This document shows, one piece after another, positions 1 to 64,000 of a stretch of DNA of 64,000 nucleotides. The stretch is from NCBI GenBank assembly GCA_022729235.1, contig JALDAJ010000001.1, positions 768,001 through 832,000 of the forward strand, in the 5' to 3' direction. The stretch comes from Candidatus Nanohalarchaeota archaeon. GTDB taxonomy: Archaea > Nanohalarchaeota > Nanosalinia > Nanosalinales > Nanosalinaceae. Each line of letters starts with the position of its first letter. The stretch's first letter is position 1. A program made the position numbers and the translations under genes. The notes below the pieces were generated by a model. That model did no database searches and had not been told where the DNA came from. It worked only from the letters and a program-made list of their open reading frames with translations.

Positions 1-75
1 GTACTGACAGCACTCCCGGAGACCATGATTATCCTGGGACTGGTTGTAGCACTGGTTGTGGCAGGATTCATATAG
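1..75 (+). CDS. atpK: A-type ATP synthase subunit K (c), 3' end, partial
   Basis: Frame 1 reads VLTALPETMIILGLVVALVVAGFI*, with the conserved PET glutamate motif of proteolipids; directly upstream of atpE. Confidence 0.9.
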   Translation, partial: VLTALPETMIILGLVVALVVAGFI

Positions 76-85
76 AAAACCCCAA

Positions 86-105
86 AGCGGGCCGCAAGGC
101 CCGTT
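86..105 (+). terminator. GC-rich hairpin with GCAA tetraloop after atpK
   Basis: AGCGGGCC-GCAA-GGCCCGTT forms an 8-bp stem with one G-U pair; function inferred. Confidence 0.55.
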
Positions 106-153
106 CACACTTAATTTATACCACATAACAAGACACAAGGTGAAACAAATACT

Positions 154-684
154 ATGGGACTCGAAGAAGTCACAGACGACATCCTGAACGAGGCAGAGCA
201 AAAGTCGAACCAGCTCGTCAAGGAAGCGAGAGCTGAAGCCGAGAGCATCAGGGAAGAAGCTGAAGAAAAAGCAGAGAGAATCAAACAAGAGGCGGAAGAA
301 GAAGTAGAAGAGAAAAAAGAATCCCTGGAGAAGAAAGCACTCTCAGGTGCACGGATGAAAGCCCGGGAGATAAAGCTCAGGGAGAAACAGAAACAGCTCG
401 ACGAAGTGTTCGAGAACTTCCGTGAAGAACTGGAAGACCTCGATGCGAGTGAAAGAGAAGAATTCGTAGACAGGTGTATAGAGAAAGCCGGTTTCGATGT
501 CGGAACTGTGAAAGGTTCAGCAGAATTCGAGGATGCAGTAGACATGGAGTTTGAAGAGAAAGAAATTGACGGGATTATACTTGAATCAGAAGACGGTGAG
601 AGACGGATGGACTTCACATTCGATCGCATCGCCAGGAACTACCGTGAAAACCTGAGGAAAGACGTGGCAGAGGTGCTGTTTTAG
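154..684 (+). CDS. atpE: A-type ATP synthase subunit E
   Basis: MGLEEV.DDI..EA start, long coiled coil, DFTFD near C-terminus; operon position; AGGTGA SD. Confidence 0.92.
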   Translation: MGLEEVTDDILNEAEQKSNQLVKEARAEAESIREEAEEKAERIKQEAEEEVEEKKESLEKKALSGARMKAREIKLREKQKQLDEVFENFREELEDLDASEREEFVDRCIEKAGFDVGTVKGSAEFEDAVDMEFEEKEIDGIILESEDGERRMDFTFDRIARNYRENLRKDVAEVLF

Positions 685-689
685 AGACA

Positions 690-1688
690 ATGAACATCAA
701 ATTATCTTTCGCAGACTACACCTACACAAATGCGCGTGTAAGCGCGAAGCGCGCCAAACTCCTCGATAAAGGAGACTACGAGAATCTCCTCAAGATGCAG
801 TCGAATGAGATCGCAAGAAACCTGGAAGAAGAGGACTATCGACAGGAGATTAACGAACTTGGGTCCCGGTATGAAGGCGTTGAACTTGTAGAGCTGGCGT
901 TGAACAGGAACCTTTCAAGGACACTATCCCACCTGCTGGAGCTGGCGCCGGAAGAACTTGAAGAGGTTCTCAAGACCTACCTCAGAAGGTATGATATAAA
1001 GAGCCTGAAAAGACTGCTCCGGTGGAAGAAATCAGGACACGAGATAGATATCCAGGACATGATGGTGCCTGCAGGCGATCTGGACTACGAAGAACTGGAA
1101 GAACTCGCTGAGAAGGAGTTCCATGATATAATAGATGCTATACACTTCAAGGACTCCAGGGTTGACTACCAGAGTTACCTTGAAGGAAAAAAGGAGCTTC
1201 CCGAGATAGAAAAAGCTCTTGACCAGGCATACTTCGATGAACTGGAGATGCTGGCGTCAAGAGCAGGAAGCCGGCAGTTCAGGAAGTTCGTGGAGAAGGA
1301 GATGAAGCATGAGAACCTGAGAACAGTTCTGAGACTGAAGAAGTATGGTTTCGATTACGATGAGACCCGGGAATACCTGTTCTCTGACGGTGACAGAAGG
1401 GTCGAAGAAGTTGCGAGAGCAGGGAGTATGGAAGATGCGCTCAATATAGTACGGAAGGAGGAGAAAGTGGACGGAGACAACCTGGAAGAGATAGAGCACG
1501 CCCTGGAGACCCGTCGACTGGAGGAGGCGCTCAAGATGGCGCACGCTGAACCGCTCGGTATAACGCCTATACTCGGATACGTAATCGCAAAAATCGTCGA
1601 GGTAAGAAATCTCAGGGTGCTCATGCGTGCGAAAGAGACCGAGATCCAAAAAACAGAGGATATCAGGCAGAGTTTGGTGACAGCATAA
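690..1688 (+). CDS. atpC: A-type ATP synthase subunit C
   Basis: YTNARVSA..AKLL and EVRNLR motifs; operon position. Confidence 0.93.
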   Translation: MNIKLSFADYTYTNARVSAKRAKLLDKGDYENLLKMQSNEIARNLEEEDYRQEINELGSRYEGVELVELALNRNLSRTLSHLLELAPEELEEVLKTYLRRYDIKSLKRLLRWKKSGHEIDIQDMMVPAGDLDYEELEELAEKEFHDIIDAIHFKDSRVDYQSYLEGKKELPEIEKALDQAYFDELEMLASRAGSRQFRKFVEKEMKHENLRTVLRLKKYGFDYDETREYLFSDGDRRVEEVARAGSMEDALNIVRKEEKVDGDNLEEIEHALETRRLEEALKMAHAEPLGITPILGYVIAKIVEVRNLRVLMRAKETEIQKTEDIRQSLVTA

Positions 1689-1990
1689 TGGATGAAAAGA
1701 AAAGTATCGCGGTGATAGGTGACAGTGACTTCACAACCGGTTTCAGGCTGGCAGGAGTCCGGAAAATATTCGGCGACGAAGACTACGCAGAAACTATCCA
1801 GGAACTTGTTTCGAGAGATGACATAGGCATAATAGTCGCTGAGCAGGAAGATATCCGGGAACTACCAGAACGTATACAGAAACAGGTACAGGAATCAGTT
1901 GACCCGGTCGTAGTCGCGTTATCAGAATCAGGTACTACAGAGCAGATTAATGAAAAAATCCGGAAAGTTATCGGGGCAGACATAACGTAA
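1688..1990 (+). CDS. atpF: A-type ATP synthase subunit F
   Basis: IAVIGD.DFTTGFRLAGV and KVIGADI motifs. Confidence 0.95.
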   Translation: MDEKKSIAVIGDSDFTTGFRLAGVRKIFGDEDYAETIQELVSRDDIGIIVAEQEDIRELPERIQKQVQESVDPVVVALSESGTTEQINEKIRKVIGADIT

Positions 1991-2017
1991 TCTATACTAT
2001 CAAGGTGAACAACTAAA

Positions 2018-2107
2018 ATGACAGAACAGACCACAGCTCAGCAGCAAGACGCTGACGAAAAGCAAAGCTTTTCTAAGACAACAAGAACTCGCGGAGGCGA
2101 TTTCTGA
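2018..2107 (+). CDS. putative 29-aa small ORF coupled to atpA
   Basis: AGGTGA SD 9 nt upstream; [29 protein letters not shown]; TGA overlaps the atpA ATG (TGATG). Confidence 0.45.
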
Positions 2108-3837
2108 TGTCGGGAGAAATCTATAAAGTTACAGGACCGGTCGTAGTAGCGACCGGTATGAGCCCACAGATGAACGATGTCGTCCGAGTAGGCGACGAAG
2201 GTCTGATGGGGGAAGTTATCCAAATCGAAGGAGAAAAAAGCTATATCCAGGTCTACGAGGACACGACCGGAGTCAAACCCGGTGAACCCGTGGAGAACAC
2301 AGAACAACCACTTTCCGTAGAACTTGGACCCGGACTGCTTGGCTCAATCTACGACGGGCTCCAGAGACCGCTTGAAATCCTACAGGAAAAGACTGGTGAC
2401 TTTATCGAGAGAGGAGAAGACGCACCCGGAATCGACCCGGAAGAAGAGTACGACTTCTCGCCAGTTGTAGAAGAAGGAGACGAAGTCGAACCAGGAGACG
2501 TCCTCGGAGAAGTAGAAGTCTCCTACGGAACACACAAAGTCATGCTACCGCCTCACAGGGAAGGTGGAGAAGTAGAAAACATCGAAGAAGGTGAATACAC
2601 TGTCGAAGAAACAGTAGTTGAAGTCGACGGACAGGAAGTATCGATGAGACAGGAATGGCCTATCAGGAAGGACCGGCCAGTAGAAGACGACCTCAAACCG
2701 GAAATCCCGCTGATAACAGGACAGAGAGTCCTCGACGGACTGTTCCCGATTGCAAAAGGAGGAACGGCAGCAATCCCAGGACCGTTCGGATCGGGAAAAA
2801 CGGTTACACAGCAGTCGCTCGCGAAGTTCTCCGACGCCGACATCATCGTCTACATCGGATGCGGAGAACGTGGAAACGAGATGACCGAGGTACTTGAAGA
2901 GTTTCCGGAACTTGAGGATCCGCAGACAGGAGACAAAATCATTAACAGGACTGTACTTATCGCGAACACATCGAATATGCCTGTAGCAGCGCGTGAAGCA
3001 TCAATCTATACAGGAATCACAATCGCGGAGTACTTCCGAGACATGGGACTCGACGTCGCGCTGATGGCAGACTCAACGTCGCGGTGGGCGGAAGCTATGC
3101 GTGAGATATCCGCAAGACTCGAGGAGATGCCTGGAGAACGTGGATACCCGGCATACCTCGCGTCCAAGCTCGCGGAGTTCTACGAACGCGCAGGACGGGC
3201 AGAGCCCCTGGGAGTTGAAGAACCGGGAAGCGTCTCGATTATCGGCGCGGTTTCACCTCCAGGAGGAGACTTCTCGGAACCGGTGACGCAGAACACCCTG
3301 AGGGTTGTGAAAAACTTCTGGGCGCTTGACTCAGATCTTGCGGAAAAAAGACACTTCCCCGCAATCAACTGGAACGATTCCTACTCTGGCTACGAAACCC
3401 TTCTCCACCAGTACTACGGAGAGGATGTTGACCCAGAGTGGCCGGAAAGAGTCCAGGAGATGAAAGACCTGCTGCAGAAAGACTCTGAACTACAGGAGAC
3501 AGTACAGCTCGTCGGAAAAGACGCACTACCTGATAGAGAAAGACTCACGCTGGAGATCGCAACCATGATTAAGCAGTTCTTCCTCCAGCAGAACGCGTTC
3601 CACGATGTGGATCAGTACTGCTCGCCTGAAAAAACCTTTGAAATCCTTGACCTCGTACTTGACTGGGGAGACGAAGCCTACGACGCACTGGAAGATGGCG
3701 CACTAGTATCAGACATCGTCTCCGTCAGCTCCCGTAACAGGATATCCGAAGTAGCGATATCTGATGACTGGGAGCCAGTAGTCGAAGAAATCAGGGAACA
3801 GATGAAGCAGGAACTGCAAGAAGTCGTGGAGGAGTAG
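2107..3837 (+). CDS. atpA: A-type ATP synthase subunit A
   Basis: Walker [32 protein letters not shown]; no intein. Confidence 0.98.
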
Positions 3838-3848
3838 AGGCAGATACT

Positions 3849-5228
3849 ATGCAACAAGAATACCAGACAATAAACGAAGTTTCAGGACCACTAGTATTTG
3901 TGGAGAAAACCGAGAACGTCGCTTACGGAGACATCGTTGAGATCGAGACTCCTGACGGCGTCAAGAAAGGGGAGGTGCTTGAGACCTCCAAGGACGTTGT
4001 AGTCGTACAGTGCTACGAAGAGACGCGGGGAATCGGTCAGGACGCGTCCGTCCGTTTCATGAACGAGAATGTCAAGATGCCTGTAACCGAGGACTTGCTC
4101 GGGCGTATACTTGACGGTACGGGAGAACCTCTTGACGACGGACCGGAGATAATCCCGGAGGAAGAGAGAGACATCGTCGGGGAAGCAATCAATCCTTCTT
4201 CAAGAGAACTTCCGGAGGACTTCATCCAGACCGGTGTTTCAACCATCGACGTCATGAACACGCTAGTACGTGGACAGAAACTGCCGATTTTCTCCGGTTC
4301 AGGACTACCGCACAACGAGCTGGCGATGCAAATCGCACGACAGGCAGATGTGAAAGGAGAGAACGAAGAGTTCGCAGTAGTCTTCGCAGGAATGGGTATT
4401 ACGGAGGAAGAATCCCGTGAGTTCATCGAAGAGTTCCGGGAAACTGGCGCACTTGAGCGCTCCGTGGTCTTCCTGAATAAGGCATCAGACCCGGCACCTG
4501 AAAGGATTATCACACCGAGACTCGCACTGACAACGGCGGAGTACCTGGCGTACGATAAGGGCTATGAGGTACTTGTTATCCTGACCGACATGACCAACTA
4601 CGCCAACGCACTGAGAGAAGTATCCGCGGCACGTGAAGAAGTACCGGGACGCAGAGGATATCCGGGATACATGTATACAGACCTTGCGAACATCTACGAA
4701 CGCGCAGGCATCATCGAAGGAGAGGACGGATCAGTTACCCAGATCCCTATCCTGACGATGCCTAACGACGACATCACACACCCGATCCCTGACCTCACAG
4801 GATACATCACAGAGGGACAGATTGTTGTCGACAGAGACCTTGATAACCAGGGAGTTAAACCACCAGTCAATGTACTTCCATCTCTATCGCGTCTCATGGA
4901 CAACGGGGTGGGAGAAGGGTTCACACGTGAAGACCACCCTGACGTCTCCGACCAGCTCTACGCGCTATACGCAGAGGGAGAGTCGCTCAGAGATCTCGTA
5001 GCTATCGTCGGTGAGGACGCACTCAGCGACAAGGACGAGAAAGTCCTGGAGTTCGCCCGTCAGTACGAGAAGGAGTTCGTCAACCAGGGAACAAGAGAGA
5101 ACAGAACCATCGAGGAATCGCTTTCCGTCGCATGGGACCTGCTTTCAATCCTGCCAGAAGACGAACTCATCAGAATCGACCCAGAAATCCGTGAGAAATA
5201 CCTAGAGAGTGAGGAGGGTAATGAGTAG
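3849..5228 (+). CDS. atpB: A-type ATP synthase subunit B
   Basis: [45 protein letters not shown]. Confidence 0.98.
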
Positions 5229-5535
5229 GGTCGGATTATCTGTGAAGGCTCTTGAAGGAGATCGCGAGTATGACTGCGTGGCGGTTTTAGACGAAAGAAA
5301 TGTTTGGGATAAAGATCGTGTGGTGAACGAGAGGCTCAGTGAGTTACTTCCTGGTTCGACGTATGATTACTTAACAAGACCTGACTCTGAAGGACCTTCT
5401 TGCGCTGAGATATACTTCAGTCCTACTCGAGGAGGTATGGACTTCAGGATAGAGGTTGATAACAGCGATACGGCATTTCTAGGGAGTATGTCTACAGAAA
5501 ACCATCTGTATGGGTATTTAAACAGAGGTCTTTGA
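5221..5535 (+). CDS. hypothetical protein inserted between atpB and atpD
   Basis: ATG at 5221 overlaps the atpB end; stop abuts the atpD ATG; no recognisable motif. Confidence 0.6.
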
Positions 5536-6165
5536 ATGACACAGGACGTTAAACCCACGCGCTCGGAAGAGCTGAAGCTGAAGGAGAAGATCGAGCTTGC
5601 GGAGAACGGTCACAATATCCTTGAGAAGAAGCGTGACGGTCTTATCCACGAGTTCATGGAGATTGTTGACGAAGCGAAAGAGGTTGACGAGAACTTAGCG
5701 GAGGCGTACACCGAGGCGAAGGAGAAACTGGCGCTTGCAAAGACATATGACGGAGAGGATACTGTAAAGGCGAGTGCTCTCGCAAACGGCGACGAACCGA
5801 AGATTTCCTCCGAGACCCACAACATCATGGGTGTTCTGGTGCCTGAGATCTCCGCAGAGACTGATATCCAGACCAACATACTGAACAGGGAGTACGGTAT
5901 CACGTCCTCTACATCCCGTATTGACTCAACTGCGGACAAGTACGAAGTCCTGCTTGAACAGGTGATAGATGCCGCGGAGACCCAGACCAAGCTCCTCCGT
6001 CTACTCAACGAGATAAAGAAGACTAAGAGAAGAGTGAACGCGCTGGAGCACAAGGTCATCCCGGAGATGAAGGATGCGCTCGGCACTATTTCCCAGGCGC
6101 TGGAAGAAAGCGAGCGTGAGGAAACGTTTAGGATGAAGAAGGTTAAGGAGATGACCGAAGAGTAA
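5536..6165 (+). CDS. atpD: A-type ATP synthase subunit D
   Basis: KPTRSE, LEKKRDGL, KTKRRVNALE motifs. Confidence 0.97.
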   Translation: MTQDVKPTRSEELKLKEKIELAENGHNILEKKRDGLIHEFMEIVDEAKEVDENLAEAYTEAKEKLALAKTYDGEDTVKASALANGDEPKISSETHNIMGVLVPEISAETDIQTNILNREYGITSSTSRIDSTADKYEVLLEQVIDAAETQTKLLRLLNEIKKTKRRVNALEHKVIPEMKDALGTISQALEESEREETFRMKKVKEMTEE

Positions 6166-6352
6166 TCCTGCTCTTACCCAGCACGAAACAATATTGTATA
6201 AACATGTTGATAAGAGTTGTCGCGGGTCAAGAGATAAAAGATTTTCTGTCTAATAGGCATGAAAATGAAAGAGTCTGTAGCCAGAGCTTCAAGTTTCTTG
6301 ACCGTTGCCCGTAAAACCGGCTACAAGAAAAGACAGGGCGTCGGCGGGGCCG

Positions 6353-6514
6353 ATGTCTGAGGGACCAGACCTCATAGATGTACTGTCAAATCTAACACAT
6401 CACGTTGCAGCTTTCCTGTTTGGTGCGATACTGCATAAATCTGTAGAGATTGGGAACTGGGAGATGGTTCTGGTGGCGTTTCTCTGCGGAAAAATTATCG
6501 ATATACTGCCCTGA
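6353..6514 (+). CDS. putative small membrane protein
   Basis: ATG at 6353 gives 53 aa with two hydrophobic stretches. Confidence 0.4.
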   Translation: MSEGPDLIDVLSNLTHHVAAFLFGAILHKSVEIGNWEMVLVAFLCGKIIDILP

Positions 6515-6558
6515 ATACAGGGTAAATTTCTAATCACGTAAGAGTTCCTGGCTCTCTA

Positions 6559-7821
6559 CTACTCCTCGACATCGTCTTCTTCCTCGTCTTCCATCTCTTC
6601 TTCTGCTTCGTGCTCCGCTTTCTTTTCGAGGTTAGGAACCATCTCTTCTGTGTCAGCTGCCTGCGCGATGGAGGATGTGTCCATGTCGGGCGCCATCTCC
6701 TCTGCCTGACCTTCTTTCATCTCCTGGAGGTCTTTCCCTACGCGGGATATGAAGTCGTGGGTGTCGTTCTTGAGCTCGTACAGCTCTTTCTCGTTGACTT
6801 CTTCTAGTTCTTTCTCCTTTATCTTTTCGACCACGTCTTCCCACCTGTCGAACATCTCGAGGTGGTTTTCGTCAACGTCAAGATTCTCCTCTACGACCTC
6901 CGGTAGATCGTCCTTGTCTTCCGGTGGTTCGACATCCTGTGCCCTTAGTGCTGCAACGTTTGCCTTGAGGAACTGCTTGTAATCATCTATTATTCCCTTG
7001 ACTTTTTTCTTCGCGCCGAGCTGTGACACAAGCTTGTGCATTCTCCGGACGAAGTCGTCCGCCTTTTCCAGGTGTTCTTCGACTTCTTCTCCTTTAACTT
7101 TTTGTGGGTTCTTTTCTCCCTTGTCTCCGAAGTCGTAGAGTTCCTGTGCGATTTCAACGTATTCTTCTTCCAGCATCTCCTGTTCGACGAACATCTCTTC
7201 AAGCGTCTCCGGGACTCTTTCCTTTGCAGGGGGCTGTTTACCGACTAGCATGATTGGTGCCTGTCCAGCGTTAGCCATCACCTGCTCAAGCTTGTGAGGG
7301 ATTGATGACTTGAAGTTCTTCTCCGCCTTCTTGTAGCCTGCAGCAGCCATCTTCAAACGTTTCTTCACTGATTCTCGTGTGGCAGATATCTTACCGCGTT
7401 CCAGCAGTCTTTTAGCTGGCATGAAAATCCCGACGTCGTAAACCGGTTCTCCGTTCCTGACTGCTTCGATTGCGAGTGGTTCGCCTTTTCTTAGAGAGTT
7501 CCAGAATTCTGTTAGGAATGGGAAGTACTGGATGGTTATCCTGTCGTCAGTCTCTTTTGCGAGTTCGGTGACCTTGGTCTGTATCTTGTTTCTCGCGTCC
7601 TGGGGTACATCGTTCTGTAGTTTGGTGTCGTCAAGTATTACCAGTGTGTCGATGTCGCTGTCGTATCCGTGTTCGCCCTGCGGGACCGAGCCCCAGACTG
7701 CGACGCATTTTACCTTGTCCCCGAGTTTATCTACTAGTTTGTCTGCGAATTCTTCTGCAGCTTCTATACGTCTCTCCTGCGATTTCTCTCGCATCTCCTT
7801 AACTTTGTCGGCACCACTCAT
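6559..7821 (-). CDS. Pol-beta-type nucleotidyltransferase domain plus helical (HEPN-like) region
   Basis: WGSV..GE....SDIDTLVILDD motif, then a helical region and an acidic tail; start taken at MSGAD. Confidence 0.75.
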   Translation of the reverse strand: MSGADKVKEMREKSQERRIEAAEEFADKLVDKLGDKVKCVAVWGSVPQGEHGYDSDIDTLVILDDTKLQNDVPQDARNKIQTKVTELAKETDDRITIQYFPFLTEFWNSLRKGEPLAIEAVRNGEPVYDVGIFMPAKRLLERGKISATRESVKKRLKMAAAGYKKAEKNFKSSIPHKLEQVMANAGQAPIMLVGKQPPAKERVPETLEEMFVEQEMLEEEYVEIAQELYDFGDKGEKNPQKVKGEEVEEHLEKADDFVRRMHKLVSQLGAKKKVKGIIDDYKQFLKANVAALRAQDVEPPEDKDDLPEVVEENLDVDENHLEMFDRWEDVVEKIKEKELEEVNEKELYELKNDTHDFISRVGKDLQEMKEGQAEEMAPDMDTSSIAQAADTEEMVPNLEKKAEHEAEEEMEDEEEDDVEE

Positions 7822-7896
7822 AACAGAACCACATTTAGAGTCTTCTTTCATAAATTTATAAACCTTGCAGTGCAGTTGTCACTTCTAAGTACTTAC

Positions 7897-10353
7897 TTAT
7901 CGGTATTCTTCGCTCTTCCACTGTCCGCCTCTAGCCTGACCCTGTTCGATAGCTCCCTGACTGGAGAATGTATCATCGAAACTTCTAGCCTGTAAAAGGC
8001 CGTCAAGCGGGTCGAAGGCGTGCTCCTCGATCTTTGCCCATTCCCGGTGGTAGCTCCCTTTGTCCATGCCGAAGAACCGCGCGACCAGTTCCTGTTCGAC
8101 CGTCTCAAATTCTCCATCTGTCGGTATTTCTGCTAGTATTTCGTCGAGCTCGTCCGGTGCTATACCTCTCTTTATCATATCCATGGCGACCCGGGTGACG
8201 TACATCTCCTCCCTGTACTCGCCACCGACCTCGAATATTATACGTGCCTCGTCTTTCTCGTTGCGGGCAAAACCGTTCTTGACCATGTGGTAAAGCCAGT
8301 AGTAAAGTGTCTCGTCTCCCCTAGTGAAAGGTCCGTGCCGGTGACCCTGTTGCTGCTCCCATCCTGGCTTTGTTAGGTGGTATGTTTTGACTATCTTTGC
8401 CAGCGGTTTGTCAGGGTCGATATCTAATTCGGGGTAGTCCCTTGCGAGTTCCTTCTCGTTTCTGATAAGTTTCTCCATCTCCTGCCAAGGATCGACTCCG
8501 TAGGACGCGGTGTGCTCCATGTCGATGGTGAACTTGACAAGGTTATCTCTGTAATCCTCTCCTAGGTCATAGCGCGCCTGCCGGTTGATGGCGTGGCAGA
8601 CTATCGCGATATCTTTAGGGCGCCATACCCTGTTAAGCTCTCCTGGGCTGCCAAACATAGCCTCTATGTTTATCTTCAGGCCGAACTTGTTCATCCACTC
8701 TATCCACGTGTACGGATTTTCCAGGTCTGGTTCCTCGTAGTTTTCTGATTCTATCACGGTCTGTTCAAAAGCCTCTTCTTCGAATTTGTCTTCTGACTGG
8801 GTGAAGTGACCCCAGATGTAGCAGGCCCCGACCGCGGCGATTACGTCCAGCTCGTTCTCCCTTCTTTCGTCTAGGAATGCCTCGAAGTCTTCATGTTCTT
8901 CAAAGTATGGCTGGTCTCCTTCGACCTCGTCGCTCTCCTCAAAACTCTGTCTGAGCACGTTTTCCCAGATGAACTGTGGCACTTCGCCGTCTACCTCCGC
9001 GGTCTGCATCCAGGCCGGCATTATCTGGAAGAAGATGTTCGCCTCCTGGATTATCTCATCCCGGAACAGTCGCTGGACCAAGTTCTCCATGATAGGTTTA
9101 CGGATGTTTTCCCAGTCCTCGCTGGCGAACGCCAACTCCTTCGCCGCCTCCTTTAGTTCTGGTCGTTCTGCCGCCTTCTGGTAGATCTGGCTTTCAGTGA
9201 TTTCGTCGATTTTACTTACGATGGAGCGTGTCTTGGCGTTAACAGATATTATGCTATCGCCTCCATTTATACCCCAGAGTCTCTCCGTTATCACCTCATC
9301 GACAGCCTCTCTTACCTCTTCATAGTCGTAGTCTATGATTTCTTGAAGATCTATTCCTTGAACCTGTCCTTCTCGCAACTGATATAAGACGTCACCTAGA
9401 GGCCTTAACAGGTCTCTTGGGGTTTGCTGCTGAATACTGGCGACCGTTTGTATCAACTGCGCCAGATTATCTATATTATCTGCATCTTCTTCATCTCCTG
9501 CCATGTTATATGGCCCGATTCCATAGTTTTCTGCTTCTTCCCTGAATGTCCTGCTGACACCTCCCTGTATCTGGTTGGCTGTCTGGACCACATCTATCCT
9601 CTCTTCTGTATCCTGCGTCCTGTTTTCGAAATATCCGTCCACGATCTCCTCCTTTGCATCGTTCCATTCATCTCTGAATTCATCCGAAAAGTCGGAGAAT
9701 ATCCCCTCGTATATCTGTCCCGGCTGGTCGACGTTGGGTATGAAGAAGTAGTCGAAGAGTTTTTTCATGAACTCCCGGTTCCGGTAGATGTTGTAATCCT
9801 TGCCGTCATCACTGATGTCTCTCAGGCGTTCTCCGAACGGGTCGACTGATATGTCGCTTGCAAGTCTTTCTTCTCTCGGGGGTATGCTTTCGTTGGAGGC
9901 GTGCATGTTGACGTAGCCGACGTCGAAAAGTCCGTCTTCATCTCCTCGTTGTTCGGTCATCTCCCACCTGAAGCTTGCCATCTGCTCCAGGTAACGCTTG
10001 AAGTAGCGGTGGACGATGTTGTAGCCCTGGACTCCCTGTCCTCTGGTAGCGTATGCGCCGGTGAAGCCGATGTTCGGGTCGCCGTGGAGGGTGATGTCGT
10101 CGAACCCGAGCTGGTTGATGACGTTCATGAGTTCCGGGCGGTCGATCTGGAAGGTTGCAGGATTGGATATCTGTATCTCCATGATACCTCCTCCGATCTG
10201 TGCCATACGCCCGATACGCTGGTCGAGCGGAGACGGCACCTGTCCTACATCCAGTCCCGAGGTGTTTCCTACCTGGTAGTGTAAATCGGTTAACTCGCCT
10301 TCCGTATCTTCAGTCTTTAGTTTCTTCTTGATAGAGTCTATGAGGAAAGCCAT
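7897..10353 (-). CDS. endonuclease IV / xylose-isomerase-like TIM-barrel protein with a large insertion
   Basis: Metal-ligand-like motifs TLH, NMH, NIE, TIDMEH, YHL, HRH, IFE in family order; about 410 aa between NMH and NIE. Confidence 0.65.
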   Translation of the reverse strand: MAFLIDSIKKKLKTEDTEGELTDLHYQVGNTSGLDVGQVPSPLDQRIGRMAQIGGGIMEIQISNPATFQIDRPELMNVINQLGFDDITLHGDPNIGFTGAYATRGQGVQGYNIVHRYFKRYLEQMASFRWEMTEQRGDEDGLFDVGYVNMHASNESIPPREERLASDISVDPFGERLRDISDDGKDYNIYRNREFMKKLFDYFFIPNVDQPGQIYEGIFSDFSDEFRDEWNDAKEEIVDGYFENRTQDTEERIDVVQTANQIQGGVSRTFREEAENYGIGPYNMAGDEEDADNIDNLAQLIQTVASIQQQTPRDLLRPLGDVLYQLREGQVQGIDLQEIIDYDYEEVREAVDEVITERLWGINGGDSIISVNAKTRSIVSKIDEITESQIYQKAAERPELKEAAKELAFASEDWENIRKPIMENLVQRLFRDEIIQEANIFFQIMPAWMQTAEVDGEVPQFIWENVLRQSFEESDEVEGDQPYFEEHEDFEAFLDERRENELDVIAAVGACYIWGHFTQSEDKFEEEAFEQTVIESENYEEPDLENPYTWIEWMNKFGLKINIEAMFGSPGELNRVWRPKDIAIVCHAINRQARYDLGEDYRDNLVKFTIDMEHTASYGVDPWQEMEKLIRNEKELARDYPELDIDPDKPLAKIVKTYHLTKPGWEQQQGHRHGPFTRGDETLYYWLYHMVKNGFARNEKDEARIIFEVGGEYREEMYVTRVAMDMIKRGIAPDELDEILAEIPTDGEFETVEQELVARFFGMDKGSYHREWAKIEEHAFDPLDGLLQARSFDDTFSSQGAIEQGQARGGQWKSEEYR

Positions 10354-10357
10354 GATA

Positions 10358-12037
10358 TCACTTCATCGTGTACAGACCAAGTCCGAGCTTGAAGTCGTAG
10401 TAGTAATTGAACTTCATTTCGTCCCGGAGCTCCTGCATCAGACCTGGTTCATCAGGGATTTTGAACTTGTCAGTCTGACCTGTTACCGACCTGACTTTCT
10501 TTTCCAGGTCGCCATACATCTCATCGTCTTCGTCATTGTCTTTCCTCAGTTCGGCGTCCAGTACTTCTTCCATTATCTCAAGCACATCTTCATCATCGCC
10601 ACTGTACCGCTCATTTATCTCGTCCAGACTGTCGATTCCGTCTTCGATACGTCTTATCGTAGCTGAGAACTCTACCGGTATATCTCCGTCCGCCTCATCA
10701 GCTACTTTCTGGCGTAGCTTCTCGATTGATATGCCATCGCCGTCATCCGCTTCTTTCCTTGCTTTTTTTAGTTTCTCTGCGTCTTCAGGAGTTAGGCTTT
10801 CACCTTTGTACTCCTTGACAACCTGTTCCAGCTGGTTCTGCTGTCTTTCTATCTTTTGTTTGAAGAAGTTTTCGAAAACGTGTTTGCAAGTTATTATAGG
10901 GTGCAACGAGATCTGTGCGACCGAGGGACCCTGTGCTGGTGTCTGTGGTTGATCCCAGCCCGCCAGGTTGATGTGTAGTGCGGTGATGTATATCACGCGG
11001 TAATGGGTGGGGTCCTCATCGCCCGCGATTTTCATGATGCCGTGGTCGTTTACCATTCCCTTATAGGCAATGAACTCCAGTCGCCTGAACTGGGTTGCAG
11101 TGCCTTTGAATGTGAAGTAGGTGTTCATCTCGCCCTTGAGATCTTCCAGTCCTCCTTCGTTAATCATTAGCATGTCGCGTACGTAGGGTGCTAACCAGTC
11201 CTTTGTCTCATTGATTGAACGCTCGATGCTGCGGAGTTGCTGTTTAAGATCTTTCAACTTTCTCTGTATCTCACTCCCGTAAAGATCCTTCCATTTTTCA
11301 TACATCGCCCACTTCTTCTTCAGTATCGCCTTCTCGTTGTTAGGGACCTCATTCAGTCTCGGTCTGTCATATTTTGATTTTTCAGGGTCTTTCAGGTCAT
11401 CATGACCTCTCATCTCCTGGAAGTCTGCAACGATTGAAGGATAAATATTGTTGTCTCTGTAGAACTTGAGTGATGCCTCATCTCCCCCCTGTCCGCCGGC
11501 TGCCCCGGCACCATCAACCAGCTCTATGAAGTCTCCCTTGATTATGTTCTCGTCACCTGATCTCATGTTTTCTGCACGCGTCCTCAGCTTGCGGATGTCG
11601 TGCTCCAGCATGTGTTTCTGCTGGGTGAGGTTTGAGATATTTCTCATCGTCTCTCTGACATTCTGCTCTGACTGGTTCTTCCTCTGCATGTATTCTCCAT
11701 GGAGCTGGCTCTGCGGTGAAACAAATATTTTTTCCTCGGTTTTCTTGACTGTGTAGTCAAGGTCTTCGTCCCATTTATCCGCTGCATCCAGCGCCGCTGC
11801 CCGTGGAAATCCCTGGCTATCTGACTGAACCTTTACAGTCTTCCAGGGCTCTCCGACTAGGGCGTCTATTCCTTTATTCTCATTTTTCAGTTCATTCAGG
11901 TCTCCTATAGTACCGTCAACTATTTTTTTGTGTACTTCCGGGTCTACCCCGCCCGCGGATACATCTCCCCTGTCTTCGTGTGTGTTAGTAAGGAGGACGT
12001 GCCCGAACTTGCATGTTTTGTCTCCGTCGTGGCTCAC
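10358..12037 (-). CDS. hypothetical protein with coiled coils
   Basis: 559-aa acidic ORF with heptad segments; 4 nt from the next gene. Confidence 0.8.
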   Translation of the reverse strand: MSHDGDKTCKFGHVLLTNTHEDRGDVSAGGVDPEVHKKIVDGTIGDLNELKNENKGIDALVGEPWKTVKVQSDSQGFPRAAALDAADKWDEDLDYTVKKTEEKIFVSPQSQLHGEYMQRKNQSEQNVRETMRNISNLTQQKHMLEHDIRKLRTRAENMRSGDENIIKGDFIELVDGAGAAGGQGGDEASLKFYRDNNIYPSIVADFQEMRGHDDLKDPEKSKYDRPRLNEVPNNEKAILKKKWAMYEKWKDLYGSEIQRKLKDLKQQLRSIERSINETKDWLAPYVRDMLMINEGGLEDLKGEMNTYFTFKGTATQFRRLEFIAYKGMVNDHGIMKIAGDEDPTHYRVIYITALHINLAGWDQPQTPAQGPSVAQISLHPIITCKHVFENFFKQKIERQQNQLEQVVKEYKGESLTPEDAEKLKKARKEADDGDGISIEKLRQKVADEADGDIPVEFSATIRRIEDGIDSLDEINERYSGDDEDVLEIMEEVLDAELRKDNDEDDEMYGDLEKKVRSVTGQTDKFKIPDEPGLMQELRDEMKFNYYYDFKLGLGLYTMK

Positions 12038-12117
12038 GCCTGTTAATTAGTGGCGACTGTACTTAAAATCAAATCTTGGGGGAAACTTTAATCAACCGTC
12101 CTCGTATAAAACCTTTT

Positions 12118-12810
12118 ATGAGTGTTTTCGATAGTTTGAAGGACTCTTTACCGGGTTCAGGCTCATCCAGTTCATCAGGCTCCCGGTCAGGAGACAGTGA
12201 TTTTGATTCCGATTTCGGATCGGACTTTGACAGCCCTGATTTTGATGACTCCTTCCAGGATAACTCTCCGAGGTCAGGGCAGAATGATCTTGGTCTAGAC
12301 CAGGGAGATACCGGACAGACAGGGTTTGATGGTCCTGGTGGTCAGGGAGAGGGTCTTGACAGTCAGTCGCCTGTTACAGGTCAAGACGGTAGAGGAAGTC
12401 CTGGTGAGCAACAACGGAGTAATCCTCAGCAGAATACTCGTGGTCAGTCCCGGCGGGGTACGCCGTCACAGTCTCGAACTGGACAGCAGAGGGCTAAAGA
12501 TAATCCGTCTCAGACATCTCGTCCGCAGGAGAACCGGTCGCGTAACACACCTCATGACTCTCCTAATCCACAGACGGGAAGACCTCAGAGAGGTAGTGCG
12601 GAGCCACAGCTAAGCAGGCAAACCGAGAAGAAGATGGAGAACGCGGGACTGAAGGATTCGCAGGATCAGTCGGTGGCGGAGCGCAGTGATGAGTTCCAGG
12701 AGTTGAAGAGGCAGAACGAGCAGATAATAGAGCTCCTGAAGAGGATAAACGATAACCTGGAGATGTCCGGGACAGGTCAGTCGGGTGGACGCCACGGCGG
12801 ACGCAGATAA
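12118..12810 (+). CDS. low-complexity S/G/Q/R/D-rich protein with a short C-terminal coiled coil
   Basis: ATG at 12118 after TATAAAA; C-terminal ELKRQNEQIIELLKRI helix. Confidence 0.7.
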   Translation: MSVFDSLKDSLPGSGSSSSSGSRSGDSDFDSDFGSDFDSPDFDDSFQDNSPRSGQNDLGLDQGDTGQTGFDGPGGQGEGLDSQSPVTGQDGRGSPGEQQRSNPQQNTRGQSRRGTPSQSRTGQQRAKDNPSQTSRPQENRSRNTPHDSPNPQTGRPQRGSAEPQLSRQTEKKMENAGLKDSQDQSVAERSDEFQELKRQNEQIIELLKRINDNLEMSGTGQSGGRHGGRR

Positions 12811-12835
12811 AAAACTTGTACGGTGATTTTTACCT

Positions 12836-12997
12836 ATGGATGTAGAGGCAGAACTTCCAGATAATTTTGATAAACTGTCTTCACAGGAAAAAGTAAATGA
12901 ACTAGAATCATTGAGAGACAGGATAGACGACAGTGATGATGCCGGTGCTGTAAAGAAGCGTATAGTTGAAGAACTTATCAGAAACTATTCTCGCTAG
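12836..12997 (+). CDS. small acidic protein (53 aa), absent from the ORF track
   Basis: GGTGA SD; MDVEAELPDNFDKLSSQEKV...IRNYSR*. Confidence 0.65.
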   Translation: MDVEAELPDNFDKLSSQEKVNELESLRDRIDDSDDAGAVKKRIVEELIRNYSR

Positions 12998-13058
12998 CGG
13001 AATTACTGGAACACTCTTCGCTTGTTTATAAAGGAGGCGTTGAGAACTTTCTTTCGCG

Positions 13059-13190
13059 ATGGTATCAACAGAATATATTTCGCTCGAGGACTTTCAACAG
13101 GAGGAGACGCTCTGGAACGAACTGGGTGTACGCAGTCTTTCCTTGCAGGAGGACTGCTCTGAACAGGAATCAAAGCAGATTCCTGTGTAA
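13059..13190 (+). CDS. small acidic protein (43 aa), probably leaderless
   Basis: TTTATAAA at 13025-13032; MVSTEYISLEDFQQEETLWNELG...QIPV*. Confidence 0.55.
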   Translation: MVSTEYISLEDFQQEETLWNELGVRSLSLQEDCSEQESKQIPV

Positions 13191-13196
13191 GAGAGG

Positions 13197-13514
13197 TTAG
13201 CCTTGCATAAAGCTCATCAGGGTAAATACTCCTTTCAGGAAGAGGGCTCCAGCTATCCATTCCTTATATCCTGCGAGTACAGGAGGGTTGCCGGTGAAGA
13301 GGATGGCGGCGGATAAGACATCCGCCGCTCCTCCTAACACGTATACAGGCAGAGGCATTCTGGGCGCAGGAAATATGTCGATTAGACCTTTGAAAATTAG
13401 GAACCCTGCATGTCCCTGCGCCATTATGGCAGGTATCGGGGCAATAGTAAACCACAGTAGTGCTCCGGATAGCAGGTCTAGAAGCCCTAGAGGGGAGGGA
13501 TTTATCTTAGCCAT
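13197..13514 (-). CDS. hypothetical membrane protein
   Basis: Hydrophobic 105 aa with an internal two-fold repeat (D.LS.A.L ... FLKG); follows the NYN gene by 4 nt. Confidence 0.75.
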   Translation of the reverse strand: MAKINPSPLGLLDLLSGALLWFTIAPIPAIMAQGHAGFLIFKGLIDIFPAPRMPLPVYVLGGAADVLSAAILFTGNPPVLAGYKEWIAGALFLKGVFTLMSFMQG

Positions 13515-13518
13515 ATTC

Positions 13519-13983
13519 TCACTCTAGCTCTATTACCTGGTCAGCCGCGTTCTTAAGTGCGGTCGAGAAGCCGGGACTCATCCCGATTATTACTGTTTCC
13601 TTGCCGTGCTCCTTCGCTTTCTGGATGACAGGGAGGAAGTCCGTGTCCCGGGTCACGAGGACGATTATATCTATCGAGTCGTTGAAGACAGCTTCCATCG
13701 CGTTCACGGCCATGTACACATCGACATCACTGTCTTTGTCTTTTTCTCCACCTAGTCCGAGTGCGGCTTCGAAGCCCTGTGAGACTATCGCCTCGATGAG
13801 TTTTTCGGAGGCGTACTGGTTGAGGAAGACTTTGCCGACTTTGATGTTCCCGAGTTCGCCTATCTCCTCTCTCAGGTAGTCGAGGTCCAGGTCGAATTCT
13901 TTTCTTATGATATTTGGTCCATCGACGAAAACCGCGATGTTGGGTTCCCCACTGACTCTTTCCTTGAACTTTTCCAGTACCAT
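13519..13983 (-). CDS. NYN domain protein (TIGR00288-like)
   Basis: [25 protein letters not shown] motifs. Confidence 0.9.
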
Positions 13984-14018
13984 GTAACAGGAATTATGCC
14001 GAAGCTATAAACAAGTAA

Positions 14019-14762
14019 TCATCTACCGAATAACTCCTTCGCGTTCCGGGTCGTGGCGTCCACCACTTCTTCTACACCTGTATTTTTGATCTCGGCAATT
14101 CTCTCCGCGCTTTCTATGACGTTTATAGGTTCGTTTCTCTCTCCCTGGTACAGGAAAGGAGAGTCGGTCTCAAGTAGCATGTCTTCTGTATTTATTGCCT
14201 CCACTATTTCTTGTACCTGGCTGGAATACAGGACCTGTGTTGTCACGCCGATTTTCATACCGTTCTCGACTGCGTCCCTTGCAAGCCTGGGAGAACCGTT
14301 GAAGCAGTGGAGCATCACCTGGGGGATGTCGTATTCCTTAAGAATATCGACTGCCTTTTCCTCCGCATCACGGGAATGCACGACTACTGGAAGCTCCAGT
14401 TCCTCTGCAAGCTCCAGCATCTCGCGGAAAATTTCTTCCTGTCTATCCCTCAGTTCGCTGTCGGTGACATGGTGGTAGTCCAGTCCTATCTCTCCTACTG
14501 CTGCCGGTTTATTCTCCCGGATTTGTTGTTTTACTTCTTCAAGCTGGTTGAAGCTGTCTGTGTATACAGGGTGTAGTCCGAGGTTGGATACCGCGATTTC
14601 AGGGTATTTCTTTTCAAGCTGTATAGCTGACTGGTTATGCTCGACGTTACTGCCGGCAGTTACTACGAATTCCAGCTTTTCCCGGCAATTTTCTATCACT
14701 TCGTCCCTGTCAGAATCGAACTGTTCAAAGTCAAGGTGGCAGTGGCTGTCAACGGGTTTCAT
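14019..14762 (-). CDS. tatD: TatD family hydrolase
   Basis: DSHCHL, GLHP, GEIGLDY, VHSR, HCF, ETDSP. Confidence 0.93.
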   Translation of the reverse strand: MKPVDSHCHLDFEQFDSDRDEVIENCREKLEFVVTAGSNVEHNQSAIQLEKKYPEIAVSNLGLHPVYTDSFNQLEEVKQQIRENKPAAVGEIGLDYHHVTDSELRDRQEEIFREMLELAEELELPVVVHSRDAEEKAVDILKEYDIPQVMLHCFNGSPRLARDAVENGMKIGVTTQVLYSSQVQEIVEAINTEDMLLETDSPFLYQGERNEPINVIESAERIAEIKNTGVEEVVDATTRNAKELFGR

Positions 14763-14799
14763 GGTTAGAAGGTGTAGAGGCATACCTTTAAAACTCGTA

Positions 14800-14852
14800 T
14801 GTATTACAAAATCTGTCTTATATTGTTTATATCAGATATTTGTATTACAAAA
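14800..14852. promoter_or_regulatory. direct repeat TGTATTACAAAA x2, putative operator
   Basis: Identical 12-mers at 14800 and 14841 with a quasi-palindromic TGTA-T-TACA core in a divergent intergenic region. Confidence 0.4.
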
Positions 14853-15063
14853 AATGGCGGAGCTCTCATTTTTTCTTTCATTTGGTCCAGGTGTAAGAGA
14901 TAAAACCTCTCCTGATATCCTGTTTTAATTACGTATAGAAGATGCATTCTTGCGTTTTAAGGTGTTTAGAAAGGTTTTCTCCCGTTTCAGGTAGGATGAA
15001 GCTCTAGCAGTTAGTTTTTTAGTAGAGTCTTCCAAAATGACCTGTAAAGGGGGTGAAGGAAAC

Positions 15064-15375
15064 ATGGTTCTAGGACTTGAACTGACTGCAGGACTAGTTG
15101 GCTTTGGAACTGCTATCACTCTGACAGGTCTCGCTGTACTGTGGAACTACAGCTCTCTGCCAGAAGTAAGGTGGTCAGAGATTACCGCAGGAGTGATGGC
15201 GTTCGTTGCCGGTGCAGGACTCGAAGTTCTTGCAGGCGGTGACGCGCTAGGAGTCTGGACGGCAGTAGTGGCGCTTGACCAGCTGGTAGCAGCGCTTTAC
15301 GTTGCTGGTGGACTGCTGGTTCTTGTAGGTGGTCTGGTCAACAGCTTCCAGCTCCTGCAGAGACAGTATGGTTAG
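15064..15375 (+). CDS. hypothetical membrane protein (3 TM)
   Basis: GGGGTGA SD; three hydrophobic segments. Confidence 0.75.
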   Translation: MVLGLELTAGLVGFGTAITLTGLAVLWNYSSLPEVRWSEITAGVMAFVAGAGLEVLAGGDALGVWTAVVALDQLVAALYVAGGLLVLVGGLVNSFQLLQRQYG

Positions 15376-15413
15376 TGATTCTCCAATCTTCTTCTCTTTT
15401 CTTTTTCTCGTCC

Positions 15414-15608
15414 TTACACTAGGAGATTCTCAAGTTTTTCCTCGACTTGGTCAACATCTCCTCTGTTCAGCATCCGTTGCATCTGAGCCGCGTCTTTATC
15501 GCTCACGTGTTTGGAGCCGACAACCTGCTCATAGAAACCTTCTGTATCTCCTGAAGAACCATTTCTCAAGTAGTTTTCTCTCACGTACTCTAGATGTTCT
15601 TTGCTCAT
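15414..15608 (-). CDS. hypothetical small protein
   Basis: 64-aa acidic ORF with ATG start filling the gap. Confidence 0.55.
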   Translation of the reverse strand: MSKEHLEYVRENYLRNGSSGDTEGFYEQVVGSKHVSDKDAAQMQRMLNRGDVDQVEEKLENLLV

Positions 15609-15666
15609 ATTATCCGGAAAAAGATTTAGAATAAAAAGTTAAATTAGTTGTACTTCAGCACAACAT

Positions 15667-16251
15667 CTACCGCTTCTCTTTATCCAGCCGTGACCCTGTG
15701 GCGCCGGTCTGACCCATGTACTTGGTGTCCTTCTTGGAGCCGTACGGCGTCTCAGCTTCCGAGGTCATGGTCTCGAACACTACCTGGCATACCCTGTCTT
15801 CCGGGTAAAGCTTCACGGGGGCGTTTCCGAGGTTCTGCATTTCGAGCGTTATATCACCCTCAAAACCAGGGTCGATGTATCCTGCGGTCGCGTGGACGAT
15901 GATTCCCAGTCTGCCGTAGGATGAGCGTCCTTCGACCCTCGCGACTAGGTTGTCAGGGACGTTAAGTGTTTCCAGTGTGCTTCCAAGCAGGAACTCTCCA
16001 GGGTGGATGACTACGCCTTCTTCTGCAGAGTGTCTCTCGCCGTTTATGAAGTCGCCGTATTTTTCCATGTTCTTGGTGTCTATCATCTCCAGTTTCCTGT
16101 TGTTCAGAACACCGAACTCATATCCCAGCCTTAAATCGAACGAGGAAGGTCCAAGCTGAAGTCCGAGGTCGATTTCAGGTCCTTTTTCGACATAGATAGC
16201 GTCTTTCTCCTGTACAAGTTCTTTCAGGTCCCTGTCGGACAGTATAGCCAT
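15667..16251 (-). CDS. dcd: dCTP deaminase
   Basis: ILSDRD, EGRSSYGRLG, HATAGYIDPGFEG, KYMGQ. Confidence 0.95.
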   Translation of the reverse strand: MAILSDRDLKELVQEKDAIYVEKGPEIDLGLQLGPSSFDLRLGYEFGVLNNRKLEMIDTKNMEKYGDFINGERHSAEEGVVIHPGEFLLGSTLETLNVPDNLVARVEGRSSYGRLGIIVHATAGYIDPGFEGDITLEMQNLGNAPVKLYPEDRVCQVVFETMTSEAETPYGSKKDTKYMGQTGATGSRLDKEKR

Positions 16252-16303
16252 AACTTTTTCTCGGGCTTGTAGTCTTTTATTCCTTCATGCTAAAACAAGG
16301 GTC

Positions 16304-17758
16304 ATGAGGAAGCTTCTGTTCCTGTTATCGCTCTTATTCCTTGCTACAGCTGTTTCGGGACAGGTACAGTACCAGGTCGATACTGATGAGGAAAAAATAC
16401 TGAAGAATACCACGGTCAAGCTGGACTGCTCGAATACCTGTCCCGGGCTGAGCTGGTCTCTGTCCTCTGGAGAGAAAGTCCTGCACGTGAGAGACGGTCA
16501 GGGAGAGATATCGGATTATGATGTCAACGGTGACGAGCTGGATATACCCGGAAGGCGTTTTGCAAGGCAGGAGGAACGTGTCTTGGAGATAAGGACTCGT
16601 ATAGACAGGGAGGCTGAGGAGATACATGAGGGACTGTATAAGAGAACAGTGCAGTTTTCGGGTTTCCCGGATGAGGAGACTTCCGGGATGATAAAGTCTC
16701 CGAAGTTGCTTTCTGGGAGGGTAGGTTTCGGATTCGACATGTCTTTTGAGGACAGAGAGATGAGGTTCCAGGGAGAAGGCCCGGTCAATGTCCGTTTAAA
16801 ATCTGGTGAGGGATATGATACCCGTTACTTCTCATTCTTCGGAGATAGACCTGGTGATACGGAAATGGCTTATGAGGTACCTGTAGGTACCACTGGTCTT
16901 GTCCAGGATTTCGAAAGGTTTCCGGTTGCAGTACACACTGACGAGAGCTATGATTTAAACATTAATGACTGGAGTTCGGGTGAGTACGTTGCGGGTTCCA
17001 TACAGATACGGGATCAAGAGAGTTTGGGAGGTAAGTTTCTTCCTGTTCTTGCACATGAGGTCGTCCACGGTCTCAATGATAGAGAGTTGACCTGGGATCA
17101 GACGAGTTCAAGTTATTTCGATGAAGGTACCGCAACCTATGTAGAGTTCCTCATGGAGAAAAAGCTTTACAGAGAAGGTGAAAGGGACCGGCCGCCTAGA
17201 GAGCTTTTCGGTGATGCAGTAAGGTACCGCGAGGGAAGACACGTTTACAGGGTACCGCCTAGAGGCGACAGTGACCAGCTCTGGAATTACTACCAGGACG
17301 AACAGGACTTTATGAAGTATTGGAACGCGCACGACAGTGAGGGAGACACTCGAAGTTTCGGATATGCTTACTCGCAGCTGATAATCAGGAACTACATATC
17401 CAGGATGAACGGCTCTCTCCAGGATTTTTATCGGGAGCTCGAAGTCGATCAAAAGGTCGAGGACCCTGAAGTAAAGTGGGAGATATATTCCGGGCACCTG
17501 GATATGACTCCGTGCGACTATGATTCGCGGGGAAAATTTGAAGGATGCCTGGAGGAGATCAACGATTACGACTACCCTGTTTACTCCGCGGAGCCTGACA
17601 GGGATACGAAGCAGTTGGAAATCGAGAGACTGGAGGTTCCGGAGCTTGAAAAACCTTCTGTATCACAGGTATCTGAGGGAGAGGTAACTTTGACGGAGTT
17701 TGTAAAAGGTTTCATAGACTATATAGTCATGGAACTAAGTTCTTTTTTCAAGCTCTAG
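16304..17758 (+). CDS. secreted gluzincin-type metallopeptidase
   Basis: Signal peptide; HEVVH followed by FDEG third-ligand motif; downstream GYAYS. Confidence 0.7.
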   Translation: MRKLLFLLSLLFLATAVSGQVQYQVDTDEEKILKNTTVKLDCSNTCPGLSWSLSSGEKVLHVRDGQGEISDYDVNGDELDIPGRRFARQEERVLEIRTRIDREAEEIHEGLYKRTVQFSGFPDEETSGMIKSPKLLSGRVGFGFDMSFEDREMRFQGEGPVNVRLKSGEGYDTRYFSFFGDRPGDTEMAYEVPVGTTGLVQDFERFPVAVHTDESYDLNINDWSSGEYVAGSIQIRDQESLGGKFLPVLAHEVVHGLNDRELTWDQTSSSYFDEGTATYVEFLMEKKLYREGERDRPPRELFGDAVRYREGRHVYRVPPRGDSDQLWNYYQDEQDFMKYWNAHDSEGDTRSFGYAYSQLIIRNYISRMNGSLQDFYRELEVDQKVEDPEVKWEIYSGHLDMTPCDYDSRGKFEGCLEEINDYDYPVYSAEPDRDTKQLEIERLEVPELEKPSVSQVSEGEVTLTEFVKGFIDYIVMELSSFFKL

Positions 17759-18109
17759 CAGCTTCTGTTTAAGCCCCGGATATTGGTAACCGCCGATACC
17801 ATCGCTTGCAACTATTCTGTGGCAGGGAACTATAACCGGTACAGGGTTTCTGGAGCATGCGCTCCCGACCGCGATAGCAGAACTATCGATTTCCTCGGCG
17901 ATTTCTCCGTAAGTCCTGGTCTGGCTGTAAGGGATTTTCTGCATCTCTTTCATCACTTCGCCGGTGAAATTATCTGGAAAACTTACCTTGATATCAAGAC
18001 TTTTCTCCCCTTCCATGTAGCGGTCAAGACGTTCCCTGATTTCTGCCTCGCCCGCATCTACCAGCGACTCGTCTATCTCTACTGTTGTCCCATATATCTC
18101 GTATTTCAT
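17735..18109 (-). CDS. ogt: methylated-DNA--protein-cysteine methyltransferase
   Basis: TYGEIA, AVGSAC..NP, PCHR active site. Confidence 0.92.
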   Translation of the reverse strand: MKYEIYGTTVEIDESLVDAGEAEIRERLDRYMEGEKSLDIKVSFPDNFTGEVMKEMQKIPYSQTRTYGEIAEEIDSSAIAVGSACSRNPVPVIVPCHRIVASDGIGGYQYPGLKQKLLELEKRT

Positions 18110-18161
18110 GCTTTGGGCGGTCGCTGTAGTTTAATTAAGCTGACTGCGAAAAAGAACGTAG

Positions 18162-19112
18162 ATGGACTGGAAGCGATACGAGAAGTGGCTAATAGTATAC
18201 CTGAAGGGATTCGCGATGGGGTGTGCGGACGCCGTTCCCGGTGTTTCTGGCGGGACGATAGCCCTTATTGTCGGCATATATGAGAGACTTATCACTGCGA
18301 TAACTTCTATCGACATAGAAAAAATTGTTGCTGTTATGAAATGCGTTACCCCGTCCATGTTTCCTGAAGCCAAGGAGGCATTCCTCGACATGGACGGACC
18401 ATTCCTGCTGGTCCTGGGTCTGGGAATAATCACTGCGGTGGTGTCGATACTACGAATCATCTACTACCTGCTCTCGAATCATCCTGTACCAACTTACGGC
18501 TTCTTCTTCGGGCTCATCGCGGTTTCCGCGGTCATCCTTTACCGCGAGGTCGATCTGTCCACGTCTGGAAGAAAAGCTGCTGCGCTGGCCGGTTTCCTTA
18601 CAGCGTTCATAACCTCTGGATATGCTACCGCGGCGCTGGGACATGAACTGCCCGTCATATTCCTTGCAGGCATGGTAGCTGTAAGCGCGATGGTTCTGCC
18701 TGGTATCTCCGGCTCCCTGATCCTCATAATCCTGGGTCAGTACGAGTACATGTCAGGCGCACTATCCGAGTTCACGGACGCGATTGTCTCGGGTCTGGTC
18801 TCTGGAAACACTGTGCCTGTTATCGAAACAGGTCCGCCAGTAGTTGTGTTCATCACTGGAGCAGTTGTTGGGCTTTTCACAGTAGCCCATATAGTGCGTA
18901 GAGCGCTTGACACTTACCGGTACGCGACCATCGCTTTCCTGGTAAGCCTGGTCGCCGGTGCTCTCCGGGCGCCGGTAGAAGAGGTCAACAGGACACTTGT
19001 AGAACAGGGAGCAACATGGGCATCAGTTCTCCCCGAGTTCACGATAGCAGCACTTGCAGGCGGTCTTATGATATATCTGATTGATAGGAAGGCAGGAGTT
19101 ATAGAGTACTAG
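18162..19112 (+). CDS. DUF368 family membrane protein
   Basis: KGFAMGCADAVPGVSGGTIA and AMVLPGISGS repeats. Confidence 0.9.
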   Translation: MDWKRYEKWLIVYLKGFAMGCADAVPGVSGGTIALIVGIYERLITAITSIDIEKIVAVMKCVTPSMFPEAKEAFLDMDGPFLLVLGLGIITAVVSILRIIYYLLSNHPVPTYGFFFGLIAVSAVILYREVDLSTSGRKAAALAGFLTAFITSGYATAALGHELPVIFLAGMVAVSAMVLPGISGSLILIILGQYEYMSGALSEFTDAIVSGLVSGNTVPVIETGPPVVVFITGAVVGLFTVAHIVRRALDTYRYATIAFLVSLVAGALRAPVEEVNRTLVEQGATWASVLPEFTIAALAGGLMIYLIDRKAGVIEY

Positions 19113-19690
19113 TACTTTGATTCTCGCCTCCTTGCATTCTCCAGCGACTCCTGTATCTGCTCTTCCGCGTTCTTTTCCACGGCGTTATCGTGACCTGGAT
19201 AGAACGCGTCCACGCCCAGCTCTACTATCTTCTCTATCGACTCTATCAACAGGTCTCGGTCTCCTTCCTCAAGGTCCGTTCTGCCGAATGAGCCTGCAGG
19301 AAACAGCAGGTCGCCTGTGAAAAGTATCTTTTCTTCCGATGAGTACAGGCAGATAGAGTCGTCCTTGTGTCCGGGTGTGTGGATGACCTCGAACTCGATT
19401 CCTGCAATTTCCACAGTATTTTCCTCTGAAAGTTCTTCCGCATCGACAGGAAGGTTGTCAGGATTGTAGGCGTAAACCTTCGGACCGTATTTATCCACTA
19501 TCTTCGGCAGGTTATCGACATGGTCGTAGTGTGAATGTGTTATGACGACCTTGTCAACCGGTTCAAGTTTCCTGATTTCTTCCCAGGAGTCGCCTGTACC
19601 TGCATCGATCAAGACGGTCTCATCGTTCTCGATTAGCCAGACGTTGCCGGTGAATTCTTCGGCTTCTTCAGAAATGTTGGTGATTTCCAT
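19109..19690 (-). CDS. MBL-fold metallo-hydrolase (glyoxalase II-like)
   Basis: THSHYDH, HTPGH, FTGD, GRTDL, PGH. Confidence 0.9.
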   Translation of the reverse strand: MEITNISEEAEEFTGNVWLIENDETVLIDAGTGDSWEEIRKLEPVDKVVITHSHYDHVDNLPKIVDKYGPKVYAYNPDNLPVDAEELSEENTVEIAGIEFEVIHTPGHKDDSICLYSSEEKILFTGDLLFPAGSFGRTDLEEGDRDLLIESIEKIVELGVDAFYPGHDNAVEKNAEEQIQESLENARRRESKY

Positions 19691-19731
19691 GTGTCAAGAT
19701 TGTGGTGGCTGGGTTTATGCGTTACGGATTT

Positions 19732-20964
19732 CTATCTTATCCGGTACCGGAGTATCGCTGCAACGCCTCCCATGTTGCTGAGTCGTCTGCCTTCTTCGTG
19801 GTCGGTGGATATGATTTCGAGCCCGGAGTTCATCTCCTCTGCTTTCTTACCGAACACGTCCACTATATCGCTGATGGTTTCCAGATCCATCTCATCGTTG
19901 CATTCATCGCATTCCATATCTTCCTCTATCTCTGGTTTCTCCTCGAATACTTCTTTCTCGTGCCCGTTCGGACACTCGTAGCGCGCGAGAAACAGGTCTA
20001 CATCCTCTGTTATCAGCAGCGTGTCAACCGCACCCATCCCTAGGGCTTTCTTCACCTGTTCGACGCCGTATTCGCTCTTACCGTTCTCCTCTCTCAGGTT
20101 GTCGAAGAACTCGTTGACCAGGTTCTTCTCCTTGACAACTTCTGCGTCCTGTATCGCGTCCTCCGCCTTGTTCACTAGCTCTTCCAGCGCTTCTTCACCG
20201 GAGTAGTTCAGATCCTCCGTCGCAACGACCTCGTCCCGCAGTTCCTGGTGCAGGTGGTCTTCCATGAACTTTTCCTTCGCGAATCCGGGACCTCCTACGA
20301 GTATCCCGAGGAGTTTGTCATCCCTTGCCTTCTGGAGGAGTGCGTTCTTTGCGTTTTCTGCCACGTCGCCCAGGAAGTTTTTCAGCATCTCTTTCCTGAT
20401 TCTGGCGAATCTTTGCGCGGATTGACCTCCTGCCCTCGTTTTTCCGGGTACTTCCGAGGACATTGTGTACTCTGTCTTGATATTCGAGCCCTGGAGGTAG
20501 CCTATGGCGGCGTCGTTCTTGTCTACTGCGATTAATCCGTAGACTTTGTCGGATACGACCATCTGTCTTAGAGGTTCCAGAACGAACTCCTTGTCGCAAC
20601 GGTAGTGCCGGGACTCGATTGGTTGTGGAGGAACAACCTCCCATACCTGTATATCCGGTCGTCCTTCCCGTTCCGACACATTTCCTGAGAAGAACGCGAC
20701 ACCGTTCTCAGGTGTTGTATGCTCTTCCTGCACCTTTCTACCGATCTTGTCAAGCGCTGCCTGAACATTCTTCCGGGTGTGCTTCGACTTGATGTTCTCC
20801 GCCTCTGATGCTTCCGATGTCACGAAGTCTGATATCTTCGACATGTCGTACCCTGCGGGGATGTACAGCGACACTAACTCGGTATTCCTGCCTCTGATAT
20901 CCTCCAGCTGGTTGATGAGCTTCTTCAACTGGTACTTGGTCATGGTCTGTGTTTCTTGAGTCAT
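19732..20964 (-). CDS. prf1: peptide chain release factor aRF1
   Basis: NIKS, YRCDKEF and GGQS motifs; C-terminal zinc-ribbon insert. Confidence 0.97.
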   Translation of the reverse strand: MTQETQTMTKYQLKKLINQLEDIRGRNTELVSLYIPAGYDMSKISDFVTSEASEAENIKSKHTRKNVQAALDKIGRKVQEEHTTPENGVAFFSGNVSEREGRPDIQVWEVVPPQPIESRHYRCDKEFVLEPLRQMVVSDKVYGLIAVDKNDAAIGYLQGSNIKTEYTMSSEVPGKTRAGGQSAQRFARIRKEMLKNFLGDVAENAKNALLQKARDDKLLGILVGGPGFAKEKFMEDHLHQELRDEVVATEDLNYSGEEALEELVNKAEDAIQDAEVVKEKNLVNEFFDNLREENGKSEYGVEQVKKALGMGAVDTLLITEDVDLFLARYECPNGHEKEVFEEKPEIEEDMECDECNDEMDLETISDIVDVFGKKAEEMNSGLEIISTDHEEGRRLSNMGGVAAILRYRIR

Positions 20965-21000
20965 GGGGTTGGATGCGGGCAGAATACTTTTATTTACAGG

Positions 21001-21174
21001 TCAGAAATGCTGCAGGAATTTTTCTCTGGACACGGTGTGGTAGTCGTAGTCAGGAGAGAATATCTCGAATGTAGCGGTCTCCATCTCACCAATCCCGATT
21101 TCCGCGAAGTCGAATTCTTCCGGGACTTCTTCTACTAGTTCTGTCTTTGGTCCAAGAGAGATTCCGATCTTCAT
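21001..21174 (-). pseudogene. internally deleted sugar-phosphate isomerase/epimerase-like remnant (57 aa)
   Basis: MKIGISLG...FDFAEIGIGEME fused in frame to TATFEIFSPDYDYHTVSREKFLQHF*, resembling the N- and C-termini of this TIM-barrel family. Confidence 0.5.
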
Positions 21175-21243
21175 TTTAACCTAAATATTGAGAATTATTG
21201 ATTTAAAGGCAATTTTCCCTCATTCTGACTATACAGGGATATC

Positions 21244-22116
21244 ATGGTGACGATTATAGAGCTCGGTGTCGTAGTTGCTCTTTTGGCATCTCTGGTCTCA
21301 GCTTTAAGAGATGCGTTCCAGAAGAAGCTTACTGATGGCTTTACTTCTGTAGAGATTGGTTTTATCGGACAGGTTTACGGTGTTGTATTGCTGGCTCCCC
21401 TGACTCTTTACGTTTACCTTACGAGTGAGGCTGTGATGACATCCACTGTTTTTCTTTCGATTCTCGTGGTTTCGACCTGCATAGTTCTCGCTTTTTACTT
21501 CTTCATCGAGGCGTTGAGAGACACGGATATATCGATCGTCTCGCCTTTGAGAAGGTCGACGCCTATAGTCGTCGCACTTCTGGAACCTCTAGTTCTGGGG
21601 GTAAGTTATCGTTCTGTTGTGTTGCTCGCCGGTGCTCTAGGGACTGTTGGTGCCTATGTATTGATGGCTGATGAAGGTTTCATGGAGCCTATACTGAATC
21701 TCAGGGAGAGAGGGGCTCAAATGGCTCTTGCCTCGACTTTTGTATTTGCTATATCTGCCATATCTCTGAGGTATGGAACCACTAATTACGATACTATTCT
21801 CTTCACTTATCTGGTCTACCTGCTAGGTCTAGTTGGTTTCTGGTTCTTGATGGTCGGAGGTTCCCATAGTGTTTCTAGACCTGACTACCTTGATTCCGAT
21901 ATGATATGGATGGGGTCTCTGAACACTGTGGCGGCGGTCATGACCTTTTACGCCTTCTCACTTATATCTGCCTCTGAGGTTACTATCGTAAAGCAAACCA
22001 CAGGGATATTCGGGATTCTCGTTGGAGGTGCGTACTTCAGGGAGTCAGAGTTGTTAAGAAAGCTCATCGGTACCCTGATAGTGATCGCCGGGGTTGTTCT
22101 GGTGGTCCTTTACTAG
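21244..22116 (+). CDS. EamA/DMT family transporter
   Basis: About 10 TM segments in two repeats; AL...DISIVSP and FRE motifs. Confidence 0.85.
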   Translation: MVTIIELGVVVALLASLVSALRDAFQKKLTDGFTSVEIGFIGQVYGVVLLAPLTLYVYLTSEAVMTSTVFLSILVVSTCIVLAFYFFIEALRDTDISIVSPLRRSTPIVVALLEPLVLGVSYRSVVLLAGALGTVGAYVLMADEGFMEPILNLRERGAQMALASTFVFAISAISLRYGTTNYDTILFTYLVYLLGLVGFWFLMVGGSHSVSRPDYLDSDMIWMGSLNTVAAVMTFYAFSLISASEVTIVKQTTGIFGILVGGAYFRESELLRKLIGTLIVIAGVVLVVLY

Positions 22117-24707
22117 TTCTTCACTATCACGAACCCGTCTCCGGCTTCCAGCATCTCTCCTTCTCCCTTGTAGCGGTGTTCTTCTTCGACCTCGAACATC
22201 TCGGGTTTGAGTAGTTCGCCTGCAACTCTGAGTCTGCCGGCGTCAATCTTCCATTCGTTTTTCTCCAGAGCCTCTTCTATCTCGGAGACCTTGTTCCCGT
22301 ACTCTGGTCCTGCGACCTCGTAGTCAAGCTTGATTTCGATGACTTCCTGCTCGGTCTCCGGCTCTTCTTCGAGTACTTCCAGGGTGTCAACGTGCATAAC
22401 GTCTTTGATGGCTGCCTGGAAGCCTTCGATATCGCCGTATATCTGGACTTTTCTCAGGGTTTTGTTGAGAGGCATCTGCCTCTTCGACTTATACTTTCTC
22501 AGTGCGGAGATGACGTCCATCGCCTGTTCTCCCTTCTCCAGGTCTGCCCTGACTCCTTCTTTCTCGGGCCAGGAAGAGGTGTGGATGGAACCTTCCCCGT
22601 ATATCTCGTGCCAGATCTCCTCGGTTATGTGAGAGAGGAATGGCGCGAACATCTTCAGGAATGCGCGGTGTGACCGTCTGAGGGCGTGCTCGGCGGAACG
22701 GATGTCTTCTCCTTCCAGTCTCTGCTTTGATATCTCAAGGTAGTTGTCGCAGAAAGTTTCCCAGAAGACGTGTCTCAGGCGGTCGCGGGCTTTTGAGAAC
22801 TCGTAGTTCTCCATTTTCTCGGTAACGTACTCTATGGTTTCATCTAACTTGGCTAGCATCCACCTGTCGATTTCTTCCAGTTCCTCCTCCCGGACATCAG
22901 GGTCACGTGGTGCAAGCCTGTCAACAAGCTTTGAGGCGTTCCACAGTTTCCTGAGCAGTTTTTCACCTGCTTCAAGATCACCTTCGTTGAATGGGAGGTC
23001 GTCCCCGACCCTTGAACCTGCGCTCCAGTATCTTGCGGCGTCGACAGGGTACTCTTCCAGGACTTCCTGTGGAAGTACGACGTTTCCTTTTGATTTGGAC
23101 ATCTTTTCACGGTTCTCGTCAAGCACCATTCCGTTGATCATGACATCCTCGAATGGGACTTCTCCGGTGTGTTCAAGACATTTTACAACTGTGTGGAAAA
23201 GCCAGAAGGAGATGATGTCGTGTCCCTGTGGTCTGAGGTTCATAGGGTAAAGCCCTGGTCTCTGCATCATGTATTCTTCGCTCTCGGAGTCCCAGTCCCA
23301 GTCGGCGTTGATAAGCGGTGTTAGCGAGGAGGTTGCCCATGTGTCGAAGACATCCTCCTCCGGCTTAAAGTTCTGCGAGCTGCAGTCAGGGCATTCATCG
23401 ACTGGTGGCTCGTCCTGCAGCGGGTCGACTGGTAGCTGTTCTTTTTCCGCTATTATCTCCTGTCCGCAGTCTTTACAGTACCAGACCGGGAACGGGATAC
23501 CGGAATCCCGCTGTCTTGAGATACACCAGTCCCACTGTAGACCTTCGATCCAGTGCTTGTACCGCGTGAACATCTTTTCAGGGTACCAGTCCAGTTCTTT
23601 ACCTGCTTCCAGGTATTCTTCCCTCTTGTCAAGCAGCTTGACGTACCACTGTTCTGTTACCAGGAATTCTATCCCGGTTCCACAGCGTTCGTGGACCTGG
23701 ACAGTGTGAGTTATATCCTCCTGTTCGAGCAGGTTATTGGCTTCTTGGAGGTCTTTTATTATGGCCTTTCTGGCTTCATCAGTTGTCATACCTTCGTACT
23801 CTCCGGCGACATCAGTCATGATACCTGCCTCGTCTATTGCAACGCGCAGATCAAGATTGTGTGCTTGGTACCATTCGATGTCTGTCTGGTCTCCGAAGGT
23901 ACAGCACATGACTACGCCAGTACCCTTCTCCATTTCAACACGCTCGTCTTTGAGTATAGGGACCTCGTGACCGAAGATAGGGACGACTGCGTCTTCTCCT
24001 GCAAGGTGGCTGTTGGCGTCATCATCAGGGTGTACAAATATTGCGACACATGCCGGCAGGAGTTCTGGTCTTGTAGTTGATATGACTACTGAGCCTTCTC
24101 CCGCGGCAAGTTCGAACTCTATGTCGTTGAAGCTTGAATGTTTCTCCGCGTCCTCTGTCTCAACCTGGGATATAGCGGTCTCGCACTCAGGACACCAGAT
24201 AGCGGGTGCTTCCTCCCGGTATTCTCTGCCGTTCTCGTAGAGGTCGATGAAGGAGAGCTGTGATATTTTCTGGACACGGGGTTCTATGGTCTTGTATACA
24301 TTGCTCCAGTCCATCGAGAACGCGAACGTCTGCATGACCTCTTCGAATTCTTCCTCGTATTCTTCGCATATCTTCCGGGTTTTCTCCTGGAACTTTCTAC
24401 GCGTAAAGTTCTGGTGCTCTATACCGAGTTCTCTTTCTGTTAAACGTTCTGATGCGATCCCGTTGTCGTCGTGCCCGAATGGGAAGTAAACATTTTTTCC
24501 ACGCATCCGCTGGAACCGTGCCATAAAGTCTGTTAGTGTGTTTCCGTAGGTGTGTCCGAAGTGCAGGTTTCCTGATACAGTTGGTGGTGGCGTGTCGATT
24601 GAGAATACCTCTGCATCACTTTCCCTGTCGTAGAAATAGGTCTCGTTTTGAACCCATCTGTTACTCCATTTCTGTTCGGATTCTTCTGGATGGTAGTTTC
24701 CTTTCAT
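22113..24707 (-). CDS. valS: valine--tRNA ligase
   Basis: IDTPPPTVSG.LHFGH, DWCISRQR, KMSKS. Confidence 0.97.
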   Translation of the reverse strand: MKGNYHPEESEQKWSNRWVQNETYFYDRESDAEVFSIDTPPPTVSGNLHFGHTYGNTLTDFMARFQRMRGKNVYFPFGHDDNGIASERLTERELGIEHQNFTRRKFQEKTRKICEEYEEEFEEVMQTFAFSMDWSNVYKTIEPRVQKISQLSFIDLYENGREYREEAPAIWCPECETAISQVETEDAEKHSSFNDIEFELAAGEGSVVISTTRPELLPACVAIFVHPDDDANSHLAGEDAVVPIFGHEVPILKDERVEMEKGTGVVMCCTFGDQTDIEWYQAHNLDLRVAIDEAGIMTDVAGEYEGMTTDEARKAIIKDLQEANNLLEQEDITHTVQVHERCGTGIEFLVTEQWYVKLLDKREEYLEAGKELDWYPEKMFTRYKHWIEGLQWDWCISRQRDSGIPFPVWYCKDCGQEIIAEKEQLPVDPLQDEPPVDECPDCSSQNFKPEEDVFDTWATSSLTPLINADWDWDSESEEYMMQRPGLYPMNLRPQGHDIISFWLFHTVVKCLEHTGEVPFEDVMINGMVLDENREKMSKSKGNVVLPQEVLEEYPVDAARYWSAGSRVGDDLPFNEGDLEAGEKLLRKLWNASKLVDRLAPRDPDVREEELEEIDRWMLAKLDETIEYVTEKMENYEFSKARDRLRHVFWETFCDNYLEISKQRLEGEDIRSAEHALRRSHRAFLKMFAPFLSHITEEIWHEIYGEGSIHTSSWPEKEGVRADLEKGEQAMDVISALRKYKSKRQMPLNKTLRKVQIYGDIEGFQAAIKDVMHVDTLEVLEEEPETEQEVIEIKLDYEVAGPEYGNKVSEIEEALEKNEWKIDAGRLRVAGELLKPEMFEVEEEHRYKGEGEMLEAGDGFVIVKN

Positions 24708-25033
24708 ATTTCTCGGTCCTTAAAAGGAGTCGACTGTACGACTCTTAAATTCCTTTTCAGGTTTTGAGGAGTGGTAAAGCTGTGTCTGGTTGATGTCGAG
24801 TTTGTGCAAGTTAAGCCACCTTTGAAAATCAAGTTGGGTAAAAGGGCCGGAGCTTCTTCAGGGGTTGAGAACTGTTCCTGACCGTACAAAACGGCCACCC
24901 TTGGTTGGATGGGTTGATAGCTCCATAACAGGGTAAATGTACGCGAATTTTATAAAATCACTTTCTTTTGTACAGGGTTGTTCACTCAAAACGAAAAGCC
25001 ATATAAAGATTTTTTATCTTATAGTCACAACAT

Positions 25034-25420
25034 ATGAACAGCAATTTTGCCTCCGGAAATCTTCCGGAGAGACCTGAGATAGATATGCTTGATGGTCTAC
25101 GCTTAGAATATGTCTCCAGTGTTTTGAGGTTCTTTGCAGACGTCTCAGACCTTCGTTTCACTGGAGAATTCGTTGATTGCGAAGAGTACAGCAGGATAAT
25201 TGTTCTCGTAAACGGTGTTAAGAGGACAGAGGATATCGATGAGGCGATAGCCCAGCTTACAGATGAGAGTCCTGAGAAGATTCTCATAGAGGATGAAAGT
25301 AGTAAAGTAGCCTGTTACCAGTTCTCTATAGGAGAGGAGGGGCTAGAGACTAATTTTGTTCTCGTGTGCTCGGATGAACTGCCGGATACGTGTCCTGTTA
25401 CGGATTTTTACAGTATCTAG
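25034..25420 (+). CDS. hypothetical protein
   Basis: 128-aa acidic ORF, ATG after an AT-rich promoter-like stretch. Confidence 0.6.
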   Translation: MNSNFASGNLPERPEIDMLDGLRLEYVSSVLRFFADVSDLRFTGEFVDCEEYSRIIVLVNGVKRTEDIDEAIAQLTDESPEKILIEDESSKVACYQFSIGEEGLETNFVLVCSDELPDTCPVTDFYSI

Positions 25421-25463
25421 AATCACTGCCTCCCGTTACACTCGGTTTCTGTGAGAGCCTGTT

Positions 25464-26246
25464 CTAGGATGCAAAACGTGACAGCTTCGCATCTCCCGGA
25501 AACTCCATGCCGTCTTCCGCGAACACGACTTTCGCGCCGATTTCCTCATCCAGCCACTCTTTCTGCTCGTCTAGGTCGGTGTCAAGGAACTTGTACCCGA
25601 AATGCGTCACTATAACAGTGTTGATGTCTAGGTCTTCTACGATATCCGGTATCTCGTCCAGAGAGGTGTGGCTGGGTACACTTTCATTCCTCGGTCTTCC
25701 ACAGTAGACTACTACGATGTCGCAGTCCTGGTAGAATGCTGTCAGCTCTTCCGAGTACTCTGTGTCCGTCCAGAAACCGACTGATTTTTCCTCTGTCTCC
25801 AGTATGAAGCCCTGGGTCTTGGGGTCGCCGTGGAACATCTGCTGCGACCTTATAGCCAGGTCTTTGAACTCGTGCTCCGAGCCTTCTTCAAGCGTTTCTA
25901 CGCGCCCAATCTGGTTCTGGTGGTAGTCGGTTATACATTTCTCTATATCTCCGTAACCTCTTAACACGGATTCGTTCGCAAACACTGCGCCTTCTTTCTC
26001 GTTAACCTCGGTTATCATCTCTATAAGCGCGTTCGCATCGTTGACGTGGTCGAGGTGTCCGTGTGAAACGATGACTGCTTCTGTCTCCTCTGGTTCGTCC
26101 ATCTCGTGGCAGTGCACGAGCGCTCCGGGTCCAGGATCGACATGTACCTGCGTCTCATCCGTCTTGACCAGAATACCTCCGGTTTTCCGTCTCTGAGTTC
26201 CTGTAACGTAGCGCCCTCCGCCTGTCCCTAGAAAATGGAGTTTCAT
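25464..26246 (-). CDS. MBL-fold metallo-hydrolase (RNase Z/PhnP-like, archaeal)
   Basis: FLGTGGGR, DPGPG, SHGHLDH, TDT, THF. Confidence 0.88.
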   Translation of the reverse strand: MKLHFLGTGGGRYVTGTQRRKTGGILVKTDETQVHVDPGPGALVHCHEMDEPEETEAVIVSHGHLDHVNDANALIEMITEVNEKEGAVFANESVLRGYGDIEKCITDYHQNQIGRVETLEEGSEHEFKDLAIRSQQMFHGDPKTQGFILETEEKSVGFWTDTEYSEELTAFYQDCDIVVVYCGRPRNESVPSHTSLDEIPDIVEDLDINTVIVTHFGYKFLDTDLDEQKEWLDEEIGAKVVFAEDGMEFPGDAKLSRFAS

Positions 26247-26344
26247 GAGGTTTCAAGTCCTTGCTAAGTCTAATAATGTTTTCCTGTAGTTGGTTGCGGA
26301 TCTGCCCATGATTTCTAATAAAAGCTTTTGTCTCCAGTTGTTTA

Positions 26345-26656
26345 ATGGAGCTTATGAGTTCTGCTGAATATATAGATACTGTAGAAACCTCAAAAGGATC
26401 TAAGGTCGCCTATGGAACTTTTCTGAATGATGAAGGAGAGAAATATTCTGTCTGGGTGAGAGAGGGTGGTGGTTGTATGGATATAACTTTGAATCATGCT
26501 TGGGGAGATTCCAAAACATATGTTGTCGATGTAAATCCTCTAGATTCGGAGAAAAATCCTTGGCTGCCTGGTGATGACGAAGAACTTGGTAAGTTTGCAG
26601 ACTGGGCACTAAAGAAGTCTGATCAATGGAAGAGGACTATCCAGAAACTCGCCTGA
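26345..26656 (+). CDS. hypothetical protein
   Basis: 103-aa ORF with ATG start; no motif. Confidence 0.55.
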   Translation: MELMSSAEYIDTVETSKGSKVAYGTFLNDEGEKYSVWVREGGGCMDITLNHAWGDSKTYVVDVNPLDSEKNPWLPGDDEELGKFADWALKKSDQWKRTIQKLA

Positions 26657-26707
26657 GTAACTTCTCTTACCAAAACCTTTAATAGTGTCACTGAGCAATA
26701 ACAACAT

Positions 26708-26824
26708 ATGCAAGTGGCTGAACAGGCGTATGACGATGTCGCCCAGAAAAACCTTGAAGAGCTCAGAGAGGAAGTCCCTGTAAGGGACGTAGAGCTCCAG
26801 AGAAGGGAGTTTTCAACTGGGTGA
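26708..26824 (+). CDS. small protein (38 aa), absent from the ORF track
   Basis: TTTAAT about 25 nt upstream; MQVAEQAYDDVAQKNLEELREE...STG*; its end supplies the GGGTGA SD of the next ORF. Confidence 0.5.
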   Translation: MQVAEQAYDDVAQKNLEELREEVPVRDVELQRREFSTG

Positions 26825-26830
26825 TTCTTT

Positions 26831-27145
26831 ATGGATAGAGTAGATATCGTGGATGTTGATGGTAATCGTTACGTTGCTGTCCCAGAGGTAAGTAGCTTGT
26901 CAGGAAAGATGGAAATAACTGTAGTAGATTACTCTGACAGGCACTTCCTGGATAATTCCCGGGAGAATGTTGGAGACACCACGGTAGTGGACGAGCAGTC
27001 GTATATGTCAAATCGTTGGTCGACCTACAGAAAAGTTATTGAGTCTATGAACCAAGACAATGAAGACCCAGTCGAAGCTATTCTTGGAGAAAATGTCAGT
27101 GAGGAAGAGCTTACAGGTTCGCCTACGGCAGGAGCCTTCAGGTGA
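26831..27145 (+). CDS. hypothetical protein
   Basis: GGGTGA SD; acidic 104 aa. Confidence 0.65.
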   Translation: MDRVDIVDVDGNRYVAVPEVSSLSGKMEITVVDYSDRHFLDNSRENVGDTTVVDEQSYMSNRWSTYRKVIESMNQDNEDPVEAILGENVSEEELTGSPTAGAFR

Positions 27146-27204
27146 TATTATCTGGGAAAAATGCTGAGTTCAAAGAGGTATCTATCAATATTTGAGGTGA
27201 GATC

Positions 27205-27426
27205 ATGACACAAGACGAAACACCGGCACTTCCCGCTGGCGATGATAAGATCATTGTCGCAGGAGACGCTGACGGAGACTTTGAATCTGCTCTAGAATAT
27301 GACGTGCATAGAGTAGAGCAGGGTGAGGTAGAGGACGTTGGTCTGGGATACGATGCAGACGGCGATGTAAGAGGAGAGATTTTGGGAGTATCTCAGTACC
27401 ACGAAGATGTAGACGTGATTAGGTAG
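27205..27426 (+). CDS. hypothetical acidic small protein
   Basis: GAGGTGA SD; 73 aa. Confidence 0.65.
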   Translation: MTQDETPALPAGDDKIIVAGDADGDFESALEYDVHRVEQGEVEDVGLGYDADGDVRGEILGVSQYHEDVDVIR

Positions 27427-27430
27427 TTCT

Positions 27431-29536
27431 CTACTTAACCTCACTCCCTATTTCCATTTCTTCTTCTGTTCCTAGCAGTGCTACGTTGCCGTCTTCGTCT
27501 TCTGCAGCGAGCATCATGCACTCGCTCTTCTCTCCCCGCAGTTCGGATGCTTCGAGGTTGGCTAGTACCACTACCATGCGTCCTTCCAGCTCTTCTGGTT
27601 CGTAGTGGTTGACGAGTCCGGCACAGGTCTGTAATTGCTCGCTTCCAACATCTATCTGGACTTTGTACAACCTGTCCGCGTTTGGATGTTCCTCTACTTC
27701 AATTATTTTTCCTATCCTGATGTCTATTTCCTGGAATTCTTCGAATGAAATCTCGTCTGTCATTTTGACACCCTCTGTTTCTTCATCTTGTTCCTCTTCT
27801 TTTTTATCCTCTGCATCGACCTTTTCAAAGAGTACTTCTCGCTCGCCGAGCTCGTGACCGGATTCGATTCCGCCTAGAAGAGGGTCGATGAACTCGTCGT
27901 AGCCTTCCTCGGCGTGTATATCCGTGTCTAGCATATCCTCTATCTTCTCCGAGGCTTCTGGTGTGAATGGGTACAGTAACACGGCGAGTCCTCTAACAAT
28001 CTGTACTGCGACCTGTAGCACTGCTTCTCTCCTGTCTTCATTGTTCCACGGTTCTTCCTCGCTTAAGTATTGGTCGCCGAGTCTCGCAAGTTCTAGCGCC
28101 TTGTTTAGTCCTTCACGAAGATTATGGTCTTCAAACGCTTCCTGGTACTCATCTACTATCTTCTCGGCGCGGTGGATAGCTTCCTCGTCTGCCCTCTCCA
28201 GTTCCCCAACAGGTACTTCGTTGTCGAACCATTTCTCGGTTAATGCGAGCGTCCGGTTGACGAAGTTGCCGACCGTGTCGTTGAGGACGTTATTGATCTC
28301 GGATTCGAAGTCGTCCCAGGAGAACGTGGTGTCCTGTCCCTGCGGCAGGTTGCGTGATAGGTAGAACCTCCAGTAATCTGAGGGGTACATGTCCAGTGCT
28401 TCCTCAGTGGAAAGCCCTTTACCCCGCGACTTCGAGAACTTGGTGTCTTCCGCGAGCAGGAACTCCTGGATGAATTCGTAGTAAGGCATTGTGTACTGTT
28501 CTTCTTCTGTCGAGGCACCTATCAGCATCGATGGCCAGATAACGGTGTGGAATATGGTGTTGTCCTTGCCGATTGAGTAGTATACCTTGCTCTGGTAGTC
28601 TTTCCAGTACTTCTTCCATGTCGCATCGGCTTCGCCGCTGCTTTCGTGACCTTTTTCGGCAAAAAGCTCACGTGTGAATCCGATGTATCCTATCGGCGCG
28701 TCGAACCAGACATAAAGCACCTTGTTATCGTATCTCTCTGGGTCGAGCTTCTGGACGTCGAGTCCTTCGTTTTCTATTCTTTCGTTGACTCTTTCTGAGG
28801 GTATTTCGAAGCCCCAGTTGATGTCTCTCGTGATGCACCGTTGTTCTGTTCCCTCGATAGCGTTCCTGACCTCTTCTATCTTCGAGTCAGGTACTGGCTG
28901 TGTATCCGCCTCTTCCAGCCATTCGTTCAGCTTGTCCTTGAACTGTGGCAGATCGAGGAACAGGTGTGTGGTGTCCCTGAACTCTATGTCGCGCTCGCCG
29001 CAGATCTGGCACTCCGGCTCGATTATCTCTTCTGGTTCAACTAACTTTCCGCAGTCATCGCATTGGTCGCCCCGCGCTAAACCTCCACAGTGCGGGCATT
29101 CACCTTCGATGTACCGGTCAGGTAAGAAGCGCTCGTCGTTTAAACAGTACGGCAGGTTCTGCTCTTTCTCTTTTATGTAACCCGAGCAGTAAAGTTCTTC
29201 GAACATGTCATGTGTCTGTTTCCGGTTGTACTCGCTGTGCGTGTCCGAGTAGATGGAGAAGTCCATGTCCATACGTTCCAGGACTTTTTTCACTTTCTCG
29301 TGCTGCTCCTGTTTCAGTTCTTCCACCGGGATTCCGCGTTCAATAGCTTCCAGTTCCAGCGGTGTGCCGTGCACATCACTTCCGCAGACGTAGATGTTAT
29401 CCGTGCCTTTCAGGTCAAGGTAGCGGTGGAATATATCCGCGGGGAGAAGGCTTCCTACGATGTTTCCAAGGTGAGGTACTCCGTGGATGTACGGCAGTGC
29501 CGATGTAACAGTTACGCGTTCGTGTTCGAAGGTGAT
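27431..29536 (-). CDS. metG: methionine--tRNA ligase with C-terminal tRNA-binding domain; start codon unresolved
   Basis: Open frame extends upstream of the track start through VTSALPYIHGVPHLGN; zinc knuckles, YVWFDA, KFSKS and OB-fold tail present; in-frame TGA at 29539-29537. Confidence 0.95.
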   Translation of the reverse strand: MTFEHERVTVTSALPYIHGVPHLGNIVGSLLPADIFHRYLDLKGTDNIYVCGSDVHGTPLELEAIERGIPVEELKQEQHEKVKKVLERMDMDFSIYSDTHSEYNRKQTHDMFEELYCSGYIKEKEQNLPYCLNDERFLPDRYIEGECPHCGGLARGDQCDDCGKLVEPEEIIEPECQICGERDIEFRDTTHLFLDLPQFKDKLNEWLEEADTQPVPDSKIEEVRNAIEGTEQRCITRDINWGFEIPSERVNERIENEGLDVQKLDPERYDNKVLYVWFDAPIGYIGFTRELFAEKGHESSGEADATWKKYWKDYQSKVYYSIGKDNTIFHTVIWPSMLIGASTEEEQYTMPYYEFIQEFLLAEDTKFSKSRGKGLSTEEALDMYPSDYWRFYLSRNLPQGQDTTFSWDDFESEINNVLNDTVGNFVNRTLALTEKWFDNEVPVGELERADEEAIHRAEKIVDEYQEAFEDHNLREGLNKALELARLGDQYLSEEEPWNNEDRREAVLQVAVQIVRGLAVLLYPFTPEASEKIEDMLDTDIHAEEGYDEFIDPLLGGIESGHELGEREVLFEKVDAEDKKEEEQDEETEGVKMTDEISFEEFQEIDIRIGKIIEVEEHPNADRLYKVQIDVGSEQLQTCAGLVNHYEPEELEGRMVVVLANLEASELRGEKSECMMLAAEDEDGNVALLGTEEEMEIGSEVK

Positions 29537-29594
29537 TCACCTAGGGAAGTCTATGAAGGCAATTCTTTAAACAGCTTTCTTGTGTGACCTTGTG

Positions 29595-30362
29595 CTAGAT
29601 AATCCGTCTCTGTAGTTTTGCAAGGTTGGAGATGCCGTAGTCCGGGATCTGCATCTCGTCCGCATTCTTGAGTGTTTCTGAGTCTATGTCGCCGGACATG
29701 ACGGCTGCGGTCTTCATTCCCAGGTGGTTCCCGGTTTCGATATCTGCTAATCGGTCACCGATGAATATGGAGCGGTCAGGGAAGTAGCTGAAGTGTTTCT
29801 TGAAGTATTTCCTGAATATCTTCCCGGGTTTACCCGCGTCTACGGGTTCGGCGAATTCCTGGAGAGCGAGATTGACAGGTCCCTGGTGAGGCTGTTCTCC
29901 GTGGGATGTGCGGAATGTTTTCTCATTAGAGCAGATGTAGAGCTCGCCGGAACGCGCTATCCTGACGGCGCGTTTGAGCTTTGCGTAGCTGAAGTTCCTG
30001 TCGAAACCTACGACGACGATATCCGCGTCCTCGGAAAGGTAGATGTCACGTTTCTCGAGTTCCTCGATAAGACCGGATTCTCCTATTATGTATGCCTGGT
30101 TAACGTCCCTGTCTTCCAGGTGTTTCGCGACTGTATATGCGGAGGTTATGATGTCTTCTTTTTCGGCAGGGATTCCCATCGATGTCAGTTTCTTGGCGTA
30201 ATCTTCCCGTGTAAGTAGTGTGTTATCGGTGTGGAAATGGATTTTCTTTCCAGCCTCCCTGAGCGAATCGATGGTGTCTTCTGCCCCGATTATGGTTTCG
30301 TCCCAGTTCCAGAGGGTTTTATCCAGGTCGAAGAAGAAGTTCCTGAATTCATCTAGGTCCAT
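29595..30362 (-). CDS. HAD-IIA family hydrolase (NagD-like)
   Basis: FDLDKT, TDN, GKP, IGDRL.DI. Confidence 0.88.
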   Translation of the reverse strand: MDLDEFRNFFFDLDKTLWNWDETIIGAEDTIDSLREAGKKIHFHTDNTLLTREDYAKKLTSMGIPAEKEDIITSAYTVAKHLEDRDVNQAYIIGESGLIEELEKRDIYLSEDADIVVVGFDRNFSYAKLKRAVRIARSGELYICSNEKTFRTSHGEQPHQGPVNLALQEFAEPVDAGKPGKIFRKYFKKHFSYFPDRSIFIGDRLADIETGNHLGMKTAAVMSGDIDSETLKNADEMQIPDYGISNLAKLQRRII

Positions 30363-30400
30363 GGTCAGGGTTTTAACGTTTAAAGCTCTTATACGTGTCT

Positions 30401-31360
30401 ATGCCGTCGATAAGAGAGGCTGCGGAGAAGCTTTCTAAGAGGGGTAGTAGGACTGAGAGACTGGAGGAAAAGTTCTCGGAGATCGACTCTATCGATACAG
30501 GTTCTACAGTTAAGGAAGGGTTTCTCTCAAAGAGAGTTAAGGAGAGGGAGGCTCCGACTGTGGCGGGTGTTGATGGAGGTCTCGTGAAGAAGCGGTACTC
30601 GTCAGGTGACGTTATCGCCACAAGAGCGGTTGCGGCGGTTTTCAACTACGGGAGTTCCCTGGGTGTCAACTATATTCCTTCAAGGAGTCCGGAGCCAGAG
30701 TTCCACGTTTTCGGCGCCGAGGACTCACGGAGCCTTGACCGGAACGCGGAGACAGAACGTGTGAGAGCGGAGATAGAGGCTGTTTCAGAGGCTCTGGACG
30801 ATGCTGACATGGTTCTTCTTGACGGCTCGATAGTACCGAGTTACCTGGAGAGCGAGGAGGTTATTGAGATGTATGGAGAGGTTTTCGATGGTGCTGGTGA
30901 AGGCAACTTTGTCGGTGTTGTAGAGGATTCCTACGGTCTCAAGCTTTCACGGATCCTGGAGGATAGGCTGGGACTGGAGATAGGTGATGTACGGGATACG
31001 GTTATCATGGATGCTATACTTGAAGAAGGAGAGAGGAGCTTTGCCCGCCGATATTCGGACTCCCCTGTGGAGCACCCGGTACTCCAGGAGCTTGAGGACC
31101 GGCACGTGAACAGGATTCACACGTTCTACGTCAAGCTCTCCGACGGCGACCTGCCTCTTAGAGTTGACTATTATGGTGGAGTCGAGGAGGCGGATAGGAT
31201 CGCAGGAGTACTCCAGTCTGTAAAGGTCTCGGACCGTTATACAGTTCCCTCGCCAATTATCGAGGCGGATAAGAGGGCAAAGATCCCTGGGAAGTATATC
31301 AAGAGGCTTGAGAAACGTTTTGACCCTGCTCTTAGAAGACGGGATAGAAGGGCTTACTGA
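30401..31360 (+). CDS. nurA: NurA family nuclease
   Basis: AGVDGG, LLDGS, P.PIIEADK.AK motifs. Confidence 0.8.
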   Translation: MPSIREAAEKLSKRGSRTERLEEKFSEIDSIDTGSTVKEGFLSKRVKEREAPTVAGVDGGLVKKRYSSGDVIATRAVAAVFNYGSSLGVNYIPSRSPEPEFHVFGAEDSRSLDRNAETERVRAEIEAVSEALDDADMVLLDGSIVPSYLESEEVIEMYGEVFDGAGEGNFVGVVEDSYGLKLSRILEDRLGLEIGDVRDTVIMDAILEEGERSFARRYSDSPVEHPVLQELEDRHVNRIHTFYVKLSDGDLPLRVDYYGGVEEADRIAGVLQSVKVSDRYTVPSPIIEADKRAKIPGKYIKRLEKRFDPALRRRDRRAY

Positions 31361-31418
31361 AGGGTATTTGACTGGTGACGGGTTTAACTTTATTTAAGAG
31401 CTAGTTACAACTTCTCTC

Positions 31419-34079
31419 ATGAAGAAATTAACTGTTCTGGTTTTTCTCCTGTTTTTTTCAGGTTCTGTTCTAGCCCAGCACACGCAGGAGACCGGTGTCC
31501 CCCTGGAGAGTATTGAGGAGGGAGAGACATTTGAAGCCAGGAGTGATGAACTGGGAACTATAGAAGCTGTGGAGCTGGAGGTCCGGCACGATGATGAGTC
31601 TCCGCCATGGGATTCCGCTATAGAGGTTATGGGACAGGATTTTGATGTCATCGATGAAGAAAGGGTCAACGAGGATGAAGCTGTAATCATCGCCGAGACT
31701 GATAGTCCTGTCGAGATTTTTGAGTCGGACGTAGAGTTATACGCCGAGGCTAATGAAGAACTCCTGGCTGAAAATATAGTCCTGAAAGGCTCCCAGAGAT
31801 TCCAGGGTGTCGAATACGCTGAAGAGGAGGGGACAGGTATAGCTGAAACCTTTGACCCGGAGCTAAGTCTTTCCGTAGACCACCCGGACGGTGAAGAAAT
31901 GGAGTACACGTTCTATGATATAGACGATGACTCAGAACTCGGAGAGACGTATACGTTCACTACCTGTGGAGAGGACGGTAGACTTGGACCTTCACAGAGT
32001 GACTGTGATGACGAGTACGAGGATACCAGCCTGGAGGGGCAGGTGGAGGTGATAGGGTCAGGCGTCCAGGAGTGGGAAGTACCTTTTACAGGCAGATATG
32101 AGTTAACCGCAGTCGGAGCTGTTGGAGGAGGTCCTCACGGAGGGTCTGGGGCGGTGATAAAAGCAGAGGTGACTCTGGAGCAAGGAGATAGGATGAGGAT
32201 AGTCAGTGGTCAGGAAGGAGATTTGTTTGAAGATACTTTTACAGCAGGTAGCGGAGGTTCATTTGTAACACGGGTCGTTGATGACGGCTACCAGATGTTT
32301 GATGGTGAAGAAATCGAACCTGTACTTGTTGCGGGTGGTGGAGCAGGATCGACCATGGAGAATCAGAACCAGGACGCCCAACTAGTTGAATGTGGTGATG
32401 ACGCCCAGCAGAGCGGGTCTGGAGAGGCAGGAAGCGGAGGTTGTGACGGGGAAGGAGGCTCAGCTGATCTTTCTGATACTAGTCACAGGGTCGGTGGAGG
32501 CGCCGGACTGTTAGAGGACGGACAAAACCCTCGTAGCCCTGAACTTGCAGGTACAGCGTTTATCGACGGTGCCGAAGGAGGAGACGATGAATCTGAAGGT
32601 GGTTTCGGTGGCGGAGGAGCAGCACGGATGGTGAGCTGGGATAGAGGAGGGGGAGGTGGAGGTTACTCCGGAGGAGGAAGCGCCAGGGGAGATGACTGGG
32701 CTGCAGGAGGGGGAGGAGGTTCTTATGTTAGCGATGAGTCCAGGTATGATGCTGAGATAACGGTTCAAGAGGTTTCATCCTCAGGACAGGGCTACGTTGA
32801 GTTCGACCTTGAGAGCAGTCCTTCTGGTGTTATCGGTTATGATTCTGTTAATTCAGGTGAAACTGCGAGCGTCGAATGGTCTGATCGGGAGAACTTTGAG
32901 ACTTACAACTGGGCTGTAGAGGTCTGTGAAGAAGGTGCCTCTAACTGCGTGATGAACAGTGAATCATGGACGTTTACTGTAGAAGTTGAGGAGCCAGAGG
33001 TTGAGCTCAGTTTCGAGAACTACACAACCGAGCATGCTTTTGACGTAACTGCCGATATCGAGTTTGGCAGGGATGACTATAATCCAAGATGTGATTTTAA
33101 CTTCACGAACCTTGAAGATCCGGATAATGAAGACTTGATATATGAAAAAGACGACATAGAAGTTGAGGAGGGCTCAGGAAGAGAGGCTAGCTGCCAGGCA
33201 AAAGTATACCACGAAGAACATGAGGATTATGATTCTAGTGACGGGATTTTCGAGGGCTACGAAGTTCTGGACAGGATCAGGATAGGTGTGAATGTGACGG
33301 ATCAGCACGGGGAACTGGATAGCAATTACACGATGGGAGACAATATCATCCCTAACATAAAACCGTTTATTGAAAGTCCCTGGCCTCAAGACGGGATGAT
33401 GATGGATGAATCTCCGGTGGAATTAAGTGTTGATGTTCATGACCAGATGGATGATGAAATCAATGTTTTCTTCTTCAACGACTCGGATGACACACTGATA
33501 GGAAAGGATGAGGTAACATCCGGTGATACAGCGAGGGCTTCGTGGAGAGATCTCAGGATGGGTGCGATATATAACTGGTACGTAAAAGCTTCTGACACCT
33601 ACGAGAACAGGACCTCAAACACTTTCCAGTTCCGGATAATTCTTACCCATGCGTTCCGGCCTGAGATAGAGGTGGAGTACCCTTATACGACAGTTGTGGC
33701 ATCGCAGGATCAGCCTGTAAATCTCATCTTCAGAGTTGAGAACAGTATAAACCGTGAAAAAAACCTGAACATATCCCTGCAGAATGTCAATGCAGAATAC
33801 ATAGGAGAGGATAACTGGTACATAGAAGATACCCTGGAGCCTGAATCCGAGAGAAGATACCAGATACTAGTAGAGCCGGAAGATACCGGTCTTAATGATC
33901 TGGAGATAGTTGCAGAGAACCAGGATATGGGTGTAGAAACTGTGGAAAAAGTTCCGATTTACGGCGTGGATATAGATACGCAGGCAGTATCACGCGGAGT
34001 TCCTGGAATAGGATTAAGTCAGGTACTGTTGATAGTGGTTCTATCTACAGCGATTTATATCCGGTCTATCTGGACATGA
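31419..34079 (+). CDS. cell-surface protein with ALK/LTK-like glycine-rich domain, Ig/FN3-like repeats and C-terminal anchor
   Basis: Signal peptide; FTTCG..G..GPSQ..C, WEVP..G.Y and GGFGGGG tracts; C-terminal VPGI plus TM helix. Confidence 0.75.
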   Translation: MKKLTVLVFLLFFSGSVLAQHTQETGVPLESIEEGETFEARSDELGTIEAVELEVRHDDESPPWDSAIEVMGQDFDVIDEERVNEDEAVIIAETDSPVEIFESDVELYAEANEELLAENIVLKGSQRFQGVEYAEEEGTGIAETFDPELSLSVDHPDGEEMEYTFYDIDDDSELGETYTFTTCGEDGRLGPSQSDCDDEYEDTSLEGQVEVIGSGVQEWEVPFTGRYELTAVGAVGGGPHGGSGAVIKAEVTLEQGDRMRIVSGQEGDLFEDTFTAGSGGSFVTRVVDDGYQMFDGEEIEPVLVAGGGAGSTMENQNQDAQLVECGDDAQQSGSGEAGSGGCDGEGGSADLSDTSHRVGGGAGLLEDGQNPRSPELAGTAFIDGAEGGDDESEGGFGGGGAARMVSWDRGGGGGGYSGGGSARGDDWAAGGGGGSYVSDESRYDAEITVQEVSSSGQGYVEFDLESSPSGVIGYDSVNSGETASVEWSDRENFETYNWAVEVCEEGASNCVMNSESWTFTVEVEEPEVELSFENYTTEHAFDVTADIEFGRDDYNPRCDFNFTNLEDPDNEDLIYEKDDIEVEEGSGREASCQAKVYHEEHEDYDSSDGIFEGYEVLDRIRIGVNVTDQHGELDSNYTMGDNIIPNIKPFIESPWPQDGMMMDESPVELSVDVHDQMDDEINVFFFNDSDDTLIGKDEVTSGDTARASWRDLRMGAIYNWYVKASDTYENRTSNTFQFRIILTHAFRPEIEVEYPYTTVVASQDQPVNLIFRVENSINREKNLNISLQNVNAEYIGEDNWYIEDTLEPESERRYQILVEPEDTGLNDLEIVAENQDMGVETVEKVPIYGVDIDTQAVSRGVPGIGLSQVLLIVVLSTAIYIRSIWT

Positions 34080-34109
34080 AATCATTGTACAGGACTAGAA
34101 CATCTGGTG

Positions 34110-34301
34110 CTAGAACTCCTTGTTCTTCTTAACCCTGACGATGTAGCCCGCGACACGGTTCCTCAACTTCTTCGACTCGAACTCTTCAGTATCCTTTAGC
34201 TCCTCCTTGTTCTCATCGAAGTCCTCGCTGAATCTTTCCGGGTCTGCATCAACAAGATCCTTCGCAAGCCTCTTGATATAGGTCTGTCTTACTCTTCCCA
34301 T
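34110..34301 (-). CDS. rps17e: 30S ribosomal protein S17e
   Basis: MGRVR...IKR, F..DF..NK, SKKLRNRVAGYI. Confidence 0.97.
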   Translation of the reverse strand: MGRVRQTYIKRLAKDLVDADPERFSEDFDENKEELKDTEEFESKKLRNRVAGYIVRVKKNKEF

Positions 34302-34425
34302 ACCTTAGTCCGTGGCATAAAGTTTCTTAAACCGGACGGTCGCCGATCTACTACTTTTGGTGTTACGTTACTGCGGATACCCTTCTGGAAGGATATTATA
34401 ACTTTTTCGTACTAAAACATATGTA

Positions 34426-34833
34426 ATGAGAAATCCTGTTGAAGACGCTATAAGGACGGCAGATAGATACGGTTTTCATCAGATAAGTAAAGTTGATTCC
34501 AACGGCGCGACAAGCGCTCGTCTAGGAGGTGGAGAGGGAGAACTCGAGATAAAATCACCTCCTTATTCTCATGAGTTATATTTAACTTACACAGGAAATC
34601 CGGATATAGATATAGTCTTGGACGATGCTATCGAAGAATTTAGGGAAAACAGAGATATAGAGGTAGAAACCCTAGAAGAGTGTCAAGATACACTTAGAAT
34701 TGAATTAACCTATGATGACACGGTAGATGATTTATTGAGTGGAGGATTCGAGAAACAACATAAGGGTCTGAATCATGTTTTAGATACTCTTTCTGATATT
34801 GCTGGTGCCGAACAGCAACAGTTTTCCAGTTAA
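34426..34833 (+). CDS. hypothetical protein
   Basis: 135-aa acidic ORF; TTATAA upstream. Confidence 0.6.
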   Translation: MRNPVEDAIRTADRYGFHQISKVDSNGATSARLGGGEGELEIKSPPYSHELYLTYTGNPDIDIVLDDAIEEFRENRDIEVETLEECQDTLRIELTYDDTVDDLLSGGFEKQHKGLNHVLDTLSDIAGAEQQQFSS

Positions 34834-34894
34834 TACACGCCTTTATAAGGATGCGTTCAGAACAGTTCTTTACTTCAAAAGGAGGTGTTTCTCA

Positions 34895-35089
34895 GTGCAA
34901 GGTACAGTCAAGTTCTTCCATGACCAGAAGAATTACGGTTTTATTGAAACCGAGGACATGGACGACGACGTTTTCTTCCACGCTTCGGAACTGCCGGAAG
35001 GCGAATCCGTCGAGGAAGGTGATGAAGTCGAGTTCGAACAGGAAGAAGGCGACCGCGGTCCCAAAGCCGTCGAAGTCACAGTAGTTTAG
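34895..35089 (+). CDS. csp: cold-shock protein
   Basis: GTG start after GGAGGTG SD; GTVKFF, YGFI, DVFFH, RGPKA. Confidence 0.93.
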   Translation: MQGTVKFFHDQKNYGFIETEDMDDDVFFHASELPEGESVEEGDEVEFEQEEGDRGPKAVEVTVV

Positions 35090-35148
35090 ACCTCTCAGAG
35101 GTTTAAACTGCTTCTTCTACAAAAACCACATATTTTTCTATTGTTATT

Positions 35149-35568
35149 CTAGTGTTCTGCTAAAAGGTGCTGCTCACGGCTTTCTTCTGCTTTCTTTAAG
35201 CTCCTAACGGAAGGCGAAAGGATGCCCTCTACTTCTATACATTGTGGATTACTTAGACCCATGTTAGCCACGGCATAGATTTCTAAACTTTCTTCTCCAG
35301 AATCGTACCATGTGTTACAATACGGTCCTCTGAACGGTTCATCTGTATTGTAAAGTTCTGAAGATGCCTCCGAACCTGTCAAGTTAGGAATAGTTCTAGA
35401 TACAAAAGGGATCATGCTATGCCTACGGACATCTAGAGCGGCAGAATCGTAGTTTTCCAAACCGGCAGCTAAATCCTCCATTTCCATCGAATTGTGTCCT
35501 AAAAAGTCTTTTCCATAAACATGGCCGGTTATCTGTTTCCTAAGTTGTCTTAAGTCTCCGTTGGGCAT
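35149..35568 (-). CDS. hypothetical protein
   Basis: 139-aa ORF with ATG; no motif. Confidence 0.55.
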   Translation of the reverse strand: MPNGDLRQLRKQITGHVYGKDFLGHNSMEMEDLAAGLENYDSAALDVRRHSMIPFVSRTIPNLTGSEASSELYNTDEPFRGPYCNTWYDSGEESLEIYAVANMGLSNPQCIEVEGILSPSVRSLKKAEESREQHLLAEH

Positions 35569-35659
35569 GGCTCGTTATACCGTTCTTAGTTTTATTAAGA
35601 TATCTGATTTTCTTCCGTGTACCGCAACCCACTTAATTCTCCTGCGTGTTTCTTGAAAC

Positions 35660-36382
35660 ATGACCGACTTCCTATACCTGCCGGACCGGAACTACGATAA
35701 AAAGTTTGATTCTGAAGTATCAAAAGTCAAGGAGGGTGATGGATATATTGTCCTTGAAGAGACGCTTTTCTACCCGGAGGGTGGGGGACAGCCCGCGGAC
35801 CACGGAGTGATTTCCTGGGACGGAAACGAAACCGAAGTAACTGATGTCCAGAAAAAACATGGCGAGGCACACCACTTTATCGAAGGCGACGATTTCCCTG
35901 AAGAAGGGCAGGAAGTCCGCGGAGAAATCGACTGGGAAAGGCGCTACAAGCACATGAGGATGCACACCGCCCAGCACGTGCTTTCCCTCGTGGTTCTTGA
36001 TGAGTACGGTGCCACGACCGCTGGCAACCAGATACACGAAGATTATTCGAGAATAGATTTCAAACCGGTGGAGTTTGATGAAGGCGATATAGAGAAGATT
36101 CAGAATGCGGCGAACGCATTGATAGCTGAGAACCTCTCTGTTGAGAAGAAGATGATGGACCGTGAACAGCTGGAGGAGGAGATGGATGCGGGACGCGCCA
36201 ACATGGACTTGATTCCTGACCACATCGACCCTCTACGCGCTGTAATAATCGGCGAAGACGATGTCTGTCCCTGCGGCGGCACCCACGTCGACAACCTCGA
36301 AGAGATAGGGGAGATAGAGATCACAGAGCAAACGAAGAAAGGAGCGGACACCGAGAGACTGGAGTTCGAGCTGGAAGGATAA
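35660..36382 (+). CDS. alaX: AlaX-M alanyl-tRNA editing protein
   Basis: FYPEGGGQP.D, HTAQH, CGGTH. Confidence 0.93.
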   Translation: MTDFLYLPDRNYDKKFDSEVSKVKEGDGYIVLEETLFYPEGGGQPADHGVISWDGNETEVTDVQKKHGEAHHFIEGDDFPEEGQEVRGEIDWERRYKHMRMHTAQHVLSLVVLDEYGATTAGNQIHEDYSRIDFKPVEFDEGDIEKIQNAANALIAENLSVEKKMMDREQLEEEMDAGRANMDLIPDHIDPLRAVIIGEDDVCPCGGTHVDNLEEIGEIEITEQTKKGADTERLEFELEG

Positions 36383-36445
36383 ATAGGATTTTGAAACATA
36401 TAGAGGTACGAAACGTTTATAAACGTGCCAATTCCTGGGTCATGT

Positions 36446-36823
36446 ATGAGGAAGGAGGAAGCCTACAATTCGATACTCGATGATGAAGAGTTCGATAGAA
36501 AGTTGCTAGCTAAGGCTATAGAGCCCTATATCCGGATTGGTAAGGAGTCTAAAGATATTCTATTCCTTGATAAGTTCGACAATTTAACGAATAAAGACAA
36601 AGTCCTGGTTTATCTTCTCGCTCAAAAAGTATTAGATGATTTGGAGAATCAGGATTCTTTGGTATTCCCGCAAAGTATTTCCTCTGGTTTGGGAGTTAAT
36701 GATAATACAGTTAGATCTGTTCTGAGAAGGCTGAGACAGAGTGATTTGGTGAAGAAGCGTGATGGAGGTAACTATGAGATACCTAATTATAGGATTGAAG
36801 AGGTGATTGATGAATTTGATTGA
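36446..36823 (+). CDS. winged-helix DNA-binding protein
   Basis: C-terminal ISSGLGVNDNTVRSVLRRLRQSDLV..RDGGNY. Confidence 0.65.
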   Translation: MRKEEAYNSILDDEEFDRKLLAKAIEPYIRIGKESKDILFLDKFDNLTNKDKVLVYLLAQKVLDDLENQDSLVFPQSISSGLGVNDNTVRSVLRRLRQSDLVKKRDGGNYEIPNYRIEEVIDEFD

Positions 36824-37115
36824 TTTTCCGAAGAAGTTTAAAGATCCTGAAGACAACGAATACGTACTTAAGAGATCTACTTGGAGCCATATAGTGGCTG
36901 GTCAGAATCCTCATGGTGAGTTTGTGGGGCATATCGAGGAGATAAGGAAATGTATCGAGAACCCTGCCGATATATTTGAAAGCAAAAAATCCGATGTCCG
37001 GTATATATACCGGAGAATGCCAGATAAGATGGACTACAAGTTTGTAGTTGTGGTAGTTGATAGAGCGGATAATCTTGTTGTAACTGCCTATCCCGCCAAT
37101 AATGATGATTTCTAG
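36810..37115 (+). CDS. RelE/BECR-fold toxin-like protein
   Basis: W.HI...H, IENP..I, VVVV...VVTAYP pattern. Confidence 0.6.
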   Translation: MNLIDFPKKFKDPEDNEYVLKRSTWSHIVAGQNPHGEFVGHIEEIRKCIENPADIFESKKSDVRYIYRRMPDKMDYKFVVVVVDRADNLVVTAYPANNDDF

Positions 37116-37312
37116 GCAGGTACTTTCGCTGCGTCCGGAAGATTTATTTTCTCACGCTCTTCAAATCCGATAACAGTGTATCCGACTATTTCCCCCGTTT
37201 CCGCATCTCTTCTTATGAGCACATCATCATCCTTGTGCTCGGTCTCTACGTTCTCGCAGCTTCTGAGCTTGATATACAGGACATCTGCTTCTTCATCATA
37301 GGATACTTCCAT
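37112..37312 (-). CDS. DUF2283 domain protein
   Basis: YDEEADVLYI and D..TGEIVG. Confidence 0.85.
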   Translation of the reverse strand: MEVSYDEEADVLYIKLRSCENVETEHKDDDVLIRRDAETGEIVGYTVIGFEEREKINLPDAAKVPA

Positions 37313-37359
37313 AACCCACATTTACCGCTCGCCATTTAAATTTATAATAGCGTTTCACA

Positions 37360-37773
37360 TCAGTACTTCTTCTCTTTTTCCAGGTACTCGTCCAGGAAGA
37401 CCATCGCGGGAAGCCCGTATCCTGCATCAGCGTGCCAGTTCATTTCACGGTATTCTGCAGATGTCGCCCAGCGATATTCAGAGAGTTCTCTCTCGTGTAG
37501 TTCAACAGCTGTACTGTCAGTTTCTGTGAAGACTATCCAGCAGTTCACACACTTCTCATCCTCGACTTCAATACGGACGACATCCTCAAAACTCTCTATT
37601 TCCAGACCTGTTTCTTCCCTGACTTCGCGTTCTGCAGCCTCGAACCGATTCTCATCGTCCTCGATTATACCTCCTGGCAGTTCCCATTTACCGGATTCTC
37701 GCTCTTTAACAACTAGAAACTCTCCCTCGTTATTCTGTATCAGTACCTTTGCAACAGGTATCTTCTCGGTCAT
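37360..37773 (-). CDS. Nudix hydrolase
   Basis: LPGG.....E....AAEREVREETGL Nudix box. Confidence 0.9.
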   Translation of the reverse strand: MTEKIPVAKVLIQNNEGEFLVVKERESGKWELPGGIIEDDENRFEAAEREVREETGLEIESFEDVVRIEVEDEKCVNCWIVFTETDSTAVELHERELSEYRWATSAEYREMNWHADAGYGLPAMVFLDEYLEKEKKY

Positions 37774-38174
37774 ACCAGGTCGAACGCCTCCAGGCATCTC
37801 CTCTCCTTTCCAAGGTCTATATCGTAGTCTTGAGGTTTTATCCAGCAGCGCTTCCCGTGCTTGTCTTCTCTCAGTTCTAGGTGTTCTTCTAGGTCTTCGT
37901 AGTCGTGGGTCGCTCTAACCGGGATTATCTTGAACCCGCCTGCTTCCCATGAGTCCTCCTTGCTTGATTCGACAGCTTCTATATCAAGTCCCAGCTCTTC
38001 TTTTATCTCTCTTTCAGCGGTTTCCGTGAGGTTCTCTCCTTTCTTCTGCTTTCCGCCGGGAAACTCCCACATCTCATGGTCTACTCTCCACGTTACCAGG
38101 TATTCCTCTTCTTCAGAAGTACGGGGTATGACTGTTGCAGCGACTCTATTAGTATCGTCCGCGTCACTGCTCAT
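37770..38174 (-). CDS. Nudix hydrolase (MutT-like)
   Basis: WEFPGGK...GE....TAEREIKEELGL. Confidence 0.9.
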   Translation of the reverse strand: MSSDADDTNRVAATVIPRTSEEEEYLVTWRVDHEMWEFPGGKQKKGENLTETAEREIKEELGLDIEAVESSKEDSWEAGGFKIIPVRATHDYEDLEEHLELREDKHGKRCWIKPQDYDIDLGKERRCLEAFDLV

Positions 38175-39948
38175 AGTACTCGCCTTTATCCCTTTGCTCC
38201 TTGTCTTTTTGCGAGTCTGGCTTGTTCGAGCGTGGTCTTCCGGAGTCCGGGTCTTTCCTGTATGTGATGCCGACTTCTTCCAGGAAGGAGTTCATCGCGT
38301 CTCCAATTCTCGAGGGTTCGGAAGATTTTCCCTGGATTCCGGGTTCGCCCTGGAATACAATTCCTCTATCGGAGATGTAGTCGAGGAGTAGGAGGTCGTG
38401 GTCAATCACCATCAGAGGTTTCTCTGTCTTCCTCGCGAACCTTTTCAGTGTCTTTCCAAGTTCCACTCTCGCCTCCACATCGAGATACGCGCTCGGTTCG
38501 TCCAGGAGGTAGACTTCTGCGTCCCTCGCCAGACAGATCGCTACTGCAACTCTCTGCAGTTCTCCGCCGGATAGTTCCTGGAGGTTCTGTTCGTAGTATT
38601 TTTCGAGTTTCAGTGGCTCCGCTATCCTTGTCTTGAAACTCTGGTTTTCTGGGTTGACGTGTTTCCTCAGCGCTTCTTCAACTGTCTCGTCTTCTGGTTC
38701 AATGTACTGCGGCTTGTAGGAGATGTCTATGTCTGGTGATTCACCTTCATCCGGTTTTACGGCGCCGGCAAGCATCTTTGCGAACACGGTCTTACCGAGC
38801 CCGTTCTCTCCGAATATCGCCAGTATCTCCTCTTCATGTAGCTCTCCTTCACTGGTTTCAAGTTCGAACTCTCCTTTGCCGAAGTCTTTGCTGAAAGAGG
38901 GGTAATTGAATACTGTCCTGTTGTGTTCGACCTGTGACCTTTTCGTGCGGTCGAATTTGATCTCGCTGTCCCTGAAGCGGAGGTTGTGGGAGGGTAACAT
39001 TCCTTCGAGGTACTGGTTGATACCGTTTCTTGCGGTCATGGAGTTGGAGACCATCCCGTAGCTTCCTGAGTCGCCGTAGAAGATGTGGATGGTGTCCGCG
39101 ACGAGGTCCAGGGTGGCGAGGTCGTGCTCTACCACCATCACTGCTCGGTCTTCTCCCAGTTCCCTGATTTCGCGGGCGACACGTAAACGCTGGCTGACGT
39201 CGAGGAACGAGGAGGGTTCGTCTATCATGTATATATCGCGGTCTTTCAGGAGCGTGGATGCGATCGCCACGCGCTGCAGTTCTCCCCCGGAGAGCTGGTC
39301 GAGCTCCCTGTCAAGCAGGTGTTCTATGTCGAGTCTTTCAGCTATTTCTTCCACGCTGAGCCTTTCACGCGCATTCTCCAGAAGCTCTTTTACCTGTCCG
39401 TCGTATGCCTCCGGTATCGCCTCGACTTGCTGAGGTTTAAATGCCGCATCTACTTCATTGTTCGCGAGTTTTGTGAAGTGCTCCTGCAGTCCGGTTCCCC
39501 GGTACTTCTCCTGTATCTTATCCCAACCAGGAGGGTTCTCGTAGTCGCCGAGGTTCGGCTTAATCTTTCCCGCAAGTATCTCAAGCGCGGTCGATTTACC
39601 TATACCGTTCTCCCCCAGTATTCCGACTACTCGACCCTCCTCCGGTACAGGTAGTCCGTAAAGCCTGAACGAGTTCTCGGAGAACTGGTGCATCTTCTCG
39701 CCTTCTTCATGAGGCAGTTGCACAAGCTTGATCGCGTCCTCGTAGGGATACTTCTTTATCGCCATCCTGTGAGCTTCCATCACGTCTTCCTCGTCGATAT
39801 GTAGCTCCTCGTTCTCGATGTAGAAACCGCCTTCTTTACCGGCGCGGTTCAAAGGGTCGTAGTTGATAACTGTCTCTCTCGCGAGGTCCGGCTCGATCTT
39901 GTCCTGGTCTACAACGACGATGAATTTCTTCTGTTTTTCCGTCGGCAT
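38164..39948 (-). CDS. abce1: ribosome recycling ATPase ABCE1 (RLI) with cysteine-free N-terminal domain
   Basis: Two ABC cassettes (GENGIGKS, GENGLGKT, LSGGELQR x2); ITYRKD..SGRPR.NK..SQKD tail. Confidence 0.95.
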   Translation of the reverse strand: MPTEKQKKFIVVVDQDKIEPDLARETVINYDPLNRAGKEGGFYIENEELHIDEEDVMEAHRMAIKKYPYEDAIKLVQLPHEEGEKMHQFSENSFRLYGLPVPEEGRVVGILGENGIGKSTALEILAGKIKPNLGDYENPPGWDKIQEKYRGTGLQEHFTKLANNEVDAAFKPQQVEAIPEAYDGQVKELLENARERLSVEEIAERLDIEHLLDRELDQLSGGELQRVAIASTLLKDRDIYMIDEPSSFLDVSQRLRVAREIRELGEDRAVMVVEHDLATLDLVADTIHIFYGDSGSYGMVSNSMTARNGINQYLEGMLPSHNLRFRDSEIKFDRTKRSQVEHNRTVFNYPSFSKDFGKGEFELETSEGELHEEEILAIFGENGLGKTVFAKMLAGAVKPDEGESPDIDISYKPQYIEPEDETVEEALRKHVNPENQSFKTRIAEPLKLEKYYEQNLQELSGGELQRVAVAICLARDAEVYLLDEPSAYLDVEARVELGKTLKRFARKTEKPLMVIDHDLLLLDYISDRGIVFQGEPGIQGKSSEPSRIGDAMNSFLEEVGITYRKDPDSGRPRSNKPDSQKDKEQRDKGEYYEQ

Positions 39949-40047
39949 ATACAAAGAGGTATTATGAAGATTTATTTAGTTCTGGTTGTGGACCTAGTCA
40001 GATGGGTTTCCCGAAAGCAGATAAATGGAGGTGCTCCTTATTTGCAT

Positions 40048-40671
40048 ATGGAATTGGATATTAATGATACTCTAACTGATATCTATCATAAGGCTCAAGG
40101 GCTATCAGAGGAAGAGATTGCGGAACATATCGAGGAAGTTGTAAAAGATGCAATTGAGGAATTTGAAGATTATGGTTTAAAGTTTGAGGATCTCCCTGAG
40201 GTAGAGTACAGCCTTAACAAAGACGGTGCAGATTACAACCCTGATAAGGATAAGATCACGGTAGGTGTCCCTGCGGCGGACGGTGAGTATGTTAAACATC
40301 CTTTGAATGAGGAGGTTGATGAAGAGAAGGATAAGGGTCATGAGGATGTTTATAGGCTCTCTCTTGGAGATGTCCTACGGTACGGTCTTGGTCAAGCTGC
40401 AAGCAACCGTTTGATGGGGGATGACTCTGATGAATCTATTGACGAGGGAATCTGGCAGGCATTTCTCTACCATAATAATCAGGAACGGATGGGGTTCGAG
40501 GAATTCGTGGAAGAACGTAAAGAACAGTACAGAAGTAGAGGCTTGAAGGAGGATGTTTTTGAGGATGCTGCCGATATAACCTACGAACATCTAGAGGGAG
40601 AAGATGTTGACCTCAAAAATATTATTAAGACAGTTTACCATGATTTAGAGGATAATTTAGAGAAGGGGTAA
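40048..40671 (+). CDS. hypothetical acidic protein
   Basis: GGAGGTG upstream of ATG 40048. Confidence 0.65.
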   Translation: MELDINDTLTDIYHKAQGLSEEEIAEHIEEVVKDAIEEFEDYGLKFEDLPEVEYSLNKDGADYNPDKDKITVGVPAADGEYVKHPLNEEVDEEKDKGHEDVYRLSLGDVLRYGLGQAASNRLMGDDSDESIDEGIWQAFLYHNNQERMGFEEFVEERKEQYRSRGLKEDVFEDAADITYEHLEGEDVDLKNIIKTVYHDLEDNLEKG

Positions 40672-40725
40672 AGTTCGACCGGAGATGCTGATTAGAGAGG
40701 TATAAGGGAAAAGAGAGGGATGTAC

Positions 40726-41229
40726 CTACTCGAACGAGAGTTCGTAGTCAGTTCCGGTAACCCAGTTGATTATCTTCTCGAACTCGTCTGTTGATAGGTT
40801 GATCTTGCCCTCGTAGCTTTCATCGACTACTATCTTCTGGTGTTCTCCGTCCGGTTTGAAGACGGTGTTGATGGATTCTACTTCTGCGGGCGATAGCAGT
40901 CCTTTGATGACTTCCATATCGCTCTCTGCTGCCTCAACTACTCTTATCGATTTCTCTATCCTATCCGCCAGTTCTTTGACTATCTCCCCGTTTCTACCGA
41001 CGACCTTTGCACCATCACCCTCTGCAGTTATCACAGCTACCACGTTTTCCATGTCAAATACTTTCTTGATTTCTGAGTCTTTCAGGGAACCGTAGTCAGT
41101 GGAAAGGTCCTGGAGTATCCGGGAGATTTTGATGTCGATTTCGTCTATTTCTGCCTCGTCGAGCTTCTCCTCGCATCCTGAACAGAGCTGGTCGCTCTTG
41201 AGACATACGTTACAGATTGGAGCCTTCAT
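40726..41229 (-). CDS. NusA-like KH domain protein with N-terminal zinc finger
   Basis: PICNVCLKSD.LCSGC; VVGRNG KH loop; IRVVE. Confidence 0.8.
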   Translation of the reverse strand: MKAPICNVCLKSDQLCSGCEEKLDEAEIDEIDIKISRILQDLSTDYGSLKDSEIKKVFDMENVVAVITAEGDGAKVVGRNGEIVKELADRIEKSIRVVEAAESDMEVIKGLLSPAEVESINTVFKPDGEHQKIVVDESYEGKINLSTDEFEKIINWVTGTDYELSFE

Positions 41230-41288
41230 GTTTTAGCCGGCGCGTGCAACAATTAAATAAATGAGGACACTGCCATATTGCTTTCCGG

Positions 41289-41798
41289 CTAAATCTTGTA
41301 CAGCTGGTGGATAAGTCTCAAAGAGTCGTAAATCGCGAGTAGCGCGATGAACAGGACGCCGTAGAATAGGAAGTAAGGGTTGAAGCTGTACGCTACGAGC
41401 GCCAATGCAAGAACTATGAGGCGCCCTTCTCTTGCGATATCTGGTGAGAAGGTTTCCCTGAGAGACTGCTCTGTTTCCAACCGCAGTATTTCCGCGAATG
41501 CCACTGAGGCGAGTAGTATTGCTGCAGCGTACTTAGGGATAATCGGCAGCGATACCGCGCCCAGGAGAAGTATAAGCTCGTAAAGAGTATTTGAGGATAC
41601 CAGTGCAACTTTCATCTGGTCGGTTCTCCCGCTCTGCAGAGACGACTTTTCCGCTGATCTCATCAGTGCGAGAGCTGAAACAGTTGCTACTCCTGCCACT
41701 ACTCCGGTATATTCTGCCTGTGTCGTTAGAATAGATGCGGCGGAGAGAGCCAGTAATAGTACGCCGGCGAGTCTGAAGTAGAACTTGTTTCTTACCAC
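41289..41798 (-). CDS. membrane protein, possibly a degenerate CDP-alcohol phosphatidyltransferase
   Basis: About 6 TM segments; REGRL motif near C-terminus; catalytic aspartates absent. Confidence 0.45.
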   Translation of the reverse strand: MVRNKFYFRLAGVLLLALSAASILTTQAEYTGVVAGVATVSALALMRSAEKSSLQSGRTDQMKVALVSSNTLYELILLLGAVSLPIIPKYAAAILLASVAFAEILRLETEQSLRETFSPDIAREGRLIVLALALVAYSFNPYFLFYGVLFIALLAIYDSLRLIHQLYKI

Positions 41799-41872
41799 AT
41801 CTTAGGGACAGGTTTCCAGAGTTAAACATTTTTTCCTGCCAAAAACCAGGTTGGAAAGAAAATAAGTGAAAT

Positions 41873-42006
41873 GGCGAGGTCCTCCGCGGGGGGGAGGGGG
41901 TTGTGTTCTTGTGTTGCGGAGGGCCTGCCGGTGAATATAAATCAGAGGAGATCCCGGGCTGTTGGGGGGGAAGGGGTATTGTGTGAGCCCGTGAGGACCT
42001 CCTCCG
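41873..42006. repeat. two tandem hairpins with related C-rich loops (G-rich on + strand)
   Basis: Stems 41873-41929 and 41943-42006; minus-strand loops ...ACACAACCCCCTCCCCCC and CACACAATACCCCTTCCCCCCCAAC. Confidence 0.7.
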
Positions 42007-42073
42007 GTTGAAATATTGTTTTTACGAAAATCAGAGATTTCCTGGAAATCCAGAAAACCTCCGGTTTTCGCCT

Positions 42074-43144
42074 CTACTTCATGACTTCCAGTCCCAGGTC
42101 GTTGACGTCACCTGATACCTCTGTTTCGGTTTCCTCTTCCACGTCTCCGAGGATGTAAGGTGATTCAACCCCGGTTACGATGGATATGACCTGTATTTTA
42201 CCTTCAAGCTGTTCTTTCACTCTCGCACCCCATATCACCTGGGCGTGGTCGTCGAGGTTGCCCTGGACTGTCTGACCGACGTCGTTGATCTCGTTGAGCG
42301 TCAGATCCTGTCCTCCAGCTACATGGATTAGAGCTCCGTTGGCGTCCTCAAAGCTGACGTCAAGTAGTGGGTTGGATAATGCTTCGTGGATCGCTTCTTC
42401 TCCTTTGTTATTCGTATCTGATTCTCCGTATCCTACTACTGCTACTCCTCCCTGGTTCATCACTGCTCTTACGTCTGCATAGTCCAGATTGACGAGGGAC
42501 GGCTTGGAGATAGTTTCTGTAACGCCTTTTATCATCGTAGTTATGAGTTCATCCGCGACTCCGAACGCCTGGTCAAGAGGCATGTCGCCTGCGATGTCGA
42601 GCAGTCGGTCGTTTTCGATTACAATCGCGGTGTCGACATGCTGTCTCATCCGGTATAAGCCGTCTTCTGCCTTGGACATTCTTGCTCCTTCTATCTCGAA
42701 AGGCATTGTAACGGTTCCGATTACGATGCAGTCTTCTTTCTTTGCGATTTCTGCTAGTACAGGTGCGGCACCAGTACCTGTTCCTCCGCCAAGTCCGCAG
42801 GTTACAAAGACCATGTCTGCGTCAGCGAATAATTTTCTTAGTTCCGCACGGTTCTCTTCCGCGCTTCTCTCACCTTTTTGAGGGTGTCCTCCTGCACCGA
42901 GACCCTTTGTCAGGTCACGTCCGATGAGTATCTTTCTATCGGCGCTGGAAATTTCCAGGTGCTGTTTATCGGTATTGATAGCTACAGTCTCGGCACCGTC
43001 AACATTCTTTTTCTGGATGCGCGTTACCTGGTTGTTGCCGGCTCCGCCGACTCCTACAACCAATATTTTAGCATCTTTAACATCCTCTAGGTTAGAGGTT
43101 TTAGCCTGTTCTTGGGATTGCGTGTTGTTGATTATGGATTCCAT
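42074..43144 (-). CDS. ftsZ: cell division protein FtsZ
   Basis: [29 protein letters not shown]. Confidence 0.98.
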
Positions 43145-43223
43145 CTTGTATCGTCCTGCGCGATAGCTATGCCTAACCTTTTTAAACCGGCATAGGTAAT
43201 TCTACCTTAGAACAAACGCAATT

Positions 43224-43339
43224 GCCCAACTTACACGTATTCAAGCCCAATCGTCGATTCGAAGCCCAATTCGAATCATGTGATCCAACTCGCGCCCAAA
43301 CGAGTTCGATCCGAGTCGTTTCACGGCCCAACGTGAAAC
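43224..43339. repeat. five GCCCAA motifs, three in loops of perfect hairpins
   Basis: GCCCAA at 43224, 43245, 43264, 43294, 43326; stems GATTCGAA/TTCGAATC, AACTCG/CGAGTT, GTTTCACG/CGTGAAAC. Confidence 0.8.
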
Positions 43340-43430
43340 AATCTGAGCTTATACTAGTACATTTTCTAGCCCGGTTTATAAATGTTACTTCTGTATCGTG
43401 TTCTATCGATGTTCACGAGTTCTGAACACT

Positions 43431-43448
43431 AACTGTTCATGAACAGTT
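43431..43448. promoter_or_regulatory. perfect 18-bp palindrome upstream of gatC
   Basis: AACTGTTCATGAACAGTT, flanked by further GTTC(A) half-sites. Confidence 0.55.
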
Positions 43449-43500
43449 CATGCTACTGGTTTTGGAATGATACAAAAAGATTCGCTGTAACTCATGGTAC

Positions 43501-43779
43501 ATGGTCGATCAGGAGGAGGTTCAAGGAGTCGCGGAGAACGCACGGCTGAACTTGACTGAAGACGAGGCGGAAGAGTTTACCGAGGACTTCGAGTCGATCC
43601 TGGAGATGTTTGAGACCCTGGATCAGGTTGATACTGATGATGTGGAGCCGGCGTTCCATCCTGTCGAAGTGGAACCCGAGACCAGGGAGGACAGGAAAGA
43701 AGTTGGTCTTTCCCATGACGAGGTCTTCCAGAACACGGATAATGTGGAAGACAATAAATTCAAGGGTCCTTCAGTTTAA
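43501..43779 (+). CDS. gatC: Asp/Glu-tRNA amidotransferase subunit C
   Basis: VA.NARL.L...E, VDT.DVEP, RED, FKGP. Confidence 0.9.
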   Translation: MVDQEEVQGVAENARLNLTEDEAEEFTEDFESILEMFETLDQVDTDDVEPAFHPVEVEPETREDRKEVGLSHDEVFQNTDNVEDNKFKGPSV

Positions 43780-43782
43780 GGT

Positions 43783-44274
43783 ATGAAACTCGGAATAATC
43801 TCTGACACCCACGACAACCTCGACTTGACGCGTGAAGCTATAGATTTCTTTGAAGAACAGGAGACTGACGCAGTTGTCCATTGCGGTGACATGGTCGCGC
43901 CTTTTACTGCAGAGCTTTTCGACCGCGACAGCTTCGACTTCTACGCGGTCAGGGGTAACAACGACGGTGAGTGGAACCTGAAGTCGACTGTCCATGCGTT
44001 CGGCGAGTTTTTCAATAACGTGGCAGAGCTCGAGCTCTCCGGTAAGAGTATTGCGGTATATCACGGGACAGAAGAGTCTATCGTTGATTCCCTGGTTCTA
44101 TCCGGTGAGTACGATTACGTGCTCCGCGGACACACGCATGAGAAAAAATTGAGGGAGGAGAACGGTACTATAGAAGTTAATCCTGGCGGTATCAAGCTTC
44201 CTGGTAGTGAAGAGGAGTTCCACGTTGCCACGCTGGATCTGGAGTCGGGCGAGATAGAGTTTCATAAGGTGTAG
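43783..44274 (+). CDS. YfcE/MJ0936 family metallophosphoesterase
   Basis: ISDTHDN, HCGD, GNND, HG, GHTH, NPG. Confidence 0.92.
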   Translation: MKLGIISDTHDNLDLTREAIDFFEEQETDAVVHCGDMVAPFTAELFDRDSFDFYAVRGNNDGEWNLKSTVHAFGEFFNNVAELELSGKSIAVYHGTEESIVDSLVLSGEYDYVLRGHTHEKKLREENGTIEVNPGGIKLPGSEEEFHVATLDLESGEIEFHKV

Positions 44275-45421
44275 AGGTGTAGGATTCTTCAAGGAGTTCG
44301 ACCATTGAAACAGGAGGTCTGTTGCGCTCCTCCGGGTCTGCCTCTTCGAGTAGCTGTTTTAGATCTGCCTGGTGCTGCGCTCCTGCGATAACCCATATCT
44401 CATCTTCTCCAGCATCCCAGCTCTTTCTCAATGCCTTATTGTGCATGTATTTCGATCGTTCCCAGCTGACGATAGGGCGGAAGCCGCGTGAGGCTTTCTT
44501 GAACATGAGACGTTTCTTCTTGAGTTTCAGGATCTGGTTACGGTACCAATCTGCAACATGACCGGTCACACCTCGTGGGTTATAGTTTCTTGATGCCTGT
44601 ATCTTCTCGTTGAGAACGGTTTCTTGTTCTCTTACTTCGCCAAGTCTCTTGTCCCAGTAGTCCTGCCTGAAACGCAGCGGTAACTGCATGTCCTTGATGT
44701 AAGCCTGTGTTCTCGGGATCTCTCGCGGGTCGTTTAGACCCCGATAGGCGGATCTGACAGGTGTGATGGTTCTGCCTTCCCTATCCTGGCGTTCAGCCTG
44801 CTTGACAGCTGACTCTGCAATAGGTCCCAGAACGTGGTTTAAAAACGGTTTCATCAGGAACTTGACGCCTAGCCGTGCTCCCTTTCCGAACAACATGCCC
44901 TGGTCATCCAGCAATTTCCTGTCGTCAAGCTCGATGACTTGTTCGCTGTCCTCAAAATGATTGTTGAAAAGTACGTCATCGAACCCATCTTCTAGGTATA
45001 CCTGACCTCTGTCAGCCATTCTCTCAATTTCTTCTCTCAGGTAGTCCCTGGTTTCATCACCCATCTTAAGGAAACCCCGTTGCCCGTGCGGGATACCAGC
45101 CACGTTCAGATCTACGTCTAGGACCTGGTTTTCACGACTCATATGCAGGTTATACTGGTCGCAAGGCAGACTGTATGTGTCTGATAGAAGCGGTATCTCT
45201 CGATTTCTGAGCTTCCAGATATCCTCTTCTGCAGCTTGGAAAAGCTTACGTACTGATTCGAATTCGAAACCTTTCTGCCTGTAAATAGTTTCCAGATCGT
45301 CTAAATCGTTTGCCTCGCTGAAATCATTCTGCTGGAGTACAGGTTCTTCCCTTGATTCTATCTCCTCCAGTCCTGCCTCCTCTGGTTGCGAAGCACTTTC
45401 TAGAGTTCTGGTCTCTGGCAT
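44192..45421 (-). CDS. hypothetical protein, possibly divergent TraB/TIKI family
   Basis: GIPH, VYLE, ERSKYM and IAGAQH resemble TraB motifs; convergent overlap with the phosphoesterase gene. Confidence 0.5.
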   Translation of the reverse strand: MPETRTLESASQPEEAGLEEIESREEPVLQQNDFSEANDLDDLETIYRQKGFEFESVRKLFQAAEEDIWKLRNREIPLLSDTYSLPCDQYNLHMSRENQVLDVDLNVAGIPHGQRGFLKMGDETRDYLREEIERMADRGQVYLEDGFDDVLFNNHFEDSEQVIELDDRKLLDDQGMLFGKGARLGVKFLMKPFLNHVLGPIAESAVKQAERQDREGRTITPVRSAYRGLNDPREIPRTQAYIKDMQLPLRFRQDYWDKRLGEVREQETVLNEKIQASRNYNPRGVTGHVADWYRNQILKLKKKRLMFKKASRGFRPIVSWERSKYMHNKALRKSWDAGEDEIWVIAGAQHQADLKQLLEEADPEERNRPPVSMVELLEESYTSTPYETLSRPTPDPAWQRGTPLHYQEA

Positions 45422-45548
45422 GATACCATGGGCATCCCCGTACCTCAAATCTTAAATCGTTAATCGCTCTTAAACACGCTTTAAATCCCTTGCCGCGGCG
45501 GAACGTATGCAAATCTTCATTAGCATCAGGTACAACAGTTCACTAGGC

Positions 45549-45674
45549 ATGAAGATCAGGTGTCCAGAGTGCGGCGGTGAGATGAGCTGGGAAGGCTACC
45601 GCCCGTTATTCGCGACCTGCACTGAGTGCGGAGAAAGTTTCCACGTGGACGAGTGTGAAGTTTCCGGAGAATGA
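45549..45674 (+). CDS. CPxCG-type zinc-finger microprotein (41 aa)
   Basis: MKIRCPECGGEM...TCTECGESF; absent from the ORF track. Confidence 0.75.
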   Translation: MKIRCPECGGEMSWEGYRPLFATCTECGESFHVDECEVSGE

Positions 45675-45705
45675 ATTTTTAAGAGTCGCCGAGGATTCCA
45701 GAGGT

Positions 45706-47073
45706 ATGACTACTGTAAAAGATGTGATCGAAAACGGTCAGGAAGTAGACCACGACAAATTTCTGGAAGAACTACAGGAGAAGAACTCCGAGCTTAACTT
45801 CATGCGCGAGATAGAGCAGGGAAAGGAGAGGGGCGGTGACCTCAACGGCATCCCTTTCGTTGTGAAGGATGCTATCTGTACTAAAGACGTGACTACTAGC
45901 GCAGGCTCGAAGATAATCGAGGATTACCAGCCTGTTTTCGATGCTACAGTTGTTGACCGTTTGAAAGCCTCAGGAGCAAGGTTCTATGGTAAGACGCAGC
46001 AGGACGAGTTCGGTTTCGGATCTTTCTGCACCAATACCGCGTTCGAAACCCCGAGGAACCCTCACGACCCGGAACGTGTTGTTGGAGGTTCTTCAGGAGG
46101 CGCTGGAGCGGTCGTCGCGGCGATGGAGCATCCTGTTATCTCTATCGGCGAGTCTACGGGTGGTTCGATAACTAATCCTGCGGCTTACAACGGCGTCGTC
46201 GGCATTACACCTACTTATGGAAGGGTTTCTCGCCACGGTTTGATTAGCTACGCGAATTCGCTTGACAAGATAGGCGTGCTTGCGAAGACTGTTTTCAGCG
46301 CGGCTAAGGGTCTTGAAGTCATCGCTGGGCGTGACGGTAACGATCATACTACAGCGAGAGAGAAAGTGCCGGGTTACGCGGAGAACCTGCGAGAGGTTTC
46401 CGACCTGAAAATTGGCGTTCCCAACCAGTACATCGAACTGGAGGGTCTACAGTCCGGGGTGCATGAAAACTTCCAGGAGTCGTTAGAAAAGCTGGAGGAG
46501 GCTGGAGCTGAGGTCGAAAGAGTAGACATGCCGATGCTTTCCCGCGACTACTCGCTTCCCGCATACTATATCCTGGCGATGGCGGAGGCATCAACCAACC
46601 TGGCGAAGTTCTCTGGAATGCGCTACGGTCTTGAGCTTGATCCCGAGGACTTCAACGACTTCAACGAGTACTTCTCCTCAGTACGTTCCGAAGGATTCGG
46701 TGAGGAAGCGAAGAGAAGAATTCTGGTTGGAACCTACACTAGGATGGCAGGTTACCGTGATCAGTACTACCTGAAAGCCGCCAAGGTCAGGCAGAAGATA
46801 ATCGACGAGTTCAAAGAGGCGTTCAGAGAGTACGACGTACTTGCATCACCGTCCATGCCCAACATCGCTCCGAAGATTTCTGAGGCAGAGTCGATGAGCC
46901 CGACAGAGATGTACGCCATGGACACGCTTACCGTCGGTCCGAACCTTGCAGGTATGCCGATGGTATCCGTGCCGAACGGGAAAAGCAACGGGATGCCGAC
47001 CGGTCTACACCTGATAGGCGACCACTTCGAGGAGCAGAAAGTACTGGATGTGGCGTATACTTTTGAAAAATAA
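45706..47073 (+). CDS. gatA: Asp/Glu-tRNA amidotransferase subunit A
   Basis: VKD, GGSSGG, TGGS, PTYGRVSR, GFGEEAKRRI. Confidence 0.95.
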   Translation: MTTVKDVIENGQEVDHDKFLEELQEKNSELNFMREIEQGKERGGDLNGIPFVVKDAICTKDVTTSAGSKIIEDYQPVFDATVVDRLKASGARFYGKTQQDEFGFGSFCTNTAFETPRNPHDPERVVGGSSGGAGAVVAAMEHPVISIGESTGGSITNPAAYNGVVGITPTYGRVSRHGLISYANSLDKIGVLAKTVFSAAKGLEVIAGRDGNDHTTAREKVPGYAENLREVSDLKIGVPNQYIELEGLQSGVHENFQESLEKLEEAGAEVERVDMPMLSRDYSLPAYYILAMAEASTNLAKFSGMRYGLELDPEDFNDFNEYFSSVRSEGFGEEAKRRILVGTYTRMAGYRDQYYLKAAKVRQKIIDEFKEAFREYDVLASPSMPNIAPKISEAESMSPTEMYAMDTLTVGPNLAGMPMVSVPNGKSNGMPTGLHLIGDHFEEQKVLDVAYTFEK

Positions 47074-47117
47074 ATAATTTGCCGTCTTTAGAGTTCGATA
47101 GGGGCGTAGTTATACGA

Positions 47118-48170
47118 ATGGAATATGATGTTGTGTCTCAGGAAGCAGATCTGATTTCGGAAATCGAGTCCTACATGTATGAAGATCTTTTAGAAGAGTA
47201 CACCTTTTCTGAAAGTCCAGTTTCTCAGGAAGAGGTTGATGTAGCTAAGTACCATATAGGACTTGGAAGCTCTATGAGACGTCCCAAAGTGTTCTTCAGT
47301 TTTCTTGAAGGACCGGGAACCTTCTATGGTAGAGACGCGGGAATACAGGTAGCCTCTAATCTACAGATCCAGCACGAAAGCTCTCTCTGGAAAGACGATG
47401 TTGACGATGACGATAAAGAGAGGAGAGATGGTAACTCCTACTGGTACGAACTCGCGCAAAGGATAGGCAATGAAGAGGTTGCAAAGTCTAACACTATAGA
47501 TATGGCGATAAATGCTGTTGTTTTACCTTTCAGAGATTTAAACAGCCCTGGATTAGATGATAAAGCTGAGTTAATCCGTGTAATGGGCAAAACCATCTCG
47601 ATGCTCACAGAAGGACAGTCTCAAGATAACTATGAGGCAGGAGTTGACTCTCCAGAACTGGTGCAAGACTATAGGGATGAAGAAAGGAGATACGATGAAA
47701 GAGTTCGGCTCAAGACTGGTGCGCTTATAGAGGCGCCTGCTGTCTGTGGAGCTATAATGTCGGATGCTGATATGGAAGCTGCCTCAGAATGGGGTCAGGA
47801 ATTAGGATGGATATACCAGGTTCAGGATGATATATACGACAATCATGAGGACAACAAAAAAGGAAGGTTCTCTGATGCCCAGCAACCCGGACAGTCTCTC
47901 CTATGGATAAGAGCATTAGAAAATGATGAAACAGGTAGGACAGAAGAAGTACTCTCCCAGGACAACCCGGATGAGGAAGAGCTGGAAGAGATCTGGGAGT
48001 TAGCTAGGGAGAACGGTACAGCAGATGAACTAGTGGAAGATATGAAGGGAAGACAGGCTTACGCTAACCAGCTTCTTGATGAGATAGAATGGCAGAATCC
48101 TGAATATAGACGGTACCTGGAAGTATTGCCAGCAGAATTGATTCGTCGCGCGGAGACGGCACTAGAATAA
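47118..48170 (+). CDS. polyprenyl synthetase family protein
   Basis: First Asp-rich motif DDVDDDD..RR, GQ..D, KTGAL, second motif YQVQDDIYD. Confidence 0.8.
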   Translation: MEYDVVSQEADLISEIESYMYEDLLEEYTFSESPVSQEEVDVAKYHIGLGSSMRRPKVFFSFLEGPGTFYGRDAGIQVASNLQIQHESSLWKDDVDDDDKERRDGNSYWYELAQRIGNEEVAKSNTIDMAINAVVLPFRDLNSPGLDDKAELIRVMGKTISMLTEGQSQDNYEAGVDSPELVQDYRDEERRYDERVRLKTGALIEAPAVCGAIMSDADMEAASEWGQELGWIYQVQDDIYDNHEDNKKGRFSDAQQPGQSLLWIRALENDETGRTEEVLSQDNPDEEELEEIWELARENGTADELVEDMKGRQAYANQLLDEIEWQNPEYRRYLEVLPAELIRRAETALE

Positions 48171-48196
48171 AAAGCGTTACCAGTTCTAACTAAACT

Positions 48197-49606
48197 ATGA
48201 CAGAAGTAAAAATAGGATTGGAGACTCACGTCCAGCTGGATACTGAGACAAAGCTTTTCTGTGGTTGTTCGAACAGTGATGTGGAGGAGCCGAACAGCAA
48301 CGTGTGCCCGGTGTGTCTTGGACATCCCGGGAGTAAGCCGAGGCTGAACCACGCTGTACTTGAAAAAGCGGTGAAGACTGCGCTTGCACTCCAGTGTGAT
48401 ATCAACGAGGACATCTATTTCTCCCGCAAGACTTATTTCTACCCGGACATGAGCAAGAACTACCAGATAACGCAGTACGAGGTGCCTGTCGGCGGACAGG
48501 GCGTGCTGGAGGTCAAGATGGGGGATGAGAAGAAAGAAGTTGATATCTCCCGGTTACACATAGAAGAAGACCCGGCTAAACTGGAGCACGTTGGTGGCTC
48601 GATATCAAATGCGAAGTACACGCTCGTGGACTACAACCGCGCAGGGACACCGCTACTTGAAATCGTTACGGAACCAGTCTTCGAGTCGCCTGGAGAAGCC
48701 CGGGCCTACCTTCAGCAACTTTCACAAATCTTTGAATACCTCGGTATATACCATCCAGAGTCAAGTTTCTCAATCAAGAGCGATGCGAACGTTTCAATTG
48801 AGGGCGGCTCCCGCGTGGAGGTCAAGAACATAACAGGGACTGCGGGGATTGAGAAAGCGCTGAGTTATGAGATATCAAGGCAGAAACAGCTAAAGAGGCG
48901 TGGCAGAGAGGTAGAACAGGAGACCAGGAGCTATAACGCCGGGCAGGAAATCACGGAGAAACTCAGGGAGAAGGAGACCGAGAAAGATTACGGCTACATT
49001 TTCGACCCTGACCTGACAAGACAGGTGCTTGGTGAAGAGTTCCGGGAAGAGATGCGTGATGAGATACCGGAGCTACCGCACGAGAAATTTGACCGGTTCA
49101 AACAAGAGTACGGACTTCCCGGCAAACAGGTGGAATCGCTCATAACTGAACCCGAGCTTGCGGAAGACTTCGAGGAGTTTGCGGAGGAGCATGATACAGG
49201 ACTGGTAGCTTCCTGGCTTACTGGAGAACTGAGGAAGACACTGAACTACAATGATCTTACCTATGCCGAGTCAGGGGTCAAGAAGGAATGGCTTGAATAC
49301 GTAGTCGAGCTACTCGAGGATGACAGGATATCCGACAGGAACGCAGAGATGCTTCTGCGGAAGTTAGTTGAGAGACCGCGCGAGCCTGGAGAAATAGTGG
49401 AGGAAGAGGACTTACTGAAGGCGGACGAATCAGAGGTTGACTCTATAGTTGAATCAGTTATCGAAGATAACGAGGACGCAGTTGAGGATTATAATTCAGG
49501 AGACAACGGTGCATTGAACTTCCTTGTCGGACAGGTCATGCAGGAGAGCCAGGGCAAGGCTGATCCGAAAACAGCAAGAGAGAAGATTAAAGAGCGTCTG
49601 GGATGA
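48197..49606 (+). CDS. gatB: Asp/Glu-tRNA amidotransferase subunit B
   Basis: IGLETHVQL, RKTYFYPD, HIEED, DYNRAGTPL.EIVTEP. Confidence 0.97.
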   Translation: MTEVKIGLETHVQLDTETKLFCGCSNSDVEEPNSNVCPVCLGHPGSKPRLNHAVLEKAVKTALALQCDINEDIYFSRKTYFYPDMSKNYQITQYEVPVGGQGVLEVKMGDEKKEVDISRLHIEEDPAKLEHVGGSISNAKYTLVDYNRAGTPLLEIVTEPVFESPGEARAYLQQLSQIFEYLGIYHPESSFSIKSDANVSIEGGSRVEVKNITGTAGIEKALSYEISRQKQLKRRGREVEQETRSYNAGQEITEKLREKETEKDYGYIFDPDLTRQVLGEEFREEMRDEIPELPHEKFDRFKQEYGLPGKQVESLITEPELAEDFEEFAEEHDTGLVASWLTGELRKTLNYNDLTYAESGVKKEWLEYVVELLEDDRISDRNAEMLLRKLVERPREPGEIVEEEDLLKADESEVDSIVESVIEDNEDAVEDYNSGDNGALNFLVGQVMQESQGKADPKTAREKIKERLG

Positions 49607-49869
49607 CAGAAGAAATCGAGTCTCTCAGAGAGGAACTGGATACTGATGATGTCGGTCAGAAACGATACCTGATGTATACTGTATTTGATCTTGTTCTTGA
49701 GAAAACGTACGAGCTAAATGAGGAGGAGCTGCCCGAGGTTAAAAATCGTGTCGAAGAATTAAACGGCATCGACGGCTACATGTACAAGCTATCCCAAGAC
49801 TTTTTGACCTCTTCAAGCACGCTGGAAAAAGAGAGAAAGCTGGAGAAGATGGTTAAGTATGTAATTTAA
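49603..49869 (+). CDS. hypothetical protein
   Basis: ATGA overlap with gatB stop. Confidence 0.7.
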   Translation: MTEEIESLREELDTDDVGQKRYLMYTVFDLVLEKTYELNEEELPEVKNRVEELNGIDGYMYKLSQDFLTSSSTLEKERKLEKMVKYVI

Positions 49870-49968
49870 GGCTCTGAACGAGGTTGAGTAGAGGAGGCTT
49901 CGAAATAAGGTCTGAAAGATTTTGTTCTTCTGAAGTAGTAATTTAAATCTTGTTTCTATTTAGTCCTC

Positions 49969-50880
49969 ATGGGCTCAGACTACGGATTTGAGGAATGGAT
50001 GGAAGAAACCGTAGATGAAGAAAGAAAGATTTTTCGTTATTCGGATGTTTTCGGAGAAGAAGGGCTGTCAGCTGAAAGAGTGGAAAATTACGCAGCTGAT
50101 TTGAAAGATATGATGGCAAGATTAGGTTACAGTCCCGTTGAAGGTATAGAGGAACCTGAAGATTTGACGTCACCTCGGCTTCCTAGAGAAATCGAGGTTG
50201 ACCCGGGCTCTGGAGGTATGCGTCAACTAGAGAAGGAAGAAGTACCGGAGCAGTACTGGTTATTTTCACAGAGTTTTGAGCCCTTCATCTATGAGAAAGG
50301 AAGTGATGATTACGTGGCGATGTATGTCCCAAAGGTGGAGAAAGGAGAAACAGCTAGAGTTGAATTCTTTTTACCTCAGTTTTGGATGGAGACGGAGGAG
50401 GGATTCCGTGATTCTTATGAAGACGAGCCTGAAAAGATAGCTCCTTTCCTCGCATGGGAGATGCAGCAAGATTTTGTAGAGTTTCTTTGGGAAGAGGGAG
50501 AATCGGATCTTGCTGAAACAGTCCAAGACAGCCAGCAACTATGGGAGAGCCTTAGGAGGGAACCGAATAGTGAGGATTATGAAACAGGATGGGAGATGTT
50601 TGTAGATTACTATATAGAAGAGAGGGCAGAAGAACTACCAGACAGAGCTGAGTCGATCGAGGTTAGAGAGGAGATAAATAATATAATCGATGAAGTAGGG
50701 GAGGCTCTTCAACATGGTGAAAGCCAAAGAATCCCTGATGAACTAGATGATAATCACAACGTCTTCACTATATCTGCAGTTTCCTCTGTGGATATAGAGA
50801 CCTTTATTCAGGATTTACATAGAGCCTCTGAAGGTATGGATAACATTAGGCAAAGTTTTCCTCTCGAACATAAGTTCTAA
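49969..50880 (+). CDS. hypothetical acidic protein
   Basis: 303-aa ORF; TTTAAA about 25 nt upstream. Confidence 0.7.
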   Translation: MGSDYGFEEWMEETVDEERKIFRYSDVFGEEGLSAERVENYAADLKDMMARLGYSPVEGIEEPEDLTSPRLPREIEVDPGSGGMRQLEKEEVPEQYWLFSQSFEPFIYEKGSDDYVAMYVPKVEKGETARVEFFLPQFWMETEEGFRDSYEDEPEKIAPFLAWEMQQDFVEFLWEEGESDLAETVQDSQQLWESLRREPNSEDYETGWEMFVDYYIEERAEELPDRAESIEVREEINNIIDEVGEALQHGESQRIPDELDDNHNVFTISAVSSVDIETFIQDLHRASEGMDNIRQSFPLEHKF

Positions 50881-51098
50881 TCTTCTGGCGGTATCATCTT
50901 GAGGTCGACTTCGAGCCCGGTGTCGTCCTGGATTATCTGGAACGGTATGATGTCTTCATAGGGCTGGTAGAGTTTCCAGTCACCGCCCTGTATCATGACT
51001 TCGTCCTCATCTTCTATAGAATCCGCCAGTTCGCGCAGAAAATTTGCTGCATCCTCTTTCTTCAACCGGAGTTCTTTGCGGAAGTTTTCGGTCATCAT
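50877..51098 (-). CDS. amphi-Trp domain-like protein
   Basis: AANFLRELADSIE motif; AGGTGA SD. Confidence 0.7.
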   Translation of the reverse strand: MMTENFRKELRLKKEDAANFLRELADSIEDEDEVMIQGGDWKLYQPYEDIIPFQIIQDDTGLEVDLKMIPPED

Positions 51099-51179
51099 AT
51101 CACCTGTTGAAAATCACAGCTTTTCTCAAGTGCGAAAACGTCCGGACATTTTCTTGATTTCTCGAATCTGTGATTCTGG

Positions 51180-52388
51180 TCATGCAAACATCTCCTCGGG
51201 ATGTAGTTCCTCTCCGGCGAGGAAGTCTTTTTCAACCCCTATATTCCCTTCCTTGAGGTCCTGGACAGCTTCCTGGAAGTCGGTCATGCCGACTGTGGCG
51301 TCTGAGATGTGGTTCGACCGGTCAAGTGCGTTGATAGCGGCTTGTTTAACTATCTGTTTTATATCGCGTCCGGTAAAGTCGTCATCTAACTCCGATGCAA
51401 TCAGGTTGAGGTCGACATCGTTCTCGAGTTCGATGAGTCGTGTGTGCACCTGTAGGATCTCCTTCTTAGCGTCCTGATCCGGTACCGGTACTTCTAGCGC
51501 GCTGCATCTGTTGAGAAGAGCAGGGTCCATAACGTCAGGCTTGTTGGTTGCGAATATGGATATGATGTCGGAGCCTTTCTCCGTGTCCAGTCCATCGAGT
51601 TCTGAGAGGAGCTGTGACATGGTTCTCTCGACTTCTTCACCGCCGTGCCGTCTGTCGTCGAGACGTTTCTTCGCGATGGCATCGATTTCATCGATGAAGA
51701 TTATCGCGGGTTTGTCGGAGGCGCGTGCCTGCTCGTACAGTCTTTTGACCTTTTTCGCGCCTTCTCCTATGAATTTTTCTACCAGCTGTGGACCGTTTAT
51801 CATGAACATGTTTGCGTTGTACTCATTGCTCAACGCCTTGACAAGGTGGGTTTTACCGGTTCCTGGCTTTCCGATAAGTAGTATGCTCTTATCGAAGTCC
51901 ATTCCCCACTCGTTTATTTTCTGTCTCTTGTCAGAGTCCAGCTGTGCGCCGACGTTTGACTTTAGACCTTCTATTATGTGGTCGAGTCCTCCGATATCCT
52001 GGAATGTAACCTCTGTGTCGATAGGGGTGAAGTCCGCGTCTTTACTTTTCCCGACGATATCTGTTACCTTGAAACTGTTGGGGTCGAGCGCGACCTCTGT
52101 ACCTGCGGAAAAGTCGCTGGGGCTGTGTCCTTTTGGAATCTCTACGCCGTATCTTCCTTTCATGTTTCCTGATGCTTCCACCCATAACCGCTCTCCATCG
52201 TACTCGGAGATTACAACTCCCCTGAGGACAGGTGTTTTCAGGTTGGTCCCATTAGGATTGGCTTTCTGTTTTTGCTTCTGCTGGGTCTGGAAGTACTGTG
52301 GAAACTGTACGCGCTGTTTTTTACCCTGGGATTTCTGCTTCTGATTTTTCTCTTTCTTATCTTCGACCTCGGAATTCTCTTCACTCAT
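51180..52388 (-). CDS. PAN-like AAA+ ATPase (divergent)
   Basis: OB-like region, FQDIGGL, GKPGTGKT, KFIGEG, IDEID, C-terminal MFA. Confidence 0.8.
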   Translation of the reverse strand: MSEENSEVEDKKEKNQKQKSQGKKQRVQFPQYFQTQQKQKQKANPNGTNLKTPVLRGVVISEYDGERLWVEASGNMKGRYGVEIPKGHSPSDFSAGTEVALDPNSFKVTDIVGKSKDADFTPIDTEVTFQDIGGLDHIIEGLKSNVGAQLDSDKRQKINEWGMDFDKSILLIGKPGTGKTHLVKALSNEYNANMFMINGPQLVEKFIGEGAKKVKRLYEQARASDKPAIIFIDEIDAIAKKRLDDRRHGGEEVERTMSQLLSELDGLDTEKGSDIISIFATNKPDVMDPALLNRCSALEVPVPDQDAKKEILQVHTRLIELENDVDLNLIASELDDDFTGRDIKQIVKQAAINALDRSNHISDATVGMTDFQEAVQDLKEGNIGVEKDFLAGEELHPEEMFA

Positions 52389-52518
52389 TTGTTTCACCCG
52401 TTGGTAAAGCTGGACGAACAGATTCTTTAAACGCGTCAGCCAGCCCATCAATTAACACGTTGAAACTTCCTGTCTTATCTTTATAAAACCGATATCGATA
52501 TTAATAGGGAAATGTGTA

Positions 52519-52663
52519 CGAGCCCGCAGGGATTTGAACCCTGGACCTTTCGGTATCTTCTATCGAAAATCACGGGACCGTGATTTTCTTAGTCCTCGTT
52601 CTCCAGGAGGGAGAACTTGAGGAGCCGAAGCCGAATGCTCTGTCCGGACTGAGCTACGGGCCC
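52519..52663 (-). tRNA. tRNA-Arg(UCG) with 70-nt intron at 37/38 (52555-52624)
   Basis: Acceptor GGGCCCG/CGGGCTC, anticodon stem TTCGG/CCGAA, loop CT-TCG-G|A, TTCAAAT T-loop; CTTC/GAAG central helix of a bulge-helix-bulge motif. Confidence 0.92.
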
Positions 52664-52699
52664 CTTTGTTTCTTCAAGAGAAATTTCCTGTTGGAAGTC

Positions 52700-53044
52700 T
52701 TAAATAACGTTGGAGTCGGTCATCCTCTCCCTGCATTCTTCACACCGCTCCGCAAGCTCCTTGATGTTCTTCTCAATGTTGATTTCTCCGAGGTCTAGTT
52801 TGTCCCTGTAATCCATAGGGCTGTCATGTTCAAATCCGCGGCGTTCCAGCTCCTCCACGAGGTCGTCGTGCCGCTCCTGTATAAGCGACGTATCGATCTG
52901 GTTCTCCTCGGCGTGTCCTTCGACCACTTTTCTGCCGTGGGCGTGGTTTCTGAGCGTTCCGACTTCCTGATGCATCTCGCTGTGTTCTCCAAGCAGGTGC
53001 TGGTCGCACATCAGCTTTGGATTGATTCCCCACATCCTTGTCAT
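52700..53044 (-). CDS. pyrimidine dimer DNA glycosylase (T4 endonuclease V-like)
   Basis: MTRMW..NP..MCDQHLLGEH.E, RHD.L..E..RRG..H.SP. Confidence 0.85.
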   Translation of the reverse strand: MTRMWGINPKLMCDQHLLGEHSEMHQEVGTLRNHAHGRKVVEGHAEENQIDTSLIQERHDDLVEELERRGFEHDSPMDYRDKLDLGEINIEKNIKELAERCEECRERMTDSNVI

Positions 53045-53176
53045 GGCGGCTCGGTTTTAGGTCTGTATAAGATTTTTTATCTAGTTCCTCTCCTACAGTT
53101 TTGATTAACTGTACTGTCCAGTAAACAGGACCTTTTAAGTAGTGAGCTATCCGCCCAGAGTGGAGGTGATCACACG

Positions 53177-53281
53177 ATGTGCCATAAGCCCTGCGGTCAG
53201 ACTGCGGAGGAGACAGAGGAGTCGGCAGAACCGGATGAGCGCCAGGAAGAGGAAGAGCTCAAGGTCACAGCAGAAGCCTGA
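53177..53281 (+). CDS. small acidic protein starting MCH (34 aa)
   Basis: GGAGGTGAT SD; MCHKPCGQTAEETEE...VTAEA*. Confidence 0.65.
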   Translation: MCHKPCGQTAEETEESAEPDERQEEEELKVTAEA

Positions 53282-53369
53282 GCAAATATGTCAAAACCTT
53301 TCTTTCAACTTTCTTAACGGAACATCATGCCTGTACAGTAATAAAAAATATTAGTACCTTCTTCAGTGC

Positions 53370-53675
53370 ATGTCGGATATTAGAGGCAAATTCCAAGAGG
53401 CAGAAGAGATTCTGAAGGATGAAGGACTTGCGTCTTTAGCGAGAGATTTTTCTGAGTATTACGTGGAGAGAAGAGAAGACAATATTGTAGTCAGAGAAAG
53501 AGGTGGTTGCTTTTGCGAAGCTTACGAAGACGTAGATGAGTTTTTAGAGGTAATTAGAGAGTATGGGGATAACCGTTTTGAAGAGTATGAAACTGGTAAC
53601 GGTCATCTTCACATATTTGACAGGTATTCTCCTGATGCATGGATACAGGGAGACCCTGTTAAAATAGAAAGATGA
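53370..53675 (+). CDS. hypothetical protein
   Basis: 101-aa acidic ORF. Confidence 0.6.
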   Translation: MSDIRGKFQEAEEILKDEGLASLARDFSEYYVERREDNIVVRERGGCFCEAYEDVDEFLEVIREYGDNRFEEYETGNGHLHIFDRYSPDAWIQGDPVKIER

Positions 53676-53676
53676 G

Positions 53677-53907
53677 TTAGTCCTCGTCTTCATCCGTCAA
53701 TGCTTCTACGGGGTATGTCTTGTCGCACTGTGGATAACCCTCGCAGCCCCAGAAGTAGCCGTACCGACCCTCTCTGATCTTCATGGGCATCCCGCACTCG
53801 GGGCACCCAACATCTTTCGGTTCCTTGTCCTTGTGATCTTTGCAGACCGGCTGTCCCTCGCGGTTGGTCTTCGTCGCGTTCTTGCCGCAGAACACGCACT
53901 TCGACAT
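53677..53907 (-). CDS. topoisomerase-type C4 zinc-finger protein
   Basis: CPECG.PM..REGRYG.FWGC.GYPQC plus an N-terminal C2-CH finger. Confidence 0.85.
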   Translation of the reverse strand: MSKCVFCGKNATKTNREGQPVCKDHKDKEPKDVGCPECGMPMKIREGRYGYFWGCEGYPQCDKTYPVEALTDEDED

Positions 53908-53991
53908 CTTGGTTTCTCGCTTGTTCATGCATATTCTAGTGGCGGATAGTTTTTTGTAGGTGACTCAGAGACTTGAGGAACAGGATGTCCT

Positions 53992-54429
53992 CTAGTCCTT
54001 TTCCCTGCCGTTAAGCTTCCTGAAGACTTCAAGTACTTCTTCCGCGGATAATTCTTCCAGGTTCTGTATCTCCTTTCTCCCAAGTTTAGTCTTCATGGAG
54101 TCGATCAGTGCTTCTTTAAGCTCCTCGTGTTTCCCGTTTTCCAGCCATGCTTCGTTGACAAGCGCCAGTGCATCTTTGTCTGTGCCCTCTATCACGCTGA
54201 GACCGATTTCCATCGCAGTCGATGCAACGCCGTAGATGTCGTGTAGGTCTCTATCTTCATCTACTTCCTCCTCTAACCTCTCCTCGAAAGGTTCGAAGCA
54301 ACTCTCCTTCACAAGTTCGGCTTCGTTTTTCTCTGAGTAGCCAGGTTCATTGTCTCGGAGCTCTAACCTGGTTTTATCAATATCTGGACTAGATAGATTA
54401 AAGTTGTTGCTTGAGGTTGTTTTTGACAT
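53992..54429 (-). CDS. hypothetical protein
   Basis: 145-aa acidic ORF; TTTAAAA upstream. Confidence 0.6.
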   Translation of the reverse strand: MSKTTSSNNFNLSSPDIDKTRLELRDNEPGYSEKNEAELVKESCFEPFEERLEEEVDEDRDLHDIYGVASTAMEIGLSVIEGTDKDALALVNEAWLENGKHEELKEALIDSMKTKLGRKEIQNLEELSAEEVLEVFRKLNGREKD

Positions 54430-54640
54430 GTAGACAGTTTTTAGAATTTTCTTTTAAATATAAAGGCTTAGTTTTCCGTTAATTCCGATATAAACTTGTT
54501 TTCTATTCTTTGTATTCTGTGGTGTGAGAGCATCAGTTCCTATCTTATGGTGTGTTTGCCTGGCGCGTTAAGTGCTTCTGCTTTTTATCGAACCAATCGG
54601 TTTAAAACTCTAAATCAATCTCATCCAATATACACTGTAC

Positions 54641-54712
54641 GCGGAGTTGGTCCAGTGGCTAAGACTCCAGCCTTCCAAGCTGGCGACCCGGGTTCAAATC
54701 CCGGACTCCGCA
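54641..54712 (+). tRNA. tRNA-Gly(UCC)
   Basis: GCGGAGT/ACTCCGC acceptor, CCAGC-CT-TCC-AA-GCTGG anticodon arm, TTCAAAT T-loop; TTTAAAA promoter at 54601. Confidence 0.96.
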
Positions 54713-54730
54713 TCGCTTTCAGCGCTGCTA

Positions 54731-54911
54731 GTTCCAGGATTTTGAGAAAACTTGTTTTCTTCGACTTCACTCCCCGACGCCGCAAACTCTTTCTGGGTTT
54801 GTCTGATCCAAGAAGATTTCCGATCTTCGGACGCCGCATCAGTTTCTTCCGAAACTGCTGCTTGAAGAACACGCAGTGCTTCGCGCCGCAAAAACTTCTG
54901 AAACCTGGAAC
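54731..54911. repeat. 181-nt structured element with terminal inverted repeats
   Basis: GTTCCAGG...CCTGGAAC ends, internal hairpins, CGCCGCA at 54778, 54832, 54884. Confidence 0.6.
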
Positions 54912-54995
54912 CGTTAATTTTCCGATTCTCTTCACTTTAGCATGTGTTTTCTGGTGTAATAGTTCTTTTTGGGAGTGGGTTTTGATGAGTTGTTT

Positions 54996-56402
54996 ATGAG
55001 TGAGAGATCGGTTTCGAAATACATTCACGGGAACGTTAGAGCGCTTAGGGAGTGTGTAGACGAAGCAGGGTTAGAAGTAGAGGACGAGGAATTTCATGGT
55101 GTTGTGGAGGCTCTTGAGAGTAATATAAGTTGGCTAGAAGAAAATTGGGGGTCTGTAGACGAGGAATCCAGTTTGTTCGATTATTCTCATAAGGTGCGGA
55201 AGACAGCTAGTGAACTTGATGTATCTATGGAGGAATATGCCAATGCTGCCTTTGATCATCCGCCATTGTTTTCCTTAAGTCCGGATACTGTTGTGGGTAA
55301 TGCTTCTGAGATTTCGAATCGTCTAGGTGTTGATGAAGGTGTTTATGTTGATGCTGCTTTGAAGTTCCCTCCGTTATTTACTCAGAAATCGGATACTGTT
55401 GTGGGTAATGTTTCTGAGGTTGCTGATAGTTTAGATATCGATAGAAGTGTATATGTTGATGCTGCTTTGAAGTTCCCTCCGTTATTTACTCAGAAATCGG
55501 ATACTGTTGTGGGTAATGTTTCTGAGGTTGCTGATAGTTTAGATATCGATAGAAGTGTATATGTTGATACCGCTTTGGATCGACCTCAGCTGTTTTCTCT
55601 CAGTCCGGATACTGTTGTGGGTAATGTTTCTGAGGTTGCTGATAGTTTAGATATCGATAGAAGTGTATATGCTGATGCTGCTTTGGACCAACCTCAGTTA
55701 TTTTATCAGAGCCCTGATACTGTTGTGGGTAATGTTTCTGAGGTTGCTGAGCGCCTAGATATCGATAGAAGTGTTTACATTGATGCCGCTTTATACCATC
55801 CTTCTTTACTTACTCATAGCCCTGATACTGTTGTGGGTAATGTTTCTGAGGTTGCTGAGCGCCTAGATATCGATAGAAGTGTTTACATTGATGCCGCTTT
55901 GGATCATCGATCTTTGTTTTATCAGAACCCTGATACTGTAGCAGAACATGTGGATTGGGTGTATGCTTTAGAACGTGAGGATGTTATCTCTATACCTTCG
56001 GGTTATGATGAATTGAGTGTTGACCCTGAGGTTGAGTATATGTGTAAGTCTCCGTTTCTTTTCTCTTTGGCGGATAATAATTTTGAGTTAAGGCTTTACA
56101 ACGGGCTTTTACTGGACAAAGATCCATATATGAAGAATTTGACTGGGACGAAGTATAAGTCTCTTGATGAGCTGGAGAATAAGTTTAGTGTTTTAGATGA
56201 CATGGCCTGGGATAAGGATTGGAGAGAGCGGTTGAGAGATCATCTTCCGAATGGAGGTGATGCGGAGATAGGTAATTATAGGCGTTCTGTAGCTTATGAT
56301 CAAGAAGTAATTGGAGAGTATCTTCAAAGGCTGGAGAATCAAACCGGGTTGTCTGCGGAAGTGGCTGAGGAGACCAAGAATCTGATGTCTACAGTAAAAT
56401 AA
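54996..56402 (+). CDS. tandem-repeat helical protein (mTERF-like 36-aa repeats)
   Basis: Seven repeats Y.DAAL..P.LF...PDTVVGNVSEVA..LDIDRSV; T-rich codon usage. Confidence 0.75.
   Translation: MSERSVSKYIHGNVRALRECVDEAGLEVEDEEFHGVVEALESNISWLEENWGSVDEESSLFDYSHKVRKTASELDVSMEEYANAAFDHPPLFSLSPDTVVGNASEISNRLGVDEGVYVDAALKFPPLFTQKSDTVVGNVSEVADSLDIDRSVYVDAALKFPPLFTQKSDTVVGNVSEVADSLDIDRSVYVDTALDRPQLFSLSPDTVVGNVSEVADSLDIDRSVYADAALDQPQLFYQSPDTVVGNVSEVAERLDIDRSVYIDAALYHPSLLTHSPDTVVGNVSEVAERLDIDRSVYIDAALDHRSLFYQNPDTVAEHVDWVYALEREDVISIPSGYDELSVDPEVEYMCKSPFLFSLADNNFELRLYNGLLLDKDPYMKNLTGTKYKSLDELENKFSVLDDMAWDKDWRERLRDHLPNGGDAEIGNYRRSVAYDQEVIGEYLQRLENQTGLSAEVAEETKNLMSTVK
55236..55940 (+). repeat. 108-bp coding tandem repeat, about 6.5-7 copies
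   Basis: GATACTGT at 55284, 55392, 55500, 55608, 55716, 55824, 55932. Confidence 0.95.
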
Positions 56403-56645
56403 TATGGTAGCATACTGCCTATACAGAGTTTTAATGACTACGAGCAGAGCTATGACAGCGAGGAATCGGTTGCCGGGAGAGTTCGACGACTTCTTTGAGT
56501 TCGTCGGTATGGAGACGCCTCCATGGTATCAGGAGGACTAGACTTCTTCGAATTCTTCTCTTATGTCTTCGATAATTTCTGTTATGTCGCCTTTGAATTT
56601 CCAGAGCACGATGCTTTCCTCGTCGCTAGGGTTGATGTGCTGGTG

Positions 56646-57005
56646 GTCCTGGAGGCTCAGCAGGCTGCTTTTGAAGTGCTTGAGCAGGGCGCGGGAGTTA
56701 CAACTACTGAGGTCTACGATGCGGTCTGCGACGTCCTGGAAGGGCACGGCTTCAAAACCTTGCGCGATGGAGATATCGAGGAAGGGTTTATCCACTCGGC
56801 GGGGCACGGTATCGGTCTGGAACTGCACGAGCCGCCGCGGATATCGGATAACAGTGAAGAGATCGAGGCGGGTACGGTCCTGACGGTGGAGCCGGGTCTG
56901 TACATTTCCTGTGTCGGAGGCGTACGTATCGAGGATATGGTTGTGGTTACTGAGGACGGCTACGAGAACTATAACTCGATGAATAAGGACCTGGAGCTCG
57001 GCTAG
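56646..57005 (+). pseudogene. C-terminal fragment of M24 Xaa-Pro peptidase
   Basis: HSAGHGIGLELHE, TVEPGLY, GGVRIED present; N-terminal part missing. Confidence 0.8.
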
Positions 57006-57060
57006 TGTGTGGGTTGTAAAGTGTAGATATCCTGAAGAGTCTCGTTCCTTCTTTTCTCCT

Positions 57061-57321
57061 ATGAGTGATGATGTTGAACGCCCGGAGTGGATGGAACGTT
57101 TCATGGGAGAGTTGACTGAGTGGGTTCTTAACACGCCGGGAGGAGGCGTCAAGTTTGTCAGGGCGAGGAGCCAGGAGGAGGCGCTGAGAAAGGCGGTGAG
57201 TTTTGAGGAAGTTGAGGTGTCCGGTACTCACGATGTACGTCCACGAGTAGGGAGGTCGGACGCCCGCCTGATGCCGGAGCGAGAGTTTCTCCAGAGACTG
57301 AGAGAGCTTGTGGAGCGGTGA
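57061..57321 (+). CDS. hypothetical protein
   Basis: ATG at 57061; 86 aa. Confidence 0.5.
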   Translation: MSDDVERPEWMERFMGELTEWVLNTPGGGVKFVRARSQEEALRKAVSFEEVEVSGTHDVRPRVGRSDARLMPEREFLQRLRELVER

Positions 57322-57370
57322 TTTCTGGTCTTTTCTGAGGTATTAAAGAATAACGCGGTATGCGGTATCG

Positions 57371-58195
57371 ATGGATAGCTTTGACCCGAGCTTACTTCTC
57401 CTAGTTGTGGCAGCGTTCCTGGGAGTTCTATCGGTAGGATTGCTGGGGGTTCATGACGTATTCGGTATTTCACCTACCCTGAAGCTGATCGTGTTTTTCC
57501 TGGCTTCCTTGCTTTTCATACTGACAGGTGTTTACGTTGAAAGCCCGCTTGATTATTTTGCGTATCTACTGGCGGTTTCACTGTATCTTTCTGGTCTGTA
57601 CCAGATGACCTTTTTTGGTTTCGATACAGCCGTGTACTTTGCAGTGACTGCGGCAGGTTCAGCGTTTATGGTAGGAGCCAGTTATCTCATCCAGCAGGAT
57701 AGCCGGGAAGTATCTCGCGGAGATTTCAGGCTGTATTCTGCGGTACTTATGCTCTCTATCACGGCGTTTTTTTCCTATGGTATGTCGGCTCCAGAACCGA
57801 CATATACCTTTATAGCCAACGAGGCTCCGGTAGTAGAAGGAGATGCTATGGAGCTAGGTAAGTTGTCGGTACACAACCCATTCCTTTTCTCCAGCAGACT
57901 GGATTTCCCGGGTTATGATGTCTGCATGTCTGGTTCTGAAGGAGTGGTTTTAAGGGTTTCCGCGGAGGTAGGCGGGGATGAAAGAGCTGTCAGGGGCGGT
58001 GAGGTGAGGCAGTTTCCTGTTGTAGCGGACGTTGGCAGCGAGTTATTTGATGATTTTGATTTTGATAACAGGAGTATCGGAACTGCATCGGAATGCGTCT
58101 CGGGGTCTGAAAAAAGGATCTGGATCGTTTCATCACCGGGCTCGCAGTTAGAGGATGCTTCATCGGAGAACAGTTACCTGTTCCGCTTTCTCTAA
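57371..58195 (+). CDS. membrane protein with C-terminal extracellular domain
   Basis: Five N-terminal TM segments, then a beta-rich domain with two cysteines. Confidence 0.7.
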   Translation: MDSFDPSLLLLVVAAFLGVLSVGLLGVHDVFGISPTLKLIVFFLASLLFILTGVYVESPLDYFAYLLAVSLYLSGLYQMTFFGFDTAVYFAVTAAGSAFMVGASYLIQQDSREVSRGDFRLYSAVLMLSITAFFSYGMSAPEPTYTFIANEAPVVEGDAMELGKLSVHNPFLFSSRLDFPGYDVCMSGSEGVVLRVSAEVGGDERAVRGGEVRQFPVVADVGSELFDDFDFDNRSIGTASECVSGSEKRIWIVSSPGSQLEDASSENSYLFRFL

Positions 58196-58302
58196 ACTTT
58201 CTGGTCCTCTATAGTCCGGACTAACCTCTATTTACCCAAAATTTTCTTCCTGATATAGGACTCCTGGAGGTTTTAAGCTGTCTATGAACTTTTTCTGAAA
58301 TA

Positions 58303-58357
58303 ATTAAACGATTAAAAACAATTATTAGGCGTATTAAACGGTTATAAACAGTTATTA
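58303..58357. promoter_or_regulatory. 25-bp imperfect direct repeat, 30-bp period
   Basis: ATTAAACGATTAAAAACAATTATTA and ATTAAACGGTTATAAACAGTTATTA. Confidence 0.55.
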
Positions 58358-58410
58358 ACGGAAAAACCCTTTTAAACAGGTTTTTACAATGGAAGAGCGT
58401 GGTTGAAATC

Positions 58411-58512
58411 ATGAATGCTTTGAAGAATGCGGTTGAACAGGTAGCTGAACTCAAAAACCCTGAAAAAGAACTTAAAATAGAATCTGACTGTTTAAAAGGT
58501 CTGGAACGATGA
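58411..58512 (+). CDS. putative 33-aa small ORF
   Basis: MNALKNAVEQ...GLER*; ATGA overlap with the wHTH gene. Confidence 0.4.
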   Translation: MNALKNAVEQVAELKNPEKELKIESDCLKGLER

Positions 58513-58826
58513 GCAGAGGATTTAGAAATCTTTTCATAAATCTTGAACCTGTTAAAATTCTTTTGACAGTTCGCAAGCAGAAAAAGATATCTGTTAAGGG
58601 GGCTAGCGAAAAGACAGGGGTTAGCCAGGATTACGCTCTTGATTCACTCGAGATGATGGCGGAGAACGGGCTGGTTAGGCGAGAAGACGAGGGTTACCTC
58701 ATCACCCCGTACGGAAAGTCGCTCTCAGAAAGTCTTCTGTTATTCCTTGATCTGGCGGAGAAAGTTGAGATACAGGAAGGCATGGTGAGCGAGCATGGTC
58801 TCGCGTTTATGGAGGGGAGACTATGA
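58509..58826 (+). CDS. winged-helix transcriptional regulator
   Basis: ASEKTGVSQ....L..M.ENGLV....YLITPYG. Confidence 0.7.
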   Translation: MSRGFRNLFINLEPVKILLTVRKQKKISVKGASEKTGVSQDYALDSLEMMAENGLVRREDEGYLITPYGKSLSESLLLFLDLAEKVEIQEGMVSEHGLAFMEGRL

Positions 58827-59275
58827 GCGGGAGCAGTTCTTCCACACCGCCATCCCGGTCGAAGAAGGCGTTCGAAGAGGTAGAACTCCCGTTTGATATC
58901 ATCTCTGATGACCACATAAAGGGAGATAAACTACGTGAAGCTCTGAAAGCTGATGAAGTAGACAACTCGATGAGAGATTACTCGGTCTTCGATGTCGAGC
59001 AGGAAGACGACCTCTACGAGTTCAGGGCAGTCAAGGACAGCACATTTCCATACCTATTTCCGAGTAACGAGGCTTACATAGCATTTGAGCTGAGAGATTC
59101 AGATAAACACGAGTACAGCCATATGAGAGTGGAGATGGGTGCTCCTGATAAACGCGTTATGGATGAGCTATACCGCGGCGTGAGAGACCTTGAGAACGGT
59201 CTGGAGACGTACTTCAGGAACCAGCGTTTCGGAGATGGCAGGATTCAGAGGGCGGCGCCTCACACTGCTGATTAG
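58823..59275 (+). CDS. hypothetical protein
   Basis: ATGA overlap; GGAGG SD. Confidence 0.7.
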   Translation: MSGSSSSTPPSRSKKAFEEVELPFDIISDDHIKGDKLREALKADEVDNSMRDYSVFDVEQEDDLYEFRAVKDSTFPYLFPSNEAYIAFELRDSDKHEYSHMRVEMGAPDKRVMDELYRGVRDLENGLETYFRNQRFGDGRIQRAAPHTAD

Positions 59276-59345
59276 GCGTCTGCTTCTTTTTCTTCTCTTT
59301 ATACTTTCAAAAGGTTTTATCTTGATAACTTACTAATACAGGCCT

Positions 59346-60347
59346 ATGGATGCGCAAAGAATCTTCCTTGGCGGAGTAGCAGCACTGCTGGTGCTTACAT
59401 CATTCCTGATGGTCGCACCGTTTCTGGGTTACCTGCTGTCAGCTATTCTGCTCGCGTTTATCCTGAAGCCGTTGCAGGAGAAATTAGGGTCTTATATAGG
59501 ACCTAATATCGCGTCCGGGATCATCATAATACTGTTTATATCCGCAGTGATAGCACCTTTCGGTATAGCGTTAAGCGCAGTTGTAGATGACGCCCAGCAG
59601 TTAGTTGATAACATAGGAGATGCCGAGTTCCTGGATTTTGACGAGATAGAAGAACTTATATTTGATTACACTGGTCAGGAAATCAACTTACAGCAAGAAA
59701 TACAGGCTGGGCTTGAAAGGTTTGCCGAGGTCGCGGTCGGCGGGTTCGCCCAGGTAGTTGACCTTATAACAGGAGTTCTCATAGGGCTGCTGATTATGAT
59801 ATTTGTTCTTTTCTACCTCCTGAAAGACGGTGAAAAACTCCATGCATGGGTGGTAGAGGTTACGCCGGTAGCAGAAGACCTGCAGGATGATCTGTACTCT
59901 AAGGCTGAGCTCATGACCTGGTCTGTATTGAAGGGTCACGTGCTGGTGGCTATAATAGAAGGTCTCATAGGAGGTCTTGGTCTCTGGCTCGCCGGCGTCC
60001 CGAACGTCGCGTTCTGGACGTTCATCATGATAATCCTTAGTTTCATCCCGGTTGTAGGTGCGTTCCTTGTATGGGCGCCAGCATCGATTTATCTCTTCCT
60101 GGTAGGAGAGCTCTCATCCGCTCTTTTCCTCTTCGTTTACGGGGCGGTAATCATCAGTCTGGCGGACAACCTCCTCCGACCGTACATGGTCGATAAAAGG
60201 GCGGAGATACATCCTGCAGCGATACTGATAGGTGTTATAGGCGGTATCTATGTGTTCGGTGCAGTCGGGTTATTCATCGGACCTATCATTTTCGGCTTCT
60301 CCAAGACTGTCCTGGATGTTCTTATGAGGGAGCAGTCAGAACCATAA
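59346..60347 (+). CDS. AI-2E family transporter
   Basis: FYLLKDG, IPVVG..LVWAP, DNLLRP, HP...IG..GG...FG..GL..GP. Confidence 0.92.
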   Translation: MDAQRIFLGGVAALLVLTSFLMVAPFLGYLLSAILLAFILKPLQEKLGSYIGPNIASGIIIILFISAVIAPFGIALSAVVDDAQQLVDNIGDAEFLDFDEIEELIFDYTGQEINLQQEIQAGLERFAEVAVGGFAQVVDLITGVLIGLLIMIFVLFYLLKDGEKLHAWVVEVTPVAEDLQDDLYSKAELMTWSVLKGHVLVAIIEGLIGGLGLWLAGVPNVAFWTFIMIILSFIPVVGAFLVWAPASIYLFLVGELSSALFLFVYGAVIISLADNLLRPYMVDKRAEIHPAAILIGVIGGIYVFGAVGLFIGPIIFGFSKTVLDVLMREQSEP

Positions 60348-60348
60348 G

Positions 60349-60890
60349 CTAGGTATCGATACCTGCTTTATTCAGTCTTGAAAGGATGTCCTCCCTTTCG
60401 AGACCCCAGTCATCTATAAGTTCCAGTAAAAACTCTCTGTCAAACTCCTTGTTATTTAGAGACCTTAGGTCATTTCTATCCTTCTCCCGGTTCATCTTCG
60501 CCTTCAGAACAAATAGTTCTTCCAGAGGCGCGATATTCACTTTCTGTCCCAGAAATTCTTCTTCTCGCTGTGTTCGAACAGCTTCTGCATGTTATCTTCT
60601 TGAACCCTCTTAGGCGGAAAACCAGAACTGGCTTCAACTTCTATTCCTCTGAAAACAGTTTCAAAACCCTGGTCGTCGATGTGGTTGCCGTCTTTCACGT
60701 AATCCCTATCCTCGACTTCTGCACCTAATCTGCTGGCAAATTCTCCGATATCTTGTTCGCTCACGATGAAGTCTATATCACTGAGATCTCGGTTAGAGTC
60801 ACCGTAGAGTTTCACTGCCATACCTGAGAAAACTAGCCAGTCTAAGCCTTTGATTATGTCAAAAAGCTCAGAAAAGCCTTCTTTATCCAT
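60349..60890 (-). pseudogene. frameshifted nucleotidyltransferase-family gene
   Basis: SG.AV.LYG...R..SDIDF half and FLGQKVNIAPLEEL..LK....REKD..D half lie in different frames near 60560. Confidence 0.7.
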
Positions 60891-60938
60891 AACTGTACTA
60901 TATTCCGGAAAGATAAAAAAAGAAAAAGTACCTGGGTT

Positions 60939-61199
60939 CTAGAAGTCGCTGTCCTGAGCCCAGTTGTAGAGATAGGCGATAAGCGCTCCGCCAATCGCTC
61001 CGTCAACAACTGCCCACACTGTTCCGATTAATGTCCCTGTCAGGGTGGCTTCATAGCCTATATAGATAGAGGAAGCCAGTTCAACTACAGCGACTCCGTA
61101 ATCAGCGTAAGTCGCTAAAAGTCCGAGAACTAGTGCAAACAGTCCGCATGTAGCGGCTAGAGCGATAGCAAGAGACTTAACGTCAAGTTCTTCTGCCAT
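60939..61199 (-). CDS. small membrane protein ('bacteriophage holin'-type family)
   Basis: LDVKSL, SSIYIGY, WAVVDG..GG..IAYLYN; AGGTGA SD. Confidence 0.65.
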   Translation of the reverse strand: MAEELDVKSLAIALAATCGLFALVLGLLATYADYGVAVVELASSIYIGYEATLTGTLIGTVWAVVDGAIGGALIAYLYNWAQDSDF

Positions 61200-61303
61200 A
61201 GAGTTTTTCACCTTGTTAAACAGTTCTGTTCGCTCATTAAAAAGCGCTTCTTATACCTGCCAAACAGCATAACCAATAAGAGTATGACGCCTAATCGTAA
61301 GAT

Positions 61304-62149
61304 ATGGTCTTCGGCAGGTTAAAAACAGGGCTATTACTGACAAAGGACAGCCTATTACTGATGCGGCATAACCCAAAATTAGGGCTGTTCCCGCTTGTAA
61401 GCGGTGCTGCCGGTTTTCTATTCCTCGCTATCTTCCTCGGAGTGACTTTCGGTCTAACGGCTGTTGCTCCCGAGGGTATAGCGCTTGCCGCACTGTTTTT
61501 CGTATACCTTGGACTGACGTTTATCTCATCGTTTTTCACCGCTGGCCTGGTGCACCAGACCCGTGAAGTACTGGAAGGCGGAGAAGCCTCTCTACGGGCA
61601 GGTATGGCAGGAGCGTGGAACGTGAAAAAGCCGTTACTGGTCTGGGCATTCATCAGCGCAACAGTCGGTATAATAATCAACGCAATCGAGAACTCTGACT
61701 CCCGAATGGCGCGTATCTTTGGCGTAATCTTCGGCGTCGCATGGACGCTTATGACATTCTTCATAATACCGGTGATAGTCTTCGAGAAAACCTCTACCAA
61801 GGGAATGTTTACAAGAAGCGCCAGTACTTTCAAACAGACATGGGGAGAGACCCCGATAAGTCTCATCGGAGTCCAGCTTGTCTCAGTAGCTGTTATGGCG
61901 GTGTTTGCACTACCCGCGATTTACCTGTTTTCCGTAGGAATTATTTCTATCGCTATCGGACTGGTACTGACCGGCGTACTACTTTCATTCCTCGCCGCAC
62001 AGACACTCCAGGGCGTGGTGAAAACGGTCCTGTACCTCTACGCAGCTACAGGGGCAAAACCAGGCGAGTTCAACGACATCGACTTCGATGACCTGGCAAG
62101 CAGCAAATCCCGCTCCTCGTTGACCGGTCCCGCAACCAGCTTCCAGTAG
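61304..62149 (+). CDS. DUF6159-like membrane protein
   Basis: WAFISATVG, W...TFF..PV.VFE, FKQTWGE, LYLYA. Confidence 0.7.
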   Translation: MVFGRLKTGLLLTKDSLLLMRHNPKLGLFPLVSGAAGFLFLAIFLGVTFGLTAVAPEGIALAALFFVYLGLTFISSFFTAGLVHQTREVLEGGEASLRAGMAGAWNVKKPLLVWAFISATVGIIINAIENSDSRMARIFGVIFGVAWTLMTFFIIPVIVFEKTSTKGMFTRSASTFKQTWGETPISLIGVQLVSVAVMAVFALPAIYLFSVGIISIAIGLVLTGVLLSFLAAQTLQGVVKTVLYLYAATGAKPGEFNDIDFDDLASSKSRSSLTGPATSFQ

Positions 62150-62179
62150 GCGTTATTACAATCGATATGCCTTTACTTT

Positions 62180-63169
62180 TTAGGTGTAGGCAACTTCTCT
62201 CTCGAAGAGCTGTTCTTCAGCCTCCTCTGGATCTTTCTCAGGGTCTGGTAGTTCTGCAGCCTTGTCGTAAGACACTTTGACTCTTACTTCAAATTCTTGC
62301 TCTTCTCTATCGCCTACCAGGTCCATAGGTTCTTCTCCATAAGGCTTTTTGATATCTGTTAGCAGGTGGATATGGCCTTCGTAGACGATTCCATCTCCTA
62401 CATCATAGGCGATGACTTCTGGCGTTCTTTCTTCACCCTCTCCTATGCATGACTCTATCCTGACCTCGTTTTTCTCTATGATATCTTCCATCAGAGCTTG
62501 ATGGATATCCTCGTCCATAGGGCCTCCATAATCTACGTTGGAGGTGTATTCTCTGATAAGAGGGGAGAAAAATTCTTCAAATTCGTCTACATCAAGATTA
62601 ACGCTGGTTGCTCCATCTAGTTTAATTTTCTTTTCTTTTCCAGCATAATTGCTTACCACAGTCTTAATTTTCTGTAAATAGCTACTATTTTTCCGATCAT
62701 TGTACTTTTCCACTCCTTTAAGAATCCTTTTTATGCCTTTTAATTCCTCTTTACTAGATTCTCTGGGTCTTAGCATGCTTTTAACGCATTTCTTTGTGAC
62801 TTTCGCGGTCTTTTTTAGACCAAGTGAAGGAGCCCTATTTCTCACGGGGTTAGAAGGATTACCATCGTAATCGATATGTCTGCTACGGGCTCCTGTTTTT
62901 AATTTGTAGCCTGAAGATGTTCTTTGAATACTGTGATCTCCATCATTCAACTCTTCCACACCGTCTTCACTCACGTCCAGTATATATCTTTTACCTCCTT
63001 TTTTTCCGATATACCTTCCGTCATCCATCTTCCATACAGTATGGAAGCCTCTGCTCAGCTTCTCTCCGTCTGAGTTATAGAAAGCGCTGGTAGCACCTCT
63101 TCCTTTGATTTCAAGGCCTTCTTCCACTTCTCCATATACTTCGTTAAGATCTTCTTCAATACTCTTCAT
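62180..63169 (-). CDS. hypothetical protein
   Basis: 329-aa ORF with an AT-rich, basic central segment. Confidence 0.65.
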   Translation of the reverse strand: MKSIEEDLNEVYGEVEEGLEIKGRGATSAFYNSDGEKLSRGFHTVWKMDDGRYIGKKGGKRYILDVSEDGVEELNDGDHSIQRTSSGYKLKTGARSRHIDYDGNPSNPVRNRAPSLGLKKTAKVTKKCVKSMLRPRESSKEELKGIKRILKGVEKYNDRKNSSYLQKIKTVVSNYAGKEKKIKLDGATSVNLDVDEFEEFFSPLIREYTSNVDYGGPMDEDIHQALMEDIIEKNEVRIESCIGEGEERTPEVIAYDVGDGIVYEGHIHLLTDIKKPYGEEPMDLVGDREEQEFEVRVKVSYDKAAELPDPEKDPEEAEEQLFEREVAYT

Positions 63170-63891
63170 AAATTGTTATTTCCTACTACTAATTCATAAG
63201 TTCCGAATAATATAATTAGGCCAACCGCGCTCAGAGTAACAGACAGTTAAACGCTGATTAAAAGCCCCGCCCGGACGTACTACCAAGCGTTCAAAGCCCT
63301 CAATCGAAACACGGCGTGGCGAAAGGGCTAGCGACCTAGAGATATTTATAGCCCATTGGAAAAGTGGTGAGGGGCTACGAATCAAGGGTACAAAGCCCCA
63401 GAAGAAAACAGGAAACTGTATTTGTAATAAAAAATCATAAAAGACTAAGGGCTAAATCCGTCTTATGAACCAAGGTGGATGCTTTTGGTTTGCATTCGTT
63501 AATTAGTTCTTGTAGCTATAGCTTTATCGCGGGTGACTGTTTTTGGTAATTTCTTACTGAATAAATATCCTACTTCTGTTCAAAACTATTCTAGAATTAG
63601 TTCTGTAAGAAATATTTCTTGGTTGCTATTAAAACATATTTTATGACTATCTAGAACTTCTCAATAAGTTTAAAGCTCAAAGAGCTGTATTTATGCCGTT
63701 TTAAGTCTTCTAAATCGATATAAGGCATTTAAAGCTTTTGTAATAATGTAGAATCGCGTGATTGAAATGACAAACAGCATGCAAGCCAAAATAGCAGAAG
63801 CCCAGAAGGGTGGATGCTTTTGGAGCATTAAAATCTAGTATCAGTCGTGGTGAGTTAGGCCTCACTGGGCTTGAGAAAGGAGGTGAAATCA

Positions 63892-64000
63892 ATGGTAAGA
63901 GATGAACTTCCGTCTACTCCGCAAATAGAAGCTGTTGAAGAGGTGCTTGAAGATCGAGGTTACGAGGCCAGGGAAACTAATCTAACTAGGGTGAAAAATA
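63892..64000 (+). CDS. hypothetical protein, 5' part only
   Basis: GGAGGTGA SD; MVRDELPSTPQIEAVEEVLEDRG... runs off the window. Confidence 0.55.
   Translation, partial: MVRDELPSTPQIEAVEEVLEDRGYEARETNLTRVKN

What the first reader, a model, noticed from the sequence alone, without database searches (positions are those of the whole stretch)
29375..29571. Methionyl-tRNA synthetase has no canonical start codon
Seen: the minus strand reads TTTAAA(29571-29566)...AGG TGA ATC ACC TTC GAA CAC GAA CGC GTA ACT GTT ACA TCG GCA CTG CCG TAC. An in-frame stop precedes the essential HLGN (HIGH) motif with no ATG, GTG or TTG between them. The SD sits in a palindrome (AGGTG-AAT-CACCT). Options (inference): non-AUG initiation at ATC or TTC, an autoregulatory logic like the AUU start of bacterial infC; a GTG start at 29540 with +1 slippage at CTT-C before a CGA codon, as CUU slips in prfB and Ty1; or a single-base error (TTG read as TTC).
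Basis: partly seen in the sequence, partly recalled or inferred. Interest (0 to 1): 0.7.

Follow-up and report, generated by a model that had tools for sequence, protein, structure and literature searches.

The report
Methionyl-tRNA synthetase gene lacking AUG start
The only methionyl-tRNA synthetase gene of this small salt-lake archaeon, like that of most of its relatives, has no normal start codon and is most likely begun at an unusual codon just after a ribosome-binding site, which standard gene finders miss.

Summary
The single metG gene (window 27431-29536, minus strand) has an in-frame TGA at 29539-29537. There is no ATG, GTG or TTG before GTG 29374, which lies after the essential HLGN motif.

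It is not a local accident. In 35 of 44 genomes of the same family, an in-frame ATC or ATT lies 10-13 nt after the first G of a GGTG Shine-Dalgarno motif. A TATA-like box lies about 30 nt upstream of that motif. The spacer varies in length by single bases and sometimes holds stop codons, so ATC/ATT is the start. This genome has TTC at the homologous site (29530) and an ATC at 29536.

In this genome ATT or ATC also replaces ATG/GTG/TTG at the aligned start of three unrelated genes: lpdA, an RFC subunit and a T2SSF-like protein. AUU and AUC therefore work as general start codons on SD-led mRNAs here, and they are specially conserved in metG.

A GTG start with a +1 slip is not supported, and an independent contig set gives no sign of a base error. 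infC-like autoregulation remains untested. NCBI-sourced protein entries already begin at ATT/ATC for some relatives; my literature searches found no description.

The parts
27431..29536 (-). metG open frame (701 codons from ATC 29536, 699 from TTC 29530; stop TAG 27433-27431). It encodes a class I methionyl-tRNA synthetase with a C-terminal tRNA-binding domain.
   Evidence: Pfam: tRNA-synt_1g E 5.6e-129 over residues 7-428, Anticodon_3, tRNA_bind. It is the only MetRS match in the 1.03 Mb single-contig genome.
29566..29571 (-). TATA-like box TTTAAA
   Evidence: A TATA-like hexamer lies 29-33 nt upstream of GGTG in most relatives. In this genome such hexamers start 28-33 nt upstream of 93 ATG starts of the leaderless type.
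29540..29542 (-). Predicted transcription start (inferred, not shown). The mRNA would begin at or within AGG of AGGTGA.
   Evidence: Inferred from the 28-33 nt distance between the first T of the TATA box and the start in the leaderless class, applied to first T 29571.
29537..29542 (-). Shine-Dalgarno motif AGGTGA, complementary to the 16S rRNA 3' end. It contains the in-frame stop TGA (29539-29537) and the out-of-frame GTG (29540-29538).
   Evidence: The 16S 3' end reads GGATCACCTCC. GGTG starts 11 nt before the start codon in the modal class of this genome.
29534..29536 (-). ATC, first codon after the stop. It is the alternative start candidate, 5 nt after the first G of GGTG.
   Evidence: No ATG start occurs at this spacing: 0 of 98 candidate positions. 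The homologous codon is variable in relatives and is a stop (TAA) in L017.
29528..29530 (-). TTC, the preferred start candidate. It is homologous to the ATC/ATT start of relatives and lies 11 nt after the first G of GGTG.
   Evidence: alignment and tally; 11 nt is the modal spacing: ATG 25, ATT 7, TTG 6, GTG 5, ATC 4.
29415..29540 (-). Out-of-frame 41-codon ORF from GTG 29540. It is probably not a gene.
   Evidence: The frame of this GTG relative to metG differs among relatives.
29462..29473 (-). HLGN, the HIGH signature of class I synthetases, upstream of the first canonical start
29372..29374 (-). GTG, the first canonical in-frame start. The protein collection's gene call for this genome starts here, giving a 647-aa product without the HIGH motif.
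   Evidence: P0076 is 647 aa and covers 74% of the first 200 residues.
28427..28441 (-). KFSKS, the KMSKS signature
29595..30362 (-). Upstream ORF of 255 codons on the same strand, ending 23 nt before the TATA-like box. Its function was not examined.

Best explanation
metG is a functional, single-copy gene translated by Shine-Dalgarno-directed initiation at a non-canonical NUY codon.

Inferred mRNA: a TATA-like box at 29571-29566 places the 5' end at about 29542-29540. The SD GGUGA would then sit at the very 5' end of a roughly 11-nt leader.

Shown by comparison: in the family, the codon placed in the P site by this SD is AUC or AUU. In this genome the homologous codon is UUC (29530). I think it is the start, with about 0.45 of total probability. 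AUC 29536, two codons upstream, is the alternative at about 0.25. It abuts the SD and would need SD-independent, 5'-end-proximal initiation. The confidence of 0.72 given for this explanation covers non-canonical initiation at either codon.

Inferred decoding: the ordinary initiator tRNA (anticodon CAU) reads the codon with a mismatch at the third position and, in this genome, also at the first, giving N-terminal Met.

AUU and AUC are general minor start codons of SD-led mRNAs in this lineage. Their conservation in metG suggests selection for weak or conditional initiation of this one gene. Whether that is feedback control is not known.
For: (1) No canonical start precedes the essential motifs, and there is one gene copy.

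(2) Among 44 family (f1) genomes, including this one, the in-frame codon 9-14 nt after the first G of GGTG is ATC/ATT in 35 (ATC 20, ATT 15), ATG in 3, GTC in 1 and TTC in 1 (ours). Three more have ATG without GGTG, and one has another GTG. 29 of the 35 have no canonical in-frame start in the open stretch upstream.

(3) The GGTG-to-ATY distance varies by single bases, so the GTG falls in all three frames. L017 has TAA and L041 has TAG directly upstream of the ATC. The spacer is therefore untranslated.

(4) Of 32 distinct metagenome loci of the clade, 24 have ATY at the site. Seven outgroup loci all have ATG. Some of these loci duplicate the genomes already counted.

(5) In this genome, at 11 nt from the first G of GGTG[AG], the codon counts are ATG 25, ATT 7, TTG 6, GTG 5 and ATC 4, against a mean of 1.05 for other codons. 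In control frames ATT is 1-2 and ATC 0-2.

(6) At aligned start positions, relatives carry canonical codons where this genome carries ATT or ATC. lpdA: ATT here, ATC in L103; the other 27 of 29 readable loci have ATG 23, TTG 2, GTG 2. RFC subunit: ATC here and in L077, each with a stop 2-3 codons upstream, out of 24 anchored loci. T2SSF-like gene: ATT here, against ATG/GTG/TTG at the same codon in 15 of the 21 other readable loci.

(7) ATA is 0 of 35 at the metG site, although it makes up 23% of Ile codons in the first 130 codons of the same 44 genes and 45% genome-wide. The site does not behave as a sense Ile codon.

(8) Codons [G/T]T[C/T] at the SD site, with no ATY and no canonical start, recur in L014 (GTC), L164 (GTC), L031 (TTT) and L055 (GTC).

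(9) The initiator tRNA is ordinary, and aIF1 and aIF1A are present.

(10) Logan contigs of run X1 match window 29200-29800 with 0 differences at word depth 14.

(11) NCBI-sourced proteins P0004, P0006, P0012, P0043 and P0047 begin with M exactly where L005, L011, L015, L041 and L021 have ATC/ATT.
Against: There is no RNA, ribosome or peptide evidence. No RNA run holds the locus, and the transcription start is only predicted.

TTC has no support as a start elsewhere in the genome. At the 11-nt spacing TTC counts 3, against 1-5 in control frames. One of the two non-metG cases (349102) has a plausible ATG start 15 codons downstream; the other (700698) was not resolved.

No GTC or TTC occurs at the aligned starts of lpdA, the RFC subunit or the T2SSF-like gene.

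In E. coli, codons two mismatches from AUG initiate at only about 0.01-1% of AUG (passages of bioRxiv 10.1101/063800). That is a low level for an essential enzyme.

The closest protein found, P0001 (88% identity), begins MVAF.., sharing the F with our gene. Its called start lies three codons upstream, where our genome has TGA. The F may therefore be an internal residue in that clade, and our genome may differ by a one-base frame offset of the GTG. That contig's DNA could not be fetched.

ATG replaced ATY in 6 of 44 family genomes, so a weak start is not obligatory. In the other families of the order the GTG of GGTG is mostly in frame (10 of 15), so a 5'-terminal GTG start is a normal state nearby.

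Related genomes are not independent, so the counts overstate the significance.
Confidence: 0.72

Rival explanations
1. A recent real one-base indel put a formerly in-frame 5'-terminal GTG start out of frame. The gene now depends on leaky initiation, or is impaired or on its way to loss. On this view the F is just an internal residue, as in the nearest relative.
For: P0001 (88% identity) starts MVAFEHDR, and P0002 (85%) starts MVLIEKDR. Each has a called start three codons before the F or I. L018, of the same genus, has the GTG in frame. One A fewer in GTGAATC would restore the frame; this is my reading.
Against: The frame is otherwise intact over 701 codons with all signatures, and it is the only copy. 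The same 'AGG TGA' out-of-frame arrangement occurs in many relatives that carry ATY. An in-frame GTG need not be a start: L041 has GTG TCT TAG ATC. In this genome GTG is almost never used at the leaderless position (3 GTG against 93 ATG). Even under this rival the present gene still needs a non-canonical start.
Confidence: 0.08
2. Sequencing or assembly error: either one extra A after GTG, or TTC read in place of ATC/TTG/ATG.
For: A single base would be enough. The site includes an AA dinucleotide.
Against: An independently built contig (61,657 nt, word depth 14) of run X1 is identical over window 29200-29800. It is probably from the same sample, so it tests the assembly and not the biology. 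Four other genomes or contigs have non-ATY NTY codons at the site with no canonical start. Only contigs were available, not raw reads.
Confidence: 0.04
3. Programmed +1 frameshift: initiation at GTG 29540, then a slip at CTT-C before CGA into the metG frame, as in prfB.
For: GTG 29540 lies 31 nt from the first T of the TATA box, where leaderless starts lie. An SD-like motif is nearby.
Against: The GTG is in all three frames among relatives, so different species would need +1, -1 or no shift. CTT CGA is not conserved: L005 reads GTG AAC CAC CAT CAC. Stops lie in the spacer of L017 and L041. tRNA-Arg(UCG) is encoded, so CGA is not obviously a hungry codon. Leaderless GTG starts are rare here.
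Confidence: 0.03
4. The weak start is a metG-specific feedback device in the manner of infC: the yield of MetRS responds to the supply of charged initiator tRNA or to start-codon stringency. This is a layer on top of the best explanation, not an alternative to it.
For: ATY is kept in 35 of 44 family genomes for metG, but in only 2 of 29 for lpdA and 2 of 24 for the RFC subunit. Only C and T occur at the third position, never A. The gene product makes the substrate of initiation (established knowledge).
Against: No experiment exists. ATT/ATC starts occur on unrelated genes. ATG has replaced ATY at least four times in the family without loss of the gene. No conserved RNA structure or operator was found in the leader.
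Confidence: 0.2

Closest known systems
infC (IF3) of Escherichia coli, with its conserved AUU start codon (pcnB also has AUU)
   Same: It is an essential translation gene with an SD-led, conserved non-canonical AUU-type start that gene finders miss. That infC and pcnB are the two confirmed AUU starts of E. coli is stated in passages of bioRxiv 10.1101/063800.
   Different: It is bacterial. There the product IF3 is itself the factor that discriminates against AUU, which gives the feedback loop (recalled, not read here). MetRS has no known role in codon discrimination. Here AUC is as common as AUU, GUC/UUC/UUU variants occur, and this genome has UUC.
NCBI-sourced protein entries of metG in other Nanohaloarchaea
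   Same: NCBI-sourced proteins P0004, P0006, P0012, P0043 and P0047 begin at the very ATC/ATT identified here. P0046 and P0053 begin at ATA codons further upstream.
   Different: These are automatic calls, not a described phenomenon. They are inconsistent (ATA upstream in two). 31 of the 120 best database proteins lack the N-terminal TSALPY region altogether, including this genome's own entry P0076. None deals with a TTC case.
Near-cognate initiation measured in E. coli and seen by ribosome profiling in Haloferax volcanii
   Same: AUA/AUC/AUU/CUG initiate at about 1-2% (0.02-3%) of AUG in E. coli, with N-terminal Met (passages of 10.1101/063800). About 30% of putative alternative initiation sites in H. 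volcanii were near-cognate codons (passage of PMC7261190).
   Different: Those are low-level or unverified events. Here the near-cognate codon is the sole start of essential genes and is conserved across a family.
prfB-type programmed +1 frameshift
   Same: There is an out-of-frame upstream start, an in-frame stop, a CTT codon and an SD-like motif nearby.
   Different: No conserved slippery site exists, there is no fixed frame relation among relatives, and stops occur in the spacer. I do not file it here.
Leaderless archaeal mRNAs
   Same: The TATA-like box is about 30 nt upstream of the GTG of GGTG, as for leaderless genes. In the other families of the order this GTG is mostly in frame.
   Different: In this genome the GTG is out of frame, and leaderless starts are nearly all ATG (93 ATG, 3 GTG). 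The motif serves as an SD at the 5' end of a short leader, an architecture shared with ATG genes here.

Membership tests
Class I methionyl-tRNA synthetase (MetRS) | Full-length match to the MetRS catalytic core | tested here: met
   PF09334 E 5.6e-129, profile positions 2-391 of 391, residues 7-428 counted from TTC. PDB 1rqg_A residue 3 aligns to residue 7 counted from ATC 29536.
Class I methionyl-tRNA synthetase (MetRS) | HIGH and KMSKS signatures | tested here: met
   HLGN at 29473-29462 and KFSKS at 28441-28427
Class I methionyl-tRNA synthetase (MetRS) | Anticodon-binding domain | tested here: met
   PF19303 E 1.4e-13 and PF08264 E 1.8e-07, plus the C-terminal tRNA_bind domain PF01588
SD-led initiation at a non-canonical start codon (infC-like in mechanism) | No canonical start upstream of indispensable residues | tested here: met
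SD-led initiation at a non-canonical start codon (infC-like in mechanism) | An SD complementary to the 16S 3' end at the spacing used by ATG genes of the same genome | tested here: met
   GGTGA against the 16S end GGATCACCTCC. TTC 29530 is 11 nt from the first G, the modal spacing. ATC 29536 is at 5 nt, where 0 ATG starts occur.
SD-led initiation at a non-canonical start codon (infC-like in mechanism) | The non-canonical codon is conserved in relatives and interchanges with ATG at the same site | tested here: met
   ATY in 35 of 44 family genomes and ATG at the site in 3. This genome itself has TTC, which is met only in the wider NTY sense.
SD-led initiation at a non-canonical start codon (infC-like in mechanism) | Protein N-terminus or initiating ribosome mapped to the codon | not testable with these tools
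   No RNA run holds the locus, and no proteomic data are at hand.
SD-led initiation at a non-canonical start codon (infC-like in mechanism) | Autoregulation by the gene product | not testable with these tools
   It needs reporter or in vitro translation assays.
Programmed +1 ribosomal frameshift (prfB-like) | Conserved slippery site and a fixed frame relation between the upstream start and the main frame | tested here: not met
   The GTG is in all three frames, CTT-CGA is not conserved, and stops occur in the spacer of L017 and L041.
Leaderless mRNA starting at GTG | Start codon at the transcript 5' end and in frame with the gene | tested here: not met
   GTG 29540 is out of frame. Only 3 GTG against 93 ATG occur at the leaderless distance in this genome.

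The most novel reading that the evidence does not exclude
metG translation is made partly independent of its own product. At the SD-fixed NUY codon (AUC/AUU, here UUC, elsewhere GUC/UUU), initiation can proceed with a cognate G34 elongator tRNA (Ile-GAU, Phe-GAA, Val-GAC) when charged initiator tRNA is scarce, so that a shortage of MetRS raises MetRS synthesis.

This would explain three things: why the third base is always a pyrimidine and never A or (mostly) G; why first-base variants are tolerated in this gene alone; and why the feature is conserved in metG but only sporadic elsewhere.

That initiation by elongator tRNAs rises when initiator tRNA is depleted in E. coli is recalled from the literature and was not read here.
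Probability: 0.05. Interest if true: 0.9.

Novelty: new variant of a known kind. Interest (0 to 1): 0.6.

Why it matters
Annotation. Gene finders limited to ATG/GTG/TTG cut off the catalytic N-terminus of an essential enzyme. This genome's own database entry is 647 aa without the HIGH motif, and 31 of the 120 best database relatives lack the N-terminal TSALPY region. The same happens to other genes here, namely lpdA (which loses its GxGxxG motif), an RFC subunit and a T2SSF-like protein. This affects protein families, structure models and metabolic reconstructions of these uncultured symbionts. AUU and AUC should be allowed as starts after GGTGA in this clade.

Biology. Start-codon choice in archaea is thought to be policed by aIF1 (passage of PMC6237735). 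A lineage that uses AUU/AUC about as often as GUG/UUG on SD-led mRNAs, and tolerates UUC/GUC on an essential gene, is a natural system for asking how stringency is set.

Regulation. A weak start conserved on the enzyme that charges the initiator tRNA invites a direct test of feedback between Met-tRNAi supply and MetRS synthesis.

Tried and rejected
TGA read-through or reassignment: rejected. An in-frame TAA lies further up with no canonical start between it and the TGA, and TGA is a common stop in the genome.

SD-sequestering hairpin: rejected. It is predicted, but the region folds no better than shuffles (z 0.46) and the hairpin is not conserved.

Unusual initiator tRNA or a second initiator-like tRNA with anticodon GAU: not found. 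ARAGORN with introns gave 35 tRNAs: one initiator-type tRNA-Met (CAU; A1:U72 and three G:C pairs, features recalled), one elongator Met, one Ile-GAU of elongator type and one Ile-UAU. Rfam tRNA gave 30 matches. The tRNA set looks incomplete, so absence is not shown.

Loss of aIF1 or aIF1A as a cause of relaxed stringency: rejected. Both are present. Their sequences were not analysed for stringency-lowering changes.

Leaderless ATT/ATC starts: no enrichment. Over TATA distances of 28-33 nt, ATT counts 5 and ATC 4, against about 6 expected per codon.

M20 peptidase gene (ATT candidate at genome 957775): only 1 of the 40 relatives searched has a match (2 of 41 genomes with this one), so its start could not be tested. 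Other ATT/ATC candidates (genome 549930, 983467, 1002240) were not tested across species.

Expression: no RNA holder is listed for the locus. Only contigs, not raw reads, could be laid on the window. X2 covers only 29626-29800 and X3 nothing, so no independent sample covers the start.

Literature: five searches found no paper on non-AUG starts in Nanohaloarchaeota or on archaeal metG. For most hits I saw only the listing. Passages were read in PMC6237735, PMC7261190 and bioRxiv 10.1101/063800. Supplements are closed, so Supplementary Figure S8 of PMC7261190 (near-cognate sites in Haloferax) was not seen. Subscription journals are not covered.

Full report
THE OBSERVATION. On the minus strand the window reads TTTAAA (29571-29566), then 23 nt, then AGG TGA ATC ACC TTC GAA CAC GAA CGC GTA ACT GTT ACA TCG GCA CTG CCG TAC. 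In that frame the translation is ...FPR*ITFEHERVTVTSALPYIHGVPHLGN..., and it stays open to a TAG at 27433-27431. The first ATG/GTG/TTG in frame is GTG 29374. HLGN, the HIGH signature, is at 29473-29462 and KFSKS at 28441-28427. Pfam's MetRS core matches from residue 7 after the TTC (E 5.6e-129), and residue 3 of the solved Pyrococcus MetRS 1rqg aligns to the Arg four codons after the TTC. The start must therefore lie within a few codons of 29536-29521, where no canonical start exists. The genome is one contig of 1,027,595 bases with a single MetRS gene. Reading TGA through does not help, because an in-frame TAA follows upstream without any canonical start between. TGA ends 414 of 1170 long frames.

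IS IT AN ERROR? Logan's own contigs of run X1, a soda-lake metagenome and probably the source sample, include a 61,657-nt contig at word depth 14. It is identical to window 29200-29800, with no other letters and no gaps. This tests the assembly, not an independent population. X2 covers only 29626-29800 and X3 nothing. No RNA run is listed.

RELATIVES. The phylum is represented by 70 genomes, all in one order. I collected 59 metG 5' ends. In the window's family (f1, 44 genomes including this one), an in-frame ATC (20) or ATT (15) lies 9-14 nt after the first G of a GGTG motif in 35 genomes. Three have ATG at that site, three have ATG without GGTG, one has another GTG, one has GTC (L014) and one has TTC (this genome). 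In 29 of the 35 there is no canonical in-frame start anywhere in the open stretch upstream.

The distance from GGTG to ATY varies by single bases, so the GTG inside GGTG falls in all three frames. In L017 a TAA and in L041 a TAG lie directly upstream of the ATC. The stretch between GGTG and ATY is therefore untranslated, and ATY is the first codon. ATG appears at the same or the next codon in a few genera (L013, L037, L038), as expected of a start position.

Of 32 distinct metagenome loci of the clade, 24 show ATY at the site, and L164 has GTC. Seven outgroup loci of 40-51% identity all start with ATG. Some metagenome loci duplicate the genomes already counted.

In the other families of the order (15 genomes) the GTG of GGTG is in frame in 10, so a 5'-terminal GTG start is plausible there. 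L031 (TTT) and L055 (GTC) have neither ATY nor a canonical start.

WHAT GGTGA IS. The 16S rRNA ends GGATCACCTCC, so GGTGA is a Shine-Dalgarno motif. In this genome I took frames of at least 100 codons with a stop within 8 codons upstream. Among these, the codon 11 nt after the first G of GGTG[AG] is ATG 25 times, ATT 7, TTG 6, GTG 5 and ATC 4, while other codons average 1.05. At 5 nt ATG occurs 0 times in 98 positions. TTC 29530 lies exactly at 11 nt, and ATC 29536 at 5 nt.

A TATA-like hexamer begins 29-33 nt upstream of GGTG in most metG loci. In this genome the same hexamers begin 28-33 nt upstream of 93 ATG starts of the leaderless type, against 3 GTG and no excess of ATT or ATC. The transcript therefore most likely begins at 29542-29540, with the SD at its very 5' end. 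This is an inference.

The architecture is not peculiar to metG. Of 42 sites with a TATA-like hexamer 28-34 nt before GGTG[AG], 20 have an ATG 9-15 nt after the first G, by my count from the printed sequences. Five ATG open frames of at least 120 codons at 10-13 nt after the first G.

ATT AND ATC START OTHER GENES. Among SD-led candidates, several ATT/ATC codons sit just after a stop and before conserved N-terminal motifs. I tested three across relatives.
- lpdA: the codon aligned with the start is ATT here and ATC in L103. Among the other 27 readable loci it is ATG in 23, TTG in 2 and GTG in 2; one further locus is masked. The first canonical codon in our gene lies after the GxGxxG motif.
- RFC subunit: ATC precedes the conserved W.EKYRP motif directly here and in L077, with stops 2-3 codons upstream. 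The other 22 anchored loci have ATG, GTG or TTG within a few codons, and 6 loci had no anchor.
- T2SSF-like protein: ATT here, after TGA TAA CCT. Of the other 21 readable loci, 15 have ATG (9), GTG (5) or TTG (1) at the same codon.

AUU and AUC are thus working start codons of SD-led mRNAs in this lineage. They are sporadic in these genes and conserved in metG.

The site does not behave as a sense Ile codon. ATA is 0 of 35 there, although it is 23% of Ile codons in the first 130 codons of the same 44 genes and 45% genome-wide. Kinship inflates any such test.

THIS GENOME'S TTC. The homologous codon is TTC. In its favour are the exact homology, the modal SD spacing, and four other cases of [G/T]T[C/T] at the site without any other start (L014, L164, L031, L055). 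This parallels the first-base tolerance known for AUG/GUG/UUG. Against it, TTC is not enriched at the SD site genome-wide (3, against 1-5 in control frames). It is absent from the aligned starts of the three other genes. Codons two mismatches from AUG are very weak in E. coli.

The alternative, ATC 29536, belongs to the codon class shown to work. But it abuts the SD, and the homologous codon in relatives is variable and once a stop. It would need 5'-proximal, SD-independent initiation, which here seems reserved for ATG.

The nearest protein in the large collection, P0001 (88% identity), begins MVAFEHDR. It shares the F and has a called start where our genome has TGA. This suggests that in this small clade the GTG may be, or may have been, in frame, and that our genome differs by a one-base offset. 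Its DNA could not be fetched. I put UUC 29530 at about 0.45, AUC 29536 at about 0.25, and all other readings together at about 0.3.

MACHINERY. The initiator tRNA is ordinary: anticodon CAU, A1:U72 and three G:C pairs in the anticodon stem (the identity elements are recalled). There is one elongator-type tRNA-Ile(GAU). aIF1 and aIF1A are encoded. Nothing here explains the relaxed codon choice.

REJECTED READINGS. A +1 slip from GTG 29540 would require different shifts in different species and has no conserved slippery site. The palindrome is neither conserved nor unusually stable.

WHAT IS KNOWN. NCBI-sourced proteins P0004, P0006, P0012, P0043 and P0047 start with M exactly at the ATC/ATT of L005, L011, L015, L041 and L021. 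P0046 and P0053 start at upstream ATA codons. Some database entries thus already imply these starts. Other gene calls truncate the protein: 31 of the 120 best hits lack the TSALPY region, including this genome's own 647-aa entry P0076. Five literature searches found no description. The closest analogue in logic is infC with its AUU start. The resemblance lies in mechanism (SD plus a weak near-cognate codon on a translation gene), and autoregulation is untested here.

VERDICT. This is a real and conserved feature. It is a new variant of a known kind (non-AUG, SD-directed initiation), with an unusual UUC/AUC case in this genome and clear consequences for annotation.

Noticed in passing
G000:C1 442711 (minus; L065), 178540 (minus; L064), 173371 (plus; L068); outside the window: lpdA, an RFC subunit and a T2SSF-like gene of this genome start at ATT, ATC and ATT, 11 nt after the first G of GGTGA. 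Relatives have ATG/GTG/TTG at the aligned codon.
   Followed up: yes
G000:C1 1002240 (plus; L067), 957775 (minus; L066), 983467 (plus; L069), 549930 (plus): Further ATT/ATC start candidates after GGTGA. They are a coiled-coil protein whose N-terminal CxxC...H motif precedes its first ATG at codon 58, an M20 peptidase, and two proteins (983467, no Pfam match; 549930, not scanned).
   Followed up: partly
window 52398 (minus), 53165 (plus), 61212 (minus), and about 17 more sites genome-wide: A recurrent mRNA architecture: TATA-like box, about 30 nt, GGTGA, 4-10 nt, ATG. The Shine-Dalgarno motif would sit at the extreme 5' end of a roughly 10-14 nt leader.
   Followed up: partly
whole genome G000: Starts at the leaderless distance from a TATA-like box are almost all ATG (93 ATG, 3 GTG, 3 TTG). 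GTG, TTG, ATT and ATC starts concentrate in the SD-led class.
   Followed up: partly
G000:C1 92052-92328, 992897-993029 and others: 20 of 35 predicted tRNA genes carry introns. The elongator tRNA-Met has a 203-nt intron. AUA is served by a tRNA-Ile with anticodon UAU. Several expected tRNAs were not found by either tool.
   Followed up: no
window 29210-29587 (plus): A 125-codon ATG ORF lies antisense to the metG 5' end. It is probably a shadow of the conserved gene.
   Followed up: no
L108 and L231: The start regions of lpdA in L108 and of the T2SSF-like gene in L231 read as runs of N (withheld or masked), so these two loci were left out of the counts.
   Followed up: no
f3/f4/f5 loci L025-L032, L055-L061: In the other families of the order, the codon 10-11 nt after the first G of GGTG is TTC, TTT or GTC in 12 of the 15 loci; the other three are L027 (ATG), L029 (ATC) and L056 (no GGTG). 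It is either a conserved hydrophobic fourth residue after a 5'-terminal GTG start, or the same NTY start site.
   Followed up: partly

Follow-up and report, generated by a model that had tools for sequence, protein, structure and literature searches.

A single-copy ABCE1 lacking all eight iron-sulfur ligand cysteines in a nanohaloarchaeal genome

The ABCE1 (RLI) protein encoded in the 64,000-nucleotide stretch of nanohaloarchaeal DNA analysed here (the window) has lost all eight cysteine residues that ligate the two [4Fe-4S] clusters of canonical ABCE1. This loss is confirmed, and the protein is the orthologous and sole ABCE1 of the organism. The reading favoured here, at a probability of roughly two in three, is that it still acts as an ATP-driven splitting and anti-association factor, with an N-terminal wedge devoid of [4Fe-4S] clusters. 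The features concerned are the following:

38164..39948, (-): gene for ABCE1/RLI; 594 aa, starting at the ATG at 39948 (MPTEK...), as in relatives
39709..39948, (-): N-terminal domain (residues 1-80; 0/8 ligand Cys), a homologue of the ABCE1 2x[4Fe-4S] domain
39844..39909, (-): former first Cys motif, residues 14-35 DQDKIEPDLARETVINYDPLNR, with C1 as I18, C2 as A23, C3 as V27 and C4 as D31
39742..39783, (-): former second Cys motif, of ferredoxin type, residues 56-69 VMEAHRMAIKKYPY, with C5 as M57, C6 as H60, C7 as A63 and C8 as Y67
39211..39642, (-): core of the first nucleotide-binding domain (NBD1; ABC_tran), best PF00005 stretch, residues 105-248 of the 596-aa reading
38329..38916, (-): NBD2, approximate, residues 345-540, from the second ABC_tran stretch and the 3bk7 alignment
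19741..20937, (-): aRF1, the A-site partner of ABCE1 (TIGR03676; context)

An in-frame TTG at 39954, two codons upstream of the ATG, would extend the open reading frame to 38164..39954 (-) and 596 aa; the ABCE1 proteins of all relatives start at the position equivalent to the ATG. The NF009945 profile scores 725.9 bits, passing its equivalog cut-off of 469; the match extends over residues 12-595 of the protein and over 4-589 of the 592 profile positions. ABCE1 entries in the PDB match at E values of 2e-166 and lower. In HMMER alignments, residues 9-594 are colinear with residues 18-605 of P. abyssi ABCE1 (3bk7; E 2e-166), and S. solfataricus ABCE1 (6tmf_d) is colinear across the N-terminal domain. 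Pfam ABC_tran is found twice, as two head-to-tail nucleotide-binding domains, and a hinge-2 tail runs from NBD2 to the stop. These profile, PDB and alignment data uphold the identification of the gene as ABCE1 in the sequence-only reading that preceded this work. Only one of the six NF009945 matches in the genome (one contig, 95% complete) lies above the cut-off, and no second canonical ABCE1 was found there. The adjoining gene for a KH protein is common to the loci of the family to which the window belongs (f1) and those of a second nanohaloarchaeal family (f4). The gene for aRF1 (G000:C1:787741-788937) reaches 442.5 bits with TIGR03676, for a cut-off of 234.7.

The canonical ABCE1 signature of two [4Fe-4S] clusters, CX4CX3CX3CP ... 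CX2CX2CX3CP, is absent from the window protein, in which the second motif reads M-x2-H-x2-A-x3-Y-P. The whole protein has a single cysteine, located in NBD2. Neither PF04068 (Fer4_RLI) nor PF00037 is among the 24 Pfam families listed for it at E<=1. The length of the N-terminal domain is that of canonical ABCE1 and its core is free of indels. The peptide quoted as cysteine-free in the sequence-only reading occurs exactly in residues 1-80, and the correspondences by which its scaffold was said still to align (D.D..P, DP.N and K.P...AI...LP) are real. A separate RLI-type Fe-S domain was sought elsewhere in the genome and none was found: the best Fer4_RLI match is 12.9 bits (E 0.14) in a search in which four archaeal controls pass the cut-off; the motif CX2CX2CX3C is found in 0/1,226 crude ORFs. 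A split Fe-S domain was also considered. The 18,902 stop-to-stop frames of at least 30 aa contain 13 motif matches, all in short Cys/Arg/Ser-rich frames of 32-111 aa, which were taken as out-of-frame noise.

The same Cys-free domain is found at 28 of the 30 loci of relatives, the exceptions being L027 (5 Cys) and L035 (canonical set), and in 120/120 of the database homologues listed, all labelled Nanohaloarchaea. Chance or sequencing error is excluded by this recurrence. An artefact of another kind, such as a pseudogene, a mis-assembly or an unusual genetic code hiding cysteines, has a negligible probability: the frame is open and full-length on a single contig, the 120 database clusters are independent and of several sources, and cysteine codons are normal elsewhere in the genome (0.79% Cys in the crude ORFs, with four in XPD).

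The pattern of identity indicates that the N-terminal domain underwent a burst of change followed by constraint. Identity with a canonical relative is 0.29 for this domain and 0.49 for the rest of the protein, against 0.76 and 0.68, respectively, within f1 (231 pairs) and 0.87 and 0.70 within f4 (10 pairs). Since conservation within the lineage is higher for this domain than for the ATPase body, the domain has not decayed, and the earlier view of substitution rather than decay is borne out. Residues Q15, D31, P32, L33, R35, G37, G41, F42, L49, I51, V56, M57, H60, P68 and L78 are invariant in all 28 Cys-free sequences, whereas E58 and H50 each occur in 26, and position 66 is K in 26 and R in two. 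The cantilever Glu81 is kept in the window protein, and the hinge-2 serine (S579) and the NBD motifs are invariant in 29/29 sequences.

An intermediate form of ABCE1, new here, retains C1, C2, C3 and C8, with or without C7, and has Asp at C4 and His at C6. It occurs in a sister genus (G004/L027), in Halorutilus salinus (L080) and in 40-odd genomes of Woesearchaeota/Nanoarchaeota; Asp is at C4 in 42 of 44 loci, and His at C6 is also seen. This class shares with the window protein the C4 Asp, the C6 His and the patterns DP(I/L)NR.G..GF and (T/M)E(A/M)H..(.)A.K.P, but differs from it in keeping C1-C3 and C8, which the window protein has lost. Reportedly, Barthelme (2007) and Karcher (2008) identified C1, C2, C3 and C8 as the four ligands of an 'ABCE1-type' cluster. 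The cluster assignment used here, which we take to be C1-C3 and C8 for the ABCE1-type and C4-C7 for the ferredoxin-like cluster, makes this a one-cluster class. Some one-cluster forms come from metagenome-assembled genomes (MAGs) with titles suggestive of groundwater and other sources that are not saline.

The one-cluster class suggests that two clusters were lost one after the other, in a sequence in which the ferredoxin-like cluster (C4-C7) would have disappeared first and the ABCE1-type cluster (C1-C3, C8) second. The L027 locus shares synteny (FtsZ, membrane protein, KH protein, ABCE1) with the loci of f1, and L027 falls within f1 in NBD-only trees (values 100 and 97, both starred). The replacements differ between families at five ligand positions, I/A/V/A/Y in f1 vs V/V/A/I/I in f4. 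An AU test of independent second losses was marginal (p 0.041) for a group chosen only once the tree was known. The second loss probably occurred separately in the two nanohaloarchaeal families.

Structure prediction bears on the fold of the domain. The full-length AF2 model, whose alignment included two Cys-bearing relatives, has a pLDDT of 86.9 (83-92 for N-domain residues 11-70) and superposes on full-length ABCE1 structures with a TM of 0.89-0.92 and an rmsd of 2.4-3.1 A over ~598 columns. A model of the N-terminal domain in isolation, for which only Cys-free sequences were used, has low confidence (pLDDT 63.7, pTM 0.40) and a b-a-b-b-a-b topology. With this low-confidence model, the top Foldseek rows are 4Fe-4S ferredoxins and ABCE1 N-domains, all weak (E 0.12-1), and the best VIA hits (Z 3.9) are generic ferredoxin-like folds. 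Because the isolated model has no significant structural match, the proposal of a cofactor-free ferredoxin-like fold draws on homology and on the full-length model, from which it is plausible. We infer that the domain would be a rigid wedge held together by protein alone, in which the aliphatic and aromatic side chains of I18, A23, V27, Y67, M57 and A63 would fill both cluster cavities and the invariant Asp31-His60 pair would take the place of two ligands of the ferredoxin-like cluster.

The invariance of this pair also lends itself to another interpretation. The domain could have replaced its clusters with another kind of metal site, such as a mononuclear Zn, Fe or Mn site with Asp31 and His60 (former C4 and C6) as ligands, possibly joined by Glu58, His50 or Met57. 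D31 and H60 lie exactly at former ligand positions of one cluster, they are conserved along with M57 in 28/28 sequences and with E58 and H50 in most, and the C4 Asp and C6 His are kept throughout the one-cluster class. However, this conservation would also follow from a buried hydrogen bond between the Asp and the His, one-cluster forms have no H50, and the four positions of the other cluster are now the non-ligating I, A, V and Y. A substitute metal site is judged improbable, and a metal-free wedge would be the better account of the domain.

The contacts that such a wedge would make with the ribosome can be compared with those of canonical ABCE1. According to the passages cited from PMC7196836 and PMC5105147, when the two ATPase domains close, the rigid FeS domain is swung into the space between the subunits, against aRF1 or aPelota, and afterwards sits between h44 and uS12. 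The S. solfataricus residues P25 and R28 contact uS12 (in the cited part of PMC7196836), and a crosslink to S12 was found at ABCE1 K60 (in that of PMC5105147). In the alignment, P25 and R28 correspond to P32 and R35 of the window protein, and K60 to K66. These three residues for contact with uS12/S12 are kept, as is the cantilever Glu81. Several residues contacting rRNA in S. solfataricus have changed (K15 to L22, N17 to R24, E19 to T26, R2 to F9 and N70 to Q/R77).

It could be argued from these changes that the domain is a relic and that the role of ABCE1 has been reduced or altered (anti-association only, or ribosome biogenesis), with splitting achieved in some other way. The sister family f3, apparently without ABCE1 yet possessing aRF1, lends some weight to this: 0/10 of its genomes give a match with P0001 and 0/10 exceed the NF009945 cut-off. 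A relic would not be expected to be more conserved than the ATPase body in both f1 and f4, nor to preserve its length, an indel-free core, P32, R35 and K66, alongside the cantilever glutamate and the hinge-2 serine. This possibility is rated as quite unlikely, somewhat below the metal site, and retention of a splitting activity that would use the remodelled wedge is preferred. As regards f3 itself, a divergent ABCE1 hidden in these genomes was looked for, but the best candidates among ORFs of ~600 aa proved to be TMD-NBD exporters or DrrA-like ATPases. Nor was f3 retained as a family free of Fe-S proteins: radical SAM genes occur in 9 of the 10 genomes, with 14-19 in one genus.

ABCE1 is widely regarded as a reason for the indispensability of Fe-S assembly. 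The sequence-only reading had proposed that, having lost these cysteines, the lineage could do without Fe-S biogenesis; the loss might also reflect such freeing. The role attributed to ABCE1 and the lack of CX2CX2CX3C in the crude ORFs agree with this idea, but the gene content contradicts it. The genome carries one suf cluster, sufCBD-sufS-sufU, complete in that SufC (339 bits), SufB (737) and SufS (504) are accompanied by SufD and a SufU-like protein, whose scores of 202 and 88.3 fall slightly short of the cut-offs of 222 and 92.5, respectively. Of the 49 other f1 genomes, 48 have SufB and 47 have radical SAM genes; among f4 genomes, SufB is present in 6 of 8. Cysteine motifs are kept in Elp3, in a B12-type radical SAM enzyme and in a TtuA-like PP-loop protein, and XPD keeps its four Cys between Walker A and B; PriL, sought as a further Fe-S client, gave no PF04104 match in the genome. 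As judged from these genes, the cysteine loss in ABCE1 is not part of a lost Fe-S metabolism, and an escape from Fe-S biogenesis is very improbable.

It is more likely that the change would make a translation factor that cells cannot do without independent of a cofactor sensitive to oxygen and iron. To our knowledge, haloarchaea of the same brines keep the eight ABCE1 cysteines, which counts against this rationale. The first step of loss is left unexplained by oxygen and iron, one-cluster forms being present in apparently non-saline MAGs.

A broader, tentative proposal, which we hold to be possible though less probable than its negation, is that DPANN-type archaea have shed the ABCE1 clusters step by step, as scaffolds that can be dispensed with, the last cluster having been lost at least twice in Nanohaloarchaeota and f3 being without ABCE1. 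In that case, ribosomes could be recycled in archaea without Fe-S, even without ABCE1, and the textbook link between translation and Fe-S assembly would be contingent, not mechanistic. Why a mechanical splitting factor needs redox-type cofactors, whether for structure, redox or ROS sensing, or coupling to iron status, becomes directly testable with a natural Cys-free single-copy ABCE1 and a natural one-cluster intermediate. Both types occur in organisms bearing the names of cultured strains (Nanohalobium constans, Nanohalococcus occultus and Halorutilus salinus). For protein engineering, the Cys-free ABCE1 would offer a worked example of a protein core replacing two cubane clusters, and for annotation, it shows that RLI does not imply an Fe-S protein. 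A full-text literature search on ABCE1, Fe-S and SUF in these lineages returned no report of a Cys-free ABCE1, most matches being judged from their entries alone.

Among known systems, the closest is canonical ABCE1 (3bk7, and 6tmf in the post-splitting complex), which is of like length and has the same order of N-domain, NBD1 with HLH, hinge 1, NBD2 and hinge 2; 3bk7 and the window protein share 46% identity, with a TM of 0.89. The Pro and Arg that contact uS12, the Lys crosslinked to S12, the cantilever Glu and the hinge-2 Ser are common to both, whereas the window protein is without the eight ligand cysteines and has several changed h44/h5 contact residues. The two [4Fe-4S] clusters of ABCE1 are called essential in the cited portions of PMC5105147 and PMC8153317. 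The passages cited from PMC3442406 describe the FeS domain as structural and required for splitting, and the supply of clusters to Rli1 as sensitive to ROS.

Reduced or absent clusters are likewise found in deltaFeS ABCE1 (3ozx, 1yqt) and in yeast Rli1-C58A, which has a [3Fe-4S] cluster. As far as the cited part of PMC3442406 goes, the deltaFeS protein still turns over ATP and C58A is viable, most ligand mutations being lethal in yeast. In these laboratory variants, the domain has been deleted or one ligand removed; in the window protein, the domain has been kept, re-engineered by evolution and maintained under selection. ABC-F proteins (EttA, ABCF1 and ARE-ABCFs) are also soluble twin-NBD ribosome-binding ATPases without an Fe-S cofactor, but they resemble the window ABCE1 only distantly (TM ~0.5, 16-21% identity; NF000355 score 180.7, cut-off 380) and have neither the N-terminal wedge domain nor the ABCE1 hinge.

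The protein encoded by the following gene is ABCE1/RLI.

38164..39954, minus strand: ABCE1/RLI gene, 1.79 kb counted from a TTG, with the Cys-free stretch at its 5' end

An ATG at 39948, two codons inside the TTG start, is the start in all relatives (MPTEK..., 594 aa). The NCBIfam model NF009945 matches residues 12-595 with 725.9 bits (cut-off 469), Pfam finds two ABC_tran domains, and the closest solved structures are those of P. abyssi ABCE1 (3bk7, E 2e-166) and of ribosome-bound eukaryotic ABCE1s. The N-terminal domain is colinear with those of P. abyssi and S. solfataricus in a HMMER alignment. The sequence-only reading described it as devoid of cysteine and is correct as written, because residues 1-80 contain none, all eight canonical ligand positions (C1-C8) are substituted (I18, A23, V27, D31, M57, H60, A63 and Y67, respectively) and neither PF04068 (Fer4_RLI) nor PF00037 matches in the Pfam search. 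The single cysteine of the whole protein lies in NBD2.

A second, canonical ABCE1 was looked for in the window's genome (one contig of 1,027,595 bp, an estimated 95% complete) and is absent: among six matches to the family, the window gene alone exceeds the cut-off. PF04068 searched by itself gave nothing above 12.9 bits there and passed its cut-off in four archaeal control genomes. The ferredoxin-type motif CX2CX2CX3C occurs in none of 1,226 crudely called ORFs, and the 13 matches from a Cys motif scan of 18,902 open frames are all short Cys-rich frames, apparently out of frame.

Several features of the locus can be mentioned. Two tandem NUDIX hydrolase genes (37360..38174, minus strand) lie directly downstream, the first overlapping the ABCE1 stop; this arrangement is shared by one related locus (L008) and partly by another (L013). 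A very acidic ORF of 235 aa (39964..40671, plus strand) is divergent from ABCE1 and has no Pfam match, and tblastn found no counterpart at the ABCE1 locus of any of six relatives. On that side, the only window neighbour found in the relatives' loci with a match is a KH-domain protein.

ABCE1 orthologues were extracted from 41 related genomes (30 loci), and the N-domain lacks cysteine in 28 of these loci (the one Cys counted in L011 precedes its start codon). Two loci differ: L035, from family f5, has the canonical pattern, and L027, from genome G004, has five cysteines. Searching a database with just the N-domain gave 143 proteins; among the 120 listed, none has an N-domain cysteine and none matches PF04068 or PF00037. 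The source names of those listed are Nanohaloarchaea, Nanohalobium constans, Nanosalina sp. VS9-1 and Nanohalococcus occultus, together with one partial sequence (P0060) labelled Aenigmatarchaeota. Within the window's own family, f1 (231 pairs), identity is 0.76 for the N-domain and 0.68 for the rest of the protein, and within family f4 it is 0.87 and 0.70; against the canonical relative the N-domain is far more diverged (0.29 versus 0.49). Conservation inside f1 and f4, yet divergence from the canonical form, is the signature of an episode of remodelling with purifying selection afterwards. Fifteen positions, including D31, P32, R35, F42, M57, H60 and P68, are invariant in all 28 Cys-free sequences. 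To judge from these alignments, the cysteine loss is not decay, and the proposal of substitution made from the sequence was right. Cys-free ABCE1 is a real variant of a textbook Fe-S protein, conserved across the lineage. Full-text searches covering few subscription journals, on ABCE1/Rli1 in nanohaloarchaea, DPANN, Woesearchaeota and Nanoarchaeota and on iron-sulfur or SUF in nanohaloarchaea, found no description of it; the matching text in PMC6514570 and PMC8339473 is unrelated.

The further suggestion that the substitution could free this lineage from Fe-S biogenesis is wrong, since the contig carries a suf cluster.

about 44.7-50.9 kb of the contig, outside the window: suf cluster, from profile matches

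SufC (339 bits), SufB (737) and SufS (504) each exceed their own cut-off; SufD (202, cut-off 222) and a SufU-like protein (88.3, cut-off 92.5) fall below. Cysteine loss was sought in other Fe-S proteins of this genome and not found in Elp3 (motif CGGGCIYC), a B12-binding radical SAM protein, a TtuA/NcsA-like PP-loop protein or the XPD helicase, which has four Cys between Walker A and B. In a survey of 70 genomes of the phylum, SufB is present in 48 of 49 other f1 genomes and 6 of 8 f4 genomes, and radical SAM genes in 47/49 and 5/8. Because the suf genes and Cys-bearing clients are retained, the cysteine loss is specific to ABCE1.

Some separate observations can be added. A VapC-like PIN toxin gene lies between sufD and sufS (L057:4729-5106, minus strand; G000:C1, about 47.7-48.1 kb). 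In four relatives the ORF that holds SufB is 829-890 aa long and matches the family in two separate parts (G003:C71, G067:C15, G055:C54 and G054:C58), and aRF1 of G033 (C3:5232-8003), within an ORF of 941 aa, is divided likewise; both cases resemble intein-type insertions. PF04104 (primase large subunit) has no match in the window's genome and matches all four archaeal controls. G028 (f5; locus L035), 93% complete and alone among the relatives in this phylum in having a canonical 8-Cys ABCE1, has no SufB at E<=1e-20 despite three radical SAM matches, and presumably uses another Fe-S assembly system.

The L027 protein keeps C1, C2, C3, C7 and C8. C4 is replaced by Asp and C6 by His, just as in Cys-free ABCE1s, and C5 by Thr. 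Its locus is syntenic with those of f1 (FtsZ, membrane protein, KH protein, ABCE1). Its N-domain retrieved 24 further database clusters (P0278-P0301). In the 23 whose columns were compared, C1, C3 and C8 are always kept, C2 is kept in 22 and Asp stands at C4 in 22; precomputed Pfam lists mostly retain PF04068 and never PF00037. C4-C7 reportedly ligate the ferredoxin-like cluster and C1-C3 with C8 the 'ABCE1-type' cluster (Barthelme 2007 and Karcher 2008). On that assignment, ABCE1s of the L027 type, keeping C1-C3 and C8, would be one-cluster proteins.

Scanning one genome per GTDB species for the pattern gave 46 such loci (L063-L108). Leaving aside two 36-residue fragments, C1-C3 are kept in 44/44 and Asp at C4 in 42/44. 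Record titles name Woesearchaeota (22), Nanoarchaeota/Nanoarchaeia (13), 'uncultured Methanosarcinales' (5), 'archaeon' (2), and one each of Nanobdellati, Acidobacteriota, Nanohaloarchaea (G004 itself) and Halorutilus salinus F3-133. The class, in which C1, C2, C3 and C8 are kept, C4 has become Asp and C6 His, is widespread in Woesearchaeota/Nanoarchaeota MAGs and present in a cultured haloarchaeon, H. salinus; one Woesearchaeota locus is on a complete chromosome of 736,802 bp. Two examples are:

CP066683.1:74021-77311: one-cluster locus L100
NZ_RKLV01000013.1:4128-7418: one-cluster locus L080

The best 150 cluster representatives for full-length ABCE1 left 116 after an N-domain filter, 86 of them canonical and 15 mis-anchored fragments. 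Three have 0/8 cysteines (P0016, P0122, P0137), and complete loss is limited to the nanohaloarchaeal type among these representatives. Single representatives keep C7 alone (P0124), C1, C2, C3 and C8 (P0225), seven of eight with C5 lost (P0131), or C4-C7 alone (P0146), the mirror image of the one-cluster form; eight show other patterns. Longer ABCE1s with 5-6 Cys have an unfamiliar pattern (P0162, P0165, P0193, P0194, P0206, P0212 and P0239).

In ABCE1 trees restricted to the ATPase columns, f4 and f1 are sisters (100*/99*) and L027 falls inside f1, at an unresolved basal fork. A tree constrained to hold all 27 Cys-free rows as one clade is worse by 23.7 log-likelihood units, with a marginal AU p of 0.041 for a group defined after the tree had been seen. 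The two families are alike in D31, M57 and H60; the other five positions read I/A/V/A/Y in f1 and V/V/A/I/I in f4. The simplest reading is that the ferredoxin-like cluster was lost once, before the f1/f4 split, and the second cluster separately in f4 and within f1. In quick NBD trees, Woesearchaeota-type one-cluster ABCE1s take up three or more weakly supported positions among canonical sequences, and Halorutilus ABCE1 falls inside the f1 clade (97*), a placement that may be due to gene transfer or to composition bias in halophiles.

Family f3, of the same order, comprises ten genomes (G026, G029, G031, G033, G035, G037, G039, G041, G042 and G043; 80-93% complete). A search with the window ABCE1 (P0001) at E<=1e-40 found no ABCE1 in any of them, and NF009945 exceeds its cut-off in 0/10, its top matches (71-104 bits) being single NBDs. 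aRF1 exceeds its cut-off in three of five f3 genomes tested and in a fourth is split within one long ORF; SufB occurs in 1/10 and radical SAM genes in 9/10. ORFs of about 600 aa, considered as hidden ABCE1s, are at best TMD-NBD exporters or DrrA-like ATPases. The series from two clusters to one to none, together with an ABCE1-less sister family, is a more interesting result than cysteine loss alone.

Passages of PMC3442406 present Rli1 function as a primary ROS target via its clusters, and the FeS domain as apparently structural. On this basis, escape from an oxygen- or iron-sensitive dependency would be a reasonable selective story for the final loss step. It leaves the first step unaccounted for, as this is also seen in DPANN MAGs whose titles suggest non-saline sources, e.g. 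groundwater.

The full-length AF2 model of the window protein (pLDDT 86.9; N-domain blocks 83-92) resembles structures of complete ABCE1, either free or pre-splitting in conformation (TM 0.89-0.92). Modelled alone from Cys-free sequences, the N-domain reaches a pLDDT of only 63.7, with topology b-a-b-b-a-b and weak, generic ferredoxin-like structural matches. The main rival to a cofactor-free domain is a replacement metal site on D31 and H60, in place of the clusters. At roughly two chances in three, the N-domain is a rigid wedge that needs no cofactor and does the usual ABCE1 job. An aRF1 gene lies within the window.

Passages of PMC7196836 and PMC5105147 describe the FeS domain as a lever, with contacts from P25, R28 and S29 to uS12, K59 to h5 and K15/N17 to h44, a K60 crosslink to S12, and a cantilever (N70, E74, E76) joining it to NBD1. 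The hinge-2 Ser is invariant in 29/29 ABCE1 sequences. When the contact residues are mapped through the S. solfataricus ABCE1 alignment, those at L22, R24, T26, F9 and Q/R77 of the window's protein are changed and K65 is partly kept (14/28 Cys-free sequences), whereas P32 and R35 (28/28), K66 (K in 26, R in 2) and E81 (27/28) are kept.

Follow-up and report, generated by a model that had tools for sequence, protein, structure and literature searches.

The ftsZ1 locus and its loop array

The source genome is a single contig of 1,027,595 bases with 48.5% G+C, and the window, by which we mean the whole stretch of 64,000 nucleotides analyzed, corresponds to its bases 768001–832000. On the minus strand of this window lies ftsZ1 (42074–43144), which encodes FtsZ (Pfam Tubulin, 6e-46; FtsZ_C, 1e-31), on the plus strand lies gatC (43501–43779), and the 356-nt spacer between gatC and ftsZ1 holds an array of the hexamer GCCCAA, which in the sense of ftsZ1 reads UUGGGC. 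A previous sequence-only reading had called attention to five copies within some 110 nt upstream of ftsZ, three of them displayed on stems of 8, 6, and 8 bp. All five were located (plus-strand starts at 43224, 43245, 43264, 43294, and 43326, with spacings of 21, 19, 30, and 32 nt, the array occupying 43224–43331), and the three stems were recovered, that of 6 bp with a closing U.G in addition. In the direction of ftsZ1, the elements of the array are the following:

43316–43341, minus strand: hairpin H1, loop UUGGGC, with 8 Watson-Crick bp plus G.U plus one more pair.
43287–43306, extendable to 43282–43311, minus strand: hairpin H2, loop U-UUGGGC-G, with 6 bp plus the closing U.G.
43255–43278, minus strand: hairpin H3, loop UUGGGC, with an 8-bp stem.
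43245–43250, minus strand: fourth UUGGGC copy, without a good stem in the source genome.
43224–43229, minus strand: fifth UUGGGC copy, with a weak stem, none being convincing in the source genome.

The three hairpins appear alike in the MFE and in the centroid structure of a 211-nt fold (z = −2.3; 5 of 200 shuffles equal it).

The concentration of the hexamer at this point is peculiar to the locus. The array holds five of the 11 copies of GCCCAA in the 64-kb window, where dinucleotide shuffles of the whole window give 19.9 ± 4.5, and from the density in these shuffles about 0.04 copies would be calculated for 116 nt. The genome carries 128 copies on both strands, as against 105 expected under a fourth-order Markov model, so that there is no specific genome-wide avoidance of the word, and its scarcity comes solely from that of its sub-words. 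Three or more copies within 150 nt occur nowhere but at ftsZ1, and in the 1.03 Mb a TTGGGC loop is carried by four hairpins, three of them those of the array and one within a long ORF. In other words, the search for the loop in other leaders, proposed with the sequence-only reading, turned up no other such cluster in the 1.03-Mb genome, and neither the genome-wide cluster scan nor that of loop hairpins found a second array, for example before ftsZ2.

Other features of the surroundings may be recorded here. Two ORFs of the minus strand have no match in Pfam or NCBIfam, one of 418 aa (44192–45448) and one of 169 aa (41289–41798), the latter hydrophobic, poorly conserved, and found in 14 of 30 loci. 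The program aragorn predicts 35 tRNAs when its intron mode is on and 15 when it is off; in the window, a tRNA-Arg is placed at 52519–52663 and a tRNA-Gly at 54641–54712. As many of the predicted genes measure 130–190 nt, long tRNA introns seem to be common in the source genome.

The sample of the phylum comprised 70 genomes of one order and five families (f1 to f5), and an orthologue of ftsZ1 (E ≤ 1e-120) was present in 62 of them; the upstream regions of 44 genomes were compared (30 loci and 15 more, one duplicate genome having been dropped). In 26 of the 30 loci the upstream region contains 2–6 copies of TTGGGC on the sense strand, no more than 260 nt from the ATG, with one copy in the opposite orientation, and in the other four the corresponding hairpins carry TGGGA. 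The array is found at ftsZ1 in all five families with a similar layout and 3–7 cores per leader (median 5 in the 44 genomes, one wrongly delimited leader excepted), and throughout these 44 genomes it lies between an archaeal-type promoter and the start codon, always on the sense strand of this one gene, a position that characterizes a leader RNA. In four closed genomes of relatives, nine of the 10 matches to TTGGGC pairs 12–42 nt apart are at ftsZ1, while a fifth, from family f3, has no such pair. The 18-nt core of H2 matched 30 contigs, 16 of Nanohaloarchaea, six labeled ‘uncultured archaeon’, and eight scattered bacterial ones, which are taken as chance. The neighbor upstream of ftsZ1 is gatC in 28 of 30 loci; families f2 and f5 have there a divergent gene, read as AspRS-like, and one f3 genome a co-directional ORF, so that the array has been kept with ftsZ1 despite differing neighbors. 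An Rfam 15 cmscan of 41000–46000 (E ≤ 10) gave five weak matches, none in 43145–43500, in agreement with the earlier description of the element as new, and none in 41799–42073, which is considered below. The literature search found no description of an ftsZ1 loop-array element, and the accessible part of PMC7565180 contains nothing on the ftsZ1 leader locus. As judged from these sequence comparisons, the element is phylum-wide, specific to ftsZ1, of the structured-RNA type, and previously undescribed.

The distal promoter and the predicted transcript

Between gatC and the array, and again between the array and the start codon, the spacer contains further elements:

43375–43386, minus strand: promoter P1, BRE-like AACA plus the TATA box TTTATAAA, which is a strict TTTATA[AT]A in 36 of the 44 orthologous regions.
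43352, minus strand: predicted transcription start, the A of a conserved TA, 30 nt from the TATA start, from the spacing of P1 and the coordinates.
43200–43212, minus strand: palindrome TTCTA-AGG-TAGAA, its sequence conserved in 23 f1 genomes, with seven of eight departures being U.G.
43167–43195, minus strand: hairpin HT, stem CUAUGCC/GGCAUAG, loop GGUUUAAAAAGGUUA, with compensatory changes at four of seven pairs in f1.
43179–43186, minus strand: TATA-like TTTAAAAA, possible second promoter P2, inside the HT loop and 34 nt ahead of the ATG.
43150–43156, minus strand: Shine-Dalgarno-like GGACGAU, 5 nt ahead of the ATG (43142–43144).

The box TTTATAAA had been reported at 43375–43382, where it indeed lies, with the suggestion that it could drive a minus-strand transcript, and the comparison of relatives strengthens this suggestion, in that the box appears to belong to a complete and directional archaeal promoter aimed at ftsZ1. 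Around it, in the 36 regions with the strict form, A occupies positions −4/−3 in 94/100%, AA stands at +19/+20 in 97%, and the start signal T/A at +29/+30 in 78/83%; P1 has all the parts of an archaeal promoter (BRE, TATA, −10/−11 element, and a start that follows the beginning of the TATA box by about 30 nt), the AA at −10/−11 corresponding to the ‘WW element’. Over 931 ORFs, TATA-like hexamers peak at −33 to −28 from the ATG (125 in two bins vs. about 8 per bin elsewhere), which makes leaderless mRNAs the rule in the source genome, and because the TATA-to-start spacing of P1 matches this genome-wide distance, the start was placed at 43352, some 10 nt ahead of H1. In the 30 loci, 206–324 nt separate the TATA box of P1 from the ATG, an exceptional distance in a genome of this kind, and the first loop follows P1 at 41–118 nt, mostly 50–60. 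Runs of five or more T constitute the archaeal termination signal; such a run occurs in three of the 44 leaders, as against 0.46 runs per 200 nt in the non-ORF DNA of the source genome, and in 41 of the 44 no oligo-T run is found from the array to the ATG. We infer from this arrangement that transcription would proceed from P1 through the array and into ftsZ1.

On the other side of the spacer, the TATA-like TACAAAAAG ends 21 nt ahead of the ATG of gatC (43460–43500, plus strand), so that gatC is probably leaderless, which underlines how unusual the leader of ftsZ1 is. Just upstream of P1, at 43410–43445, there are four copies of TGAACA/TGTTCA in 36 nt, the sole cluster of at least four in 70 nt in the genome, and (G/A)TGAACAG repeats occupy the corresponding place in many relatives; this cluster is probably a transcription-factor site common to the divergent promoters of ftsZ1 and gatC.

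The part of the leader that follows the array admits more than one use. The TTCTA-AGG-TAGAA palindrome, to which boxes in f3 and f4 are related, could be read as a small hairpin of the RNA or else as a site at which a transcription factor binds the DNA. The stem of HT is CUAUACC/GGUAUAG in relatives and, read by eye, of the GCGCCG/CGGCGC type in f4, and its A-rich loop GGUUUAAAAAGGUUA is nearly invariant among relatives. The 3′ end of the 16S rRNA reads GGATCACCTCCA, and the f4 orthologues carry GAGGTGA at the Shine-Dalgarno position. The 11-mer GGACGATACAA (43146–43156) has one further copy in the genome, at contig position 748213, outside the window, in another 5′ region, where it stands between a box TTTATAAC and the start codon, ATG, for a protein of 272 aa with an N-terminus that resembles a TrmB-type regulator; this recurrence may be due to chance.

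A different division of the same spacer would make the array a separate small ncRNA of about 150–190 nt, transcribed from P1 and ending before or at HT, which would act as a sponge in trans or interfere with a second promoter, while ftsZ1 would be transcribed from the proximal TTTAAAAA under a factor bound at TTCTA-N3-TAGAA. The resemblance of TTTAAAAAGG to ordinary TATA boxes, together with the distance from TTTAAAAA to the ATG, which is that of a minor short-leader promoter class in the source genome, makes such a second promoter possible, with the palindrome as the factor site, and ftsZ1 could be transcribed mainly from it. Moreover, the palindrome that closely precedes it has kept its sequence, which is what one would expect of a DNA site; in Haloferax volcanii, according to the accessible part of PMC8406309, the start of ftsZ1 is preceded at about 50 nt by a symmetric motif to which CdrS binds; and the part of PMC7002113 available records a conserved 266-nt nanohaloarchaeal intergenic RNA in a halite metatranscriptome. 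Against this division, the stretch from the array to the ATG is free of oligo-T runs in all but three leaders, the proximal box lacks the AA at −4/−3 and at +19/+20 that accompanies P1, and covariation is seen in the stem that encloses TTTAAAAA, from which it follows that the box is itself transcribed. A separate RNA is accordingly, in our estimation, unlikely, while deserving to be kept in mind beside a leader that continues into ftsZ1.

Loops, stems, and the elements on either side of ftsZ1

The relation between loops and stems among the orthologues is what gives the array its RNA character. Cores of the type GGG[CA] are enclosed by stems of at least 5 bp in 139 of 251 cases in the sense upstream regions, vs. 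three of 36 on the antisense strand there and 64 of 1140 in the remainder of the loci. Uninterrupted stems of at least 5 bp number 1–5 per leader (median 3; 44 genomes), and the fourth core, bare in the source genome, is within such a stem in 49% of 41 orthologues. When hairpins were picked solely by loop and by order after the promoter, the median stem measured 7–8 bp with both arms from one genome and 3–4 bp with the 5′ and 3′ arms taken from different genomes. H1 displays 23 distinct 5-bp stems among orthologues, and in a gapless alignment of 43 of them in fixed register its paired cells amount to 74.2%, vs. 44.1% when shuffled and 32–46% when the partner is slid, while double changes affect seven of its seven pairs in 102 cells, vs. 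42 ± 6 in shuffles (reached by none of 500); these shuffle statistics overstate the case because the genomes compared are kin, and the cis-vs.-trans and slid-partner controls are independent of that kinship. In H3, five of the six outer pairs have compensatory changes within f1. H2 has a variable outer stem and an inner stem, ACUCG/CGAGU, fixed in f1 (21 of 23) and replaced by a different one in other families. The covariation at orthologous upstream regions that had been named as a check is therefore favorable, with loops fixed and stems that vary yet stay complementary, and this conserved pairing with compensatory changes is the property of a structured cis-regulatory leader.

The same observations bear on the idea that the array acts as DNA, either because a DNA-binding protein recognizes the TTGGGC copies ahead of the proximal promoter or because the repeats form cruciforms. 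The spacings in the source genome are near multiples of the helical turn, and the element does lie upstream of a TATA-like box. However, the flanks differ between genomes and yet stay complementary around a core that is not itself palindromic (the 7–8 bp in cis and 3–4 bp in trans given above), where an array of transcription-factor sites would have no need of complementary flanks; the spacing is not preserved among orthologues; and a complete promoter upstream points through the array. A DNA-level element is, for these reasons, very improbable.

As for the strand, G.U vs. A.C counts are 32 vs. 23 and 14 vs. 17 in defined pairs, 29 vs. 22 in all stems, and 3 vs. 7 in strictly internal mismatches, and since they leave the strand undecided, the orientation of the array is taken from promoter and synteny alone. 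That these counts do not favor the sense strand, and that both TATA boxes are near-palindromic, would leave room for a functional opposite strand with GCCCAA loops, for example an antisense RNA from the reversed proximal TATA-like box toward gatC; we give this hardly any credit, as the BRE-like AA of P1, its AA at −10/−11, and the TA of its start are all on the ftsZ1 sense side, and the array is unchanged where the upstream neighbor is not gatC.

The loops themselves have changed by lineage. In most lineages they are U(U)GGGC, with the variants UGGGCA and CGGGCA; in three genera of f1 (g2, g13, and g18) all the hairpins have GUGGGA or UUGGGA; and in the one genome of f5 the loop is UUGGCG, arrays that mix loop types being rare. 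In the FtsZ1 tree, g18 groups with g2 in a clade (support 90/83) and g13 is placed elsewhere, in an unresolved group, so that the change from C to A may have occurred twice, on the reading of a single-gene tree of moderate support. A concerted change of this kind points to a co-evolving trans factor, as all copies changing together is what a shared reader of the loops would be expected to impose.

It has also to be considered whether the GGG runs could form an RNA G-quadruplex that blocks or tunes translation in a cytoplasm rich in K+, with the hairpins as a competing fold. Four or more GGG cores are present in 39 of 44 leaders, and the organisms are probably halophiles with high internal K+, to judge from their acidic proteins. 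But four G-runs are not present in every member, since five of the 44 leaders (one of them mis-delimited) have fewer than four cores and the loops of f5 have only GG; GGG is preceded by a conserved U and followed by a conserved C or A, bases that change together, and a quadruplex needs neither their conservation nor their joint change; and the selected stems hold GGG in hairpin loops. A quadruplex as the working form is thus extremely doubtful.

A second set of hairpins was found on the other side of the gene, in the 41799–42073 spacer:

41945–42005, minus strand: first C-loop hairpin, right after the ftsZ1 stop.
41873–41929, minus strand: second C-loop hairpin.

Their stems are variable and their large loops conserved, ACACU-CCCC-U-CCCCCC in the ftsZ1 sense and G-rich on the plus strand, and each has an ATATT box before it and a T-rich run after it. 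One or two long hairpins of this type follow ftsZ1 in each of the 30 loci whose 3′ side is covered, and likewise in f2, f4, and f5, and they may be a 3′ UTR element or one or more small RNA genes. Both elements flank ftsZ1 in all 30 of these loci with variable stems and fixed loops, GGG and CCC can pair, and some C-loops end in CCCAA, which gives 5 bp with UUGGG; it is then conceivable that the G-loops kiss the C-rich loops (ACACUCCCCUCCCCCC) after the ftsZ1 stop (41873–42005), within the mRNA or by way of a small RNA, which a molar intracellular K+ would help. Nevertheless, the complementarity is of 3–5 bp and is not conserved, the C-runs are unchanged in the UGGGA lineages and in the UUGGCG family, and GCCCAA is in none of the C-loops of the source genome, all of which makes kissing an improbable function of the array.

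A proposed docking leader and its possible readers

Identical loops, arbitrary stems, a variable number and spacing, the attachment to one mRNA, and a set of copies that co-evolves are together read as a leader for multivalent docking. The explanation to which we incline, with somewhat more confidence than doubt, is that the array forms the core of a structured 5′ leader of ftsZ1, of about 210 nt, which would offer several sites to a trans-acting factor, probably a protein. Its steps could have been: (i) transcription from P1 (43375–43386), with the predicted start at 43352 on the minus strand, would continue into ftsZ1; (ii) the leader RNA would fold into 3–6 hairpins with stems free to vary and the loop U(U)GGGC (UGGGA or UUGGCG in some lineages), to be followed after the array by the small palindrome, the hairpin with the A-rich loop, and the Shine-Dalgarno-like start site; (iii) one trans-acting factor would dock at the identical loops, most probably an RNA-binding protein that is oligomeric or has several domains; (iv) and finally, the occupancy of this factor would set the stability or the translation of the ftsZ1 mRNA, coupling division to some cellular state. 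The protein binding and the regulatory outcome at the leader are what we would deduce from the design of the array.

Among the proteins of the source genome, no RRM_1 protein was found (the control being informative), the PUF profile had no match in a search whose control was uninformative, and the ANTAR profile PF03861 had none in a search whose control matched nothing anywhere. KH_1 gave four matches in three open frames. A 167-aa protein (40726–41229, minus strand) combines a zinc ribbon, CxxC...CxxC, at its N-terminus with a NusA-like KH domain (PF13184, 2e-7; NF005013, 2e-40, below cut-off), and its gene is two genes downstream of ftsZ1 in 23 of 24 f1 loci and directly after the C-loop element in some relatives. 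The three KH_1 proteins and this Zn-ribbon/KH ‘NusA-like’ protein are the few candidates that the small genome offers for binding the leader. In the four genomes with UGGGA loops, no alignment column separates them from the rest either in the neighboring KH protein or in FtsZ1, a result that speaks neither for nor against these two proteins; as no residue tracks the type of loop, none of the candidates is supported yet.

RNA partners of the loop were also tried and rejected. None of the 35 aragorn tRNAs contains GCCCAA. In the rRNAs it occurs once in 16S (by position, in the helix 44 region) and once near the 5′ end of 23S, and the 16S site varies without matching the UGGGA and UUGGCG loops while the 23S site stays GCCCAA. 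In the early coding region of ftsZ1, UCCCAA (codons 10–12) is not conserved in orthologues.

A bolder construction would have ftsZ1 bracketed by two co-evolved and cooperating elements, the 5′ G-loops (UUGGGC, 3–6 copies) and the 3′ C-loops (ACACUCCCCUCCCCCC, 1–2 copies), joined by loop-loop kissing in molar K+ or by the KH-type protein two genes downstream, to yield a closed mRNA particle that gates the synthesis of the division scaffold. This is speculative and quite unlikely; if true, it would be the first gene-specific post-transcriptional division switch described in archaea, and one specific to a host-dependent DPANN lineage.

To return to the proposed docking leader, its significance would come from its context. 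Nanohaloarchaea are tiny, host-dependent cells whose division must fit life on the host. To our knowledge, descriptions of how archaeal division is controlled have been confined to transcription, for example through CdrS and CdrL, and we know of no archaeal counterpart of regulation by hairpin arrays of the CsrA or IRP type. As their mRNAs are normally leaderless, a leader that exceeds 200 nt, belongs to a single gene throughout the phylum, and repeats identical loops is a strong hint of a dedicated post-transcriptional control of FtsZ1. The leader is also a concrete bait for a new archaeal RNA-binding regulator, and the loop switches of particular lineages are a natural experiment on its specificity.

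Comparison with known systems separates the design of the array from its membership in any described class. In Haloferax volcanii, CdrS controls the transcription of ftsZ1 through a symmetric DNA motif just upstream of the promoter (PMC8406309, in the part accessible), and counterparts of that motif here could be the TTCTA-N3-TAGAA box and the TGAACA repeats; that control is at the DNA level, and the same part of PMC8406309 describes no hairpin array or long leader.

Among systems read as RNA, ANTAR targets consist of a pair of hairpins, no more and no fewer, whose hexaloops have A1 and G4 and which overlap a terminator. The ftsZ1 array resembles them in that its hairpins stand in tandem, with loops of six nucleotides, a conserved G in the loop, and stems that vary, but it has 3–6 of them, their loops begin with U, and in 41 of 44 leaders they are followed by no oligo-T run, and so falls outside the definition of the ANTAR target hairpin. 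The Smaug/Vts1 elements are CNGGN loops on non-specific stems, bound by a eukaryotic SAM-domain protein; the loop with a central GG on any stem is common to both, and the variants CGGGCA and CUGGGCA fit CNGGN, whereas most copies of the array begin with U.

The sequence-only reading had proposed an undescribed ncRNA or leader that would bind an RNA-binding protein multivalently, and had named CsrB/RsmZ for comparison. An undescribed ncRNA or leader is supported by the covariation, the absence of an Rfam match, and the directional P1, while the multivalent binding stays a supposition. The CsrA profile PF02599 found no match in the closed source genome, with a control that matched E. coli, B. 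subtilis, and T. maritima. The RNAs of CsrA/RsmA (CsrB, RsmZ, and leaders of the glgC type) are bacterial, with A(N)GGA loops, and their sponges are global, whereas the ftsZ1 array, in an archaeal host without a CsrA gene, is tied to one gene and has UUGGGC, UGGGCA, or CGGGCA in its loops, GGGA being found only in three genera. Alike are the display of a short G-rich loop motif on unrelated stems, the presence of several such hairpins in the same RNA, a presumed multivalent binding, and a copy number that differs between relatives, so that, CsrA being absent, the comparison with CsrB/RsmZ is an analogy of design and not of membership.

The same applies to the IREs, five hairpins in the transferrin-receptor 3′ UTR and one in the ferritin 5′ UTR, which are bound by IRP; this protein reads their loops by sequence and shape, and sets translation or stability. 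These elements are eukaryotic, with a CAGUGN loop plus a bulged C, and no relation of sequence or protein to the ftsZ1 array is implied; what they have in common with it is the form, that is, a series of hairpins within the UTR of one particular mRNA, with hexaloops that are identical and stems that are not.
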